Positions 1-64,000 of a stretch of DNA of 64,000 bases are shown in pieces. Every line of letters begins with the position of its first letter. Within the stretch, counting starts at the first letter, position 1. The notes beneath the pieces were generated by a model that did not search any database, was not told where the DNA came from, and was given only the letters and a program-made list of their open reading frames with translations. Position numbers and translations under genes: made by a program. Origin of the DNA: Tyzzerella sp. (GTDB lineage Bacteria > Bacillota > Clostridia > Lachnospirales > Lachnospiraceae); contig JAFUOS010000025.1 of NCBI GenBank assembly GCA_017472665.1, positions 3,072 through 67,071 of the forward strand, in the 5' to 3' direction.

Positions 1-462
1 GCAAACAATATTTCCACAGAAATGGTGCTTCTGGTGCAGGCGCTTGGTGTGACAGAGACGACACCTGAGAGAGATACGATTACGCTGGAAAGTTTCATGG
101 CAACCTCTAGCGCAGGTGGATATGCTGTAACTGATGAAAGTAATGCAGTCCAAGGGGAATATATTCTTGGCGCAGTTGCAACAGAGGATGAAGGTCAGTT
201 TACGGTAATTACAAGCGAGAGCATGATTGATGCTTCTATTACAGATTCCTTCGGCACACTGGAAAATACAACATTATTTATGAATGCGGTTACAAATCAT
301 TTTGAGGATGTAGAAAATATTTCAATTGATGCAAGGAGTCTGGAGATTACTTATAATACAGTACAGTATGCTGGATTGTTTGGATTATTGTTTATCTTTG
401 GTATTCCGGTTATTATCTTAATCTATGGATTTGTAAAATGGTTGAAACGTAGAAAGGCATAG
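1..462 (+). CDS. C-terminal part of a GldG-like/ABC-type uncharacterised transport auxiliary protein (5' partial)
   Basis: Frame is open from base 1; ends in a TM helix plus KWLKRRKA; followed by a DUF4340-like gene as is usual for this family. Confidence 0.6.
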   Translation, partial: ANNISTEMVLLVQALGVTETTPERDTITLESFMATSSAGGYAVTDESNAVQGEYILGAVATEDEGQFTVITSESMIDASITDSFGTLENTTLFMNAVTNHFEDVENISIDARSLEITYNTVQYAGLFGLLFIFGIPVIILIYGFVKWLKRRKA

Positions 463-472
463 GAGGGATAGC

Positions 473-1054
473 ATGAAGAAGAGAAAAAATACGATGCTGA
501 CACTTTTGATTATTTTGGTGGTGTTACTCCTTTGTTATTTCGTGATTGGAAAGATACAGGAGAATCAGAAGGATAATGAACCTGCCGAAGAGACAGTTTA
601 TGCGGTAGAGGTGGATGATATTGTTTCGATGACATATTCTGATGGAAGTTCTACGATGGCATTTACAAAAGCAGATGATACATGGACTTATGATGCGGAT
701 GCGACGATTGCTTTGGAACAGAGCACGATTGAATCTATGGCAAGTACATTTGGCACGATTGCAGCAGAGCGTGTGATTGAGGAGCCGGATGCGCTGGCGG
801 ATTATGGTTTGGAAGAACCGGCATATACGATTGAGTTACAGGACAGCGATGGAAATGTGACGGCGATTTATGTGGGTAATCAGGTTGACAGTTATTATTA
901 TGCGACGGTGGGGGACAAGGAAGTTGTTTACACGGTTAGCAGCAGCGTGGTAAGTGCTATGAAGTTTGACGTTGAGGAATTGAAGGAAGTAGAAGAAGAG
1001 ACTGAGGATGCTTTGGAGACAGATGAAACAACTGAAGATTTGGAAAATGAATAG
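473..1054 (+). CDS. DUF4340-domain membrane-anchored protein
   Basis: N-terminal TM; LADYGLEEP and VGNQ..YYA motifs; RBS GGAGG. Confidence 0.7.
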   Translation: MKKRKNTMLTLLIILVVLLLCYFVIGKIQENQKDNEPAEETVYAVEVDDIVSMTYSDGSSTMAFTKADDTWTYDADATIALEQSTIESMASTFGTIAAERVIEEPDALADYGLEEPAYTIELQDSDGNVTAIYVGNQVDSYYYATVGDKEVVYTVSSSVVSAMKFDVEELKEVEEETEDALETDETTEDLENE

Positions 1055-1066
1055 AAATAAACATGC

Positions 1067-1088
1067 GAACCCGGGATCTCCCCGGGTT
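1067..1088. terminator. Hairpin between convergent genes
   Basis: GAACCCGGG/CCCGGGTTC inverted repeat. Confidence 0.7.
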
Positions 1089-1091
1089 CAT

Positions 1092-1745
1092 TTATATTAC
1101 AAATCCATACATTACGATAAAGTGGCATGCGCTTCCGCCCATCACAAATAAATGGAAAATCTCATGTGAGCCAAAATACTTGTGTTTCCCATTGAAAATA
1201 GGAAGTTTTAAAGCATAAATCACACCGCCGATCGTGTAGATAATACCGCCTGCCAAAAGCCATCCAAAGGCTGCTGGTGACATGGCATTTAAAATCTGTG
1301 TGAATGCCAGCACGCAAGTCCATCCCATTCCGATATACAATACAGAAGAAAACCATTTCGGACAGGTTACCCAGAATGCCTTAATCAGAATTCCGAGAAT
1401 TGCAAAACTCCAAACAATTGTAAGCAAAATATATCCCAACGATTTTTCTAAAACAAGTAGGCAGATTGGTGTATAACTTCCGGCAATCAATACTGAAATC
1501 ATCATATGATCAAATTTTTTCAAACGTTTGTTTACTTTTTCAGAAATATCAAATGTATGGTATATCGTACTTGCTGCATATAATAAAATCATGCTTGTCA
1601 TATAAACAATCGCCGAAAAGAGATAAACTCTGCTTGGTTCTTGTGCTGCTTTTATAATAAGAGGAATGCCTGCAAATATTGCCATTAGCATGCCGATAAA
1701 ATGTGTAATTGCGCTTCCTGGGTCTTTGATATGTTTTTTATTCAT
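1092..1745 (-). CDS. Hemolysin III / PAQR family membrane protein
   Basis: SAITH, STIYH, DHMMI..LIAGSYTP and HEIFHLFV motifs; start placed at ATG 1745 behind AGGAGG. Confidence 0.9.
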   Translation of the reverse strand: MNKKHIKDPGSAITHFIGMLMAIFAGIPLIIKAAQEPSRVYLFSAIVYMTSMILLYAASTIYHTFDISEKVNKRLKKFDHMMISVLIAGSYTPICLLVLEKSLGYILLTIVWSFAILGILIKAFWVTCPKWFSSVLYIGMGWTCVLAFTQILNAMSPAAFGWLLAGGIIYTIGGVIYALKLPIFNGKHKYFGSHEIFHLFVMGGSACHFIVMYGFVI

Positions 1746-1912
1746 GTGTAAATCCTCCTGATAAAATATACAAAATTTGCAAAAACTCGACAAGTAGTTT
1801 TTAAAACTACATTAAGTATATGCATATACTACAACAAGTATTCGTGGAATGCAAGAAGAAAATTATTAAATTTATATTATTTTATTTTCTATGCCTAAAT
1901 CTATTTTTGCCG

Positions 1913-1964
1913 AAACTGTCATGGCTAAAATTTTTAAAATTGGCATTTTTCAACAAGACAGTTT
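1913..1964 (+). promoter_or_regulatory. Probable MocR/PdxR-type operator upstream of the ECF S component
   Basis: AAACTGTC (1913-1920) and GACAGTTT (1957-1964) inverted pair, a similar AATTGGC copy between them, next to a TGnTAATAT -10. Confidence 0.45.
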
Positions 1965-2040
1965 GGTGCTAATATACTTTCAAGGAAGAGAGGTAGTGAA
2001 AGTAAATGATCATTACCTAAAAAGAAAGGGGCAATAAATT

Positions 2041-2646
2041 ATGCAAAAGAAAAACGAAACAGTAGTAAAATTGGCACAGACAGCATTGATAGCAGCGTTA
2101 TGTTACGTATGTTTCACATTTTTACAGATAAAGATTCCACTTCCTGGCGGAGATGCAACATCGTTACATATTGGAAATGCAGTGTGCGTACTTGGAGCAT
2201 TGTTACTTGGAGGATGGTATGGCGGTCTTGCAGGAGCGATTGGTATGGGAATTGCCGATATTATGGACCCAGTTTACATTACAGTAGCTCCAAAGACATT
2301 TGTGTTGAAGCTTTGTATCGGTTTAATCGTAGGTCTGTTTGCACACCGTGTTGCAAAAATTAATGAAAATACTGATAAGAAATACGTGTTTAAATGGAGC
2401 GTGCTTGCTTCGATTGCGGGGTTGGCATTCAATGTTGTGGCAGATCCGCTTGTCGGATATTTTTATAAACAGTATATTCTAGGTCAGCCACAGGAAGTAG
2501 CTTCCATTCTTGCAAAATGGAGTACGGCAACTACGTTTGTAAATGCAGTGGTATCGGTGATTTTGGTAGCTGTGATATATAATGCAGTGAGACCAGTGCT
2601 TATAAAGAGCGGATTGTTGAAGATTAAGAGCCAGAAAACAGCGTAA
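2041..2646 (+). CDS. ECF transporter S component (possibly vitamin B6)
   Basis: Hydrophobic 201 aa with ALIAAL..HIGN..GGLAGAIG..IAD pattern of S components. Confidence 0.8.
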   Translation: MQKKNETVVKLAQTALIAALCYVCFTFLQIKIPLPGGDATSLHIGNAVCVLGALLLGGWYGGLAGAIGMGIADIMDPVYITVAPKTFVLKLCIGLIVGLFAHRVAKINENTDKKYVFKWSVLASIAGLAFNVVADPLVGYFYKQYILGQPQEVASILAKWSTATTFVNAVVSVILVAVIYNAVRPVLIKSGLLKIKSQKTA

Positions 2647-2753
2647 GAATAAAGAGTTGAAAAGTATGAAATGAAAGAGATTGTACATAGAAATGAAGGG
2701 GTTTCCTCTTGTTTTCATTGCACAATCTTTTTTGTTTTATTGGGGATATTATC

Positions 2754-2805
2754 TTGACATATGTACTTATATAAATTAGAATTAAATTACCCGATAGGTA
2801 ATTTA
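2754..2805 (+). promoter_or_regulatory. sigmaA promoter and palindromic operator of the toxin-antitoxin operon
   Basis: TTGACA-17-TAGAAT followed by TAAATTACC-N5-GGTAATTTA. Confidence 0.65.
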
Positions 2806-2824
2806 AAATGAGAGGAGGAAGAAA

Positions 2825-3184
2825 GTGGAGTTAGTCTACAAGGAATCAAAAGTTGAAAAACAATGCACAAGTTTAAAAGAAGCGCGTAAACTATTTGGTG
2901 GTAATGACAGCTTAGCCAGAAGTCTTCTTTCTCGAATAAATTCATTAAAAAACGCAGAAGTTATTAAAGATATTATTTTAATGCCGCCATTTCATTTTCA
3001 CAAATTAGAGGGAGATAAGGAGGGCTATTTTGCTATTGATGTCAAAAGCAGAAGAGATCCGTGGAGAATCATTTTGCAACCTCTTAATGAGAATAAGGAA
3101 CCGTACGAACCATGCAATATAGATGAGATAGCAGGAACTGTGCAGATTGTTGGAATAATGGAGGTAAGTAAACATTATGAGTAA
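2825..3184 (+). CDS. higB: HigB-like (RelE/ParE family) toxin
   Basis: FHKLEGDKEGYFAIDV..WRII motif; lies upstream of and overlaps an HTH antitoxin. Confidence 0.75.
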   Translation: MELVYKESKVEKQCTSLKEARKLFGGNDSLARSLLSRINSLKNAEVIKDIILMPPFHFHKLEGDKEGYFAIDVKSRRDPWRIILQPLNENKEPYEPCNIDEIAGTVQIVGIMEVSKHYE

Positions 3185-4256
3185 TTATATAGAATATAAG
3201 GATACGATAGCTTTTCATCCTGGATATTATATTAAAGAGATTATCGAAGATAGTGGTCTTACACAGGAAGATTTCGCAAAAAGGTTGGATACAACCCCTA
3301 AGAATTTAAGTTATTTGGTAAGAGGAGAACAGAGTCTTTCTATTGATATCGCAATGAAACTGTCCAGAATGTTGGGGGTTAGTGTTAGTTATTGGCTGAA
3401 CTTGCAGAAAACCTATGACTCCTTGGTTGCAGAGTTTAAATCGGATGAAGAGCTGGCGTCAGAGAAGAAAACATTTGAGTACATTGATTATCATTATTTT
3501 AGGGATAATTTTGGATTACCAGATCTACCACGCAAGGTAGATGAGCAAATTAAGTGCGTTAGAGAATTCTTGAATGTTGCAACATTAAACGTGCTCAAAG
3601 ATAAAAATTTAGCGGTTAGTTTTAGAAGTGCTTCGGATGATCTCAGCGTTTCAAATATTGTTAATGCAAATGCTATGGTTCAGATTGCAATTAATAGTGC
3701 ACTTAAAATCAATGCGCCTAAATATGATAAAAAGAAGTTTTTAGAGGCCGTGGAATATGCTTTAACTTTGACTACGAGGCATAATGAATTCTTTCCTCTG
3801 ATTAGAAAGGCCTTTTTAGATGCAGGTGTTATTTTTGTAATATTACCGAACTTGAAAAATTCTGGGATTAATGGTGCAACAAAAAAAGTTGGAAGCAATG
3901 TAATGTTGATGGTAAATGATAGACGGGCATATTCGGATACTTTTTGGTTTACATTGTTTCATGAAATAGGCCATATTATTAATGGGGATTACGGCATCAC
4001 ATTTTCACATCAAGTAAAAGGAAAAGAAGATGCTGCCGATTTGTATGCACAGAATGCATTGATTCCGACGGAAGAGTATGAGAAGTTTGTGATGAAAGGC
4101 AAATTTGATGAGCAATCAATACGTCTGTTTGCAAATGAGATAGAAAGAGATCCAGGGATTGTATTAGGACGATTGCAAAATGATGGAAAGGTTACTTTTA
4201 ATAATAGTGAATTATCAAAGGCTTTGAAACACAAATATAAAGTGAAAGTTGTGTGA
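3177..4256 (+). CDS. higA: HigA antitoxin: XRE HTH plus ImmA/IrrE metallopeptidase domain
   Basis: FHPGYYIKE..TQEDFAKRL HTH; FWFTLFHEIGH HExxH motif. Confidence 0.85.
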   Translation: MSNYIEYKDTIAFHPGYYIKEIIEDSGLTQEDFAKRLDTTPKNLSYLVRGEQSLSIDIAMKLSRMLGVSVSYWLNLQKTYDSLVAEFKSDEELASEKKTFEYIDYHYFRDNFGLPDLPRKVDEQIKCVREFLNVATLNVLKDKNLAVSFRSASDDLSVSNIVNANAMVQIAINSALKINAPKYDKKKFLEAVEYALTLTTRHNEFFPLIRKAFLDAGVIFVILPNLKNSGINGATKKVGSNVMLMVNDRRAYSDTFWFTLFHEIGHIINGDYGITFSHQVKGKEDAADLYAQNALIPTEEYEKFVMKGKFDEQSIRLFANEIERDPGIVLGRLQNDGKVTFNNSELSKALKHKYKVKVV

Positions 4257-4325
4257 TTCAGTGTTGGGGCACATACCCAGTTGTGTATTATGTGAGACAT
4301 AAATAAATGAAGTAGATTATACAGT

Positions 4326-4356
4326 AAAAGGATTCGCGGTAAAGCGAATCCTTTTT
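4326..4356. terminator. Bidirectional intrinsic terminator
   Basis: AAAAGGATTCGC/GCGAATCCTTTT hairpin. Confidence 0.75.
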
Positions 4357-4394
4357 GGGTGGGTTAAACATAATGTTTATAATAAGATTATATT

Positions 4395-4931
4395 CTAGTA
4401 ATTTTCAGCTTTTCTTTCGAAGTATGCCTGTGGATGAGCACATGTTGGGCAAACTTCAGGAGCTTCTTCTCCCAAGTGGATGTAACCACAGTTGCGGCAT
4501 TTCCATCCTAATGGAGATTCCCCTTTGAATGTATTTCCTTCTTGTAAATGTTTGAGAAGTCTGTTGTAACGTTCTTCGTGAGATTTTTCAACGGCAGCTA
4601 CAAGACGGAATTTTGCAGCTAATTCTGGGAAGCCTTCTTCGTCAGCTTCTTTCGCCATACGAGCGTACATATTTGTCCATTCATCGTTTTCGCCTTCCGC
4701 AGCCCAGATTAAGTTTTGAGCTGTGTCGCCAAGTCCGTGGAATTCTTTGAACCACATTTTAGCGTGTTCTTTTTCCTGATCAGCTGTTTCGAGGAAAAGA
4801 GCTGCGATTTGTTCAAAACCAGCCTTTTTGGCTACAGATGCGAAATAAGTATATTTGTTACGTGCTTGGGATTCCCCAGCGAAAGCTTCCATTAAGTTTT
4901 GTTCTGTTTTTGTTCCTGTATATTTAGACAT
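4395..4931 (-). CDS. rbr: Rubrerythrin
   Basis: [19 protein letters not shown]-terminal CRNC..CPTC rubredoxin domain. Confidence 0.95.
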
Positions 4932-4979
4932 AGTGTAGTCCTCCTTTATTATATGTTTATTTTTGATATATGTATGAGT

Positions 4980-5113
4980 AAGCCATGCAGCTCAATTCCG
5001 TAAACTTCATTTCGCTGTCGGGCTGTCGCCCTATCAGTCTGAAATTTAGCAAACGCAGTTTCGTACGCCAGCGTCCGCTCCTTCGTTTTCTAAATTCCAT
5101 CCTGGCATGGCTT
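4980..5113. repeat. Structured intergenic element with terminal inverted repeats (REP/MITE-like)
   Basis: AAGCCATGC/GCATGGCTT ends, internal GGGC-TGTC-GCCC hairpin and GAAATTTAG/CTAAATTCC stem; more GC-rich than its flanks. Confidence 0.5.
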
Positions 5114-5118
5114 GTAGC

Positions 5119-5661
5119 TTACGCAAAGTATCTCTTTAACAAGCCTTCGAATGCCTTACCGTGTCTTGCCTCATCCCTAGCCATTTCATGCACAGTATCG
5201 TGAATAGCATCAAGGTTTTGTTCTTTCGCACGTTTTGCAAGGTCAAATTTACCTGCTGTAGCACCGTTTTCAGCATCGATTCTCATTTCAAGATTCTTCT
5301 TTGTGCTGTCTGTTACAACTTCGCCTAATAATTCAGCGAATTTAGCAGCGTGTTCTGCTTCTTCCCAAGCAGCTTTTTCCCAATACAAACCGATTTCCGG
5401 ATAACCTTCTCTGTGAGCAACTCTAGCCATTGCAAGGTACATACCTACTTCTGAACATTCCCCTTCAAAGTTTGCTCTAAGGTCTTTGATGATATCTTCG
5501 CTAACACCTTTTGCAATACCTACAACGTGTTCTGCAGCCCATTCTCTTTCACCTTTTTGTTCCACAAATTTTTCTGCTGGAACCTTACATACTGGACATT
5601 GAGCTGGTGCAGCATCTCCTTCATGAACATAACCACATACTGAACATACAAATTTTTTCAT
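5119..5661 (-). CDS. Reverse rubrerythrin (NADH peroxidase)
   Basis: N-terminal CSVC..CPVC rubredoxin domain; [14 protein letters not shown]; EAEHA; DEARHG. Confidence 0.95.
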
Positions 5662-5705
5662 AGTTTTAATCTCCTTTATATTTTAATTTTTTTGTTTTTA
5701 ATAAT

Positions 5706-5718
5706 AGTAATTATTACT
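5706..5718. promoter_or_regulatory. Probable PerR box upstream of the reverse rubrerythrin
   Basis: Palindrome AGTAAT-T-ATTACT with the TAATnATTA core; a related copy at 6201-6213 upstream of perR. Confidence 0.55.
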
Positions 5719-5781
5719 GATTTTAAATTACCATATAATATTTTCTCTGTCAACTACTTTTATATAAGTTTTTAAATTATT

Positions 5782-6174
5782 TTATGAATGTTTTCTCATA
5801 CATTCGCCACAAGTTCCATAAAACATCATGGAGTGGCTTTCAATGATTCCATCAAAGTTTCTTCCTGCTTCCTTATTTACACATTGTAACTGTTCTAAAT
5901 CCAAATCAATTACCCGGCCACATGTGGTGCAGCAGAAGTGATAGTGCGGATGTGTGTGTCCGTCGAAACGATCACCGCCATACGGAGTAGTAATTTTGAG
6001 CGCTTCACCAATATCAGCTAATAAGTTTAAGTTGCGATAAACCGTTCCTAAACTAATATTTGGATACTCTTGCTTTACATGTAAGTAAACAGCATCGGCT
6101 GTTGGGTGTTCGCATGTACTATTAAGATACTCTTTGATAGATTCTCTTTGTCTGCTGTATTTTAACGTTGCCAA
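5782..6174 (-). CDS. perR: Fur-family peroxide regulator PerR
   Basis: HPTADAVY, ISLGTVYRNL, HYHFCC..C and CxxC motifs; adjacent to rubrerythrins. Confidence 0.85.
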   Translation of the reverse strand: MATLKYSRQRESIKEYLNSTCEHPTADAVYLHVKQEYPNISLGTVYRNLNLLADIGEALKITTPYGGDRFDGHTHPHYHFCCTTCGRVIDLDLEQLQCVNKEAGRNFDGIIESHSMMFYGTCGECMRKHS

Positions 6175-6330
6175 TAGAATCCCCCTTTCAAATCAATAAT
6201 GATAATAGTTACTGTAATTATATTAACCTATAATATCATTGCTGTCAATATGTTATTAAAAAAATAAATAAAAAAGAATAATTTTATTGACATCCTTTAG
6301 AAATATTGATAGAATAGCAACGTAACAAAT

Positions 6331-6347
6331 TTAACATTTATGTAACA
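6331..6347 (-). promoter_or_regulatory. WalR-type direct-repeat box upstream of the NlpC/P60 hydrolase
   Basis: Minus strand reads TGTTAC-ATAAA-TGTTAA, matching TGTWAH-N5-TGTWAH; just downstream of TTGACA..TAGAAT. Confidence 0.45.
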
Positions 6348-6377
6348 TTTATTCGAAAAGTTGTAACGGAGGTATTT

Positions 6378-7391
6378 ATGAATTCCAAATTCATAAAAAA
6401 AGGAATTATCATAGCAGCAATAGCAAGTACTATTTTAATTCCAACTGGCCAGGCTTTAGCAGCGGATGCAAGTTCGTTTTTGAACCTGACAAAACAAAGT
6501 AAGGAAGTAGACCAGAATGCGTTAATCAATGCAGTTGCAGAGATTAATGATAATACAAATACAGCAAAGACAATTAAGATTGAAAGTGCCGATGAAATTA
6601 AGTTAAGCGACATGCTTTCAGGAAAAGCATTTGCAGCAGTCGGCGGAGAAGGTTATTTAATTGTAAGAAGCACAGCCGATGAAAATAGTGAATCAATTGG
6701 AAAAGTTTATGAAGACTCTGTTATTAAAGTAATAGGAAGAAACGATGCATGGACAAAGATTTCCTCTGGAAATGTGGAAGGATTTATTAAAACAGAAAAT
6801 CTGATTTCTGGAAAAGCGGCAATTGAAAAAGCAAAAGCTTTATTGACAGGGATGTATCCTGAGACAGATCTTACTACATTAAATAAAGAAGTAATTGATA
6901 GTAGTTTCTCAGTAGGAGAGACAAATCAAGAAGAAGTTACAAGACTTGCTGAAGAAGAAGCACAGAGAATTGCGGAGGAAGAAGCAAGAATTGCAGCAGA
7001 GCAGGCAAGAATCGCAGCAGAAGAAGCAGCAAGACAAGCTGAACTTCAGGCAAGGGGACAAGCAGTTGTTGATTATGCAAAACAGTTTCTTGGAAACCCA
7101 TATGTGTATGGCGGTACGAGTTTGACGAATGGAACAGACTGTTCCGGATTTGTCAGAGCGATATATGCACACTTCGGTATTTCAATGCCTCGTTCTTCTT
7201 ATTATATGAGAAACTCGGGATACGAGGTAAGTTATAGCGAGATGATGCCAGGGGATGTGGTTTGCTACTCAGGCCATGTTGGTATCTATGCAGGAAATGG
7301 TAAGATTGTAAATGCAATTGACGAGAGCCGTGGAATCGGAATGTCAAATGTAAACTATACAAAGATTATTACTATTCGAAGAATGTACTGA
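6378..7391 (+). CDS. SH3 + coiled-coil + NlpC/P60 peptidoglycan endopeptidase
   Basis: Signal peptide, SH3b-like region, PYVYGG..DCSGF..HVGIY. Confidence 0.9.
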   Translation: MNSKFIKKGIIIAAIASTILIPTGQALAADASSFLNLTKQSKEVDQNALINAVAEINDNTNTAKTIKIESADEIKLSDMLSGKAFAAVGGEGYLIVRSTADENSESIGKVYEDSVIKVIGRNDAWTKISSGNVEGFIKTENLISGKAAIEKAKALLTGMYPETDLTTLNKEVIDSSFSVGETNQEEVTRLAEEEAQRIAEEEARIAAEQARIAAEEAARQAELQARGQAVVDYAKQFLGNPYVYGGTSLTNGTDCSGFVRAIYAHFGISMPRSSYYMRNSGYEVSYSEMMPGDVVCYSGHVGIYAGNGKIVNAIDESRGIGMSNVNYTKIITIRRMY

Positions 7392-7395
7392 TAGG

Positions 7396-7423
7396 AGAGG
7401 GAGTTCTGTGAGAACTCTCTTTT
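7396..7423 (+). terminator. Intrinsic terminator
   Basis: AGAGGGAGTTCT/AGAACTCTCT hairpin with T tract. Confidence 0.7.
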
Positions 7424-7531
7424 GTTTTCAGAAATTTATATTTGGGATGAAATACGACAATTTTTGAATCTTGTACAAATTTAACAAAAATGATTTTTTT
7501 TGTCAAAATGTGTAGAAACGGGAAGATAAAG

Positions 7532-7664
7532 TTATCCACATAAAAAATAGAAAAAAACGTGATAAAACCGAGTTTTGCACAAAGTTATCCACATTATCCA
7601 CATAAAATCGTGTGGAAAATGTGGATTGTTTTTGCGAAAAAAAGAACAAGCGTTTTGTGGAGAA
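7532..7664. promoter_or_regulatory. DnaA-box cluster 1
   Basis: Perfect TTATCCACA at 7532, 7585 and 7594; near-matches TGTGGAAAA 7611, TGTGGATTG 7620, TGTGGAGAA 7656, TTTTGCACA 7573. Confidence 0.8.
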
Positions 7665-7881
7665 ATGATAAAAATCTGATTTTGTCGAAAAAAAACGAGA
7701 AAAATGTTGACTTTTAAGTAGTCAAAATACAGTTTAAATTGTATAAACAATTCTGAAAATTTGGATTTCTATTTTAGTCATGGAACTAGCATAGATAAAC
7801 TGGAATTTTCGCGCACAAATGTTGATAAAATAAAAAAATAGTATTATAATAACAACGTTAGAAACAAAAGGAGGAATCAAG

Positions 7882-8085
7882 ATGGCTGTTAAAGTAACAA
7901 AAGACATGACAATTGGTCAACTTCTTGGAGCAGCTCCAATGGTAGCACCAGTTTTAATGGAAGCTGGAATGCACTGTTTAGGATGCCCATCAGCACAGGC
8001 TGAAACATTGGAAGAAGCTGCAATGGTACATGGCCTTGATGCAGATTTGTTAGTTGAAAAGATTAACGCATCTATTAATGCATAA
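7882..8085 (+). CDS. DUF1858 domain protein
   Basis: [31 protein letters not shown] signature; strong RBS. Confidence 0.9.
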
Positions 8086-8115
8086 AAAAAGAATCTCACA
8101 CGAGATTCTTTTTTT
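8086..8115. terminator. Bidirectional terminator
   Basis: AAAAAGAATCTC/GAGATTCTTTTT hairpin. Confidence 0.75.
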
Positions 8116-8145
8116 GTACAAAGAATGAACGAACTGTCCCATTCT

Positions 8146-8871
8146 CTAAATATTTCCTAATTGCTGCACAGCATCTGCAGGTACAATCACTTCGCAATGT
8201 TCTTCCAAGAAAGCAAGTACTGCGCTGGATGCTTTTTCTGATGAGCCATATTCTGACAGCATATTGCAAATTTTATTAAATTCACTTGCAGTATGCTCTG
8301 ATTGACTAAGTGCTAAGACATAAACATCATCAGTACTGTCCTTATAAAGTGTATTCGAACCGTGGTACATATTTTTTAATAAGTGACTGGCTTGAATTAC
8401 GCCATCCATATTTGCAAAGGAGAATAGACGAATCTTCGGAAGCTTTGTGTCTGCTTCTTCCTTTTCAATCGCCTTTGGCGGTTCGGAAACAGCTTCTTTG
8501 ACTTTATTAATCAAATCAAGAATCTCTTCTGCTCCTTCCAATTTATCCAGAACATTATGTCTTCTATTTTCTAAAGCATTGAGCGCGGAGCCAAATCTTG
8601 AAAATTTGGAATCCAGTTCTTCAGGATCATCTACTTTGGTAATAATAAGAACGATGGAATCTGAAGATGTAGGAACAGCCTCAATCATAAGTGGCATATC
8701 TTCTGCTTCAAAGCCAAATTCGGAAGCGGCTTGCCTCATCATATCTTGGAAAAGTGATTTCGCTTTTTCAGTTCCACAAACTAATTCGCTGAGTTTTAAT
8801 TGACGGTCAGCTAAGTCTGCGTGTGTTAGTGTACAGCGTATTTGATTGTCATTGAGTTTTTCAATCTTCAT
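8146..8871 (-). CDS. mecA: ClpC adaptor protein MecA
   Basis: MKIEKLNDNQIRCTLT..DL..R N-terminus; LSEYG..LEEH C-terminus. Confidence 0.9.
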   Translation of the reverse strand: MKIEKLNDNQIRCTLTHADLADRQLKLSELVCGTEKAKSLFQDMMRQAASEFGFEAEDMPLMIEAVPTSSDSIVLIITKVDDPEELDSKFSRFGSALNALENRRHNVLDKLEGAEEILDLINKVKEAVSEPPKAIEKEEADTKLPKIRLFSFANMDGVIQASHLLKNMYHGSNTLYKDSTDDVYVLALSQSEHTASEFNKICNMLSEYGSSEKASSAVLAFLEEHCEVIVPADAVQQLGNI

Positions 8872-9004
8872 ATCATCACTTCCTATCCTATTATATTTCT
8901 TTTATTTGTATTAGTATAAACAAAAATAAAAAATATGTAAAGAAAATTTCTGTAAAGTTTCTATGACAAAAGAGAAGAGGTTATAAACAAATGGGCGTGA
9001 AAAA

Positions 9005-9099
9005 TGTTGACAACATGTGGATAACTTCCAAAATATTGTGGAAAACAGTGTGGATAAGTTTAGAAACTATGATAAATAAAGGCATTGTAATGTGGATAG
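9005..9099. promoter_or_regulatory. DnaA-box cluster 2 (upstream of mecA)
   Basis: TGTGGATAA at 9016 and 9049, TGTGGAAAA 9037, TGTGGATAG 9091, TGTTGACAA 9005. Confidence 0.75.
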
Positions 9100-9154
9100 T
9101 TTAATGAACAAAAACGAACTTGAAAAATGAAGATACACATGCTTATAATCTAGA

Positions 9155-9381
9155 TACAAGAAGATAGTATGTCAGGTAACTATGTTTAACGCGTAAGGAG
9201 GGACGTATTATCAGAAACAAACTTTTATTATTCTCAATGTAAAAATTCATTTCTCGAAATCAAATTGAAAGGTTTATTTATGTAAATGTGGGGCGTTTCA
9301 TTTACATATCGAAGTTTAATTCAACAGATTTAATCGAATCGGAATATCCAGAAATTAGAATGAGAGATCTATCTTCTTGTA
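9155..9381 (+). ncRNA. Candidate end-paired small RNA or leader
   Basis: TTGAAA-18-TATAAT at 9120-9149; 9155-9167 pairs perfectly with 9369-9381 (13 bp); internal 10-bp hairpin; no ORF. Confidence 0.4.
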
Positions 9382-9464
9382 AGCAAAGGTAATTCAGTAA
9401 TATATCACACATTTCATGTCAAGGAAGAATTATCGAAGCCATAGTTACTAAAAAGGAGGAGCAT

Positions 9465-9677
9465 ATGGGAGAAGAAAAATTTAAAATGTTTTTTGCAGAG
9501 TTAGAAACGTATGAACAATCAGGAGTAAGTATAAGACTGAACAACTATCGAGCAAGTCCGTTGCAGATTGTAACTGCACACATGGTAAGAGAGGACCAGT
9601 CCTACATGCGGGATTATGTATGGGATGAAAAAGGGCACGTAAAAGAATTGTCTTTTCACAATATTCAAAACAGTTAA
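9465..9677 (+). CDS. Small hypothetical protein (70 aa)
   Basis: Strong RBS AGGAGGAG; plausible composition (SYMRDYVWDEKG). Confidence 0.7.
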   Translation: MGEEKFKMFFAELETYEQSGVSIRLNNYRASPLQIVTAHMVREDQSYMRDYVWDEKGHVKELSFHNIQNS

Positions 9678-9801
9678 TATTACTAGAGATACCCCTCTGG
9701 CATAGATATTTAAAAATTTCTTAGGATTGTGAAAATTGTCGAAATAATTAATGACGAGTACAAAAAATGTTGATATAATAAGGTCGAGCAGGAGGTGCAC
9801 T

Positions 9802-11622
9802 ATGGAAGAAAGAGAGAGACCAGGAACGGAACGTTCCAATAGAAGTCGAAATGCAAGAAGAGCTCGTGCCAGAAAGCGTCGAAAAAGAAATCTGGCGCTC
9901 AAAGTGATACTCTTTTTTATAATAATAGTAGGTGTTATTGGAGGAGCATTTTTAATTAAGAAATATGGCCCAACAAAAGAAAGAGCAGATTTGAATGAGT
10001 ATTATGGTATAGAAAACGAAAATCAGCTTGCGGTTATTATAGATAACGAGGTCCTTGGAGCGAAAGGAATCTTATTAGATGGAAAAGCGTATGTCGAGTA
10101 TTCGGTGGTACGCGATTATCTGAATGATCGGGTTTATGTAGACTTTAATGAAAATATTTTATTGTACACGTTGCCGGAAGGAACCATCAGGGCTGATGTA
10201 GGAAGTGCAGATTATACACTTCAGAAAGAAAAGAAAAGTGCCGGATACACTATCTTGAAGATGGAGGGAAATACGGCATACGTTGCGCTTGACTTTGTAC
10301 AAGAATATACGGATATTGAGTTTCAAACATATGAAGAGCCAAGCCGCGTCATGATTGTAAGTGATTGGGGCGAGACTACGGTTGCTACAATTAAACGAGA
10401 TACTCAGGTTAGATACCGTGGCGGTGTGAAGAGCCCGATTTTAACGGATGTATCTAAAAAAGACGAAGTGACCGTCATTGAGGATGAAGATGATTGGAAA
10501 AAAGTCCGTACCGAAGACGGATACATTGGATACGTAAAAACAAACTGCCTGAAAAATGAGCAGGTCAAAGTGACTGACAGAGATTTTGAAGAGCAGGTAT
10601 ATTCTAATATTTCAAAAGACTACACAATCAATTTAGCATGGCATGTGGTAACAAACAAGACAGCAAATGATAGCGTGCTGTCGATGATTGCCGATACAAA
10701 AGGGTTAACGACCATTTCGCCAACTTGGTTCACTGTAGCCGATACAAGCGGTAATATTAATTCGTTAGCAAGCTCGCAGTACGTGAACTATGCACATCAA
10801 TCAAATATCGAGGTTTGGGCATTGGTAAGAGACTTTGACGGAGGTATTGATTCTTATGAGGAATCTTATGAACTGTTAAGTCGTACTTCAAGCCGTGAAA
10901 ACCTGATTAATCAATTGATTGCAGAAGCATTAAAGACAGGTGTTGATGGAATCAATGTTGATTTTGAAAAAATCTCAACAGAGTGCGGAGAGCATTACAT
11001 TCAGTTTATTCGTGAGTTGTCTGTAAAATGTAGACAAAATGGAATTATTTTATCAGTAGATAATTATGTTCCAAAAGGATACAATGCACATTATCACTTG
11101 AAAGAACAAGGAAAAGTAGCCGACTACGTTATCATCATGGGATATGATGAACATTATAGTGGTTCTTATGAAAGTGGTCCTGTGGCATCATATGAATTTG
11201 TAAAATTCGGAATCGAAGAAACTTTAAAGGTTGTACCGAAAGAAAAGACCATCAATGCAGTTCCTTTCTTCACGAGATTGTGGAAGGAAGTGCCGAAGAC
11301 AGAAGGAGAACTTGCAGAGCAGGCAGGTACAGAAGCAGGCGAATACGCGGTGAAAGTAACGAGTGTTGCTTATGGAATGAGCGAGGCAGAACGAGTGATT
11401 GCAAATGCAGGAGCAGAGATTATTGTGGATGAGGCGACTGGTCAAAATTATGCACAGTGGGAAGCCGACGGCGCCACATACAAGATCTGGCTGGAAGATG
11501 AGACTGCATTAGAAGCAAAATTACAATTGATGAAGGAAAATGACCTGGCGGGAACTGCCGCTTGGAGACTTGGATTTGAAAAATCGGACACATGGGAACT
11601 GATTTTGAAATATGTTAATTAA
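9802..11622 (+). CDS. Membrane-anchored SH3 + GH18 glycoside hydrolase (spore/cell-wall hydrolase-like)
   Basis: DGINVDFE catalytic motif, IMGYDEH, AAWRLG; ATG 9802 behind GGAGG. Confidence 0.88.
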   Translation: MEERERPGTERSNRSRNARRARARKRRKRNLALKVILFFIIIVGVIGGAFLIKKYGPTKERADLNEYYGIENENQLAVIIDNEVLGAKGILLDGKAYVEYSVVRDYLNDRVYVDFNENILLYTLPEGTIRADVGSADYTLQKEKKSAGYTILKMEGNTAYVALDFVQEYTDIEFQTYEEPSRVMIVSDWGETTVATIKRDTQVRYRGGVKSPILTDVSKKDEVTVIEDEDDWKKVRTEDGYIGYVKTNCLKNEQVKVTDRDFEEQVYSNISKDYTINLAWHVVTNKTANDSVLSMIADTKGLTTISPTWFTVADTSGNINSLASSQYVNYAHQSNIEVWALVRDFDGGIDSYEESYELLSRTSSRENLINQLIAEALKTGVDGINVDFEKISTECGEHYIQFIRELSVKCRQNGIILSVDNYVPKGYNAHYHLKEQGKVADYVIIMGYDEHYSGSYESGPVASYEFVKFGIEETLKVVPKEKTINAVPFFTRLWKEVPKTEGELAEQAGTEAGEYAVKVTSVAYGMSEAERVIANAGAEIIVDEATGQNYAQWEADGATYKIWLEDETALEAKLQLMKENDLAGTAAWRLGFEKSDTWELILKYVN

Positions 11623-11700
11623 GTTTACGTGGGAAGGACTGAATATTCAGTCCTTCTTTTTCATATATCTCTTATAAATAGGTATAAAGAGGTATCTCTA

Positions 11701-12375
11701 GTGAAGCGAAAAATAGAACTTTTTATGACATTGCTGCTGCTTTTGGGAATGATTGTGGTCAGTAGAAAATTAAGTCAGCTGGTGACTAGTGAAAAGGTGG
11801 ATACAGACGAGAAGGGGAATCCGATTGTAATAATCGATGCCGGACATGGACAGGATGACCCGGGAAAAGTGGGCGTAAATGATGCTTTGGAAAAAGATAT
11901 TAACCTTCAAATTGCATTGAAAGTAAAGGCTTGTTTGGAGGAAAAAGGCATTCAAGTGGTGATGACGAGAGAGGATGATGTGGCGGAGGAATCAAAACTT
12001 GGAGATATGAAAAAGAGGGTGGAGCTGATTAATGAGGTGAAACCAGCGATTGCGGTCAGCATTCATCAGAATAGCTATTCCGATGTGAGTATAAAAGGAG
12101 CGCAGGTTTTTTATTATACGGACTCGGAAGTGAGTAAAGAAGCGGCGTCCATCATGCAGGAGGAGCTTCGAACGATTGATGAAACGAATAAGAGAGAAAT
12201 TAAGGCAAATAATACATTTTATATGTTGAAAAAGACAGAGGTGCCAACGATTATTGTGGAGTGTGGTTTTCTTAGCAATCCGGAGGAAGCGGAAAAATTG
12301 GTGACAGAGTCCTACCAGGACGAGATGGCGGCAACGATTTGTTCCGGTATTATAAAGTGGCTGGAGCAGCAGTGA
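11701..12375 (+). CDS. N-acetylmuramoyl-L-alanine amidase (Amidase_3, CwlD-like)
   Basis: IDAGHG, EKDINL, SIHQNS, VECGFLSN; GTG start at 11701. Confidence 0.88.
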   Translation: MKRKIELFMTLLLLLGMIVVSRKLSQLVTSEKVDTDEKGNPIVIIDAGHGQDDPGKVGVNDALEKDINLQIALKVKACLEEKGIQVVMTREDDVAEESKLGDMKKRVELINEVKPAIAVSIHQNSYSDVSIKGAQVFYYTDSEVSKEAASIMQEELRTIDETNKREIKANNTFYMLKKTEVPTIIVECGFLSNPEEAEKLVTESYQDEMAATICSGIIKWLEQQ

Positions 12376-12409
12376 GTATGTACATCTTGCACAAGAATGC
12401 GAGCCGTTC

Positions 12410-12438
12410 TTGAATAATAACAGGAATAATGTTATAAT
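12410..12438 (+). promoter_or_regulatory. sigmaA promoter of the sua5 operon
   Basis: TTGAAT-17-(TG)TATAAT. Confidence 0.65.
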
Positions 12439-12445
12439 GAAAGTT

Positions 12446-13969
12446 ATGAAAACGATAATAGAAAAAATCGACAAACATCATATTGATATACAAATCATGG
12501 AGAAGGCTGGCGAGATACTGAAAAAAGGCGGTCTTGTGGCATTCCCGACAGAAACCGTGTATGGATTAGGAGCCAATGCACTTGACGAGGAAGCCGCAAA
12601 AAAGACCTATGCAGCGAAGGGCCGTCCATCTGATAATCCGTTGATTGTTCATATTGCAGATGTGGAGGCACTGGATGCGATAGCAAAGCATGTTTCGGAG
12701 AAGGCAAGGCGAGTGATAGAAAAGTTCTGGCCAGGACCATTGACATTGATTTTTGAGAAGACGGATCTGGTACCTTTTGGTACGACAGGCGGACTGCAGA
12801 CAGTAGCAGTCAGGATGCCGGTAGATGAGATTGCGCTTGCGTTAATCCGTGCAGGAGGGGGCTATGTGTCAGCTCCGAGTGCGAATACCTCTGGCAGACC
12901 AAGCCCAACGACTGCCGCGCATGTTGCAGATGACCTGGATGGTAAGATTGAGATGATTCTGGATGGAGGAAGTGTGGACATTGGAGTAGAGTCGTCCATT
13001 CTTGACATGACCGTCGATCCACCGATGATTCTCAGACCAGGGGCAATCACGAAAGAGATGTTGGAAGAAGTGATTGGCGAGGTTGCCGTTGACAAAACTT
13101 TACTCTCAGATACGAGTGGAGAAGCTCCAAAAGCACCAGGCATGAAGTATCGACATTATGCGCCGAAAGCGCAGCTTATGATTGTGGAAGGTGATACGGT
13201 CGAGGCTGTGAAAGCCATCAAGCAGATTGCTTATGAACAGACCAGGCTGGGATATCGTGTTGGAATTATTGCAACAAATGAAACAGCAGATTTTTATACA
13301 AATGGAGTTGTAAAAAACATTGGCACAAGGAATAATGAAAATTCAATTGCCAAAAACCTGTATAAAGTGCTGCGTGAATTTGACGACGAAGAAGTAAGCT
13401 ATATTTATAGTGAGGCATTTGCAGAAGAGGGCATTGGAAATGCGATTATGAACCGTCTGGATAAAGCGGCAGGACACCATACGATACAGGCGAAGGATAT
13501 CACGAGACTGCAAAAGTATAGGAGGGTCTTGTTTGTAAGTAACAGTGATAACTGCAGAGGACCGATGGCAGCAGAAATCTTACGACATCAGTCACTTTTG
13601 CAGGAATATCAGATTGGTTCCCGCGGAATGGTAGTACTTTTTCCGGAGCCAGCGAATCAGAAGGCAGAAGCAATTATGCGGAGTCACCAGATGACTTTGG
13701 AAGACCACGAAGCAAGAGCACTTGAGGAGTCCGATTTGGATGACGAGACGCTTGTGCTTACGTTTGAGGAGCCCCAGAAATGGAAGATTATTTCTGAGTA
13801 TCAACATGTAAAAAACGTGTATACTTTAAGTGAGTATATAGAAGATGAGAGAACCATTTACTCAGCACATGGACAACCATTGGTTGTTTATGGAGAGAAT
13901 TTTGAACTGCTTAGAGAACTGCTTGGAAAATTGGCGGACAAATTGAATGAGGAGGCAAAACGCAAATGA
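12446..13969 (+). CDS. tsaC: Threonylcarbamoyl-AMP synthase Sua5 fused to a degenerate LMW phosphatase (YwlE-like) domain
   Basis: AFPTETVYGL, KGRPSDNPLIVH, SAPSAN, PGMKYRHYAP; C-terminal RVLFVSNSDNCRGPMA. Confidence 0.9.
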   Translation: MKTIIEKIDKHHIDIQIMEKAGEILKKGGLVAFPTETVYGLGANALDEEAAKKTYAAKGRPSDNPLIVHIADVEALDAIAKHVSEKARRVIEKFWPGPLTLIFEKTDLVPFGTTGGLQTVAVRMPVDEIALALIRAGGGYVSAPSANTSGRPSPTTAAHVADDLDGKIEMILDGGSVDIGVESSILDMTVDPPMILRPGAITKEMLEEVIGEVAVDKTLLSDTSGEAPKAPGMKYRHYAPKAQLMIVEGDTVEAVKAIKQIAYEQTRLGYRVGIIATNETADFYTNGVVKNIGTRNNENSIAKNLYKVLREFDDEEVSYIYSEAFAEEGIGNAIMNRLDKAAGHHTIQAKDITRLQKYRRVLFVSNSDNCRGPMAAEILRHQSLLQEYQIGSRGMVVLFPEPANQKAEAIMRSHQMTLEDHEARALEESDLDDETLVLTFEEPQKWKIISEYQHVKNVYTLSEYIEDERTIYSAHGQPLVVYGENFELLRELLGKLADKLNEEAKRK

Positions 13970-14388
13970 TAGGAATTGGATGTGACCATGGTGGTTATCA
14001 GTTGAAATTGGAGATTATCAAATATTTAGAAAAAGAAGGTTTTGAGTACAAGGATTTTGGATGCGATGGAGAGTCAGTAGATTATCCGGTATATGCAAGA
14101 AAAGTAGGACAGGCTATTTTAGATGGAGAATGTGAAAAAGGTATTCTGATTTGTGGAACTGGAATTGGCATTTCCATTGCGGCAAATAAGATGAAAGGTA
14201 TCCGCTGTGCACTTTGTTCCGATTGTTTTTCAGCAGAGGCAACGAGACTTCACAATGATACCAATATTGTAGCATTAGGTGGCCGTGTGATTGGTCCTGA
14301 GTTGGCAGTAAAGATTGTAGATACTTTCTTGAAAACACCATTTTCAGGTGATGAACGTCACATACGTCGCATTGGTATGATTGAATAA
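13966..14388 (+). CDS. rpiB: Ribose-5-phosphate isomerase B
   Basis: GCDHGG, VDYP, CGTGIG, HND.N, RHIRR. Confidence 0.95.
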   Translation: MIGIGCDHGGYQLKLEIIKYLEKEGFEYKDFGCDGESVDYPVYARKVGQAILDGECEKGILICGTGIGISIAANKMKGIRCALCSDCFSAEATRLHNDTNIVALGGRVIGPELAVKIVDTFLKTPFSGDERHIRRIGMIE

Positions 14389-14400
14389 GGAGAAAAATAT

Positions 14401-14889
14401 ATGACTGGAAAGAGAAAAGATTACATTTCGTGGGACGAGTATTTTATGGGAGTTGCAGTGCTTTCCGGCATGCGGTCCAAAGACCCGAGCACACAGGTTG
14501 GATGTTGTATTGTGAGTCAGGATAATAAGATTCTTTCTATGGGATACAATGGACTTCCGATGGGATGCTCAGATGATGAATTTCCGTGGTCCAGAGAGGG
14601 AGAGAATCCGCTTGAAACCAAGTATCTTTACGTCGCCCATAGTGAGCTCAACGCGATTTTGAACTACAGCGGTGGAAGCCTTCATGGGGCGAAATTATAT
14701 GTGTGCTTATTCCCTTGTAACGAATGTGCAAAAGCAATTATTCAGTCAGGTATAAAAGAAGTTATCTATGATAGTGATAAGTATGCAGATACTCCGGCTA
14801 CGATTGCGTCTAAAAAGATGATGGACGCAGCAGGTGTAAAGTACCGTCAGTATCAACATACTGGAAGAGAGATTAAATTTACAGTTTAA
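14401..14889 (+). CDS. dCMP deaminase
   Basis: WDEYFM, RSKDP, HSELNAI, PCNEC. Confidence 0.92.
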   Translation: MTGKRKDYISWDEYFMGVAVLSGMRSKDPSTQVGCCIVSQDNKILSMGYNGLPMGCSDDEFPWSREGENPLETKYLYVAHSELNAILNYSGGSLHGAKLYVCLFPCNECAKAIIQSGIKEVIYDSDKYADTPATIASKKMMDAAGVKYRQYQHTGREIKFTV

Positions 14890-14951
14890 AGTACATACTT
14901 GTGAAAAGCAAAGCATAAGATGTAGCAATACTCTTTGAAAAGAGGAATGCT

Positions 14952-15470
14952 ATGTCTTTTTTGCTTTATATCAGTGATTTGATCGTGCCGCTTGTGATAT
15001 TTGGAATCGTCGTATATGGAATGCTGATGAAGGTGAATGTATATGACGAATTCATAAAGGGAGCGAAAAAAGGTTTTTTTACGGTAATTAAGATTATGCC
15101 GACTTTGATTGGACTCATGGTGGCGGTTGGAATTTTGAGAGCGTCTGGTTTTTTGGATTTTCTGGCTGATTTGATTGGAAAATTAACGTCATACATAGGG
15201 TTCCCATCGCAGCTTGTACCGCTTACAATCGTAAAAATGTTTTCTTCGTCGGCGGCAACGGGGTTACTACTCGATTTGTATAAGGAATATGGAACGGACT
15301 CACGGATTGGGCTGATTGCGTCTATTATGATGAGCTGCACGGAGACGATTTTTTATACGATGAGTGTGTATTTTATGACGGCGAAGGTTAAGAAGACGAG
15401 ATATACACTGGCGGGGGCGCTGGTGGCGACGCTTGCAGGGATAGCGGCAAGTGTGTGGCTGGCGGGGTAG
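14952..15470 (+). CDS. spmB: Spore maturation protein B
   Basis: VYDEFIKGAK, SCTETIFYTMSVYF motifs. Confidence 0.88.
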   Translation: MSFLLYISDLIVPLVIFGIVVYGMLMKVNVYDEFIKGAKKGFFTVIKIMPTLIGLMVAVGILRASGFLDFLADLIGKLTSYIGFPSQLVPLTIVKMFSSSAATGLLLDLYKEYGTDSRIGLIASIMMSCTETIFYTMSVYFMTAKVKKTRYTLAGALVATLAGIAASVWLAG

Positions 15471-15480
15471 ATTCAATTAG

Positions 15481-15561
15481 GGACAGGGATAAAGTCAATT
15501 GGGGACGTAGTAAAATTCAATTTACTCCCGTCCCCGATTGACTTTATCCCTGTCTTTTTTT
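15481..15561. repeat. Long GGGAC/GTCCC-type inverted repeat (REP-like hairpin/terminator)
   Basis: GACAGGGATAAAGTCAATTGGGGACG pairs with CGTCCCCGATTGACTTTATCCCTGTC, followed by a T tract. Confidence 0.65.
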
Positions 15562-15574
15562 GCAAAAAATGCCT

Positions 15575-15787
15575 TCAAGTCCGCAGTTCTTTCGCCTGTC
15601 TGATCAAGAATCGGTACCTTTTCCACGCTGCATTGCTCTCGAAAATGTAACAATCAATTAAATCCGGGTCCATTGCGTTTTGAAAGTTCGTGTAAGCGTT
15701 ATCCATCTGTGTTTTTACGCGTTCAATTTCCTGCAGAAGTTCATAATCCAGATTCGATCTCTGGGGTGTTTTTTTAAACAAATTCAT
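15575..15787 (-). CDS. YaaL/DUF2508 family protein
   Basis: NF..A.DPDLIDCYIFE..A..RY.FL motif; next to bofA. Confidence 0.8.
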   Translation of the reverse strand: MNLFKKTPQRSNLDYELLQEIERVKTQMDNAYTNFQNAMDPDLIDCYIFESNAAWKRYRFLIRQAKELRT

Positions 15788-15914
15788 AAAGCACCTCCTG
15801 TCACTTTACAATTTTCTTTGTTTTATAGTATAGACAAGGGAATACAATAAAATACCATATTTGCATTCTTTTTCTAAGGAAATACACATAGATTTATAAA
15901 AAAAGGAATTCTCT

Positions 15915-16100
15915 ATGAAAAAATTTTTAACACGCGCGATTTTAGGAATGTTCTTAATTTTTTGCATCAATCAATATCTTACATATAAAGGAATTTCGTT
16001 AAACGTAGGGCTGAATGTAATATCCTTTTTGACATCTGGAACCCTTGGTTTACCTGGGGTTGCACTGCTTTATGGTGTTTTGGCGCTTGAAATTTTATAG
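15915..16100 (+). CDS. bofA: Pro-sigmaK processing inhibitor BofA
   Basis: Small hydrophobic protein with VGLN..SGTLGLPGV. Confidence 0.8.
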   Translation: MKKFLTRAILGMFLIFCINQYLTYKGISLNVGLNVISFLTSGTLGLPGVALLYGVLALEIL

Positions 16101-16264
16101 AAATTGCACAAAAATAAAAAAATTGTTCCAAACCACTGGACAAGAAAAAAAGTCGTGTTTATAATACGACGTACAAGTTAGTTATTCTAAAATTTCTAAA
16201 ATCGATGCCGCATTCCGGCATACATTCCAAAAGCAAAATTTTATAAAGAACGAGGAGGATTTGT

Positions 16265-17227
16265 TTGAATGAAAAAAATCTAGTGATATGTGATGAAGAA
16301 TTTCGATATGCAGAGAGATTGAGTGAAAATATTTCTGGACGCAGCGAATTGGCATTAAAAATTTATACCTGCACTGATCTGGAACACGTCATGGAGCTTT
16401 TAAACGATAGAGAAATTCACATTTTAATTATTGATGAAGTCTTTACACAGGAAGAGAGGGCGAAGATTCAAGCGGAACAGGTCTTTGTGTTAACAAAAGA
16501 AGCTTGCAAAGATTTGAGAAGTGGAGAAAAAGAGGTGTCCAAATTTCAGTCCTCCGATCAAATTTTGGCTGAAATTTTTGAGACTTACTTTGAAACAACG
16601 AATCAAAACATCCTAAAAAGTGTAAAAAAATCAACATGCAAGATGATTGCCGTGTATTCGCCGATTCATCGTATTGGGAAGACAACATTTGCGGTTGCGC
16701 TGGGAAAAGAACTGGCAAGGAAAGAAAAAACGCTGTACTTAAACATGGAGGAATACGCAGGTGTGGAGGGTCAGTTCATGAAGGCGGAGGGCAGAAACCT
16801 AGGGGATTTGTTGTATTATATGCGGCAGGAAAATGGCAATACGCCGCTTCGGTTATCCACAATGGTTGGAAAGCTGGGTGAGCTGGATTATATACCACCA
16901 ATTCTCATTAGCACAGACTTGAAAGAAATCAAATTAGAGGAATGGAAACAATTATTAGAAACAATTTTAGAAAACAGTGCCTATGAGAATGTGGTTTTAG
17001 ACTTGGGTGAAGGAGTACAAGGGCTATTTCACATTCTGCAATTATGCGACAGGATTTATATGCCTGTACTGGACAACACCATTTCCAAACGAAAATTAAA
17101 TCAATTTGAAGAGGAATTGAGATGCCTTCAAATGCAGAATTTGATGCAAAAAACGCATCAGTTTACAGCGGTGGAGGATATGGAGACGTATGCAAGAAAG
17201 ATTACGAAGGAGGAAAAGAAAGAATGA
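16265..17227 (+). CDS. Receiver-like + ParA/MinD-like P-loop protein (CpaE/TadZ-like)
   Basis: VYSPIHRIGKTT; first gene of the Tad operon. Confidence 0.7.
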   Translation: MNEKNLVICDEEFRYAERLSENISGRSELALKIYTCTDLEHVMELLNDREIHILIIDEVFTQEERAKIQAEQVFVLTKEACKDLRSGEKEVSKFQSSDQILAEIFETYFETTNQNILKSVKKSTCKMIAVYSPIHRIGKTTFAVALGKELARKEKTLYLNMEEYAGVEGQFMKAEGRNLGDLLYYMRQENGNTPLRLSTMVGKLGELDYIPPILISTDLKEIKLEEWKQLLETILENSAYENVVLDLGEGVQGLFHILQLCDRIYMPVLDNTISKRKLNQFEEELRCLQMQNLMQKTHQFTAVEDMETYARKITKEEKKE

Positions 17228-18433
17228 TACATGCAGAGGAATTACACGAGGAAATTTTAGAAAAACTGGACTTGTCACAAGAGGTGGACGATGATCAATT
17301 GTTGGAGCTGATTCATAATGTTTTAGAAACAAGAGGCAGAGAGAGGCACATTCCGTTAAAGGAAAAGGCAGTGCTTGGAAAAGAACTCTTTAATGCTTTT
17401 CGGAAACTGGACATTTTGCAGGAACTAATCGAGGATGATGACATCACGGAGATTATGATCAATGGCACGGATAATATCTTTATTGAGAAAAATGGGCGAT
17501 TGTATCAATTGCAGAAGAGGTTTGTCTCAAGGACAAAGCTGGAAGATGTGATTCAACAGATTGTGGCGGGAGCAAATCGAATTGTCAACGAGGCATCTCC
17601 GATTGTAGATGCACGACTGGAAGATGGTTCGAGAGTGAATATTGTACTTTTTCCAGTTGCACTGAATGGACCGATTGTTACGATTCGAAAATTTCCAAAG
17701 GAGATGATTACGATGGAGGAGTTGATTCATCGCGAATCTATCAGTAAGGAAATGGCAGAATTTCTCGAAAAACTGGTTATTTCCAGGCACAATATTTTCG
17801 TAAGTGGAGGTACGGGTTCTGGGTAAAACAACATTTTTAAATGCACTTTCGGACTACATTCCAAAAGATGAAAGGATTATTACAATTGAGGATTCTGCGG
17901 AGCTGAAAATATCTGGCGTTCCTAATCTGGTTCGCTTAGAAGCGCGTAATGCAAATGTGGAAGGGACAGGGGCCATTACGATTCGAGATCTGTTGAAGTC
18001 GTCTCTGCGTATGAGACCGAGCCGCATTATAGTCGGCGAGGTTCGTGGAAGTGAGGCAATTGATATGCTGCAAAGTCTGAATACTGGTCATTGCGGGGCG
18101 AGCAGCGGACATTCGAATAGTCCAGAGGACATGCTAAGCAGACTGGAGACGATGGTCTTAATGGGAATGGACATTCCGCTTGCTGCGATACGAAGGCAAA
18201 TTGCATCGGGGATTGACATAATCGTGCATCTGGGAAGGCTTCGCGACAAAAGCAGGAAGGTGCTAAAAATGGTAGAAGTTCTTGGATATGAGGAAGGGGA
18301 AGTGAAGCTTCAGACCTTGTTTGAATTTCAAGAGCGGGAAGTAGTGAGTGGGAGAATTCAAGGAGAATGGGCAAAATTACATGAAATACAAAATACGGAA
18401 AAATTATTGGCAGCAGGATATCGCAAAGCATGA
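17224..18433 (+). pseudogene. cpaF: CpaF/TadA pilus ATPase split by a +1 frameshift in Walker A (pseudogene, recoded gene or sequencing error)
   Basis: 17224-17826 gives ITEIMING..VDARL..SRVN..VSGGTGSG then TAA; the +1 frame continues GKTTFLNAL..IEDSAEL..LRMRPSRIIVGEVRG. Confidence 0.85.
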
Positions 18434-19136
18434 ATATGCAAGAGCAATTTTGCAGGGAATTTTATTAATCACTATCGTTTCTTATTTGTTCTATGGCACA
18501 GTTTTATATGCAATTCTATTATCACCGTACTTAATCTGGTATGTAAAATCCTGGGAGAGACAGATGATACAGAGGAAAAAGCAGGCGTTTCAAATGCAGT
18601 TTAAAGAGGCAATCCAGTCCTTGTCGGCGGCATTGAATGTTGGTTACTCGGTTGAAAATGCAATGCGGGAAACATGGAAGGATTTGCAGCTTTTGTATAA
18701 AAATGATGAGCGGATTCTTGGAGAATTTCGCTATATGATACGCCAGTTGGAGATGAATCTCACGGTGGAGGTTATTTTAAAAGAATTTGCCATCAGGACC
18801 GGCGATGAGGAGGCTTTGATGTTTGTGACCGTTTTTTCTATGGCAAAACGGAGCGGGGGAGATATGATTGCTATTATTCGAGATGCTGTTTATCAGATTG
18901 GCGAGAAAATTGATGTGAAGCGGGAAATTCACACGATGATGGCCTCGAAGAAACTGGAGTTTAAGATTATGAGCGCCGTCCCTTTTGCAATGATCTGCTA
19001 TATAAAAATCAGTTTTCCAGAATTTTTGGATGTTTTGTATGGAAATGTAATAGGGGTGATTGTCATGAGTGTGTGCCTTGTGGTATATGTAGGGGCCTTT
19101 GAACTTGGGAAGAGAATCGTGGAAGTTGAGGTGTGA
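18348..19136 (+). CDS. TadB-like (T2SS F domain) pilus assembly protein
   Basis: LSAALNVGYSVENA, AKRSGGD; TM helices; true start probably near 18381. Confidence 0.8.
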   Translation: MGEFKENGQNYMKYKIRKNYWQQDIAKHEYARAILQGILLITIVSYLFYGTVLYAILLSPYLIWYVKSWERQMIQRKKQAFQMQFKEAIQSLSAALNVGYSVENAMRETWKDLQLLYKNDERILGEFRYMIRQLEMNLTVEVILKEFAIRTGDEEALMFVTVFSMAKRSGGDMIAIIRDAVYQIGEKIDVKREIHTMMASKKLEFKIMSAVPFAMICYIKISFPEFLDVLYGNVIGVIVMSVCLVVYVGAFELGKRIVEVEV

Positions 19137-19137
19137 T

Positions 19138-20400
19138 ATGGTTGTTTGTGTCGTGGTATACCTTTTTCTTTTGATAATTTGGAAAAGGAAAGGAATGAGA
19201 AAAGTTTTGATGCTGTTGCTTTTCGTGAGTAATTCGATTGCGTTCGCTTTGTTTGCAGCAGATTTGCTTGGTGTGGCTGGGGAAAATGAATTAACTCGAA
19301 ATACTTACGGAGGAGGCAGCAAAACAGAGGCGTATGAAGTGACCATTGATGGCGAGATAGAAGATGAGCCCCTGATGATTGAAATCGAAGAGCAACAATA
19401 TACCAGCGCTGAGATTCAAGAGATTTTTGAGGAAATGATGCAGAAATTGGACGAAGTAATGCTGGGAGAAAATGAAAGCCGGAACCGCGTAGACCAGGAT
19501 TTAAATCTCGTAAGTCACTTGGAGGATTATCCGGTTGAAATCGAGTGGGAGCTGGACCGATATGACGTGATGGATGCAGACGGAAAGATTCTGGAAAAAA
19601 AGACGAATGAGGAAGGAACGTTGGTAGAAGTGAGAGGCATACTAACCTATGGAAGTAAAGAGGCGGTTTATGTCACGAATGTTATGGTTTATCCAAGAAC
19701 CAAAACGGAGAAAGAAAAGTGGTTAGATAAGGTGGAAGAAAGCATTGAAAAGGTGGAAAGTTCTACGAGGGAGCAGATTCAATTTTTTCTACCGGAAACC
19801 ATCGATGGAAAGCAGGTGGAGTGGAAGAAAAAAGCGGATTACCGCGGGTATTACATTTTGCTGTTAGGCATAATTGGATGCGTTCTTCTTGTATGGAAAG
19901 AAAAGCAGGACAAAAAGGAAGCAGAGCAGAAAAGGAGAGAGCAGATGCTTCGCGATTATCCGGATATTATTAGTAAATTCACATTACTTCTTAGTACGGG
20001 CATGACCGTGAAAAATGTTTGGACAAAAGTTGTCAAAGGGTATGAGGAACAAAAAGAACAGACAGGAAAGCGGGCAGCTTACGAAGAAATGTGCATGACG
20101 TATCGTGAAATGCAAAGCGGTGTTCCGGAAACAGTGGCCTATGAACGTTTTGGGAGCCGCTGTGGTGTTGTAACATACATGAAGTTTGGAGCGTTGCTCT
20201 CTCAGAATTTAAGAAAAGGCAGCAGGGGATTAACAGATTTATTAAGAATGGAATCTATGCAGGCTTTTGAAAATCGAAAAAGTATTGCAAAACAAAAGGG
20301 AGAAGAAGCGAGTACAAAGCTGCTGGTGCCAATGGTTGGGATGCTGGCAGTTGTAATGGTAATTGTGATTATTCCAGCATTCTTATCAATACAGTTATAA
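19138..20400 (+). CDS. TadC-like (T2SS F domain) protein with extracellular Ig-like region
   Basis: LLLSTGMT, QNLRKG, GEEASTKLLVPM. Confidence 0.8.
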   Translation: MVVCVVVYLFLLIIWKRKGMRKVLMLLLFVSNSIAFALFAADLLGVAGENELTRNTYGGGSKTEAYEVTIDGEIEDEPLMIEIEEQQYTSAEIQEIFEEMMQKLDEVMLGENESRNRVDQDLNLVSHLEDYPVEIEWELDRYDVMDADGKILEKKTNEEGTLVEVRGILTYGSKEAVYVTNVMVYPRTKTEKEKWLDKVEESIEKVESSTREQIQFFLPETIDGKQVEWKKKADYRGYYILLLGIIGCVLLVWKEKQDKKEAEQKRREQMLRDYPDIISKFTLLLSTGMTVKNVWTKVVKGYEEQKEQTGKRAAYEEMCMTYREMQSGVPETVAYERFGSRCGVVTYMKFGALLSQNLRKGSRGLTDLLRMESMQAFENRKSIAKQKGEEASTKLLVPMVGMLAVVMVIVIIPAFLSIQL

Positions 20401-20420
20401 AGACAAAGGAGGAAAAACGA

Positions 20421-20603
20421 ATGAATCAAATGAGATATTTATGGATGCGTTTTAAAGCAAAACAGACAAAAGGATCGGTCATGGTCGAGGCGATTTTGGT
20501 ACTTGTGGTATTGATTGCGTTAGTAGTCATTTTTAAAAGTCAGTTAACTAGCTTGGTGACTAAGATTTTCGAGAAGATAACAAATGAAGCGACAGGAATT
20601 TAA
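20421..20603 (+). CDS. Flp1-like type IVb pilin
   Basis: 60 aa; G-SVMVE prepilin cleavage motif followed by a hydrophobic helix. Confidence 0.8.
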   Translation: MNQMRYLWMRFKAKQTKGSVMVEAILVLVVLIALVVIFKSQLTSLVTKIFEKITNEATGI

Positions 20604-21936
20604 AGGGGAAATCACGGCGTTCCTGAGTTTGATTTTTGTGTTGTTGCTTTCTCTTGCGGGAGCGTTGATACAGAGCGCTTCCATTCATATTACGAAAAGT
20701 ATGAAACGAGCTGACACGGAGCTTGCATTAGAGAGTGTGTTTGCAGAATACGACCAGGATATGTTCGAGGAATATGATTTATTTGTGAAAATAGGCACTG
20801 ATGAGACTACAATTTCAAGGCGTTTATGGTTCTATGGTGCAAAGAATATGGAGCATAAAATTCAAAAAATTCAGTTGCTTTCAGATGGAAACGGACAAGT
20901 ATTGTACGGGCAGATTATCCTGGCAATGGGTGGCAAGGCCACGTCTGATTCCTTGTCTGGTGAAACTAATTCGGGAGCAGATAAGAGTGAAAATATGGGA
21001 ACGGATTTTGGAGCGAATATGGAAATGGATTTGGACGGAACGCAGGAGCAAGTAAGTGGAGAGCTGCAGACAATCCTTCAACAGGAGGGACAGACTCTTT
21101 CTGTAGAAGACAATCCTATTGAAACCGTCAATCAACTCAAAAAATCAAGTTTATTGTCATTGATACATCCAAATCCAGAGTCCATATCTAACCGCGCCGT
21201 GCAAATGGAAGACCTTGCATCTCAGAGAAGTTTGCAGAAAGGAACAGGGTATGATAACGAGTCATTGGAAAGCGGAGTGACGCAGAAAGCGTTACTGGCA
21301 GCATATATCGTGGAACATTTCCCAAATCATGCAAAGCAGGAAGAGGGAGAAGCTCTTTTATACCAGCAGGAGTATCTTTTGGGAGGATGCAGCAGTGATA
21401 TGGAAAATCTGGAGGCCGTGGCGAAAAAAATTCTGGCAATCCGTATGGCAGCAAATTATACATATTTACTGACGGACGAGACGAGGCAGGCGGAAGCAGA
21501 GGCAATGGCAGTTGGACTTTGCAGTCTCATGACTGTGCCGGGAGCTTCGGTTGTGGTGAAGCAGGCCATTTTGCTGGCATGGGCATATGGAGAAAGTGTT
21601 TTGGATATGCGTTCCCTGTTTGATGGAAAAAAGGTTCCGCTTGTAAAAGCAGATGAGACATGGCAGAGCCAACTGACAAATTTAGTTAAACTAGGGACGA
21701 CTGAGGAAGTCTCAGAACAAAAGGAGTTTTCAGAGGGATTGGATTATAGCGATTATATAAAAACACTTTTATTTGCTGAAAATGAAGAGGCTTTATGTAT
21801 GAGGACATTGGACTTATTAGAATTAAATCTTGGAATTTGCGTGGATGAATGCGTAACAGCATTGGAAATCAAAAGCACTTGTGAAATGCAGAGGGGAATC
21901 AAAGATACATTTGTGACTGATTTCGAGTACAAATGA
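20584..21936 (+). CDS. DUF5702 / TadG-like pseudopilin-domain protein
   Basis: KG-EITAFLSL prepilin-like N-terminus; EYLLGG..SD..NL; WAYGES. Confidence 0.7.
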   Translation: MKRQEFKGEITAFLSLIFVLLLSLAGALIQSASIHITKSMKRADTELALESVFAEYDQDMFEEYDLFVKIGTDETTISRRLWFYGAKNMEHKIQKIQLLSDGNGQVLYGQIILAMGGKATSDSLSGETNSGADKSENMGTDFGANMEMDLDGTQEQVSGELQTILQQEGQTLSVEDNPIETVNQLKKSSLLSLIHPNPESISNRAVQMEDLASQRSLQKGTGYDNESLESGVTQKALLAAYIVEHFPNHAKQEEGEALLYQQEYLLGGCSSDMENLEAVAKKILAIRMAANYTYLLTDETRQAEAEAMAVGLCSLMTVPGASVVVKQAILLAWAYGESVLDMRSLFDGKKVPLVKADETWQSQLTNLVKLGTTEEVSEQKEFSEGLDYSDYIKTLLFAENEEALCMRTLDLLELNLGICVDECVTALEIKSTCEMQRGIKDTFVTDFEYK

Positions 21937-22007
21937 ATTTCAAACATAAATAAATTTAAAATACTAATTTTAAAAACAAATAATACAGAAATACGAGGTG
22001 AATACAG

Positions 22008-22895
22008 ATGCCCTTTCTAATAATTGAGACAAAGAAAACGAACCACAGATACCACAAACGAAAGATAATTTTGCATAGAAAGGAGAACGACTCTTTTTTG
22101 GCACATCACCTAAAAAACTCCCACATTCCTATAGAAAGGGTGTCTGCATTCACCTCGAAAGGAAGTATCACGTTAGAGGCTGCATTAGCGATAAGTTTCT
22201 TCTTTTTTGGAGCGCTGTGTCTGGTATGTTTACTAGAGATTATGACCATACAGACAACAATAAAAAGTGCACTTTGTGCGGTGGGAAAAAAAGTGGCGGT
22301 AGAGGTCTGCGTAAGTCCTATGATTCCCACAAGCCAAATGGAGCGGGAAATCGTAGAAATTATCGGAAAGGAAAGGCTGGACCACAGCATGATTGTGGGC
22401 GGAAGTGAAGGGATTGATTGTAGCAATTCTAAAAAATACTGGAATACCACAATTATGGATTTGTCCGCCTCTTATCAGATAGAAGTTCCTGTTTTGATGT
22501 TTCGGATTCCGCTCATTTCCAAGGAGGAAGTCATTCGCATCAAAGGATGGACAGGTCATGAAGTAAAGCTAACTGATGCCATTAATAACGAGATGGTGTT
22601 TGTGACGGATTATGGTATCGTCTATCACAAGGACAGAAATTGTACCTATCTGGAACTTTCCATAAAGGCTGTCAATTTGGACATGGTTTCTGACCTGCGA
22701 AATCTATCGGGAGGAATCTATAAGGCATGTGAATTGTGCGCAAAGTCGATTGGAGTGCAGGGGAATGTTTATATCACTGATTATGGGGACCGTTATCATA
22801 AAAGCTTAGAGTGCAGTGGGTTGAAGCGTAATATTTATACGATATCTCTGACAGATGCACATGGATTAGGAGGTTGTTCAAAATGTGTAAAATAG
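22008..22895 (+). CDS. TadE-like protein with Cys/His-rich C-terminal repeats
   Basis: KG-SITLEAAL; VYH....C..L; CELC; RYH....C; CSKC. Confidence 0.7.
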   Translation: MPFLIIETKKTNHRYHKRKIILHRKENDSFLAHHLKNSHIPIERVSAFTSKGSITLEAALAISFFFFGALCLVCLLEIMTIQTTIKSALCAVGKKVAVEVCVSPMIPTSQMEREIVEIIGKERLDHSMIVGGSEGIDCSNSKKYWNTTIMDLSASYQIEVPVLMFRIPLISKEEVIRIKGWTGHEVKLTDAINNEMVFVTDYGIVYHKDRNCTYLELSIKAVNLDMVSDLRNLSGGIYKACELCAKSIGVQGNVYITDYGDRYHKSLECSGLKRNIYTISLTDAHGLGGCSKCVK

Positions 22896-23305
22896 CAGAT
22901 TGCATTATAGCCGTAATTTTGATTGCGGCGGGATATAAGGATTGGAAAACAAAACAGATTTCACTGCGAATGCTGCTGCTCCTTGGCATAGCTGTTGTCA
23001 TTTTGCGGATTGCGGTGGTGGAGGATACGATAGTGTCAACGCTGGGCGGCGTTCTGATTGGAATACTCCTTCTGGGAATTAGTAAAATCACAGGAGAATC
23101 CATAGGGTATGGTGATAGTTGGCTTATTATATTGCTCGGTATTTATCTCGGAGGAAAGATACTTCTGGTAGTTGTGTTGGGCGCATGCGTCTATGCAGGT
23201 TTATTTTCGCTGTTGTTATGTTTGAAAAAAGGATGGAATCGAAAATATACAATTCCGTTTGTTCCGTTTCTCGCAGTGGCATATTTAGGGGTGGTGTTTT
23301 TATGA
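22883..23305 (+). CDS. A24 prepilin peptidase
   Basis: D at YKDWK, IGYGDS, IPFVPFL. Confidence 0.85.
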   Translation: MCKIADCIIAVILIAAGYKDWKTKQISLRMLLLLGIAVVILRIAVVEDTIVSTLGGVLIGILLLGISKITGESIGYGDSWLIILLGIYLGGKILLVVVLGACVYAGLFSLLLCLKKGWNRKYTIPFVPFLAVAYLGVVFL

Positions 23306-23772
23306 AAGCAGCAGGGAGAGCATACATTTTTATAAAACAAAAACGGAGAGCTGGTATTCGTGCCAAAAAGGCAATGCGAGGCAGTATTACGATAGAAGCA
23401 TCTGTAATCGTTCCCGTGATTTTTATGGTTTTCTCACTTGTTATCACTGCTTTATTTTACTATCACGATAAGAATGTGGTGGCAAGTGTTGCACATGAAA
23501 CAGTAGTGATGGGCAGCGGAAAAGAGGAAAACAGTGCGGAAGAATTAGAAAGTTATTTCAGGCAGCGTATTCGTAAAAAACTAATATTGTTTTCCTCTAT
23601 TACCCCAGAAGTTGCCGTGGAAGAGGAAGAAATTCAAATCATTTGCAAAGGCAGAAAGAGCGGCATGTCCATGCGGGTCCAAATGCAGGTGAAAAAAACA
23701 GAACCAGAGAAATTTGTTAGAAAACTAAAAAGTATTGAAAGAATAGAAGAAGGGTTAGGAGAATCAAAGTGA
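23302..23772 (+). CDS. TadE-like pseudopilin
   Basis: RG-SITIEASVIVP followed by a hydrophobic helix and YYHD. Confidence 0.7.
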   Translation: MKAAGRAYIFIKQKRRAGIRAKKAMRGSITIEASVIVPVIFMVFSLVITALFYYHDKNVVASVAHETVVMGSGKEENSAEELESYFRQRIRKKLILFSSITPEVAVEEEEIQIICKGRKSGMSMRVQMQVKKTEPEKFVRKLKSIERIEEGLGESK

Positions 23773-24470
23773 AAGTATGTTATAGAAATAATTTAAAAAG
23801 GGCATACCTCGTCATAAAATGTGAGGAAAATTTGGAAGATGATTTTCAAAATGCAATGTTAAAGGAAAACCATATTCCGGGATTATTAAGAACAAGTATC
23901 AAATACATTAATAATACAAGCGAGTATTACTATGACATTAGCGGTAAGACCTCATTAAAATCCTTGCATGAAAAGGAAAAACTAAAGTGTGAAGATATTA
24001 AGAGGCTGGTCAATGCATTGCTTCAAGTGGTTCAACAAGCTCAGAAATATATGTTAGGGGAGAAGGGAATTCTGCTTGACCCGGAGTATATTTATTTTGA
24101 GCGGGACGAGTATTGGTTTTGCTATTATCCTCCGTGTGACCAGGAGTTGAAAGAAGCATTTCACAAATTAACGGAATTCTTTGTAAGAGAAGTAGATTAC
24201 AAAGATAAGGAAGGCGTGCATCTGGCGTATACACTTCATAAGGCTACGATGGAGGAACATTATAGCGTTGAGAAGATTATGAATGAAGCGTTCGAGGAGG
24301 AGACAGAGCCGATTGTGCGTTATGATAAACGTATGGAAGAACGTGTGGAAGGGCAGATGGAGGAAAGCATTGCGATTGCGGAAGAGAAGGGGCTTTGGGA
24401 GCCGGTTCGTAAGCTTTTGGAACGTAGGAAACGTGATAAGTGGGGACAGTGGGATGAAAATGGAAATTAG
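23769..24470 (+). CDS. DUF6382-domain protein
   Basis: MLKENHIPGLL..YYDISGK.SL..LLDPEYIY; usual last gene of clostridial Tad loci; no FHA domain seen. Confidence 0.7.
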   Translation: MKVCYRNNLKRAYLVIKCEENLEDDFQNAMLKENHIPGLLRTSIKYINNTSEYYYDISGKTSLKSLHEKEKLKCEDIKRLVNALLQVVQQAQKYMLGEKGILLDPEYIYFERDEYWFCYYPPCDQELKEAFHKLTEFFVREVDYKDKEGVHLAYTLHKATMEEHYSVEKIMNEAFEEETEPIVRYDKRMEERVEGQMEESIAIAEEKGLWEPVRKLLERRKRDKWGQWDENGN

Positions 24471-24601
24471 AATGAATGAAGAAAAAATATAGGCTGCAAG
24501 GCAGATGATATAAGAAAAGCATCTGACTTGTATTTCTATTTAAAATTCCCTATAATGGTTCATATATTTAGAACTACTTAGCACTAGAAAGAGGATTATT
24601 T

Positions 24602-25213
24602 ATGGGAAATCGCAGAACTCCACTATGCACAATCGCACTTGTAATAATTAACGTTGCAGTTTTCCTCATCCTGTCCTTCGGCGGAATGACAGAAAACGCT
24701 TTATATATGGCAGAACACGGTGCCATGTACGTGCCGTACTTCCTTTACAACAAAGAATATTATCGAATCGTCACTTGCATGTTTCTGCATTTTGGCTTCG
24801 AACACCTGATGAATAACATGGTTACATTGGTCATCGTGGGAAGATACTTAGAACCGTTGATCGGAAAAGTGCGGTTTATCATTATATACTTGATTAGCGG
24901 ACTTGGTGGCAGTGCTCTATCGTTGGTTGCAGAATATTACACTGGCGATTATGCCGTATCCGCAGGTGCGTCTGGCGCCATCTTCGGTCTAACCGGTGCT
25001 CTTTTAAGTCTGGCTATTTTGAATCGTGGAAGAATTGCAGAACTCACAAAACGAGGCATAGTGATTATGATTGCTCTCAGTTTATACAACGGCTTTGTGA
25101 CCGAAGGTGTGGACAATCTTGCCCACGTCGGGGGTCTAATCTGCGGATTCCTCGTAACATTTGTACTCTGCTTTCAACGTTACGCGAAACGTCGTGCCAA
25201 CACCTTCCGTTGA
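24602..25213 (+). CDS. Rhomboid intramembrane serine protease
   Basis: FLHFG..HLMNNM, GASGAIFG, AHVGG. Confidence 0.92.
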   Translation: MGNRRTPLCTIALVIINVAVFLILSFGGMTENALYMAEHGAMYVPYFLYNKEYYRIVTCMFLHFGFEHLMNNMVTLVIVGRYLEPLIGKVRFIIIYLISGLGGSALSLVAEYYTGDYAVSAGASGAIFGLTGALLSLAILNRGRIAELTKRGIVIMIALSLYNGFVTEGVDNLAHVGGLICGFLVTFVLCFQRYAKRRANTFR

Positions 25214-25831
25214 TTCGACGGTAATCGTACCGCCATGCGCCTTCACAATATGGTCGCAGATGGCAAGCCCAAGTCCAGTGCCTTGCTTTTTATATGTAAC
25301 AAAAGGATCAAAAATCGTCGGTAACTGTTCCTCAGAAATACCACATCCCGTATCCTGTACTATAACGACAATATCGTCATTTTCCAATGTGGCACTCAAG
25401 TAAATAGTGCCATTTGACTTCGCGGCATCAAATGCATTTTTCAAAAGATTGAAAAAAACTTCTTGTAATTTTGTTTTATCTCCTGTAATCTGTGTAATAG
25501 AGGAATCGATTTTGGAAGTATATTCCACCTCCGACTGTGCGATAGACGCAGCAAAGGAGAGCGACAAATGTTCAAGGAATGAGCGGAAATCAAAGGTTTC
25601 CGGGTTTAAACGTTCGGATTTGGCAAAGTTAGACAGCTCGTCTAACAACTGATTCATGTATTCAATGTCGTAAGACAGGCTTGACCAATGGTTGAATTCT
25701 TTCACTTCCGGGTGTTTCATTTCAATTAGTTGAACTGTGCTATATAAAGTTGTAAGCGGGTTGCGTATTTCATGCGAAAATTTACTGAGCATAAATTCGA
25801 TGTCTTGATTAAATGTCATTCTTAATACCAC
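25136..25831 (-). CDS. Orphan histidine kinase (HisKA + HATPase, no sensor domain)
   Basis: SHEIRNPL, NLLKNA, DTGCG, GTGLGL. Confidence 0.9.
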   Translation of the reverse strand: MVLRMTFNQDIEFMLSKFSHEIRNPLTTLYSTVQLIEMKHPEVKEFNHWSSLSYDIEYMNQLLDELSNFAKSERLNPETFDFRSFLEHLSLSFAASIAQSEVEYTSKIDSSITQITGDKTKLQEVFFNLLKNAFDAAKSNGTIYLSATLENDDIVVIVQDTGCGISEEQLPTIFDPFVTYKKQGTGLGLAICDHIVKAHGGTITVESTEGVGTTFRVTLKAEYKCYEESAD

Positions 25832-25923
25832 CTTTCAACAAGAGTTTAGCATTGCTTGGGATAGGATTCAAATATATTTTTCAAAACATTATATAGTAAT
25901 TTTTAGGAAAGAGGAAAAAGACT

Positions 25924-26337
25924 ATGAGAGACGACAATTGCATTTTTTGTAAAATCGCAGCGGGAGAGATCCCATCAGCAACACTCTATGAGGATGATGA
26001 TTTCAGAGTCATTCTGGATATTGAACCAGCATCAAAGGGACATGCACTCATTATTCCAAAAGAGCATTATGCAAATCTTTACGAATTGGATGATGAGCTG
26101 GCAGCAAAGGCAATGGTGCTTGCGAAGAAAATGATTACAAAGTTGACAGACATCCTCGAATGTGACGGATACAATGTTTTACAGAATAATGGTCCGGCGG
26201 CAGGACAGACAGTATTCCATTTCCATATGCATCTGGTTCCACGTTACAAAAATGACAACGTAAAAATCGGCTGGAAGTTAGGAAAACTGACTGACAACGT
26301 GAAAGAAGAAATTTTAAATAAGATCTGCGAAAAATAA
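25924..26337 (+). CDS. HIT family protein
   Basis: CIFCKI, GQTVFHFHMH. Confidence 0.95.
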   Translation: MRDDNCIFCKIAAGEIPSATLYEDDDFRVILDIEPASKGHALIIPKEHYANLYELDDELAAKAMVLAKKMITKLTDILECDGYNVLQNNGPAAGQTVFHFHMHLVPRYKNDNVKIGWKLGKLTDNVKEEILNKICEK

Positions 26338-26361
26338 AAAGAAACAAAGAGGATATTTATT

Positions 26362-26949
26362 GTGAAATGTAAATCAACAAAAGATGAAAGATTTGACAGT
26401 ATCTATCGGTCTTGTGCACTTGATGTTTATCACGCATGTCTACATTTTACTAACGATGACAATCTTGCAGAAGAAGTGACGCAACAGGCTTTTGTAAATT
26501 TTTATGAACGTCTCGATAAAATGGGCTCCGATTGGGAGCCAGAACATTTAAGAGCATACATAATCCATGCTGCAAAGAATCTGGCTTGCAATTATTATCG
26601 CTCTGCAAAACGTGAGGTGGCGGAGGTTGACGAAGATGAAACAGAAGATTCTCCAAGACTAGCGAGACCGGAGGAAATTGTGGAAAGCGCAGAAGATTCT
26701 TATTTCCGCGAGAGGGAGAGAGCTTTGGCGAAAAAGCTGAGTGACGATATTCTGGCAGACTTGAAAGAGAGTCACGAAAGTTGGTATGAAGTATTTCATA
26801 TGATGTACTATTCAGACAAAACGCATGATGAGATTTCAGAAGAATTGGGAATTACCAAAGACGTGTTATATAGCAGATTACATAGAGCCAAACGATGGAT
26901 ACACAAGAATTATAAAGAGGAATTTGATGATACCACGGGCTCGGTTTAA
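26362..26949 (+). CDS. ECF RNA polymerase sigma factor
   Basis: AEEVTQQAF region 2; EISEELGIT..LYSRLHRAK region 4. Confidence 0.85.
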   Translation: MKCKSTKDERFDSIYRSCALDVYHACLHFTNDDNLAEEVTQQAFVNFYERLDKMGSDWEPEHLRAYIIHAAKNLACNYYRSAKREVAEVDEDETEDSPRLARPEEIVESAEDSYFRERERALAKKLSDDILADLKESHESWYEVFHMMYYSDKTHDEISEELGITKDVLYSRLHRAKRWIHKNYKEEFDDTTGSV

Positions 26950-26956
26950 TGCAAAG

Positions 26957-26982
26957 AAAAAGGTGCCGAACTGACACCTTTT
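26957..26982. terminator. Bidirectional terminator
   Basis: AAAAAGGTG/CACCTTTTT hairpin. Confidence 0.65.
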
Positions 26983-26999
26983 TGTAATATTTGTAAACT

Positions 27000-28067
27000 T
27001 TATGATTTTGCTGCATTTTCTATCAAACCGACAATGGTATTGATGGAATCCTGTTGAGAGGATTGCTTCATAGCAGATATGTAAGCATCCCTCTTGTCGT
27101 AGAGTTTGTGGATTGCATCTAAAAGAACCTGATTGTTTAATTCCTCTTCCTCTAAAACGACGCTGAAACCTTGACGTTCGAAGGAACGGGCATTTAAAAT
27201 CTGGTCCCCACGGCTTGCATTTGCAGACAGTGGAATCAAGAGATTTGGCTTGTGGAGTGCAAGTAACTCACAGATTGCATTTGCACCAGCTCTTGAGATG
27301 ACAATATCACAAAGTGCGAACAGGTCTTTTAATTCCTGTTTGATATATTCAAACTGTACATAACCTTTTAGATTTTTTAAGGATTCATCTGTTTTTCCTT
27401 TTCCGCATAAGTGGATGACCTGGAATTCCTTTAATAATTCTGGGAGAATGGCGCGGACAGCATTGTTCACTGCGACAGAGCCAAGGCTTCCTCCCACAAT
27501 GAGGATGACCGGTTTGTCTGGTGTCAGACCGCAAAATGCAAGTGCGGCTTCTTTGCTGCCGGACAGTAACTCCTGACGAATCGGAGAACCAGTGAGCACT
27601 GCCTTCTCTTTTGGAAGGTGTTCCAATGTTTCAGGAAAGTTGCAGCACACTTTGGTAGCAGATGGAATCGATAGTTTATTTGCCAGCCCAGGAGTCATAT
27701 CGGACTCGTGGATAATCGTTGGCACATGGCATTTTTTTCCTGCCATGACAACAGGGACGGATACAAATCCGCCCTTTGAAAAAATAACATCAGGCTTAAG
27801 GGATTTAATCAATTTGTTGGCTTCGCCAAATCCTTTTAGTACACGGAATGGGTCAGTAAAGTTCTGTACGCTGAAATAGCGGCGCAGTTTTCCAGAGGAG
27901 ATTCCGTGGTAAGGGATGCCAAATTGTTCAATAAGTTCTTTCTCAATGCCTGTATAAGAACCGATATAGTGAATATCGTAGCCGAGTTCTTTGAGACGAG
28001 GCAAGAGTGCAATATTTGGTGTAACATGGCCGGCAGTACCGCCGCCAGTTAAGATAATACGTTTCAT
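27000..28067 (-). CDS. murG: MurG glycosyltransferase
   Basis: GGGTAGHVTP, KGGFVS, HESD, GGSLG, SRAGA, DQILNA. Confidence 0.96.
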   Translation of the reverse strand: MKRIILTGGGTAGHVTPNIALLPRLKELGYDIHYIGSYTGIEKELIEQFGIPYHGISSGKLRRYFSVQNFTDPFRVLKGFGEANKLIKSLKPDVIFSKGGFVSVPVVMAGKKCHVPTIIHESDMTPGLANKLSIPSATKVCCNFPETLEHLPKEKAVLTGSPIRQELLSGSKEAALAFCGLTPDKPVILIVGGSLGSVAVNNAVRAILPELLKEFQVIHLCGKGKTDESLKNLKGYVQFEYIKQELKDLFALCDIVISRAGANAICELLALHKPNLLIPLSANASRGDQILNARSFERQGFSVVLEEEELNNQVLLDAIHKLYDKRDAYISAMKQSSQQDSINTIVGLIENAAKS

Positions 28068-28178
28068 ATAACGTTCCTCCGAGATTTTGTAGGATTATAT
28101 TTAATTATATTAAACAGTATTCCTCGAAAGGTCAAGTGGAATGAAAATGTGAAAAATAAAAAATAAGGAGGTCAGTCC

Positions 28179-29129
28179 ATGAGCGAAGAAACGAAGAAAC
28201 TTTCAAATGAGGAAATGGAATTTCTGGATGAGGAAGTGGAACTTTCAAAGGAAGAATTATTAGAGGAAGCGAAACGCATAATGGAAGAAGTGAATGGCGA
28301 TCTGAGGGTTGTAGATAGACCACTTCCGGTAAAACTGCGTGAAAAAATAGATAATAGAATCCTTGCTCTTAAGGTGCAGGGAGAGAAGGCGGAAGTCGAA
28401 ACGGAAGAGAAAGTGGAAACGACAACTGCAGCAAGAGAGGAAGCCGCAATTGAAGAAAATGTGGTGGAACAGGCTGCTGAGGGAGAGCGGTTTTCTGCGG
28501 AAGAGCGAGAACTTATGCGACTCGGGAAGATTTATAAGAAGAAACGGAAGATGCGGAAGTATTTTGTGCTTGCGGCGGCTGTGGTGTGTGCGATGGCGTT
28601 TGGGGTTACGAGTATGGGTGGCCCGAAGAAATTATATGAGAAGGCCAACTGGACGCTTGCAGGTAGAGAGCAGACGAATATACATTCTGAGGGTGACGAT
28701 ATTTTAGAGGCTAGTGGTGTGGAAGAAGAGGAAGCATATCAGCAGATAGAGGATGAATTTGGTTTTTATCCAGTTAAGCCAATATATAAACCTGATGGAG
28801 TAGAAATTTTAGAGATAGATATGGGTGAAGAGATACAGGGCAGTAATCTGATTTATGGAAAAGATGAGGAGATAGTTTTCTCATATTTTATAAGACCGAA
28901 TTACAGAAACAGTTCATACGGAACGGATATAGAAGATGATGTTATTCGTCAATATACTGTTCAAAATGGAAATGTGGCTATAGAAATCAAACAATATTCT
29001 GTAGAAGAAGTAAATAATAATCGATGGTCAGGTGAATTTGTATACCAAGATGTACACTATTTCATTTTAGCAATGGACATAAAACAGGAAGAATTTGAAA
29101 AAATTATAAAAAATTTGAATTTTTATTAA
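28179..29129 (+). CDS. Probable anti-sigma factor (single TM, DUF4367-like C-terminus)
   Basis: Acidic N-terminus, KKKRKMRK plus TM, YKPDG motif, EEFEKIIKNL end. Confidence 0.6.
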   Translation: MSEETKKLSNEEMEFLDEEVELSKEELLEEAKRIMEEVNGDLRVVDRPLPVKLREKIDNRILALKVQGEKAEVETEEKVETTTAAREEAAIEENVVEQAAEGERFSAEERELMRLGKIYKKKRKMRKYFVLAAAVVCAMAFGVTSMGGPKKLYEKANWTLAGREQTNIHSEGDDILEASGVEEEEAYQQIEDEFGFYPVKPIYKPDGVEILEIDMGEEIQGSNLIYGKDEEIVFSYFIRPNYRNSSYGTDIEDDVIRQYTVQNGNVAIEIKQYSVEEVNNNRWSGEFVYQDVHYFILAMDIKQEEFEKIIKNLNFY

Positions 29130-29133
29130 AAAA

Positions 29134-29170
29134 TGCGTCAGATTTTGCCGACTTGTGTGTCTATATAGTA
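29134..29170 (+). promoter_or_regulatory. Possible ECF-type promoter
   Basis: TGCGTCAGA...GTCTATA directly upstream of a secreted-protein gene. Confidence 0.35.
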
Positions 29171-29195
29171 TAAAGGCATGAAAAGAGGGAATCTC

Positions 29196-29660
29196 ATGAA
29201 GAAAAAAATACTAGCATTATTAATGGCAATTACAGTTTGTTTGTCTGGGGCATTTTATCAAGATGTTGAAACAAGAGCAGAAGATATAGGTGAAGATATT
29301 GATTTTTCTTATCTTCAAACAGATGATGCATTGGTTGGATATGCAGAGATGCAAACATGGGGTGTATATTTAGCGAGTGGTAATTCTATCATTAACAAAA
29401 TTTCTACCACTAAGATTGGTGCTGGTGGAACTACGACTGCGGCTGTAAAGTGTAAAGTGCAGGTTGTTCCTGTTGTAGAGAGACTATCAAATGGCACTTG
29501 GAATTATGTAACTTCATGGACGGTAACAACAGCTAGTGGCTATTCAGCGATGGCAAGTAAAAGTATCACTGTAGGAACCGGTTATTACTATCGTGTAAGA
29601 TGTACGCATTCCGCATCTACCGATGTAAGCAGTTCTTGTACAGATGGCCTTTGGATGTAA
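29196..29660 (+). CDS. Secreted beta-rich protein (DUF6147-like)
   Basis: Signal peptide; GYYYRVRCTH motif; ATG 29196 behind AAGAGGG. Confidence 0.65.
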   Translation: MKKKILALLMAITVCLSGAFYQDVETRAEDIGEDIDFSYLQTDDALVGYAEMQTWGVYLASGNSIINKISTTKIGAGGTTTAAVKCKVQVVPVVERLSNGTWNYVTSWTVTTASGYSAMASKSITVGTGYYYRVRCTHSASTDVSSSCTDGLWM

Positions 29661-29692
29661 TCCAAACCATAGGCCTAATTTATTTAGCTGTC

Positions 29693-29863
29693 TACATGCA
29701 AGGCTATTTTAATCACTGCAGATCTTACAATTGAATATAAGGAACACATAAAATTATAAAAATAAAAAATAAGAAGAAAGTGAACCTTACATTGAGATAA
29801 CCCTAAACCCTACTCGAGAGAGTATAAATCTGTTCTGCAGTGATTAAAATAGTCTTGCATGTA
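29693..29863 (+). repeat. 30-bp inverted repeat enclosing a 111-bp A-rich segment
   Basis: TACATGCAAGGCTATTTTAATCACTGCAGA versus TCTGCAGTGATTAAAATAGTCTTGCATGTA; one mismatch. Confidence 0.85.
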
Positions 29864-29879
29864 TTCATATTCATTATAC

Positions 29880-29987
29880 GAAGGGATGGCTTCATCACCC
29901 GTTCCCTTCACTTTTTCTGAAGAGGTGGACTTGTCACCCATCCTCTTCACTTTTTCTGAAGGGCAGGGAATTCTAAAATTCCCTGCT
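29880..29987. repeat. Tandem 39-bp hairpin units plus a third hairpin
   Basis: TCACCCGTTCCCTTCACTTTTTCTGAAG (29895) and TCACCCATCCTCTTCACTTTTTCTGAAG (29934); then GCAGGGAATT/AATTCCCTGC. Confidence 0.6.
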
Positions 29988-30010
29988 AAAGTATTTTATA
30001 GAGAAAAATT

Positions 30011-30256
30011 CTATTGTTTTCCAATCGCTTGTTTCAAAGCACGGGCTAATTGGTCCGGACAGGATGTAGGACGTGGACCACAGTGGATGCCTTCCATGCG
30101 GGCGATGGCTTCATTTACATCCATTCCTTCCACGAGGCGGGCAACACCTTGGGTATTTCCAGAACATCCTCCGATAAATTGAACTCCTGTTACTTTATTA
30201 TCTACGATATCAAATTTAATTGCCTGCGAGCATACGCCGCGAGTTCTATATTCCAT
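30011..30256 (-). CDS. TIGR03905 family TSCPD-domain protein
   Basis: GVCS, GGCSGN, CGPRPTSCPDQLA. Confidence 0.92.
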   Translation of the reverse strand: MEYRTRGVCSQAIKFDIVDNKVTGVQFIGGCSGNTQGVARLVEGMDVNEAIARMEGIHCGPRPTSCPDQLARALKQAIGKQ

Positions 30257-30433
30257 ATTAAAGTCCTCCCAAATTTGTATTATTTCATTATTTTAACCAT
30301 TATAACAGACCATTTTCAAAAAAACTAGGGATATTCACATAAAGTATTGAAAATTGATAGCATAAATGATATCATGCTGTTGTGGGAATACTAAAAAAGT
30401 GATGTGCTATTAGTAATGAGTTGAAGATTACGA

Positions 30434-30805
30434 ATGTACACAGTTGAATTTTATGAAAAATCAAACGGGGAATCTGAGATTTGGGAGTATCTTGAATGTC
30501 TACGAAGTAAGGCTGCAACAAGCAAAGATGCTCGCATACAGTATAAATAAATTAGTCTATTCATTCAACTTCTCCAAGAGAATGGTACATATTTGCCCTC
30601 GAATGTAACAAAGCACATTGAGGACGGAATATGGGAATTGCGACCAGGAAATAATCGTGTTTTTTACTTTTTTTATGAGGATGATATATTTGTCCTCTTA
30701 CATGCATTTCGTAAAAAGACGCAGAAAACACCGCGCCGCGAAATCGAAAAGGCGAAGAATGAACGCGAGGACTACCTTTCTAGAAAGGAGCAAGGGAAAT
30801 TATGA
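30434..30805 (+). pseudogene. HigB/Gp49-like RelE toxin with an in-frame nonsense codon
   Basis: MYTVEFYEKSNGES.. in frame with ..IWELRPG..LLHAFRKKTQKTPRREIEKA; TAA at 30548-30550. Confidence 0.8.
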
Positions 30806-31080
30806 AGACATGGGAAGATTATAAAAAACATGCAAAGAGTATTGATTCTCAGATCCAAAAAGATTTTGAAGAAGTAGAGGAAGTGGCTGTCATAATCAGT
30901 GCGATGGTTAAACGTCGTAATAATTTGGGCCTTACACAACGCGAATTGGCCGATATGTGTGGTATGCCACAATCTTCTATTGCGAGAATGGAATCACATA
31001 AAACAACACCGAACTTAGATACGTTGATTAGATTGTTAAATGCTTTGGGGCTAAGGTTGTCAGTCACGGTGATTAACTAG
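30802..31080 (+). CDS. XRE HTH antitoxin (HigA-like)
   Basis: LTQRELADMCGMPQSSIARME..PNLDTL; palindrome TGATAGCAT-AA-ATGATATCA upstream at 30355-30374. Confidence 0.85.
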   Translation: MKTWEDYKKHAKSIDSQIQKDFEEVEEVAVIISAMVKRRNNLGLTQRELADMCGMPQSSIARMESHKTTPNLDTLIRLLNALGLRLSVTVIN

Positions 31081-31094
31081 AATGAAATAAATCT

Positions 31095-31140
31095 GATATG
31101 TACCCTCTTTACTGGACACCCAGTAAGGAGGGTATTTTTT
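31095..31140 (+). mobile_element. Possible isolated IS3-family end / terminator hairpin
   Basis: TGATATGTACCCTCTTTACTGGACACCCAGTAAGGAGGGTA resembles IS3-type terminal repeats (from recall); no transposase follows. Confidence 0.35.
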
Positions 31141-31196
31141 GTTAGTCGCCGTCATTCATATTAAAGATAGATTTCCTCACATTTCTCAACTTCCTG

Positions 31197-32417
31197 TTAA
31201 ATTATCGGCGTTATATTTTGTATTTTGTTGTACAAATCATTTAGTTCCTGAATTAAACGCTTGATTTTGGTATCGTTCGAGGTTTTGGTTACCTGGATCA
31301 GATTAGTAACGATATTTCTACCGGTATGTATATCAATATATTTCACGAGATTGCCATGATCAAAAAAGAGCACATCTCTTAAGATGCCCTGTTGCATCTC
31401 TTTTTTGATTAATTCATGATCACAGTTCAAATAGTATTTTTTTCGATCGTCAACGGCCAACGCTAAAAGTTCGGACAATTTATCATAGGCGTATTGGTTG
31501 TGAAAGATTGCATCTTTCAAGACCCATTCAATATAATCATTGTTGCTTTCGAGTAAAGCATTAATAAGTTCGCTTAAAAAAGGAAATATAAGTCGATTTG
31601 TTTTGTTAAATTGGTTAGTGATTTCAAACTCTTTCGAAAAATATTCCAGTATTTCATCACTTGCACCTGCAAGAGCTTTTATTAACTCTTCATCAAAAAA
31701 GTCATCAAAATCTTTCGGTGCGCCCGAATACAAACAAGCCTGATAAAGTGGTGGTATTTCCCTGGCGTGAAGTTCTGTCAGCATTTGAATATCATTACGC
31801 TTGATTGCGAGAACAATCATTTTCATTCGCAGTTCATAACGTTCTTGCATTTTGAGGCCCAAAACATTTAGGTTGTTTAATAGAAGTGGATTCCGTTCAA
31901 TGCTTGTTCCTGCGCCAAAGGCATAATGAAATAAATCTAACTCGTCAGTCCCAACAAACCAAATATACCCGTTATCCATCAGAAATTTTACAAATTCATA
32001 GTTTTCAGAGTCCAATGCGTAATCAATAACTGTCTTCCCGTATTCGTCGGCGTTTAGGATAAGCTGATCCTCTCGTTTGACATAACTTTCCCATAACTTC
32101 TTGTCTTTTGACGTTGCAATTGCATAGTTTGTTAAATGGTTTGAAGTTGTTGCAAAACATGTTCCAGCACTTAGAATTTCTTCACATGAAACATCCAAAA
32201 GTTTTGTAAAAATAGGAAGATCATAGATTTGCACAGATTTTTTGCCACCTAAAATTTGAGATAAACGGTTGGACATTTTCCGTATTTCTTCATTATCTGC
32301 AGTTCCTCTGTCTTCTTCTATATATGCCTTTCCAAATTGTCTGACAGACTTATATTTCTTGTTAATTAAATAAGATAAGTGCTGACCAATTTCCTCGCTT
32401 TTTGCTAATTTAAACAT
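31197..32417 (-). CDS. Hypothetical protein with XRE-HTH-like N-terminus and an ankyrin-like motif
   Basis: RLSQILGG..LLDVSCEEIL; NADEYGKTVIDYAL..YEFVKFLMD; RBS GGAGG. Confidence 0.65.
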   Translation of the reverse strand: MFKLAKSEEIGQHLSYLINKKYKSVRQFGKAYIEEDRGTADNEEIRKMSNRLSQILGGKKSVQIYDLPIFTKLLDVSCEEILSAGTCFATTSNHLTNYAIATSKDKKLWESYVKREDQLILNADEYGKTVIDYALDSENYEFVKFLMDNGYIWFVGTDELDLFHYAFGAGTSIERNPLLLNNLNVLGLKMQERYELRMKMIVLAIKRNDIQMLTELHAREIPPLYQACLYSGAPKDFDDFFDEELIKALAGASDEILEYFSKEFEITNQFNKTNRLIFPFLSELINALLESNNDYIEWVLKDAIFHNQYAYDKLSELLALAVDDRKKYYLNCDHELIKKEMQQGILRDVLFFDHGNLVKYIDIHTGRNIVTNLIQVTKTSNDTKIKRLIQELNDLYNKIQNITPII

Positions 32418-32755
32418 TTTATCACCTCCGAGTTTATTATAAAATTAATGTGAGAAACAAACTATCCTTTTTTTGTATACACAAAAAGGATGCAAAATTA
32501 TTTAAAGGATTTTATGTATGCTTTTTGTGTATATTATAATGAAAAAAATTTGTCGTCAACAATGGGGAATATATACGTGTAGCTGTTAGGGTAACAACAA
32601 ATGGAATTGCAGTTGCTAGAACCTTACATTTATTAAGTACAGTAAATGCTGAACGATATATTGAAAAAGGTACATTGAAAACCTTGACAAACAATTCTGC
32701 TAATGAAAAGTCTCCTTACACAATGATTCGTAAGGGGATTTTTGCGTTATTTTGA

Positions 32756-32815
32756 TTGACTTATGCTTAAAAAAGGATTATCTTAAATATAGTTAACCTA
32801 CATTAACTATATTTA
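32756..32815 (+). promoter_or_regulatory. Promoter and MarR operator
   Basis: TTGACT-17-TATCTT; perfect 13-bp inverted repeat TAAATATAGTTAA-N6-TTAACTATATTTA. Confidence 0.65.
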
Positions 32816-32824
32816 GGAGGGAAT

Positions 32825-33241
32825 ATGGAAAAGTATTTAAAGGCAAACATAGTGTTTTCAAAATTTAGTCGAGATTATATGGCACTAAAAAAAGACTTAC
32901 CAATAAGGCCAAGTGAAATGGGTGTTCTAAATATTATAACTAAAAGAGAAGGCTTATTTACTCCAGTAATGATAGCAGAACTTTTGGAAGTGACTAAGCC
33001 GATGGTTGCTAATCACATATCGGTTTTAGAAGAAAAAGGATATATTACCAGAGAGTATTCAAAGACTGATAAAAGAAGCTTTTACGTAATTCCGACTGAT
33101 AAAGCAAAAATATTAGTTGCGGATACAGAGTCCAAATTAAACGAAAAACTAATTCATTTAGAAAAGAAATTGGGTTCAAAAAAATTTGGTAAATTAATTT
33201 CAATTCTTGATGAAGCAAAAGAGTATTTAAAAGATTGTTAA
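32825..33241 (+). CDS. MarR family regulator
   Basis: IAELLEVTKP..LEEKGYI.R...DKRS. Confidence 0.88.
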   Translation: MEKYLKANIVFSKFSRDYMALKKDLPIRPSEMGVLNIITKREGLFTPVMIAELLEVTKPMVANHISVLEEKGYITREYSKTDKRSFYVIPTDKAKILVADTESKLNEKLIHLEKKLGSKKFGKLISILDEAKEYLKDC

Positions 33242-33265
33242 ATGATAATGTGAAGAGGTGAAACT

Positions 33266-33667
33266 ATGCAAAATGTAGAAGTTGAAAAAGCAATACCATG
33301 GAATCCATGGCACGGATGTAAAAAGATAAGCCCTGGTTGTAAAAATTGTTTTGTATACAAAATGGATAAAAGATACGGAAGAGATACCACAATAATAGCA
33401 AAAGGTAAAACTACTTATGAACTAAAAGATAAAGATTGCCCGCCTAATTCATTGGTTAAGTTATGTTTTTCTTCTGACTTCTTTATTGAAGAGGCAGATG
33501 AGTGGAGGGAAGGCTGCTGGGATTTTATTAGGAGAAGAAAAGACTGTATTTTTGTTATGACAACGAAAAGACCAGAAAGAATTGCAGCTTGTGTTCCATC
33601 AGACTGGGGTGAAGGATGGAAAAAATATTGGAAAATGGAACTTAAAAGAACAAATCAGATGTGCTGA
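33266..33667 (+). pseudogene. Truncated DUF5131 (phage Gp37/Gp68-like) protein
   Basis: WNPWHGCKKISPGCKNC, SDFF, TKRPER; similarity stops after WGEGW at roughly half the usual length. Confidence 0.7.
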
Positions 33668-33974
33668 GGAAGTGCAGCATGAGCTTGAAAGTACTTACAG
33701 ATAACTTTAAATTTGTGATATGAAGTATCGTTAACATGATGGATAGCAGTTCATAATCGATATATTTCATGCAAATCCTGATGAGAAAGAAGAGGGGCTG
33801 TTATATAAACTATTAGGTAAGGTTTGAAATCTGGGAGTTTATCAGTTTCAAACGGATTTACAATAAATATTCGGCATGTTAAAATAAAAAAGAAGTGTTG
33901 CAGTCGAACACAATGTAAAAAAATTCTGGAAATAAAATAATCAAAAACTATGAGATAAAGAGAGGAATTTAATC

Positions 33975-34670
33975 ATGACAATAGGAATTATAGGCGCAAT
34001 GGAAGAAGAAGTAACCCAACTAAAATCAGCGATGCAAGTGGAAGAAACCGTGGAATACGCCTCCATGACCTTCTGCAAAGGCATCTTATGCGGCAAGCAA
34101 GTAGTCATCGTAAAAAGCGGCATCGGAAAAGTAAATGCCGGCATCTGCGCACAAATCTTAGTAGACAAATTCAACGTAGAAGTTTTGATTAACACAGGCA
34201 TCGCAGGCTCGTTGGACGCAGCAATCGATATCGGCGACATGGTGATTTCTACCGACTTAGTAGAGCACGACATGGACGCATCGATTTTCGGCGACCCAAT
34301 CGGACAGATTCCGAGAATGGACACATTTTCATTCCCTGCAGACCCAGCGCTTGTAGAAAAAGCAAAAGCTGCAAATGCAGAGGCGAATCCAGATATCAAA
34401 ACATTTACAGGCCGCATCGTAAGCGGTGACCAGTTCGTATCGTCATCTGAAGTAAAAGAAAAACTGGTAAGCAATTTTGCAGCGAAATGTACAGAAATGG
34501 AAGGTGCAGCCATTGCCCATGCTGCATACTTAAATAAAATTTCGTGCGTCATCATCCGAGCAATTTCGGACAAAGCCGACAACAGCGCAACGATGGACTA
34601 TCCAACCTTCGAAAAGAAAGCAATCGAGCATTCTGTAAGGCTTGTCCAAAATTTATTGCCAAGAATTTAA
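33975..34670 (+). CDS. mtnN: MTA/SAH nucleosidase
   Basis: IGIIGAMEEE, SGIGKVNA, SGDQF, EMEGAA, RAISD. Confidence 0.96.
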   Translation: MTIGIIGAMEEEVTQLKSAMQVEETVEYASMTFCKGILCGKQVVIVKSGIGKVNAGICAQILVDKFNVEVLINTGIAGSLDAAIDIGDMVISTDLVEHDMDASIFGDPIGQIPRMDTFSFPADPALVEKAKAANAEANPDIKTFTGRIVSGDQFVSSSEVKEKLVSNFAAKCTEMEGAAIAHAAYLNKISCVIIRAISDKADNSATMDYPTFEKKAIEHSVRLVQNLLPRI

Positions 34671-34805
34671 AAAATAAAAAAGTTTGAATCGACAAAAACG
34701 GCACAACCAGAGCCCAAATCATGTAAAAACATGTAACACGATTTTTCGGTCCTCCCGATTTTTTTCCTGTATAATTGCAGTAAATAAAAAAAGGAGGACT
34801 CTTTT

Positions 34806-35612
34806 ATGTTAGAGACAGTAATAAAGTATGGAATTATTTTTTATGCAATGGGAGTCGCAATGGCAATCGGCGTGTTGGCGAAAGTGATTTCTCATATTAC
34901 AGCGAGAAAAATGGTGAAAGCAGCCAGTGAAATACAAAGGAGCAACCATAGACTGATGCGTTTGGTGAAAGCAAAATTTGAGCATGCGAGTATGGTGAGT
35001 GATAAGGTTCAGAACGTGGAAGCTTTCGTGAAGAAATACCTGTACGAGTACAAGGTGTTGGGAGTCCGACTGGATGGTTGGAGAAGTTTGCCAAAGAAGA
35101 TGATTTGGCTGATTGTAGTATTTGGAGCATTTGGTGTGCTGGGGAGTTATCAGATTTATGGAATGAAGGAACAGACCTTTCAATATGGTGCCTTTACCGG
35201 CATTTGTGCGGTGCTGGTTTTTAGTATCTCTATTTTGAGTGATGAAAAGTCAAAGCTGGAAGCGGCGAAGAATTATATGGTTGATTATCTGGAGAATGTT
35301 TGCATACATAGATATGAAAAGGCAAATCAGGGAGAGCAGATACTTCATACAGTCGAGGGCGCAGAAAATGAGACCATAGGAAACGAACTCACAGGAAACC
35401 AAACCACAGGAAGCAGCCTTGCAGGAGCCCAAACCATAGGAAACGAACGTGCAGGAGCCCAAACCATGGAAAATGCAACCTCAGGCAGCCCGCTTCCAAA
35501 CAACGCATCCGCAGGCACCCCATTTTCAGAAACACCTCAGCCGGAGCTCTCCAAAGAGCGCGAAGAACAGGAAATGCGCATCCGTGCAATACTGGAAGAA
35601 TTTTTAGCTTGA
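34806..35612 (+). CDS. Hypothetical membrane protein
   Basis: Three TM segments, strong RBS, low-complexity linker before IRAILEEFLA. Confidence 0.75.
   Translation: MLETVIKYGIIFYAMGVAMAIGVLAKVISHITARKMVKAASEIQRSNHRLMRLVKAKFEHASMVSDKVQNVEAFVKKYLYEYKVLGVRLDGWRSLPKKMIWLIVVFGAFGVLGSYQIYGMKEQTFQYGAFTGICAVLVFSISILSDEKSKLEAAKNYMVDYLENVCIHRYEKANQGEQILHTVEGAENETIGNELTGNQTTGSSLAGAQTIGNERAGAQTMENATSGSPLPNNASAGTPFSETPQPELSKEREEQEMRIRAILEEFLA
35370..35490 (+). repeat. In-frame 30-bp tandem repeats
   Basis: ACCATAGGAAACGAA..GCAGGAGCCCAA units (TIGNELTGNQ, TTGSSLAGAQ, TIGNERAGAQ). Confidence 0.7.
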
Positions 35613-35702
35613 CATTTTAGTCTGATAAAACTTGATAAAACCAGATACATTTGATAAAATGAACTTGACTATGAGACCTATTACAGAAGGGAAGGATAAA
35701 AA

Positions 35703-37052
35703 ATGGGAACTAAAGTTACATTTGACTATTCAAAAGCAAATAGCTTTGTGGCAGAAAATGAAGTAAAGAACATGAGTAAGATTGCGGCAGACGCAAAAGA
35801 CTTACTTGTAAGCAGAAAAGGACCAGGAAATGATTTCCTTGGCTGGATCGATTTACCAGTAGATTATGATAAAGAAGAATTCGCACGCATCAAAGAAGCA
35901 GCAGAAAAGATTAAAAATGATTCTGAAGTGCTGTTAGTAATTGGTATCGGTGGTTCTTACCTTGGAGCAAGAGCTGCGATCGAATTCTTAAGACATAGCT
36001 TCTACAACATTGTTTCAAAAGAAGTTAGAAAAACTCCAGAAATCTACTTCGTAGGAAACAGCATCAGCAGTACATATATCAAACACTTGATTGACGTTAT
36101 CGGAGACCGCGATTTCTCAATTAACATGATTTCAAAATCTGGTACAACAACAGAACCAGCGATCGCGTTCCGTGTATTTAAAGAAATTTTGGAAAAGAAA
36201 TACGGAAAAGAAGCAGCAGCTAAGAGAATCTACGCAACAACAGATAAAGCAAGAGGAGCACTTAAGAACCTTGCTACAGAAGAAGGATACGAAACATTCG
36301 TTGTTCCTGATGATGTTGGAGGACGTTTCTCAGTACTTACAGCAGTTGGTCTTCTTCCAATCGCAGTAAGCGGTGCTGATATTGACAAATTAATGGAAGG
36401 TGCTGCATCTGGAAGAAAGATGGCATTAGAAGCACCATTTGAAGAAAACGATGCACTTAAATACGCAGCAGTTCGTAACATTTTACACCGCAAAGGAAAA
36501 TCTACGGAAGTATTGGCAAACTATGAGCCATCACTTCACTTCGTATCTGAATGGTGGAAACAATTATACGGCGAAAGCGAAGGAAAAGACCAGAAAGGTA
36601 TTTTCCCAGCATCAGTTGATTTGACAACAGACCTTCACTCTATGGGACAATTTATCCAAGATGGTGCACGTATCATGTACGAAACAGTACTGAACGTAGA
36701 GAAATCTTCAGAAGAAATTATCCTGAATGAAGAACCAGTTGACTTAGACGGATTAAACTATCTGGCTGGAAAGACAGTAGATTTCGTTAACAAGAGTGCG
36801 ATGAATGGAACTATCCTTGCACACACAGATGGAAATGTACCAAACTTAATCGTAAACATTCCAGAACAAAATGAATTCTACCTTGGACAACTTTTCTACT
36901 TCTTCGAATTTGCTTGTGGTGTAAGTGGATACATCTTAGGAGTAAATCCATTTGACCAACCAGGCGTAGAAAGCTACAAGAAAAACATGTTTGCATTGCT
37001 TGGAAAACCAGGATTTGAAAAAGAAAGAGAAGCATTATTACAGAGATTATAA
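35703..37052 (+). CDS. pgi: Glucose-6-phosphate isomerase
   Basis: [35 protein letters not shown]. Confidence 0.97.
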
Positions 37053-37140
37053 AAGATGATAGAAACCAAAGCCAGAGCTGTCAGAAAGCGGCAGCTTTGG
37101 CTTTCGCATTACGAAGTATTCAAAAGAAGGAAGTGACACA

Positions 37141-38223
37141 TTGTTATCGAATCAAGTATTAAATAGAATTCTTACAGATATACATAAAATTATTGAAGTG
37201 GACTGCTCTATCTGGAGTATGGAGGGGAAATGCCTTGCCAGCACTTGTGTCGAAATTGGGAAAATTGAAAAAAAGTTATCCGTAGTGTTAATGGATATCG
37301 AATTGAAAGAAGAAAAGATTACGAAGCAGAGTGCGTTCTTTTTGATTCGTGACAATGAGGAACCAATTTACGTTCTTGCGATTCATGATAGTTTGGAAAA
37401 TATGAGCATGATGGGAAGGCTTTGTGTGTGCCAGTTTGAACATTTGCTGCAGGCATACAAAGCGCGATTAGATAAGAATCGTTTCTTCCAGAATCTGCTC
37501 CTAGACAATCTGCTTTTGGTGGACATTTACAATCAGGCAAAGAAAATGAATGTGGAAGTAGATGCCAAAAGAACGGTATTTGTTATCGAACCAAAACAGG
37601 AAAGTGACAACTTGGTTTTGGAGACGGTGAAAGGTTTGTACGCGACTGGAACGAAAGATTTTGTTACGTCAGTGGATGAGAGCCATATTGTTCTGATTAA
37701 AAGCGTGGAAACAACAGAAGGATATCCGGAATTGGCTCACGTTGCGAGAACGATTGTGGATATGCTGAACACGGAAGTCATGATCAATGTCCGTGTTGCA
37801 TATGGAACCATTGTAGATGGGATTCAGGAGGTGTCAAGGTCGTACAAGGAAGCGACGATGGCACTGGATGTAGGAAGAAGTTTTTATGCAGAAAGAAAAG
37901 TGCTTGCGTACAATGAGCTTGGAATCGGACGGCTGATTCATCAATTGCCGTTGTCACTCTGTGATATGTTCCTGAAGGAAGTATTTACAGGGAATGCACT
38001 GGAAATGTTGGATGAAGAAACATTAGGTACGGTGGATTTATTCTTTAAGAATAGCCTGAATATCTCTGAGACGGCGAGAAAAATGTACGTGCATCGTAAT
38101 ACGCTGGTTTATCGATTGGAGAAGATTCAGAAGATTACGGGGCTGGATGTGCGTGTGTTTGATGATGCACTTACATTTAAGATTGCACTTATGGTGTCAA
38201 AGCACATGAAATCGGTGCAGTAA
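37141..38223 (+). CDS. CdaR/PucR family transcriptional regulator
   Basis: C-terminal NISETARKMYVHRNTLVYRLEKI HTH. Confidence 0.88.
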   Translation: MLSNQVLNRILTDIHKIIEVDCSIWSMEGKCLASTCVEIGKIEKKLSVVLMDIELKEEKITKQSAFFLIRDNEEPIYVLAIHDSLENMSMMGRLCVCQFEHLLQAYKARLDKNRFFQNLLLDNLLLVDIYNQAKKMNVEVDAKRTVFVIEPKQESDNLVLETVKGLYATGTKDFVTSVDESHIVLIKSVETTEGYPELAHVARTIVDMLNTEVMINVRVAYGTIVDGIQEVSRSYKEATMALDVGRSFYAERKVLAYNELGIGRLIHQLPLSLCDMFLKEVFTGNALEMLDEETLGTVDLFFKNSLNISETARKMYVHRNTLVYRLEKIQKITGLDVRVFDDALTFKIALMVSKHMKSVQ

Positions 38224-38315
38224 GAAAACGATGATGGTGCAATGCTGATTGAAAATGGATGCATGCGAAAGCGGGCATTACATATATATGACAACAAACA
38301 GGAGGAAAACGAGAC

Positions 38316-40610
38316 ATGATTCAATTATATAATCAAGGTGCATATTTGTTGAATGGCACAGAACTTGTGGAAGATACAAAAGATGCACAAGCGATTATTG
38401 CTGCAAAGACAGGAAAAACTGTAAATAAAGAAGAAGCAGCAAAAGAAACGATTGCTTACAATATTTTAAAAGAGCACAATACATCTTCAGATATGGAACG
38501 TTTGAAGATTAAATTTGATAAATTAACATCTCACGATATTACATTTGTTGGGATTATTCAGACAGCGAGAGCTTCTGGACTGGAAAAGTTCCCAATTCCG
38601 TATGTTTTAACAAACTGCCACAACAGTTTATGTGCAGTTGGTGGAACGATCAACGAAGATGACCACATGTTTGGACTTACATGCGCAAAGAAATATGGTG
38701 GAGTTTACGTGCCACCTCATCAAGCAGTTATCCATCAGTTTGCAAGAGAAATGCTTGCAGGCAGCGGAAAGATGATTCTTGGTTCAGACAGTCACACACG
38801 TTATGGTGCTCTTGGTACGATGGCAATGGGCGAAGGTGGACCGGAGCTTGTAAAACAATTACTTAATAAAACTTACGATATTAAGATGCCAGGCGTTGTG
38901 GCAATCTATTTAGATGGTGAACCATCTATCGGCGTAGGTCCACAGGACGTTGCACTTGCAATTATCGGAGCTACATTTGGAAATGGCTATGTAAATAATA
39001 AAGTCATGGAATTTGTTGGACCTGGTGTTTCTAAATTGAGCGCAGATTTCCGTATCGGAATTGACGTTATGACAACAGAGACAACCTGCCTTTCTTCTAT
39101 TTGGAAGACAGATGAGACAATCAAAGAATTCTATGACATCCATGGAAGAAGCGAGGATTACAAGGAATTGAATCCTGGTGCAGTTGCTTACTATGACGGC
39201 GTGGTATATGTTGACCTTAGCAAAATCAAACCAATGATTGCGATGCCATTCCATCCAAGCAACGCATATACAATCGACGAAGTAAATGCAAACCTCAAAG
39301 ATATCTTACACGATGTGGAACAACGCGCATTAGTAAGCCTTGACGGTGCTGTAGAATATTCATTACAAGATAAAATCCGCGATGGAAAACTTTACGTAGA
39401 ACAAGGTATTATCGCTGGATGTGCTGGTGGTGGATTTGAAAATATCTGTGCAGCAGCAGACATTATCCGTGGAAAGAGCATCGGTTCTGATGCATTTACA
39501 CTTAGCGTATATCCTGCAAGTACACCAGTTTACATGGAACTTGTAAGAAACGGTGCAGTTGCTGACCTTATGGCAGCAGGCACAATTGTTAAGACCGCGT
39601 TCTGCGGACCATGTTTCGGTGCTGGAGATACACCTGCAAACAACGCATTTAGTATTCGTCACTCTACAAGAAACTTCCCGAACCGTGAAGGTTCTAAGCT
39701 GCAAAGCGGACAGATTTCTTCTGTTGCACTTATGGATGCTCGTTCTATCGCAGCAACAGCAGCAAACAAAGGTTTCTTAACTTCAGCAGCTGACGTAATG
39801 GATGTGGAATATAAAGCGCCAAAATATCACTTTGACAGCAGCATTTACGCAAACCGCGTATTTGACAGCAAGGGCGTAGCTGACCCAAGTGTGGAAATCC
39901 AGTTTGGTCCAAACATCAAGGACTGGCCGGCGATGTCAGCACTTCCTGAAAACTTGATTTTGAAAGTGGTTTCTGAGATTCATGACCCTGTTACTACAAC
40001 AGACGAATTGATTCCTTCTGGAGAAACTTCTTCATACCGCTCAAATCCACTTGGACTTGCAGAGTTTGCATTGTCAAGAAAAGACCCTGCTTATGTAGGT
40101 CGTGCGAAAGAAGTGCAAAAGGCACAGAAAGCAATTGAAGCAAATACATGTCCATTGGAAGCGTTGGAAGAGTTGAAACCAGTGATGGCAACTATCCGTG
40201 CATCTTATCCAGAAGTTGGAGAAGGCAATATTGGTGTTGGAAGTACGATTTTCGCTGTGAAACCAGGTGATGGTTCTGCTCGTGAGCAGGCTGCTTCTTG
40301 CCAGAAGGTATTAGGCGGATGGGCAAATATTGCGAATGAATATGCGACAAAACGTTATCGTTCGAACCTGATTAACTGGGGTATGCTTCCATTCATTACG
40401 GAAGAGAACCATGAAGCTCTTAGCTTCAAGAATGGAGATTATATCTTTGTTCCGGATGTTAGAAAAGCCGTGGAAGAAAAGGTGGATACAATCAAGGCAT
40501 TTGTGGTTGGTGATGAGTTGAAGGAGATTACATTGAAACTTGGTGACCTGACGGATAATGAGAGAGAGATTATTTTGAAGGGTTGCTTGATCAACTATTA
40601 TAGAGGATAA
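38316..40610 (+). CDS. Aconitase-family hydratase (YbhJ-like)
   Basis: [41 protein letters not shown]. Confidence 0.92.
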
Positions 40611-40923
40611 TTTTGCTTTTGAGAGTTTGCTCCGGTGTGCCAGGCTTTTTTGTAAAGGGTACTCCAGGTTTAATGGGTAAATTTCTATATAGCACAAAAT
40701 TATGTTACAATACCCTTGTTTTCATGTAAAGCAAGGGTATTATGGACTATTTTCGTTCTATATCGAAAAATAGACTCCCAAAACGGCCAAAATATAGGAA
40801 TTTTAGTAGTTTTACGGGTATAGAGTAACAATTTTTTGGTATATACCCATGAGAAGGGAAATGGACGCATATGATGATACGGCTGGGTCTTGCAGCAATA
40901 TTTCTAACAGGGCAAAGTGACAG

Positions 40924-40938
40924 AATATTCTGACAATT
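40924..40938. promoter_or_regulatory. CodY-like box
   Basis: AATATTCTGACAATT; two mismatches to AATTTTCWGAAAATT. Confidence 0.4.
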
Positions 40939-40990
40939 GCAAAACAAAAATAAAGTAGAAAAATAATTTAAACAAAATTAGAAAATAGTA

Positions 40991-41019
40991 TTGACAAAAC
41001 AGAATCCCAGTGTTATTAT
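40991..41019 (+). promoter_or_regulatory. sigmaA promoter firing into an ORF-free region
   Basis: TTGACA-17-(TG)TATTAT. Confidence 0.7.
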
Positions 41020-41024
41020 AATAT

Positions 41025-41656
41025 CAACAAAAGAACTTAAGGAAAGAGGAATTTTCCAAAAGACAATTTCTGAAAAATAAATTTTCCAGACTCAAGTAAG
41101 AAAGCATTTCGAATCCATTATTTCTGACGAGAAAGGAAGTAATATAAATTCAGAAATCATCCGAAATGGGGACGGCAAATTTCAAAGTAAGAAATCTTGA
41201 AGAAAAAGAATTTCCATTAAGAATAAAAAAGAAAGAGAGGCTAGGATCCAATGGACAACTTCGAATCTACAATTCAATATGTTAGTGGTATGGCAAATGA
41301 AGAAACCTGCGACGAAAGCCTTTACCATAGATTATAATCCAGACAGATATGAAAAGGGAAAAGATAATTTGGAGAGTATAAAAAGAATCTGGATGAAAAG
41401 GAAAAGATGATATATTTGCAAACATATTGAAATAATACCACAAGGATTAAAGTTATAAAAAAGATGTGTAAAGAAACATTAGAAGATCAGATAATTATCG
41501 ACATAACTTTAATCAGTCTGAAGAAAAGGAAGAAAAAGAGGCAGCGGGTTTTAATTCATAAATATCCTCCAAATAGAAAGAGAAAAAGGTTAAAAATGAA
41601 TAAAGAAGAGATGTAAAGAGGTAGTCATTATTGAAAGAATAGTGGCTACCTTTTTT
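41025..41656 (+). ncRNA. Candidate large structured non-coding RNA (~630 nt)
   Basis: Promoter upstream, terminator at end, no ORF of 60 aa or more, several nested perfect stems of 7-12 bp. Confidence 0.6.
41619..41656 (+). terminator. Intrinsic terminator of the candidate ncRNA
   Basis: AGGTAGTCATTATT/AATAGTGGCTACCT hairpin (G-U pairs on the + strand) with T tract. Confidence 0.8.
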
Positions 41657-41770
41657 GGGGATTCTGAGTCAATAGTTGGGGTGGGATTTTTGCACATGGA
41701 TGTTTCATAGATGCATGGCAAAAAAAGGTGCCCGAATCAATATATCGTCACAAAATCTTAAGGAGTTTTT

Positions 41771-41822
41771 TGTTACACATTTGTTACATTTTTTTGACAT
41801 TAATACACTCGTGTGATAGAAT
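41771..41822 (+). promoter_or_regulatory. WalR-type box and sigmaA promoter of the TPR gene
   Basis: TGTTAC-ACATT-TGTTAC (41771-41787), then TTGACA-17-TAGAAT. Confidence 0.5.
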
Positions 41823-41884
41823 AAAAAAAGATAAAAAGATAGAACGTAAGTTATTAATTCGATAAAATATAGGGGTGAAGAACG

Positions 41885-44305
41885 GTGGATAAACATGAAT
41901 ATCGTGTAAAAACAGAACAGATGCTTGAATATATGCGTCAAAAATCCTACAAGCAAGCGATGGACATTGCAGATGCGATTGATTGGCGGAAAGTAAAAAA
42001 TATATCGATGCTTTGTGCGGTGAGTGAAATTTATGAATATAACGGGGAATATCAAAAGAGCCGTGATATTTTATTCTTGGCATATGATCGTTCACCGGAT
42101 AGTAGAAAGATTATTTATCGACTGGGTACTTTGGCGTTGAAACTGGGGGAAGTGAAGGAAGCGGCGGACTGCTACGAAGAGTTTGTTGCATTGGCACCAA
42201 AGGATCCAAATCAATATGTCTTAAAATATAAGATTTTAAAGAGCAGAAATGCATCTTTGGAAGAACAAATCGAGGCGTTAGAGGAATTTAAAAAGGTTGA
42301 ATATGTAGAAAAGTGGGCATTTGAGCTGGCAAAATTATATCAGGATGCTGGTATGACAGCGGAATGTATTGACGAATGCGACGACTTGATTTTATGGTTT
42401 AGTGAAGGAAAATACGTTTACAAAGCGATGGAATTGAAGATGCAGTACAAGCCACTTACACCATTGCAGCAGGAAAAATATAATCTGCGCAATGCAGCAC
42501 CAGCAGTGGAAGAAGCAGTTGCAGAAATTCCGGCAGCGGAGGAAACGGTTGCGGAAGTTCCAGCAGCGGAAGAAGCAGCAGATGAACCAATAGCCGAGGC
42601 AGTGGCCGTGGAAGCACCAGTAGCCGAAGAGGTTGCTGTGGAAGTGCCAGTAAATGAAGAAGTGGTTGCGGAAGCACTAGCAGTGGAAGCGCCAGTAGTA
42701 GAAGAAAAAATAATGGAAGAAATGACAGCAGGGGAGTCAGCCGTGGAAGAAAAAGTAGTCGAGGAAGCAGTCACAGAAGAAAAGAAAGAAGCCCCAACAC
42801 TCAGTATTGAAGAAATGCTTCAGGAATGGGAAGAAAAGCAAAAAGAGAATGCCGAGATGATTCGCGCCAAAGTGGAGGAAGTTGAATCAGAAAAAGCACA
42901 GGAAGAGGCAGTAGCTGCTGAACAGGTTGACGTGGAAGAAGAAAGCATTCTTCCAGATGACATCAGGCAGTTGATGGAAGAACTGGAATCAGAGTCTGCT
43001 GATATTGAAGCACAAAAAATTAAATCGGAAGAAGAAATTCAAGAACAAAGACCACAGGAAAGTGTGCATGTGAAGTCGCAGACAGAACAGCCACAGGAAG
43101 ATAAACCATTGATTCAGAAGGTGGCAGAGCAGTTGGCAGCATTGGATGTGATTCCGGCAGCGGCAGTAAAAGCGGAAACAGCAGCAAGTGCGGGAGCAGC
43201 CGTAGGTGATGGTGCAGTAGGCGGTGTAGGCGCAGCAGTGAGTGCGGGAGTTGCAGGAGCAGCGTCAGAAGTTACAGAAAAAGCATTCTTCGAAGAAGAA
43301 GGTTTTGAACAAGTTGTTTCACATGCATTTGAAGCAGGAGAAGTGAAAGAAGAAGCACCTGGAATCAAATTGGGTGATACACAGTCGATGGCAGCAGTTG
43401 CAAAGGCTTTGAAGAATAATGTAGAAGTGGAAATTCCGGAAGAAGTGGAAGAAGAGGCCGAGGAAGAGCGAAGCCAGTATGACACAGGATTTATCGTACA
43501 GGGACGTTACGACTTAGAAGCACAGAGTGCAATTGGATTGAAGGCAGGACTTACAGAAGAACAGAAGAAATTATTCTCCTACTTCGTACCTGTTCATGGC
43601 ATGAGTGAACAAATCGTAGAAGTATTACAAAACGATAAGAAATGCAAATCCAGATATGGAACATCCAGAATTGGAAACTTATTGATTATCGGCCGTAAAG
43701 GTTCTGGAAAAACGGTACTTGCAGTTGATATTGTAAAAGCGATTCAGAAAGCAAGAAAATTAAAACAAGGCAAAGTAGGAATTGTAAAAGCCGAGTCTTT
43801 GAATAAAAAAGATGTGGCAGACATTCTTGGCAAACTGCATGGTGGAGCAATTATTATCGAGAAGGCTTCCAGATTAAACCGCAAGACGATTGATGATATG
43901 TGTGAGGTCATGGAAGGTCAGACCGGTGAACTGCTTGTGGTTCTTGAAGATGAAAGAAAACCATTGGAAAAAATGCTTGCGGCATATCCACAATTTGGCA
44001 AGAAGTTTACTTCTCGTTTGGAATTGCCAGTATTTATCAATGATGAACTTGTAACATTTGGACAAACCTATGCAAAGGAAAATGGTTACAAGATTGACGA
44101 AATGGGTATTTTGGCACTCTATAGCCGCATTGATATGCTGCAGAGAAATGAGCATGTTGTAACGGTTGCAGATGTAAAAGATATTTTGGATGAAGCGATT
44201 GATAATTCGCAGAAAGCAAGCTTCAAAAAGATTGTGAAGAAGGTCTTGGGTAAAAACAAAGACGAGTCTGATAGAATCCTCTTAAGAGAAGAAGATTTTA
44301 AATAA
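41885..44305 (+). CDS. TPR-repeat protein with acidic linker and C-terminal P-loop/AAA-like domain
   Basis: N-terminal TPR-like helices; Glu/Ala-rich repeats; GRKGSGKT. Confidence 0.8.
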   Translation: MDKHEYRVKTEQMLEYMRQKSYKQAMDIADAIDWRKVKNISMLCAVSEIYEYNGEYQKSRDILFLAYDRSPDSRKIIYRLGTLALKLGEVKEAADCYEEFVALAPKDPNQYVLKYKILKSRNASLEEQIEALEEFKKVEYVEKWAFELAKLYQDAGMTAECIDECDDLILWFSEGKYVYKAMELKMQYKPLTPLQQEKYNLRNAAPAVEEAVAEIPAAEETVAEVPAAEEAADEPIAEAVAVEAPVAEEVAVEVPVNEEVVAEALAVEAPVVEEKIMEEMTAGESAVEEKVVEEAVTEEKKEAPTLSIEEMLQEWEEKQKENAEMIRAKVEEVESEKAQEEAVAAEQVDVEEESILPDDIRQLMEELESESADIEAQKIKSEEEIQEQRPQESVHVKSQTEQPQEDKPLIQKVAEQLAALDVIPAAAVKAETAASAGAAVGDGAVGGVGAAVSAGVAGAASEVTEKAFFEEEGFEQVVSHAFEAGEVKEEAPGIKLGDTQSMAAVAKALKNNVEVEIPEEVEEEAEEERSQYDTGFIVQGRYDLEAQSAIGLKAGLTEEQKKLFSYFVPVHGMSEQIVEVLQNDKKCKSRYGTSRIGNLLIIGRKGSGKTVLAVDIVKAIQKARKLKQGKVGIVKAESLNKKDVADILGKLHGGAIIIEKASRLNRKTIDDMCEVMEGQTGELLVVLEDERKPLEKMLAAYPQFGKKFTSRLELPVFINDELVTFGQTYAKENGYKIDEMGILALYSRIDMLQRNEHVVTVADVKDILDEAIDNSQKASFKKIVKKVLGKNKDESDRILLREEDFK

Positions 44306-44427
44306 AAGATTTAAAGCACAAAAGTATAAGAGTTTTGGGAGAGAAATCCTTTCCAAAACTCTTTCTTTTTACTACAAACTAAAGTATAATAGAACTACTA
44401 AGTAATTTACGCTGGGAAGGTGAAAAT

Positions 44428-46341
44428 ATGTCAAATGTAAAGAAAGAAGCTTACGAGGTTGGGGAGCTTGACCAATACTATTTTGGACAGGGGAATCATT
44501 ATGAGATTTATAAAAAGCTCGGTGCGCATCTCGTAACAAAAGGAAAACAGCAAGGAGTGTATTTTGCAGTTTGGGCTCCACATGCGAAGTCAGTGTCGGT
44601 GGTCGGAGATTTTAATAACTGGGATCCAAAAGCAAATGTAATGACGAGGGAGGAACCTCTTGGTATTTATACGAGTTTTGTACCGGAAGCAGAAAAAGGA
44701 AGTCTGTATAAATATTGCATTGAAACATACAGAGGGGATTTGATTTACAAAGCAGACCCGTTCGCAAACTATGCGGAATTAAGACCGGGAAATGCATCCA
44801 GAGTGACGGACATTAGTGATTTAAAATGGACGGACAGTAAATGGATGGAAGCTCGCGAGCAGTGGAATCATAAGGAAAACCCAGTTTCTGTCTATGAGGT
44901 ACATATCGGTTCATGGAAAAAACATCCGGATCGAGAAGATGCAGGAGCTTTTTACAGCTACCGTGAATTTGCAGAAGAAGCAACAAAATATGTGAAAGAG
45001 ATGGGATATACTCACGTGGAATTGATGGGTATCGCAGAGCATCCATTTGACGGCTCGTGGGGATATCAGGTGACAGGTTATTATGCACCAACATCGCGCT
45101 ACGGAACACCAGAAGATTTTGCATATATGATCAACTATTTCCATAAGAATAAAATTGGTGTCATTCTTGACTGGGTACCGGCCCATTTCCCAAGGGATGG
45201 TCATGGTTTGGCTGATTTTGATGGGACAGCTACTTATGAATATGCAGATCCTCGCAAGGGAGAGCACCCAGACTGGGGAACCAAGATTTTTGATTACGGC
45301 AAGGCAGAGGTAAAGAACTTCCTGATTGCAAATGCATTGTTCTGGATTGAACATTTCCATGTGGATGGTCTTCGTGTGGACGCAGTTGCTTCTATGTTGT
45401 ATCTGGATTATGGAAAGAAAGATGGACAATGGGTAGCAAACGAATACGGCGGCAATCAGAATTTAGAAGCAATCGAATTCTTTAAACATATGAACTCTGT
45501 GATTCTTGGAAGACATCCAGGTGTTATGATGATTGCAGAGGAATCGACTGCATGGCCAAAAGTAACTGGAAAACCGGAGGATGATGGACTTGGTTTCAGC
45601 TTGAAATGGAACATGGGCTGGATGCATGATTTTACAGAATATATGAAGCTGGACCCATATTTCAGAAAAGGTGCACATTATAATATGACATTTGCTATGA
45701 GCTATGCTTATAGTGAAAATTATATTTTGGTATTGTCGCATGATGAAGTAGTTCATTTGAAATGTTCTATGCTCAACAAGATGCCAGGACTTGGCTTTGA
45801 TAAATTTGCAAACCTGAAAGCCGGCTATGCATTTATGATGGGACATTCTGGTAAGAAATTATTGTTTATGGGACAGGATTTTGCACAGCTTCAGGAATGG
45901 AGCGAGGCACGCGAGTTAGACTGGTATCTGCTTGCAGAGGATTCTCACAGACAGATTCAGGAATTCACAAAAGATCTATTGCATTTATATAAGAAGAATA
46001 AGGCAATGTATGATTGTGATTGCGACCCTGCGGGATTTGAATGGATTAATGCGGATGACAGGGATAGAAGTATTTACAGCTTTATGAGACATTCGAAAGA
46101 TGGTAAGAAGAATTTGTTATTTGTATGTAACTTCACGCCAGTGGCGAGACCGGATTACCGTGTGGGTGTATCGAGAAGAAAACAATACAAACTGATTATC
46201 AACAGTGACGATGTCAAATATGGCGGACAAGGTGCGGAACGCCCGTTAGTGTATAAGCCAGTGAAAGAAGAGTGTGACGGCAGAAAGTATTCGTTTGGAT
46301 ATGATTTGCCAGCATATGGTGTTGCAGTCTTTGAATTTTAA
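44428..46341 (+). CDS. glgB: 1,4-alpha-glucan branching enzyme
   Basis: FAVWAPHA, SWGYQVTGYY, DWVPAHF, LRVDAVASM, AEEST, LSHDEVVH. Confidence 0.97.
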   Translation: MSNVKKEAYEVGELDQYYFGQGNHYEIYKKLGAHLVTKGKQQGVYFAVWAPHAKSVSVVGDFNNWDPKANVMTREEPLGIYTSFVPEAEKGSLYKYCIETYRGDLIYKADPFANYAELRPGNASRVTDISDLKWTDSKWMEAREQWNHKENPVSVYEVHIGSWKKHPDREDAGAFYSYREFAEEATKYVKEMGYTHVELMGIAEHPFDGSWGYQVTGYYAPTSRYGTPEDFAYMINYFHKNKIGVILDWVPAHFPRDGHGLADFDGTATYEYADPRKGEHPDWGTKIFDYGKAEVKNFLIANALFWIEHFHVDGLRVDAVASMLYLDYGKKDGQWVANEYGGNQNLEAIEFFKHMNSVILGRHPGVMMIAEESTAWPKVTGKPEDDGLGFSLKWNMGWMHDFTEYMKLDPYFRKGAHYNMTFAMSYAYSENYILVLSHDEVVHLKCSMLNKMPGLGFDKFANLKAGYAFMMGHSGKKLLFMGQDFAQLQEWSEARELDWYLLAEDSHRQIQEFTKDLLHLYKKNKAMYDCDCDPAGFEWINADDRDRSIYSFMRHSKDGKKNLLFVCNFTPVARPDYRVGVSRRKQYKLIINSDDVKYGGQGAERPLVYKPVKEECDGRKYSFGYDLPAYGVAVFEF

Positions 46342-46431
46342 TCATGATCTAAAAGAGTAGAAGTTTTGAAAATCTGAGGTGGGATTCTCCTGCCTCAGAT
46401 TCTTTGAGAAGAGAAAAAGAGAGGAAAAAGG

Positions 46432-47082
46432 ATGAGATTACGAAATATTCCGGGTGCTGATGATGTGATTCAAAAGCACCCGGTTGCGATAAAAAATGAG
46501 ACAGAGCAGCGAGGAAAATGGGCTGAAGTGTTTGGCAATGACCATCCGATTCATATCGAGATCGGGATGGGGAAAGGTCAGTTTTTATTGACACTTGCAA
46601 AACAGAATCCGGAAATCAATTACATTGGAATTGAGCGGTATTCCAGTGTATTACTTCGTGCTCTGGAAAAATTTGATACAGAGGAATTTTGTGAACTTAC
46701 CAATATCCGATTTATCTGTATGGATGCATTTACGCTGCCAGAGGTGTTCGAACTTGGAGAAGTGGATAAAATATATCTGAATTTCTCGGACCCTTGGCCG
46801 AAGGCAAGACATGCGAACAGACGACTTACTTCTACGAGATTTTTTGCCCAGTACGATAAAGTGCTGGCGAAGGGAGGCGCTGTAGAGTTTAAGACAGATA
46901 ATCGTCTGTTATTCGAGTTTTCATTGGAACAGGTGGAAGAGGCCGGATGGAAACTTTTGGCGCATACATTTGACCTGCATCATGATGAGACGATGAACGC
47001 AGGAAATGTTATGACAGAATATGAGCAGAAATTTTCCAGTATGGGAAATCCGATTCACAAATTAATAGCAACAAGGAAGTAA
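46432..47082 (+). CDS. trmB: tRNA (guanine-N7)-methyltransferase
   Basis: EIGMGKG, LNFSDPWPK, FKTD, MTEYEQKF. Confidence 0.96.
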   Translation: MRLRNIPGADDVIQKHPVAIKNETEQRGKWAEVFGNDHPIHIEIGMGKGQFLLTLAKQNPEINYIGIERYSSVLLRALEKFDTEEFCELTNIRFICMDAFTLPEVFELGEVDKIYLNFSDPWPKARHANRRLTSTRFFAQYDKVLAKGGAVEFKTDNRLLFEFSLEQVEEAGWKLLAHTFDLHHDETMNAGNVMTEYEQKFSSMGNPIHKLIATRK

Positions 47083-47265
47083 TCTGCATATTCTATAGAA
47101 AAGGGATATGGGGCAAATTTATGGGACGAAGTTTTCATGGTGCATCGTGCAGCCACTGGTGTAAATGCTGCATGCGCAGAATGAAGAGATCCTTTCGCGA
47201 GGTCTGTCGTATTTTGAACAGAAGACACAGAAGGAAATGTACATAGCGCGATGAGGAGGTGCAGT

Positions 47266-47550
47266 ATGAAAGCGAAAATGATTGTGCTGTTTGCCCACTG
47301 GTGTCCAAAATGCAATATGATGATGCCGATTGTGGATGAGGTGGAAGCATACTATGGAGAAAAACTGCAGGTGGTACGGATTGATGTAGAGAAGGAACCG
47401 GGGAAAATGGAAGAATATGAGGCGGAGATTGTACCGACATTTATTCTTTTTTGGGAAGAGCACGAGGTTGGAAGGATGGCTGGAATGCTTGGTGAAAAGA
47501 CAGTATATGCACGAATCAATTCGATGCTTTTGAATGAAAATGCAAAATAA
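47266..47550 (+). CDS. Thioredoxin-family protein
   Basis: FAHWCPKC, IVPTF; ATG 47266 behind AGGAGG. Confidence 0.85.
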   Translation: MKAKMIVLFAHWCPKCNMMMPIVDEVEAYYGEKLQVVRIDVEKEPGKMEEYEAEIVPTFILFWEEHEVGRMAGMLGEKTVYARINSMLLNENAK

Positions 47551-47641
47551 GGATATCGTATAGGCAAGCCGGTTGGCTTGCTTTTCTTTTTCTTTTCGCT
47601 GGCTTTGAGAAAAAATGCTTTGGGAAAAAATAAAAAAATGC

Positions 47642-47670
47642 TTGCAATTGTGTGGAAAGCGTTATATAAT
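47642..47670 (+). promoter_or_regulatory. tRNA promoter
   Basis: TTGCAA-17-TATAAT. Confidence 0.75.
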
Positions 47671-47696
47671 AAGTCTTGCGTTACGAAGTAACAGAT

Positions 47697-47769
47697 GCGC
47701 GATTAGCTCAGTTGGTAGAGCACCTGACTCTTAATCAGGGTGTCCAGGGTTCGAACCCCTGATCGCGCA
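47697..47769 (+). tRNA. tRNA-Lys (anticodon CTT)
   Basis: GCGCGAT/ATCGCGC acceptor stem, TAGCTCAGTTGGTAGAGC D arm, CCTGA-CTCTTAA-TCAGG anticodon arm, GTTCGAA T loop; CCA not encoded. Confidence 0.97.
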
Positions 47770-47771
47770 CT

Positions 47772-47804
47772 AGCGTTGAAATCATTAGGTTTCAGCGCTT
47801 TTTT
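47772..47804 (+). terminator. tRNA terminator
   Basis: AGCGTTGAAA/TTTCAGCGCT hairpin with T tract. Confidence 0.7.
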
Positions 47805-48029
47805 CTTTATAGGAAAGTGGACTCGCAGAGATGCGGATAAGTAACAAGGATGTAATAATATAAGAAGGTATAGGATAAATGGCTCTGATGCATAGTGCAC
47901 CAGAGCCATTTATCATTTTTATTCTGGAAACAAGTGTGATATTTGCAATGTTTTGATGGATATTTGTCGAGAAGTTTAAATGCCAATTTGCTAATATAAA
48001 ATTAACGCAAATTTAATATAAGCCAGACG

Positions 48030-48043
48030 TGTAAGCGTTTACA
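48030..48043. promoter_or_regulatory. LacI-family/cre-type operator of the glycan operon
   Basis: TGTAAGCGTTTACA palindrome inside a larger GCCAG..CTGGC hairpin. Confidence 0.7.
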
Positions 48044-48123
48044 ACGCGCCTGGCAAAAAGTGGCAATATTTTTGCAAAAAAATTGTAGTAAAGTATTAGT
48101 AGTTAAAGGGAGGGAACGCTAGC

Positions 48124-49947
48124 ATGTATTATTTCAAAACACACAAAATTAAACCTCAAGGCTGGATGCGGCAACAGCTGGAGGTACAGGCAAAAGGGCT
48201 ATCCGGAAATTTGGACAAAATTTGGCCAGATGTAAGAGATAGTGCTTGGATTGGAGGCGATAGAGAAGGATGGGAACGAGTCCCATATTGGTTAGATGGA
48301 TTTATTCCATTGGCTTGGTTTTTAGAGGATGAAGACCTGAAAAATCGTGCTGATAAGTACATTAATGCCATTGTGGAACGTCAAAAAGAGGATGGATGGA
48401 TTTGTCCTGGCAATGATGAAGACAGAGCACAATACGACGTTTGGGCAGTATTTTTAATTGGAAAGGTTTTTACAGTCTATTGGGATTTTACTGGAAGTGA
48501 AAAAGTCAAGCAGAGTCTGTATAAAGCTATGAAATGTCTGTTCCATATGATGAAAGAAAAGAAAGTTGCTTTGTTTGAGTGGGGCAAATTCAGATGGTAT
48601 GAGTGCCTGATTCCACTGCAGTTTCTCTATGATGAATATCATGAACCATGGATTATAGAGCTAGGAGAGATTTTAAGAGAACAAGGTGTGAAATTTACAG
48701 ATTACATAGACGTCTGGAAAAGACCTTTAAATAAATGGACTCTTGAAACACACGTAGTCAATCTGGTTATGATGTTAAAGTATGAAGCGCTGTGCAGTAA
48801 ATTTTTCGGAGAACCTTACGAAAATGTTGCTGAGGAATTATGGAGTACGCTAGTAGAGTATAACGGAACTGCAGTTGGCACTCTTACTGGTGATGAATGT
48901 CTTTCGGGACTCAAGAATAATCAGGGAACCGAGCTTTGCTCAGTAGTGGAGCTGATGTATTCTTTTGAGGTTCTTTATAGCATCACAAAAGATCCTGTAT
49001 GGGCAGAACGACTTGAAAAAGTGGCATTCAATGCATTGCCAGCTACAATAAGTGATGATATGTGGAGCCATCAATATGATCAACAGGTGAATCAGATTGC
49101 ATGTATGGCATTCCCAGGAAAGTCACACTTCCGTACCAATGGTCCGGAATCGCACCTTTTTGGATTGGAACCACATTTTGGATGCTGTACATCCAATTTC
49201 CATCAGGGCTGGCCAAAGCTATTGTGGAGCGCTTTTTCAGAGAATGAAGGAATTGAATGTGATTTGATGCTGCCTGCTACATATGAAACTGAAGTTTCTG
49301 GAACAAATGTAAAGATCACATTAATCACAGAATATCCATTCCGTCATTCTTGTAAATACATTGTAGAAGCAGAAGCACCTGTGGAATTCCAGTTGAAAAT
49401 CAGAATTCCAAAATGGTCTAAGCAGTACGAATGCAATGGAGAAGTAAAGGAAAATGAGGGCTATTTAGTATTAAAACAATTATGGAATAAAAAACAAGAG
49501 TTTACCTTGAAACTATTTGATGAACCACATCTTGTAAATAGACCAATGGGACTTAAAGTTGCAGAATATGGACCGCTTGTCTTTTCATTGCCGATCGAGA
49601 CAAAATACGAAATGCATGAATATGAAAGAGATGGAGTGGAACGTAAATTCCCTTATTGTGACTATGAATTAATTCCAACTTCGGAATGGAGATTTGGATA
49701 CCACAGTGAAATGTTTTCTGTGTGTGAACATGAGGGAGATGCTATTCCGTTTTCTTCACAGCACCCGAGGGTAACACTTCAAGCAGAAATGAAGCCGATA
49801 GAGTGGGAATATGAAGACGGATATGACAGTGTTGCTGCACTTTGTCCTTCAGGAAAAGAAAGAGAAGGTGAATTGGTAACTATGGCATTGCATCCTTATG
49901 GGTGTTCAAAGTTACGTATGACAGAAATGCCATTGATTATAAAATAG
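48124..49947 (+). CDS. GH127/GH146-type beta-L-arabinofuranosidase-like glycosidase
   Basis: IKPQGW, WERVPYWLDG, GDE, TELCSVVE, FNALPA, GCC, TEYPF. Confidence 0.85.
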   Translation: MYYFKTHKIKPQGWMRQQLEVQAKGLSGNLDKIWPDVRDSAWIGGDREGWERVPYWLDGFIPLAWFLEDEDLKNRADKYINAIVERQKEDGWICPGNDEDRAQYDVWAVFLIGKVFTVYWDFTGSEKVKQSLYKAMKCLFHMMKEKKVALFEWGKFRWYECLIPLQFLYDEYHEPWIIELGEILREQGVKFTDYIDVWKRPLNKWTLETHVVNLVMMLKYEALCSKFFGEPYENVAEELWSTLVEYNGTAVGTLTGDECLSGLKNNQGTELCSVVELMYSFEVLYSITKDPVWAERLEKVAFNALPATISDDMWSHQYDQQVNQIACMAFPGKSHFRTNGPESHLFGLEPHFGCCTSNFHQGWPKLLWSAFSENEGIECDLMLPATYETEVSGTNVKITLITEYPFRHSCKYIVEAEAPVEFQLKIRIPKWSKQYECNGEVKENEGYLVLKQLWNKKQEFTLKLFDEPHLVNRPMGLKVAEYGPLVFSLPIETKYEMHEYERDGVERKFPYCDYELIPTSEWRFGYHSEMFSVCEHEGDAIPFSSQHPRVTLQAEMKPIEWEYEDGYDSVAALCPSGKEREGELVTMALHPYGCSKLRMTEMPLIIK

Positions 49948-49963
49948 AATAGGAGGGATTTTT

Positions 49964-51550
49964 ATGAAAAAACAAACTTTGGCAAAAATTGCAGCATTTA
50001 CACTTTGCTGCGCAGTTGGGCTTTCCGGATGTGGAAAGACGAATTCCGAATCATCAGACAACACGACGATTCAATTTTACAGCTGGGGAAATGAAACGGA
50101 AGTAGAAGTAACAAGAGAATTGGTAAAAGAATTCAATGAGACAAATACAGACGGTATTACAGTTGAATTCACTCCGATTCCGTCAGGGGATTATGAGACA
50201 AAAGTAACGAATGCGTTGCGTGGACGCAATGTTCCAGATGTAATTGTTGCAGGTGACGGTGAAATTAAAGGCTGGATTGAGAAGGGTGGAATTTCTAAGT
50301 TAGACGATTATGTTGCTGAAAGTAAAGAACTTGATTTGGATGCCATGTGGTCAGACGCAGTGAATCGTTATCGTTATGATGTATCTTCTCGTAAAGGTGG
50401 TACAGGAAGTTTATATGGTATCGTGCGTGACTACTCTCCATCCGCATTGTTTTATAACGTGGATGCAATGAAAGCAGTAGGAATTAATTGTATCTCTCTT
50501 TCGGAAGAAGAATCCATGGCACAGTATGGAACAACAGAAGCTTACTTTGAACAAGGAGGACAACTCTACTTTAATAACAAGATTGCATTAAACTGGGATT
50601 CTTTCCTTGCGCTTTCACAGAAGCTTACATCAAATACGGCGGCTCCTGTTCGTAACGACCAAAGTATTACCAAATATGGACTTTACGATATTTATTGGTT
50701 CTGCTTTGGATGGTCAGTTGGAGGAGACTGCTTAGAGTGGGTAGAAGATCCTTCTCTTGCTACTGGTGGAAAATATAAATTTACACTTTTTGATGAAACA
50801 AAGAATTACAAAGTGACAGAAGGAAATACGGTCACTGTAAACGATAATACCTATGAAGCAGGTCAAATTGTTTCTTACTCAGATAAGGCAGCTTTGACAG
50901 CAGATCAAAAAGCTCTTTGCGTGGAACTTCCTTCACAAATGGAAGCAATGCAATACTTCGTTGATTTATCTGTAAAACATGGTGTATCACCAAAACCTGA
51001 AGTTTCTGCTTCAAACTCTACATATGGTTTATTCTCAAGCCAGCAATGTGCAATGTTAATTGACACTCGATATGCAGTAGGTATTTTCAGAGAGACAATC
51101 GGCGACAGTTTCGATTGGGACGTAGCTCCACTTCCGGTTTATAAAGATGGTGTTGCAGCAGGACATAGTGGTTCGTTGGCATACTGTATCCCGGAAAAGA
51201 GTACAAAGAAAGATGCTGCATGGAAATTCATCGAATTCATGGCAGGAGAATACGGACAGACAAAATATACAGAAAAAGGATTTATCATTCCAAATACAAT
51301 GGAACTTGCTAATAGCGAAGTATTTTTACAATCCTCTCAAAAACCTGCAAATGCACAAGTCTTTGTAGATGCAGCATACTATCACACAACAGGAGACTGG
51401 GGATATCTTCCAAGCAAAGCATGGATCAATGAGTGGTCTACCGATTTGAATAACGATGTATTGATGGGCAACATGTCGCTGACAGAACTTCGCGACAAAA
51501 CACAGGAGAGCACACAGGTAATTGTTGACGCTTATTACGGAGGAGAATAA
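49964..51550 (+). CDS. Sugar ABC transporter substrate-binding lipoprotein
   Basis: LSGC lipobox; ALFYN, FDWDVAPLP, AAWKFIEF. Confidence 0.9.
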   Translation: MKKQTLAKIAAFTLCCAVGLSGCGKTNSESSDNTTIQFYSWGNETEVEVTRELVKEFNETNTDGITVEFTPIPSGDYETKVTNALRGRNVPDVIVAGDGEIKGWIEKGGISKLDDYVAESKELDLDAMWSDAVNRYRYDVSSRKGGTGSLYGIVRDYSPSALFYNVDAMKAVGINCISLSEEESMAQYGTTEAYFEQGGQLYFNNKIALNWDSFLALSQKLTSNTAAPVRNDQSITKYGLYDIYWFCFGWSVGGDCLEWVEDPSLATGGKYKFTLFDETKNYKVTEGNTVTVNDNTYEAGQIVSYSDKAALTADQKALCVELPSQMEAMQYFVDLSVKHGVSPKPEVSASNSTYGLFSSQQCAMLIDTRYAVGIFRETIGDSFDWDVAPLPVYKDGVAAGHSGSLAYCIPEKSTKKDAAWKFIEFMAGEYGQTKYTEKGFIIPNTMELANSEVFLQSSQKPANAQVFVDAAYYHTTGDWGYLPSKAWINEWSTDLNNDVLMGNMSLTELRDKTQESTQVIVDAYYGGE

Positions 51551-52452
51551 TGAAATCTAAGAAAAGGGACAATATTATAGGCGTTCTGTTTGCAGCATCT
51601 CCCTTAGTGGGATTTGCATTATTCGGAATTTTGCCATTGATATTTTCGATTGTACTTTCTTTTGGAAATCTTCCAACCTACGATCTTTTGGACATAGAGT
51701 TTTGTGGATTGGAAAACTATATCAGAATATTTACAGAAGATACAGAGTTTTGGCAGTCGATTGGAAATACATTTTTCTATGCAATTATTTCAGTTGTGGG
51801 AACTGTAGTAATTTCTCTGATTGCGTCTGTGTTTTTGAATAATATTAAACGTGGCGGCAAAGCGATTCGCATCATACTTTTTATTCCATATGTTTGTTCT
51901 GTGGTTGCTATTTCAACCATGTGGAAGTGGCTATTTGATTACAACTATGGAGTTTTAAATGATGTGGTGGAATTCTTTGGCATGACTCGCATCAACTGGC
52001 TGGGTGAAGCATCAACGGCCATGCCGATTATGATATTGATGAGTATCTGGGGCGGTCTGGGATACAATATGATTCTTTATTCTGCCGCATTAAATGCAGT
52101 GAGCCGCAGCTATTATGAAGCAGCAGAACTGGATGGAGCTGGCAGTATAAAGAAATTTTTCTCCATTACATTGCCGATGATTTCGCCAACAACGTTTTTT
52201 ATAATGGTTATGGGATTTGTCGGTGCCCTGCAGAGTTTTGCAAACTTCCAGGTGATGACACCATCCGGTGGTCCGGACGGAACCACATGGACCATGGTAC
52301 TTCGTGTATGGTACGTAGGATTCGTAGAAGATTCTACCCTGTATGGAATGGGTTATGCGAGTGCCATGAGCTGGATTGTAGGTGGTATCGTTATGATCTT
52401 TACCGCCATTATGTTTAGTTTGAGCAGGAGGTGGGTAAATTATGACGTCTAA
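51550..52452 (+). CDS. Carbohydrate ABC permease 1
   Basis: GLENY, YYEAAELDGA EAA loop, GYASA. Confidence 0.93.
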   Translation: MKSKKRDNIIGVLFAASPLVGFALFGILPLIFSIVLSFGNLPTYDLLDIEFCGLENYIRIFTEDTEFWQSIGNTFFYAIISVVGTVVISLIASVFLNNIKRGGKAIRIILFIPYVCSVVAISTMWKWLFDYNYGVLNDVVEFFGMTRINWLGEASTAMPIMILMSIWGGLGYNMILYSAALNAVSRSYYEAAELDGAGSIKKFFSITLPMISPTTFFIMVMGFVGALQSFANFQVMTPSGGPDGTTWTMVLRVWYVGFVEDSTLYGMGYASAMSWIVGGIVMIFTAIMFSLSRRWVNYDV

Positions 52453-53293
52453 AGGAACTGGCAAAAAGCTAAAGAAAAATTTAGGGAAAATCATTATGTA
52501 TCTTGTCCTGATTTTAATGTGTCTGGCGGTGCTTTTCCCTTTTGCAATTGTAATTTCTACCTCACTGAAAACATATGCAGATTCCGTAAAAGTACCTTTT
52601 ACTTTTAATCCAGGATACGTGGATTTTAGTTCCTATGTTGCCGTTCTTCAATCAGAAGCAGTGTGGAAGGGCCTTGTAAATACACTTTTTGTTGTATTGC
52701 CAATTATGGTCATAGGCGTGTTTACGTCAGCATTGTCAGCGTACTCATTTGCAAAAATCAACTTCAAGGCAAAAGGGGTTATGTTTGCAATCCTCATGTT
52801 CTCGATGATGCTTCCGGGCGTTATTACTATGACACCGGCTTACGTTATATACGACATGCTGGGATGGACAGATACATACTATCCATTGATGATTCCAAAT
52901 GCATTTGGTACAGCGGCATGTGTCTTCTATCTTCGTCAATTTTTTGCGGGGATTCCAAATGAACTGATGGAAGCAGGGGAAATGGATGGACTGGGAAAAT
53001 TTGGTATATTCACCAGAATCTTGTTGCCATTATCAAAACCGGCTTTGACAGCACAGATGATTTTGTGGTTCATATCCGGATACAATGATTACTTCGGACC
53101 AATGTTATATCTGAGCAGTGAAGATAAATATACGTTGCAGCTTGTATTGAAATTGATGGCAGGAAGCTCAGAAAGCAACTGGCCAAAGGTAATGGCATGC
53201 TGTATCGTGACCATGGTTCCGTTGCTTATCATGTATTTTGCAGCACAGAAGAAATTTGTAGAAGGAATCACAATGACAGGATTGAAAGGTTAA
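52442..53293 (+). CDS. Carbohydrate ABC permease 2
   Basis: IPNELMEAGEMDG, LPLSKP, QKKFVEGITMTGLKG. Confidence 0.93.
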   Translation: MTSKGTGKKLKKNLGKIIMYLVLILMCLAVLFPFAIVISTSLKTYADSVKVPFTFNPGYVDFSSYVAVLQSEAVWKGLVNTLFVVLPIMVIGVFTSALSAYSFAKINFKAKGVMFAILMFSMMLPGVITMTPAYVIYDMLGWTDTYYPLMIPNAFGTAACVFYLRQFFAGIPNELMEAGEMDGLGKFGIFTRILLPLSKPALTAQMILWFISGYNDYFGPMLYLSSEDKYTLQLVLKLMAGSSESNWPKVMACCIVTMVPLLIMYFAAQKKFVEGITMTGLKG

Positions 53294-53305
53294 AGGAGGG
53301 AAAGA

Positions 53306-54820
53306 ATGAAAAAAATCAAGAAAATCGTTTTATTTCTCTCGGTTGCAGCCATGGTGATAACATCGGTTGGCTGCACGAAAGAAGTGGCACAAAACAACTA
53401 TCTGGATGCGGATGCAGGCTATGACAAAGAGTTGTTTTATCAGAACCTTGGCACGGTTCAGGCAGCAGACCCACAAATTATCACTGTGGGAGATACATTT
53501 TATATGTACGCCACCAATGCGGAAGCAAGTGGAAATACCAATTATATCTGTGCGTGGTCCAGCAAAAATCTCACTGATTGGAAGTGGGAAGGAAAAGCAT
53601 TTATACCAGCCAGAGATGCATGGGCAGTAAGCTCGCTTTGGGCTCCGGAAGTCATCGAGGTAGAAGGAACCTACTATATGTATTATTCCGGATATAATAT
53701 TTCTACCAGTAAGATGGGTGTTGGTGTGGCAGTTTCAGATTCACCGGCGGGACCGTTCCATGAGATCGAAGGAACCTTTGGTGACAAGACCTATTCAAGA
53801 ACAGAACAGCCAATCAATCCGGGATTTCCTATTATCGATGCCAATCCGTTCATAGATGACGACGGAAGAGTGTATCTCTATGTTTCACGAGATCAGGTAG
53901 ATAAGGAGTCTTCTATTTTCGGATTAGAATTAGACAAAGATATGGTTACACTGCTAAGCGTTACAGAAGAACCGTTGGTGAAACCTTCTCAGGAATGGGA
54001 AAACCCTACGGCTGGAAATACGTGGAACGAAGCACCATATATGTTTAAGAAAGATGGAAAATATTATTTGACCTATTCTGCAAATTATTACAAGAACAGT
54101 ACATATTCTGTAGGACTTGCAATCAGTGATAATCCGTTAACCGGATTTCAAAAAGTAGATTACAATCCGATATTAGAAGCCAATCCGGACTGGTCACATA
54201 TTTCCGGTACAGGTCATAACTGTATCTTCCCATCTCCGGACGGAACCGAACTTTGGATGGCATACCACAGTCACATTGACACTACAAATGGCGGTGACGA
54301 GCGAAAAATTAATTTCGACAAAATCACTTTCGACGAAGAAGGAAGACTCCTTGTACAGGGACCTTCCATTAGCCCACAGGTGCTGCCATCAGGAGTGTCT
54401 GAGTATAAGAATATCGCAGATGAAGCAACGGTATCTGCAACGATAGCAGAAGGTGTGGAACTTCTCACAGATGATATCGTGAATTACCTTTATAACGATG
54501 TGGAAATTTATGAATATGTTTCAGAGGGAACAAATAAAATTAAATTCTCCTATGAGGAAGCCAAGAAAATCAAAGCCATCATGGTTTATGACAGCGCTGA
54601 TTACCTGTTTGCAGGAAAGGAAGCTTCAGTGAAGGTGGGAGGACATTCTTTCGAACTGAAATTCAATTCCGATTACTGTGATGTGGATGAATACGGATTT
54701 GAGATGAAGATTCCGGGAAGCGCAGCGATTTTAGAATTTGATGAACTCGAGGCAGATGAAATCACATTTACATTCAAAGATGAAATCAATATCAATGAAA
54801 TTGTGATTTTAGGAAAATAG
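53306..54820 (+). CDS. GH43 glycosidase lipoprotein with C-terminal accessory domain
   Basis: SVGC lipobox; ADP, WAPE, IDANPF, NEAP, GTGHN. Confidence 0.9.
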   Translation: MKKIKKIVLFLSVAAMVITSVGCTKEVAQNNYLDADAGYDKELFYQNLGTVQAADPQIITVGDTFYMYATNAEASGNTNYICAWSSKNLTDWKWEGKAFIPARDAWAVSSLWAPEVIEVEGTYYMYYSGYNISTSKMGVGVAVSDSPAGPFHEIEGTFGDKTYSRTEQPINPGFPIIDANPFIDDDGRVYLYVSRDQVDKESSIFGLELDKDMVTLLSVTEEPLVKPSQEWENPTAGNTWNEAPYMFKKDGKYYLTYSANYYKNSTYSVGLAISDNPLTGFQKVDYNPILEANPDWSHISGTGHNCIFPSPDGTELWMAYHSHIDTTNGGDERKINFDKITFDEEGRLLVQGPSISPQVLPSGVSEYKNIADEATVSATIAEGVELLTDDIVNYLYNDVEIYEYVSEGTNKIKFSYEEAKKIKAIMVYDSADYLFAGKEASVKVGGHSFELKFNSDYCDVDEYGFEMKIPGSAAILEFDELEADEITFTFKDEININEIVILGK

Positions 54821-54835
54821 GCAGGAGGATAGTGT

Positions 54836-57800
54836 ATGAAGAAGAAAATTAACAAACACCATATTTTCATCTTGACCGTAGTGCTTGCCTTGTCTGTAGT
54901 AGGAATCATTGCATGGGTTATGCTTCAAAAGTCAAATGTATTTCATTTTGGCTATGAAGTAGAAACTCCGGTTCACGATTCCGATATTGCAATAGATGAA
55001 AATACAGCAATCGACGGAAAAAGAGATGAAAAATTCTGGAACGATAACACCTTAGTGTTTACGGAAACAAAGAGTGGCATAGAGGTTACAACTTGGGCTC
55101 ATCTGGGAGAAAACGGATTGTATCTGTTTACAGAAACAGATGATACAAGCGTATATTGGTCCAAGGAAAAGCAGTTTTTTGAAAATGATTCTGTGGAGTA
55201 CTACATAGACCCAAGACCAGAGTATTCTATGCAGCTCGATGCACTAAAGTCAGACGTAAAAGTACGTACCGATAATATCCAGGTGCGTGTAGACACGGAA
55301 GGCAGATCGTCTACATGGTTTGGGCGTAAGACAGAGTCTGGCTATCCATGGGTAGCAGGAGATTTTGATGTCCTTACTGCGTCAGTTATAGATGGCAAGT
55401 CTAATAAAAAAGACGGTGCTAAAGGATATGGAGTGGAAACATTCATTCCATGGGAAGCCATGGGACTTGAAACTACACCGGAGGAAATCGGTGTCATGCC
55501 AGCCTTTAATAATGTAGACAACAGGGAAGATACCGCGCGTACTTGGTTTACGGTAAAGGGAATGAATCATGCGGCACCAACCAGCTATGCAAGAGTAGAT
55601 AAAGATGGATTTGTCCAAATTGGAGCAGGGCTTACGCCTCAAAAGGAACTTACAGCAAACTGGAAGGACAAAGCTTATGGCAGTGAAACTATTGCATTGA
55701 CAGAGGTGTCAGAGACGAACCAAAATCCGGAAACGCGAGGAGAACTGAAAGCATTTCTCGGCGAGGACGGAGTATATTTCATTGCAGCAGTACATGATAA
55801 GGTTCTATCAAGTGGTTCGGATAGCATCTGGAGCAATGATGGAATTGAAATTGTAATCGATACGGCTGTGAAAGGTGACGACTCTTGCTTCCGAGATGGG
55901 GTTTTCCGATTGGCAGTCGATATTGACGAAGGTATTGAAACAGACATTTGTATGGATGGGTATGGAGATTATGTTTCTACGAGACGAGCTGTATTCTGTA
56001 AGACAGCGATTAGTGATTATACAGGCAAGAGCTCTTATGGATACAAAAATACCCTTGTGTATGAAGTTATGGTGCCATATTCATCTATGGGACTGACAGA
56101 AAAACCTTCTAAATTATCATTTGCATGGGCAGTGAAATCACCGAATGAGACGACTTACATACAAAACAGAAGAAATGGTGAAGGAAAAATGGAAGGCCAG
56201 GATTGGCTGTGGTCGAACAGACATTACCCATTAAATCCAGGCGAATATTATCTTCTTACATCGAAAGGCTTAGAAGGAGATTATACTTTCCCAACATGGA
56301 TCGCATGGGATAAATGTAAAGTGCGTTCTCAGGCACCGACTAGATATGATTATCGAGGATATGCGGCCGATGATGGTCTATATATCAACATGGTGCAATA
56401 TGTAGATAAGATTAAATTTGGCGGGGTCAGCGGTACATGGAAAAATATTACCCACATTGAAATGGAATTGTGGAATGGCGATGTAGGGTATGGCTGGGAT
56501 GGAACATATTTAGCATTCTTCCCGGATGGAAGCCATTACATTAACAGTCAGGTAAATGTAACCGGCTTGGAATACAAATGTACGATTACAGACCGTGGTG
56601 AAGGTTATAAGGATGGTTTCCGCTACGAACTTTCATATGAAATCTATTTAGGTTTTGAAAACAACAAAGAAAACCCGGAAGACGGACCATACGCATATGT
56701 ACAGATGATGAGCTGCACACCAGGTGAGTCGAAAGTGGGATATGAAAACTCAATTCGAGTTACGAAAGATGGAGACAGAAAACTTTGGGCAGATAACTGT
56801 AAGTCATACGAATTCCGTGAAGAGGGTATTGTTGCCATGGATAAAGAAAAGGACCCTTACAAATTCCCAGCATGGACAGCATGGAACAATTGTAAAGTAC
56901 GCTCCGATGCGAAGACTAGATATGATTACCGAGGAAGAGCAGCCGATGAAGGATTATACCTCAACATGGTGCAATATGTAGATAATATCGCACATGGAGG
57001 CACAAACGGAACTTGGAAAGATATCACCCATATTGAAATGGAATTGTGGAATGGAGATGTGGGATATGGCTGGGATGGAACCTATTTGGCATTCTTCCCA
57101 GATGGAAGCTATTATATTAATAATGAAACGAATGTAACAGCATTAGGATATAACTGCACAATCACAGACCGTGGTGCCGATTACACGAAGGGATATCGTT
57201 ATAAGCTTTCTTACGAAATCTATATTGGATTTGCAAATAACGTAGACAGTGAAGACGGACCTTATGCATATGTACAGATGATGAGTTGTACTCCGGGCGA
57301 AACCAGCGAAGGATATGAAAACTCTATCCAAGTTGTGAAAGATGGGGACAGAAAACTCTGGGCAGACGATTGTAAGTCATATGAATTCCGCGCAGCTGGT
57401 ATTGTAGCAAAGGATACAGGCGAGGACAACAAAGAACCGGAAGGACCAGCGTATGAATTCCCTACATGGACAGCATGGGAGGACTTGGCAGTACGCTCTG
57501 ATGTACCAGGCAGATACGATTACCGAGGATTTGCAGCGGATGACGGACTCTACTTGAATGTAGTGCAATACGTAGACAACGTAAAACAAGGTGGAGTGGC
57601 AGATTCTTGGAAAGACATTACTCATATCGAAATGGAATTGTGGAATGGCGATGTAGGATATGGTTGGGATGGAACCTATTTGGCGTTCTTCCCAGATGGA
57701 AGCCACTACATCAATAGTGATTTGAATGTAACTGCACTGGAATATAAGTGCACAGTTACAGACCGAGGAGCAAATTATGCAGACGGCTATCGCTACGAAC

Positions 57801-59770
57801 TCTCATATGAAATCTATCTTGGATTTGAAAATAATAAAGCATATCCAGAAGATGGTCCATATGCATTCATCCAGTTTATGAGCCATACTCCAGGTGAAAC
57901 AGAGGATGGCTATGAAAAAGCAGAGACCATCACAAAAGACGGAGATAGAAAACTCTGGACGGAAGAATCCAAATCCGTAGAATTCCGTGAAAGCGGAGCA
58001 GTTGGAAAAGACAGTGTATATGATACTTCAGCCTATGAAGCGAAGATTGCACAGTACAAGCAAGACTGGAAAGAAAAAGGTAATGATGGAAAAACAACCG
58101 TATTCATCGGTGATTCCTTCTTCGATGGAGAGTTCTGGTCTACCTTCTACGATTTGTACTGGAATAAAGATGTACTTCGTTGTGGAGTAAGTTCTTCGAC
58201 TTCATATGATTGGGAAGTCTTTACGACAGAGTTCTTACAATATACTAAACCGAAAAATATTGTAATGCATATTGGTACGAACAATATTTATGATGACAAG
58301 AAAGATGCAGATGTAACAGTGCAAGCATTGCAGAGACTGTTTGCTTATATGCATGAAACATTGCCAGAAACGAAAATCTATTATTTTGGAATTACACAGC
58401 GTACTTACGATGATGCAAAAATTGCGATTGTAAACGAAGTAAATGCAGCTATGCAGCAGTGGTGTTCAGAGAAAGATTACATCACTTTCATAGGAGGTAC
58501 TGTAGAACGCTTAACCAGCGATATGTTAAGAGATAACGTTCACCCAAGAGAAGATGATGAGTGTAATGCATACGAGATTTTCGTGGAAGAATTGGCGAAG
58601 ACCGATATTGAAATTCAATCAAAATACCCAGAGTGGGAGGAATGTACCATCCGTTCTCAGGCACCAACCAGATATGATTATCGAGGTTATGCAGCAGATG
58701 ATGGATTGTATATCAACATGGTGCAATATGTAAATCAAATTGTATCTGGAGGTACAGGTGGAGTATGGAATGACATCACCCACATTGAAATGGAGTTATG
58801 GAATGAATTTGCCGGATATGGCTGGGGTGGCACATATTTAGCATTTTTCCCTGATGGAAGCTATTATGATAATTCTAAAGATACGAATCAACCACTGAAT
58901 GTAAAATACATATGTACGATTACAGACCGAGGCGAAGGCTATACGGAAGGCTATCGTTATATGCTTTCTTATGAAATCTATCTGGGCTTTGAGAATAATG
59001 TAGGAAGTGATGATGGACCTTATGCATTTGTTCAGATGATGAGTCATACTCCGGGAGAATCTGATGCGGGATATGAAAATGTAATTACGATTAATAAAGA
59101 TGGAAGTGGAAATCTTTGGACAGATATCTGTGACTCTTATGAATTCGGCGAAAACGGTATTGTTTCAAGAAGGATTGATAATGCAACAAGTGTTGGTTCG
59201 GTGCCAGAGGATTTCCCAACGGTAGCTGATTTTTCAACGATTAACAGAGATTTGCAGTCAGTAGATCCAAATTTATACAACTTCCAGATGTGGACCAAAG
59301 ACGATGGTTTCTATGCATATTTTATTCAGAAAGTACCTAGTGTAACTTTGGATAATGAGAATAACTGGTTAAATACTCATGTGGAAATGAAATTGTCGAA
59401 TCACTGTGTGGGATACGGCATGGATGGAACTTACATTGGATTATTCCCAGATGGAACTTACTATATTAACAGCGACGATAATAGGATAACAAGCAAATCG
59501 TTAAAAGTGAATGTTAATTCATTAAAGAGTGGCACTAAGGTTATCGAGTATTATTTCTATTTGGGATTTGATAACAATTTAGAGAATCCGGCTGATGGTC
59601 CTTACGCTTATGTGAAACAATATCAATGCCTTCCAGGTGTAGATGTGAGCAATTTAGATTCAATAACATCTATCACTGCTCAAGGTGGGTCTGATGAACG
59701 ATATCTTACCACAGGAGATGAGGTGTCATTCCAGGTACACAGTGCCATAGATGCAAAGATGTACAATTAA
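54836..59770 (+). CDS. Large membrane-anchored protein: two CBM9/DOMON-like domains, five copies of a ~190-aa repeat, SGNH hydrolase domain
   Basis: N-terminal TM; IDGKRDE..W/GLYL/DSVEYYID; repeats at 56282, 56858, 57452, 58625 and ~59210; GDSF..GTNN..DNVHP. Confidence 0.8.
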   Translation: MKKKINKHHIFILTVVLALSVVGIIAWVMLQKSNVFHFGYEVETPVHDSDIAIDENTAIDGKRDEKFWNDNTLVFTETKSGIEVTTWAHLGENGLYLFTETDDTSVYWSKEKQFFENDSVEYYIDPRPEYSMQLDALKSDVKVRTDNIQVRVDTEGRSSTWFGRKTESGYPWVAGDFDVLTASVIDGKSNKKDGAKGYGVETFIPWEAMGLETTPEEIGVMPAFNNVDNREDTARTWFTVKGMNHAAPTSYARVDKDGFVQIGAGLTPQKELTANWKDKAYGSETIALTEVSETNQNPETRGELKAFLGEDGVYFIAAVHDKVLSSGSDSIWSNDGIEIVIDTAVKGDDSCFRDGVFRLAVDIDEGIETDICMDGYGDYVSTRRAVFCKTAISDYTGKSSYGYKNTLVYEVMVPYSSMGLTEKPSKLSFAWAVKSPNETTYIQNRRNGEGKMEGQDWLWSNRHYPLNPGEYYLLTSKGLEGDYTFPTWIAWDKCKVRSQAPTRYDYRGYAADDGLYINMVQYVDKIKFGGVSGTWKNITHIEMELWNGDVGYGWDGTYLAFFPDGSHYINSQVNVTGLEYKCTITDRGEGYKDGFRYELSYEIYLGFENNKENPEDGPYAYVQMMSCTPGESKVGYENSIRVTKDGDRKLWADNCKSYEFREEGIVAMDKEKDPYKFPAWTAWNNCKVRSDAKTRYDYRGRAADEGLYLNMVQYVDNIAHGGTNGTWKDITHIEMELWNGDVGYGWDGTYLAFFPDGSYYINNETNVTALGYNCTITDRGADYTKGYRYKLSYEIYIGFANNVDSEDGPYAYVQMMSCTPGETSEGYENSIQVVKDGDRKLWADDCKSYEFRAAGIVAKDTGEDNKEPEGPAYEFPTWTAWEDLAVRSDVPGRYDYRGFAADDGLYLNVVQYVDNVKQGGVADSWKDITHIEMELWNGDVGYGWDGTYLAFFPDGSHYINSDLNVTALEYKCTVTDRGANYADGYRYELSYEIYLGFENNKAYPEDGPYAFIQFMSHTPGETEDGYEKAETITKDGDRKLWTEESKSVEFRESGAVGKDSVYDTSAYEAKIAQYKQDWKEKGNDGKTTVFIGDSFFDGEFWSTFYDLYWNKDVLRCGVSSSTSYDWEVFTTEFLQYTKPKNIVMHIGTNNIYDDKKDADVTVQALQRLFAYMHETLPETKIYYFGITQRTYDDAKIAIVNEVNAAMQQWCSEKDYITFIGGTVERLTSDMLRDNVHPREDDECNAYEIFVEELAKTDIEIQSKYPEWEECTIRSQAPTRYDYRGYAADDGLYINMVQYVNQIVSGGTGGVWNDITHIEMELWNEFAGYGWGGTYLAFFPDGSYYDNSKDTNQPLNVKYICTITDRGEGYTEGYRYMLSYEIYLGFENNVGSDDGPYAFVQMMSHTPGESDAGYENVITINKDGSGNLWTDICDSYEFGENGIVSRRIDNATSVGSVPEDFPTVADFSTINRDLQSVDPNLYNFQMWTKDDGFYAYFIQKVPSVTLDNENNWLNTHVEMKLSNHCVGYGMDGTYIGLFPDGTYYINSDDNRITSKSLKVNVNSLKSGTKVIEYYFYLGFDNNLENPADGPYAYVKQYQCLPGVDVSNLDSITSITAQGGSDERYLTTGDEVSFQVHSAIDAKMYN

Positions 59771-59788
59771 AAATAAAGGAAGAAGTAT

Positions 59789-60694
59789 ATGCTTTACAGA
59801 ACAAATATTACAAATATCGGAGACCCATTTGTGGTCTCCGATGGAAACGAATATATTATGTATGCTACGACGTTTGACACAAAGGGGTTCCGTTATTACC
59901 GTTCCGACAATCTCCAAGATTGGTCGGATGGTGGAGTGGCCCTTGACCTGTCAGATAGTTGGGCGAATGAGGACTTTTGGGCACCGGAGGTTATCCGTAG
60001 ACCAAAAGACAACAAATATGTGATGCATTTCACAGCACGTCACGAAAAGTACAAAAGTCTTCGTCTTGGAGTGGCGGTTGCAGATAAACCACAAGGCCCG
60101 TTTAAGCAGGTGAAAAATGAGCCCATGTTTGATTTTGGATACGCAACAATCGATGGACATGTATTTATTGATGATGATGGACAAGTTTATTTCTATTATT
60201 CACGAGATTGTGCGGAAAATGTTGTGGGCGATGGCCATGCAAGTCAGATTTATGTTGTGAAATTGAACGATGACCTGACAGAAGTAGTAGGGGAGCCGAA
60301 ACTTTTGACGACACCAACCTATCCGTTTGAACACGACGGTGATGGCTCATGGCTTTGGAATGAAGGTCCGGCAGTGCTGAAAAAAGATGGAACATATCAT
60401 CTATTCTATTCGGCAAATTATTATGCAAGTAGAAAGTATTGCGTGTGTGTGGCGACTTCGGACAAGCCAGATGGTGATTTTGTGAAATTGGAGGAAGATA
60501 ATCCTATCTTACATGCAGATATGCAAGAGGTGGATTTTTCCGGTCCGGGACACAACAGTTTCTTTACAGATAAAGAAGGTAACTTAAAAACAGCATTTCA
60601 TATTCATACGGACGTAAATAAGCCAAGTGATGACCGCAGGGCTTGTATTGCGGATGTGGTGTATGAGGATGGCAGTTACCGTTTCGTTTTGTAA
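59789..60694 (+). CDS. GH43 glycosidase without signal peptide
   Basis: GDPF, WAPE, IDGH, NEGP, GPGHN. Confidence 0.9.
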   Translation: MLYRTNITNIGDPFVVSDGNEYIMYATTFDTKGFRYYRSDNLQDWSDGGVALDLSDSWANEDFWAPEVIRRPKDNKYVMHFTARHEKYKSLRLGVAVADKPQGPFKQVKNEPMFDFGYATIDGHVFIDDDGQVYFYYSRDCAENVVGDGHASQIYVVKLNDDLTEVVGEPKLLTTPTYPFEHDGDGSWLWNEGPAVLKKDGTYHLFYSANYYASRKYCVCVATSDKPDGDFVKLEEDNPILHADMQEVDFSGPGHNSFFTDKEGNLKTAFHIHTDVNKPSDDRRACIADVVYEDGSYRFVL

Positions 60695-60715
60695 AGGTCA
60701 AAGGAGGACTTTTAT

Positions 60716-62431
60716 ATGAGAAAAAGAAAATTTAGGACTTTATTTATGGGAATATTGACAGTTCTTTGCAGCGTGTTTGCATTGAACACAGGACAGGAAT
60801 GCACTGCGCTGGCATCAGAAAATGTATTTGAAATGACGCCAGGTGGTTCTATTCGTCTTACGGAATCTTATGGGTTGAGATTTCAAGTAAAAATGAGTGC
60901 CGATGTAAAGGCTGCTGCTGACGAAGTGGGAATGTTAATCTTCCCAGCAGACTATCTTGTAGATAATGGCACGGAAGGCGACATTCATTATGAAAGTGTA
61001 GAAGCACTTGCAGCAACGACAGTATCCGATCATAGAATCAAACTTGATTTGACGCGCAAGCTTTATAAAAAAGATGGTTATTGGTATGGCAATGGTGCAA
61101 TCGTTGATATCAAAGACAAGAATATGGCGCGTGAGTTTGTGGGTATTGCTTATTATGAGGTGAATGGCAATACCGTATGGGCTGATACAAGTAAAATAGC
61201 AAATACTACGAGAGGTGCGGCACAGGTTGCACTTTTGGTACATGCTGACAAGACATATACATATTCTGATACAGAGAAGCAACTATTACTAAATTATATC
61301 GACTTTTTGAAATCGTCCGATATTATAGAAGATGCGCCTACTCGTTATCAGGTTCGTGGATATGCGGCAGATAATGGATTACACATTAATGCAGTACAAT
61401 ATGCAGACACCCTTGTGACAACAGGAGATTCTTGGACTGAACAGACACATATGGAAGCACAGATTTGGCAACACAATATGGGATATGGTGTGGAAAATGG
61501 TTTGAATGTCGATACATATTGTGCATTCTTCTTAGATGGAACTGCATCAATTAACAATGAAACCAATGTTAAAGGGGTAACCAATATCGTTACTATTAAC
61601 GATAGAGGTGAAGATTATGAGCAAGGCTATCGTTATGAGATACGCTACGAAATCTTTATTGAGTTTGAAAACAATTTAAGCAATCCACAAGATGGACCTT
61701 ATGCATTTGTACATTTTAAACATCATATGCCTGGTGAAACAGAGGGAGGTTTCGAGAATTCGTATAAAGAACACAGAGACAGCAATCGTTATCTGTATCA
61801 GGATGATTGTAGTTCATATGAATTCCGTAAAAGAGGTATTGTTGCAAAAGTGCCAAGAATTGATGTTGATGACATGGGAGAATTACCATTTGATTTCCCA
61901 ACAGTAGAAGATTTTGCAAATATAAATAGTGATTTACAGTCAGTAGATCCAGACTTATACAATTTCCAAATGTGGACAACTGATAGTGGATTATATACTT
62001 ACTTTATACAAACCTTACCAAAAACGGATTTGTCAAATAGTGATCCATGGCAAAATCCACATGTGGAGATGGTATTGTGGAATGGAGATGTTGGTAATGG
62101 ATGGTATGGAACAAATATTGCATTGTTCTCTGACGAAACGGTATCTATTGACAATCTTACAAATGTGAGAAGTGCTGCTTCTCATGTGGTTGTTGATCAG
62201 TCAGATGAAAATAAAACAGTAATCGAGTACTATTTCCATCTGGAATTTGATAATAGTACAATGAGCCTTGATCCATCATATGCTTATGTAAAACAATATC
62301 AATTCCTTCCAGGTGTAAATACAGAGGGATTAAATTCTACTATATACACAATTAATGAACGAACACTGATTTCAGGAGATGAAAAATCTTTTGCAGTACA
62401 CAGTAAAATTGACACTAAGATGTATGATTAG
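60716..62431 (+). CDS. Secreted protein with two copies of the same ~190-aa repeat
   Basis: Signal peptide; GGSIRL..GLRF N-terminal domain; APTRYQVRGYAADNGL and DFPTV..YNFQMWT repeats. Confidence 0.8.
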   Translation: MRKRKFRTLFMGILTVLCSVFALNTGQECTALASENVFEMTPGGSIRLTESYGLRFQVKMSADVKAAADEVGMLIFPADYLVDNGTEGDIHYESVEALAATTVSDHRIKLDLTRKLYKKDGYWYGNGAIVDIKDKNMAREFVGIAYYEVNGNTVWADTSKIANTTRGAAQVALLVHADKTYTYSDTEKQLLLNYIDFLKSSDIIEDAPTRYQVRGYAADNGLHINAVQYADTLVTTGDSWTEQTHMEAQIWQHNMGYGVENGLNVDTYCAFFLDGTASINNETNVKGVTNIVTINDRGEDYEQGYRYEIRYEIFIEFENNLSNPQDGPYAFVHFKHHMPGETEGGFENSYKEHRDSNRYLYQDDCSSYEFRKRGIVAKVPRIDVDDMGELPFDFPTVEDFANINSDLQSVDPDLYNFQMWTTDSGLYTYFIQTLPKTDLSNSDPWQNPHVEMVLWNGDVGNGWYGTNIALFSDETVSIDNLTNVRSAASHVVVDQSDENKTVIEYYFHLEFDNSTMSLDPSYAYVKQYQFLPGVNTEGLNSTIYTINERTLISGDEKSFAVHSKIDTKMYD

Positions 62432-62441
62432 GAGAACGATT

Positions 62442-64000
62442 ATGAAAAAGAAATATTGTTTTTTATTAGGGTTATTAATATGTGGTTGCATAGGGGTCGC
62501 TGGAATTTGGAAAGTAGTTGATGCACAAAAACAAAATCAATTGAAAGATTATACGGCCCAGTATGAGAAGTTAGACGAAAACTATATAGGAGCAGATTTT
62601 TCTGGAAGAGAGATTGCTTATAGTTTAGATTCATCAATCAAAGACAACATCAATACGTTTGAATGTTGGATTCGATTGGATGAAAGCGCAGATACAAAAG
62701 GGGTTATTTTTGGAGATTATTGCTATTATAACATAATCGATGGTGTGCAAAGATCCACCAATTGGCAGATCTCGAAAGACGGAAATGTTCAAGTTTATTG
62801 GGCAGGTACTACAGTGACATTTGAAGGATATGATGTTAGAAATTCAGAATGGACACATTTATCTGTAGTGCGTGACACAGAACAGAAACAATTTCTTTTG
62901 TATGTAAACGGAGAACATCAAGCAACATCGACAAACTATGTGGATACTGATGTGAGTGATAGTGCTTATCGTCATCGTATCGGAGGAGATAATACGGAAA
63001 GTAACAGAAAGTATCCGTTTTTAGGCGAGATTGGTCAAATTACTTGTTATTCTACAGCAAGGACTGCAGAACAAATCAAACAAGATTACCAAGAATATGA
63101 CACTATTTCGTATAGTACAAGAGATGAGAGTTTGCTATTCAATACAATGCTCCAAATTGGAGATGAAGTTGTGAGCGATAGTTCTATAAATGCAAATCAT
63201 GCACGATTAATCACTAATGATTATTTTTACAATGGTGATCTTTACGAAACACAGGATTATTCGTTTGTTGTGATAGGAGACACACAAGGTCTTGCAAGAG
63301 CAAATCAGGCGGCGATTCCAAGATACACGGATTGGATTACTGCACAGAAAGATGAGAAAAAGATTTCTGCTGTATTCCACATGGGTGACCTTACGTATGG
63401 CAATCCTGAAGTGCCAGAAGAAACTTGGAATGCTCAGTGGGAAGCAATTGCAAATCCAATGAAGGAATTGCGTACACAGGTACCATTTGTATGTGTGCCT
63501 GGAAATCATGACTACCCAAACAACTCGCTGACAATCAGAAATTTAGATAAATTTAATGAATATTTCCCGGCTGAAGAATTTGAATCACTTTCATATTTCG
63601 GTGGTTCATATGAGAAAGGAAAAACACAGAATACATATTATTTTATGGAATTTGGTAATATCGAATATGTAGTAATTGCCTTGGAGTTTGAGGCAGATTC
63701 GAAGGTACTGGAGTGGGCATGCGATATTATGAGTGAAAATTCAGATAAAAGAGTTATTTTAATTACACATAACTTTTTGAACAATGCGGGAGAAATAACG
63801 TCAGAAAGTTCTTATTTTAATGAGGCAGAAAACACTATTCCTACGGAAATGTGGGAGAAATACCTTTGCAAACATGAAAATTTATTTATGATTCTCTGTG
63901 GTCACAGCATTATGGAGACTATTGCCTATAAAGAATTAAAGGGCGAAAATGGCAACACAGTCATGACGTTCCGAATCGATCCGTCAAATATCGTAGCACA
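62442..64000 (+). CDS. LamG-like + metallophosphoesterase protein (3' partial; absent from the ORF track)
   Basis: ATG 62442 behind AGGAG; TFECWI..WTHLSVVR..LYVNG LamG motifs; GDTQ, HMGD, PGNHD, ITH, LCGH. Confidence 0.8.
   Translation, partial: MKKKYCFLLGLLICGCIGVAGIWKVVDAQKQNQLKDYTAQYEKLDENYIGADFSGREIAYSLDSSIKDNINTFECWIRLDESADTKGVIFGDYCYYNIIDGVQRSTNWQISKDGNVQVYWAGTTVTFEGYDVRNSEWTHLSVVRDTEQKQFLLYVNGEHQATSTNYVDTDVSDSAYRHRIGGDNTESNRKYPFLGEIGQITCYSTARTAEQIKQDYQEYDTISYSTRDESLLFNTMLQIGDEVVSDSSINANHARLITNDYFYNGDLYETQDYSFVVIGDTQGLARANQAAIPRYTDWITAQKDEKKISAVFHMGDLTYGNPEVPEETWNAQWEAIANPMKELRTQVPFVCVPGNHDYPNNSLTIRNLDKFNEYFPAEEFESLSYFGGSYEKGKTQNTYYFMEFGNIEYVVIALEFEADSKVLEWACDIMSENSDKRVILITHNFLNNAGEITSESSYFNEAENTIPTEMWEKYLCKHENLFMILCGHSIMETIAYKELKGENGNTVMTFRIDPSNIVA

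Follow-up and report, generated by a model that had tools for sequence, protein, structure and literature searches.

The window, by which we mean the whole 64,000-nt stretch of DNA analysed, contains at 41026-41656 a stand-alone RNA gene with its own promoter, terminator and CodY-like box, located between genes for an aconitase-family hydratase and a TPR/AAA+ protein (Table 1). These control elements had been recognised in the original prediction of a large non-coding RNA at this position, and all of them bear inspection. The TTGACA-17-TGnTATTAT promoter is present in the sequence, with the -35 hexamer TTGACA at 40991-40996, a 17-nt spacer and TG-n-TATTAT ending at 41019, and its pattern recurs 5′ of the core in 97/98 homologues; the span from promoter to terminator is 415-1064 nt in 97 homologues (median 695). 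For the terminator, a permissive test was passed by 98/98 homologues as against 31/98 shuffles; a terminator scanner listed none here, probably because the stem runs into the T run. The conserved motif that precedes it has no pairing partner in the homologue alignment, and the stretch as a whole is 47% A.

Table 1. Features of the RNA gene and its immediate neighbours, in window coordinates
Feature	Position	Strand	Detail
Aconitase-family hydratase gene, upstream	38316-40610		NF008503
CodY-like box	40924-40938	+	67 nt upstream of the -35 hexamer; 2 mismatches to the presumed consensus
Sigma-A-type promoter, -35 and extended -10, A-tract 5′ of it	40991-41019	+	11/12 consensus matches
Predicted transcript, ~630 nt	41026-41656	+	start placed from the -10 position; RNA-library contigs map within the stretch
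Optional 5′ domain, closed by stem 41036-45/41211-21	41036-41221	+	consensus fold of 9 long versions
Hairpin with conserved loop TGACGAGAAAG	41118-41142	+	6-7 of 7 pairs in 9/9
Shine-Dalgarno site	41235-41242	+	can also pair with 41317-41323
Mini-ORF, 28 codons (MDNFESTIQYVSGMANEETCDESLYHRL)	41251-41337	+	start codon inside small hairpin 41247-41255
Central helix 41273-83/41421-31 and nested helix 41293-98/41414-19	41273-41431	+	95.7% and 95.2% of cells paired, two-sided changes
Pseudoknot 41285-91/41435-41	41285-41441	+	96.2% of cells paired, 3 pairs with two-sided change, 98/98 complementary
Long-range pseudoknot 41303-10/41544-51	41303-41551	+	mutual information and tree-aware changes
RCCTT strand, two candidate partners: Shine-Dalgarno site or 41537-42	41317-41323	+	possible switch
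Hairpin 41337-43/41388-94; loop strand 41368-74 pairs with 41567-73 (pseudoknot)	41337-41394	+	
12-bp stem enclosing hairpin 41463-80, near-invariant loop GTAAAGAA, entry of variable-length insert	41445-41514	+	
Conserved 3′ motif, consensus AAATTRAATA	41594-41602	+	precedes the terminator
Intrinsic terminator	41619-41656	+	stem 41619-41651 then T5, -21.5 kcal/mol
TPR/AAA+ gene, downstream	41885-44305		long acidic repeat linker, AAA+-like C-terminal region

The box at 40924, likewise part of the original prediction, was scored against what we take to be the CodY consensus. Boxes with no more than 2 mismatches occur in 46/96 homologues, compared with 0.4% of shuffles, and when up to 4 mismatches are allowed 75/88 sites fall at a distance of 60-69 nt, 5′ of the -35 hexamer. 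A codY gene was found in the same genome, and the transcript is probably CodY-controlled; from the motif we infer nutrient regulation of the RNA. A word of 30-40 nt directly after the terminator (41649-41690) has many matches in relatives, often near contig ends, and probably represents either a small repeat or the terminus of an insertion sequence.

By BLAST, the RNA was found in 23/24 same-genus genomes (G008 gave no match) and in 36/300 family genomes, several of the latter matches being marginal. A sequence-only model applied to Lachnospiraceae, one genome per genus, detected it first in 31/150 and then in 36/150 genomes, 34 of these at E < 1e-6; the order-wide search matched 3/14 family genomes and, marginally, 2 among 136 others, and the class-wide search gave 1 marginal match among 149, with 13 candidates scored per genome such that more distant forms may be missed. 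The marginal out-of-family matches G396 and G499 gave no score on re-search (G437 was unscored), and the marginal match G500 reads as coding sequence without the other features of the RNA. No convincing copy was found beyond Lachnospiraceae, in phages or in plasmids; viral contigs yielded 0 pattern matches, and a looser pattern gave 4, none of which scored with the model. Most genomes have a single match. Among the matches listed, motif-sharing records are titled Dorea, Mediterraneibacter, Faecalimonas, Schaedlerella, Muricomes, Blautia and other Lachnospiraceae, and records titled with unrelated taxa had no score with the RNA profile.

The TPR gene lies 3′ of the RNA in 93/123 loci with enough flank, and the hydratase 5′ of it in 36/134 loci, in both major clades; aconitases can moonlight as RNA-binding proteins. 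Orthologues of the TPR gene are present in 28/30 family genomes chosen as core-less, with 0 model matches nearby. The arrangement is in keeping with a locus that is inherited vertically at one constant site, with no functional dependence.

Conserved helices and predicted pseudoknots

Homologues were drawn from 115 loci, of which 98 non-identical sequences were kept, those removed being 14 duplicates and 3 that had no usable 3′ block; several same-genus loci were left out as identical to Faecalimonas-titled records. Every stem listed in the original prediction is found in the window sequence. However, the folding energy of the whole RNA is unremarkable (z = -1.42), and whilst the two perfect stems of at least 11 bp exceed chance (P = 0.002, 500 dinucleotide shuffles), those of 7-8 bp fall within it (P = 0.88 and 0.29 in the same test), and the case for structure therefore rests on comparison. 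The stem closing the 5′ domain (41036/41221), the perfect 11-bp and 12-bp stems (41273-41283/41421-41431 and 41445-41456/41503-41514) and the pairing ATCCAGA/TCTGGAT are all kept in relatives. In contrast, CATTTCG/CGAAATG and ATTTCTGA/TCAGAAAT are not, retaining 2-6 of 7 and 3-6 of 8 pairs, respectively, in 8 relatives, and a local TGGTA/TACCA pairing is possible in 60/98 homologues, as against 98/98 for the pseudoknot partner at 41435-41441. The nested-stem model first proposed has three short stems wrong and lacks the long-range pseudoknots.

A core with three long-range pseudoknots is supported by compensatory changes across the 98 homologues. Peaks of mutual information correspond to Watson-Crick pairs, and top mutual information together with a high Watson-Crick fraction picks out the helices 41303-10/41544-51, 41337-43/41388-94, 41368-74/41567-73, 41293-98/41414-19 and 41463-67/41476-80, many other high-ranking pairs being phylogenetic noise. 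Within the first of these, pairs 41305/41549 and 41308/41546 reach z = 12.9 and 11.2, with pairing at 98% in both and same-branch changes numbering 2 against 0.05 expected and 2 against 0.19 expected; pair 41341/41390 (z = 12.2) shows 7 such changes against 0.52 expected, and 41370/41571 (z = 8.0) is paired in 100%. Tree-aware co-changes lay above expectation for 10/10 pairs tested, several of them resting on two events. Six helices are 92-96% paired in 56 diverse sequences, above both controls, and two-sided change is seen in 21/42 named pairs, compared with 11.0 in shuffles and 7-11 in slid controls; for the 12-bp stem, the real partner beats a shuffled partner in 84/95. A metagenome set of 66 distinct matches (6 already in the set, 11 false and 49 new) supplied held-out copies, of which 49/49 pair at two positions that had been left free by the search pattern. 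As three of the supported helices cross others, the core would hold at least three pseudoknots, or four if the RCCTT strand pairs with the Shine-Dalgarno (SD) site.

This last possibility is less clear-cut. RCCTT is compatible with the SD in 79/97 by a motif-based count, and with the 3′ strand in 75 of the 77 homologues that yielded such a strand; on the tree, the SD partner has modest support (2/5 changes) and the 3′ partner none (0/5), and the SD/RCCTT helix failed a column-placed count, at 31% paired. In the short-ORF clade, RCCTT seems to find a local partner, and one pseudoknot is apparently absent. RNase P-like words in the sequence (GAGG..AGTCC and ACAGGAAC) were rejected, since covariation pairs them otherwise and a canonical gene exists.

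Judged from the homologues, the 5′ domain is optional: the distance from promoter to core ranges from 9 to 434 nt, and the lengths of this domain and of the insert 3′ of the GTAAAGAA hairpin vary by hundreds of bases around a steady core. The hairpin at 41118-41142 is retained where the short 5′ stems of the original prediction are not, with its conserved loop motif in 37/97 homologues. Loop words recur in the variable arms, namely GACGAGAAA (37/97), a TTATAGA type (55/97), CATATGTnGGTGAG (10/97) and TTYAAGTARG (12/97), and look like interchangeable docking modules. At two loci, L018 and L019, weak BLAST matches mark another promoter-like stretch about 1 kb 5′ of the RNA, in which the GACGAGAAA hairpin word occurs again; it is possibly the remnant of a duplicated 5′ domain.

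Ribosome-binding site and mini-ORF

The stretch had been described as ORF-free, which is incorrect; a conserved small ORF at 41251-41337 crosses the 5′ strands of four core helices, and the term "non-coding" must be qualified to accommodate a ribosome-binding site and a frame-conserved mini-ORF within the structured core. An anti-SD duplex of -5 kcal/mol or lower can form in 97/98 homologues, compared with 1/98 for a control window, and the SD begins 13-16 nt before a start codon that is ATG in 62, TTG in 26 and GTG in 10 of the 98. Spacing from the start to a conserved QY pair is 21, 24, 27 or 30 nt in 98/98, through 10 parsimony changes, unlike four control spacings, which use all three phases; stops in this variable linker number 0 in frame, against 67 and 29 in the other frames. 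Among 184 distinct copies, the motif includes a start in 182; read-through is seen in 171 and is in frame in 170 of these, whereas 11 stop at codon 3-4, with only 5 in frame and 6 off-frame (Fisher 7e-8, a value overstated since the copies are kin). The stop falls 18-23 codons after QY in the main clade and at QY+7 in 21/23 of a second, short clade, where it is TAG, TAA or TGA and follows a fixed 7-residue tail. Overall, ORF length ranges from 2 to 37 codons, with shortening to 15 or 2-3 codons in some lineages. On these comparisons, the mini-ORF is probably translated.

Whether the product matters is a separate issue. The RNA might be a dual-function RNA or structured mRNA in which the knot times synthesis of a QYxSG peptide, or in which the peptide recognises the RNA that encodes it or some partner protein; we regard this as unlikely but not negligible. 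In its favour, frame, start and stop position are all conserved, each of Q, Y and G is present in 96/98, and the short clade has its fixed tail. However, pN/pS is 0.62, 1.07 and 1.1 in three segments of the ORF, that is near 1, although overlap with helices masks the test, and residue changes such as V/E/K/G track compensatory base changes. Because pS is low (0.037) in the paired segment QYxSG may yet be under selection, and because its residues lie in helices any such selection is inseparable from that on the RNA. The early stops in 11/184 copies and a frame-shifted C-terminus in one clade also count against a functional peptide, as does the absence of a protein family match in Pfam or NCBIfam for the window peptide and in NCBIfam for 14 variants; Atlas matches reach only 0.81, and the exact peptide is absent from the protein collection searched. 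The peptide accordingly looks unselected, with a sequence close to neutral, and the comparisons are most simply read as selection that acts on the loading and passage of ribosomes and not on the product.

More specific roles for the peptide fare no better. Type I toxins are hydrophobic membrane peptides, whereas those encoded here are polar with no hydrophobic run, making a toxin mRNA unlikely; an exported pheromone is unlikely for a peptide without a signal segment, and peptide-TPR signalling, presumably of the RRNPP-like kind, was rejected for want of both a signal sequence and linkage.

Two unusual genomes deserve mention. G154 carries two copies (L204 and L234), in both of which the ORF is off-frame or early-stopping. 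In G004, a copy at L247:2870-3260 retains the CodY-like box, promoter and 5′ domain together with the SD and an ORF of 6 codons, directly after which comes the terminator; the whole of the knotted core is absent. Because of this copy, and of G008 without any match, the RNA is probably dispensable, unless the loss of the core in G004 is an assembly error.

Presence in RNA libraries and relation to known families

The RNA is present in RNA libraries, with part of the stretch contained in 13 RNA runs. In bovine and sheep gut RNA from four studies, contigs with 0-5 differences cover parts of 41041-41416; run X19 had no contig on the stretch. Word depth is 8,750 (a 66-nt contig, 0 differences) and 13,648 (161 nt, 3 differences) in two rumen runs, and only 3-8 in two other runs, which is a hint of high abundance from contigs that carry no strand, ends or level and may include DNA carry-over. 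The flanks are without cover in the RNA contigs, and summed depth is at most ~1,000 for the neighbour genes against at most 356,000, a comparison left uncounted as depth does not rank genes. An apparent circular RNA with a joint 41586 -> 41217 in one run was taken as a misplacement, there being similar A-rich words on both sides.

Searches of Rfam 15 at gathering and E-value thresholds with the window and 12 diverse homologues returned only chance miRNA/sRNA matches; OLE, GOLLD, raiA, HEARO and all other Rfam 15 families gave no covariance-model match, and raiA was found in 0/5 genomes, with a silent control. ROOL (RF03087) is excluded with a working control: its model scored 130.4 bits on the positive control pMP118 but gave no match at E ≤ 10 in 40600-41900, none in the 12 homologues and none in three carrier genomes, and the model of the present RNA had no match to the positive-control ROOL. 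A ROOL search of 41 relatives and 151 phylum genomes likewise returned nothing, with silent controls. Taken with conservation, covariation, the CodY-like box at its fixed distance and presence in RNA libraries, these results support the original prediction of an undescribed large structured RNA, and the class, of large pseudoknotted RNAs with an embedded mini-ORF, is real and apparently undescribed. The Fremin preprint describes candidates of 29-134 nt, one of them very highly expressed. No description of the RNA was found in the open full-text literature, subscription papers lying outside its scope: the main text of PMC11109978 does not mention Lachnospiraceae, and six supplementary files of PMC8040213, alignment archives aside, contain no motif match, although fragments may be listed in those archives.

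The closest likenesses are to other large RNAs. ROOL, which averages 581 nt, is described in the accessible text of two papers as multi-junction and multi-pseudoknot, and as abundant and non-essential in one strain (PMC5737381, PMC12286853); the present RNA resembles ROOL and GOLLD in being large and built of several junctions and pseudoknots, with function unsettled. It differs from them in being chromosomal, syntenic and found in one family, with none in phage or plasmid collections, whereas ROOL and GOLLD are often in phages or prophages and near tRNA clusters; the only tRNA of the window is 6 kb off, and the neighbours are of housekeeping type. The RNA also carries an SD and a frame-conserved ORF, neither of which is described for ROOL or GOLLD in the accessible parts of these sources; ROOL and GOLLD themselves form RNA-only homo-oligomeric cages.

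Like the raiA motif, said in an accessible excerpt to be very abundant, and OLE, the RNA is a chromosomal structured ncRNA of Bacillota, but with another size range, other neighbours, a narrower range (one family) and an internal mini-ORF. In tmRNA, which engages ribosomes, a short reading frame is similarly embedded among pseudoknots; unlike tmRNA, however, the present RNA is without tRNA-like ends (ARAGORN finds no tmRNA in the window), and it would start by an SD and start codon, not a resume codon. Finally, like the dual-function sRNAs RNAIII, SR1 and Pel, as these are outlined in part of PMC12310071, it is an independent transcript, several hundred nt long, in which a small ORF is carried; here, however, the peptide seems not to be selected, its length varies from 2 to 37 codons, and the structural core is overlapped by the ORF.

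Candidate modes of action

The interpretation to which we tentatively give most weight is that of a large, putatively multi-pseudoknot and likely abundant structural RNA in which the loading of a ribosome gates both folding and decay, the ribosome-binding site and mini-ORF likely being there to recruit that ribosome and not to encode a functional peptide. With the promoter and box motifs observed at the locus, transcription would be by sigma-A and probably tuned by CodY to the nutrient state. A ribosome would then bind the SD at the 5′ edge of the core and translate across the 5′ strands of the core helices; as the 3′ partners are made 120-250 nt later, the translating ribosome could be a folding timer, keeping these strands open until their partners are available. 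Bacillus precedent suggests that the ribosome may also block 5′-to-3′ decay by RNase J, and an RNase J family gene is present in 5/5 genomes tested. In Bacilli, according to an accessible portion of PMC3997798, a ribosome bound at 5′ stabilisers (cryIIIA STAB-SD, ermC, hbs) shields downstream RNA even without translation of the body, and a strong SD protects untranslated RNA; the present case would differ in that the protected body is a knotted structural RNA and that frame and stop position also appear selected. After ribosome release, the core may fold up as a compact knot, with RCCTT able to pair with the SD and so to silence further translation. By analogy with ROOL, GOLLD and raiA, and in particular with the ROOL and GOLLD cages as set out in part of PMC12286853, the folded product could be a structural or scaffold RNA, its loops docking and its arms optional.

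If translation does gate folding, there would be a direct tie between the ribosome and the maturation of a structural RNA. Few bacterial RNAs are both large and intricately folded, and several of these (ROOL, GOLLD, OLE and raiA) are unsolved cases; the present class is a candidate addition, borne on the chromosomes of named gut genera (Dorea, Mediterraneibacter, Faecalimonas, Schaedlerella, Blautia and others). It offers experimental handles in the regulator site, the ribosome-binding site and natural variants, ~415 to 1064 nt long, by which a minimal core is delimited, and may explain a block of unassigned reads in gut metatranscriptomes.

A further proposal, in which we place somewhat less confidence, is that of a very abundant, CodY-controlled, multi-pseudoknot RNA machine in major gut commensals, for which a single ribosome pass over a throw-away mini-ORF acts as both folding chaperone and on/off switch, and which, once folded, stores ribosomes or forms an RNA-only particle. 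More doubtful, and slightly less likely than a functional peptide, is a ribosome sponge or storage RNA in which the strong SD captures 30S or 70S ribosomes that stall at the knot, lowering or storing translation under CodY-sensed starvation. The SD and start codon are the most universal element (182/184) and survive in the core-less copy, the CodY-like box is in place, and single-contig word depths in two rumen RNA runs are high; but read-through to a conserved stop suggests traverse and termination, not stalling, and contig depth is a poor guide to how strongly an RNA is expressed. A ribozyme or RNP enzyme of an unknown kind, with the knot as catalytic core and translation as off-switch, is improbable. 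Multiple pseudoknots and invariant residues, both found here, are treated as signs of sophisticated biochemistry in the accessible text of PMC5737381; however, the RNA was found in one family only, is A-rich with arms that vary freely, has apparently lost one pseudoknot in the short-ORF clade and matches no Rfam ribozyme.

We give very little credence to either of two remaining ideas. That the RNA is a far-diverged member of a catalogued family, such as ROOL, RNase P or tmRNA, might be suspected from the ROOL-like size, pseudoknots and rumen presence, from the tmRNA-like ORF among pseudoknots and from the failure to find RNase P RNA in the source genome (65% complete), but no Rfam family matches, a normal tmRNA lies separately on contig C14, and RNase P RNA, with no match in the region, has a canonical gene elsewhere in 5/5 near-complete relatives. 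A cis-regulatory leader or attenuator of the TPR/AAA+ gene, for which the frequent TPR linkage, a leader ORF and alternative pairings could speak, is just as improbable, given that the TPR gene has its own 11-of-12 promoter (41794-41822), is unseen downstream in 30/123 loci, and has orthologues in 27 other genera with no RNA match nearby. Just upstream of the -35 hexamer of the TPR gene lies a direct repeat of TGTTACA with an 11-nt period (41771-41788), similar in several same-genus loci, which resembles what we take to be an OmpR/PhoB-type regulator site.
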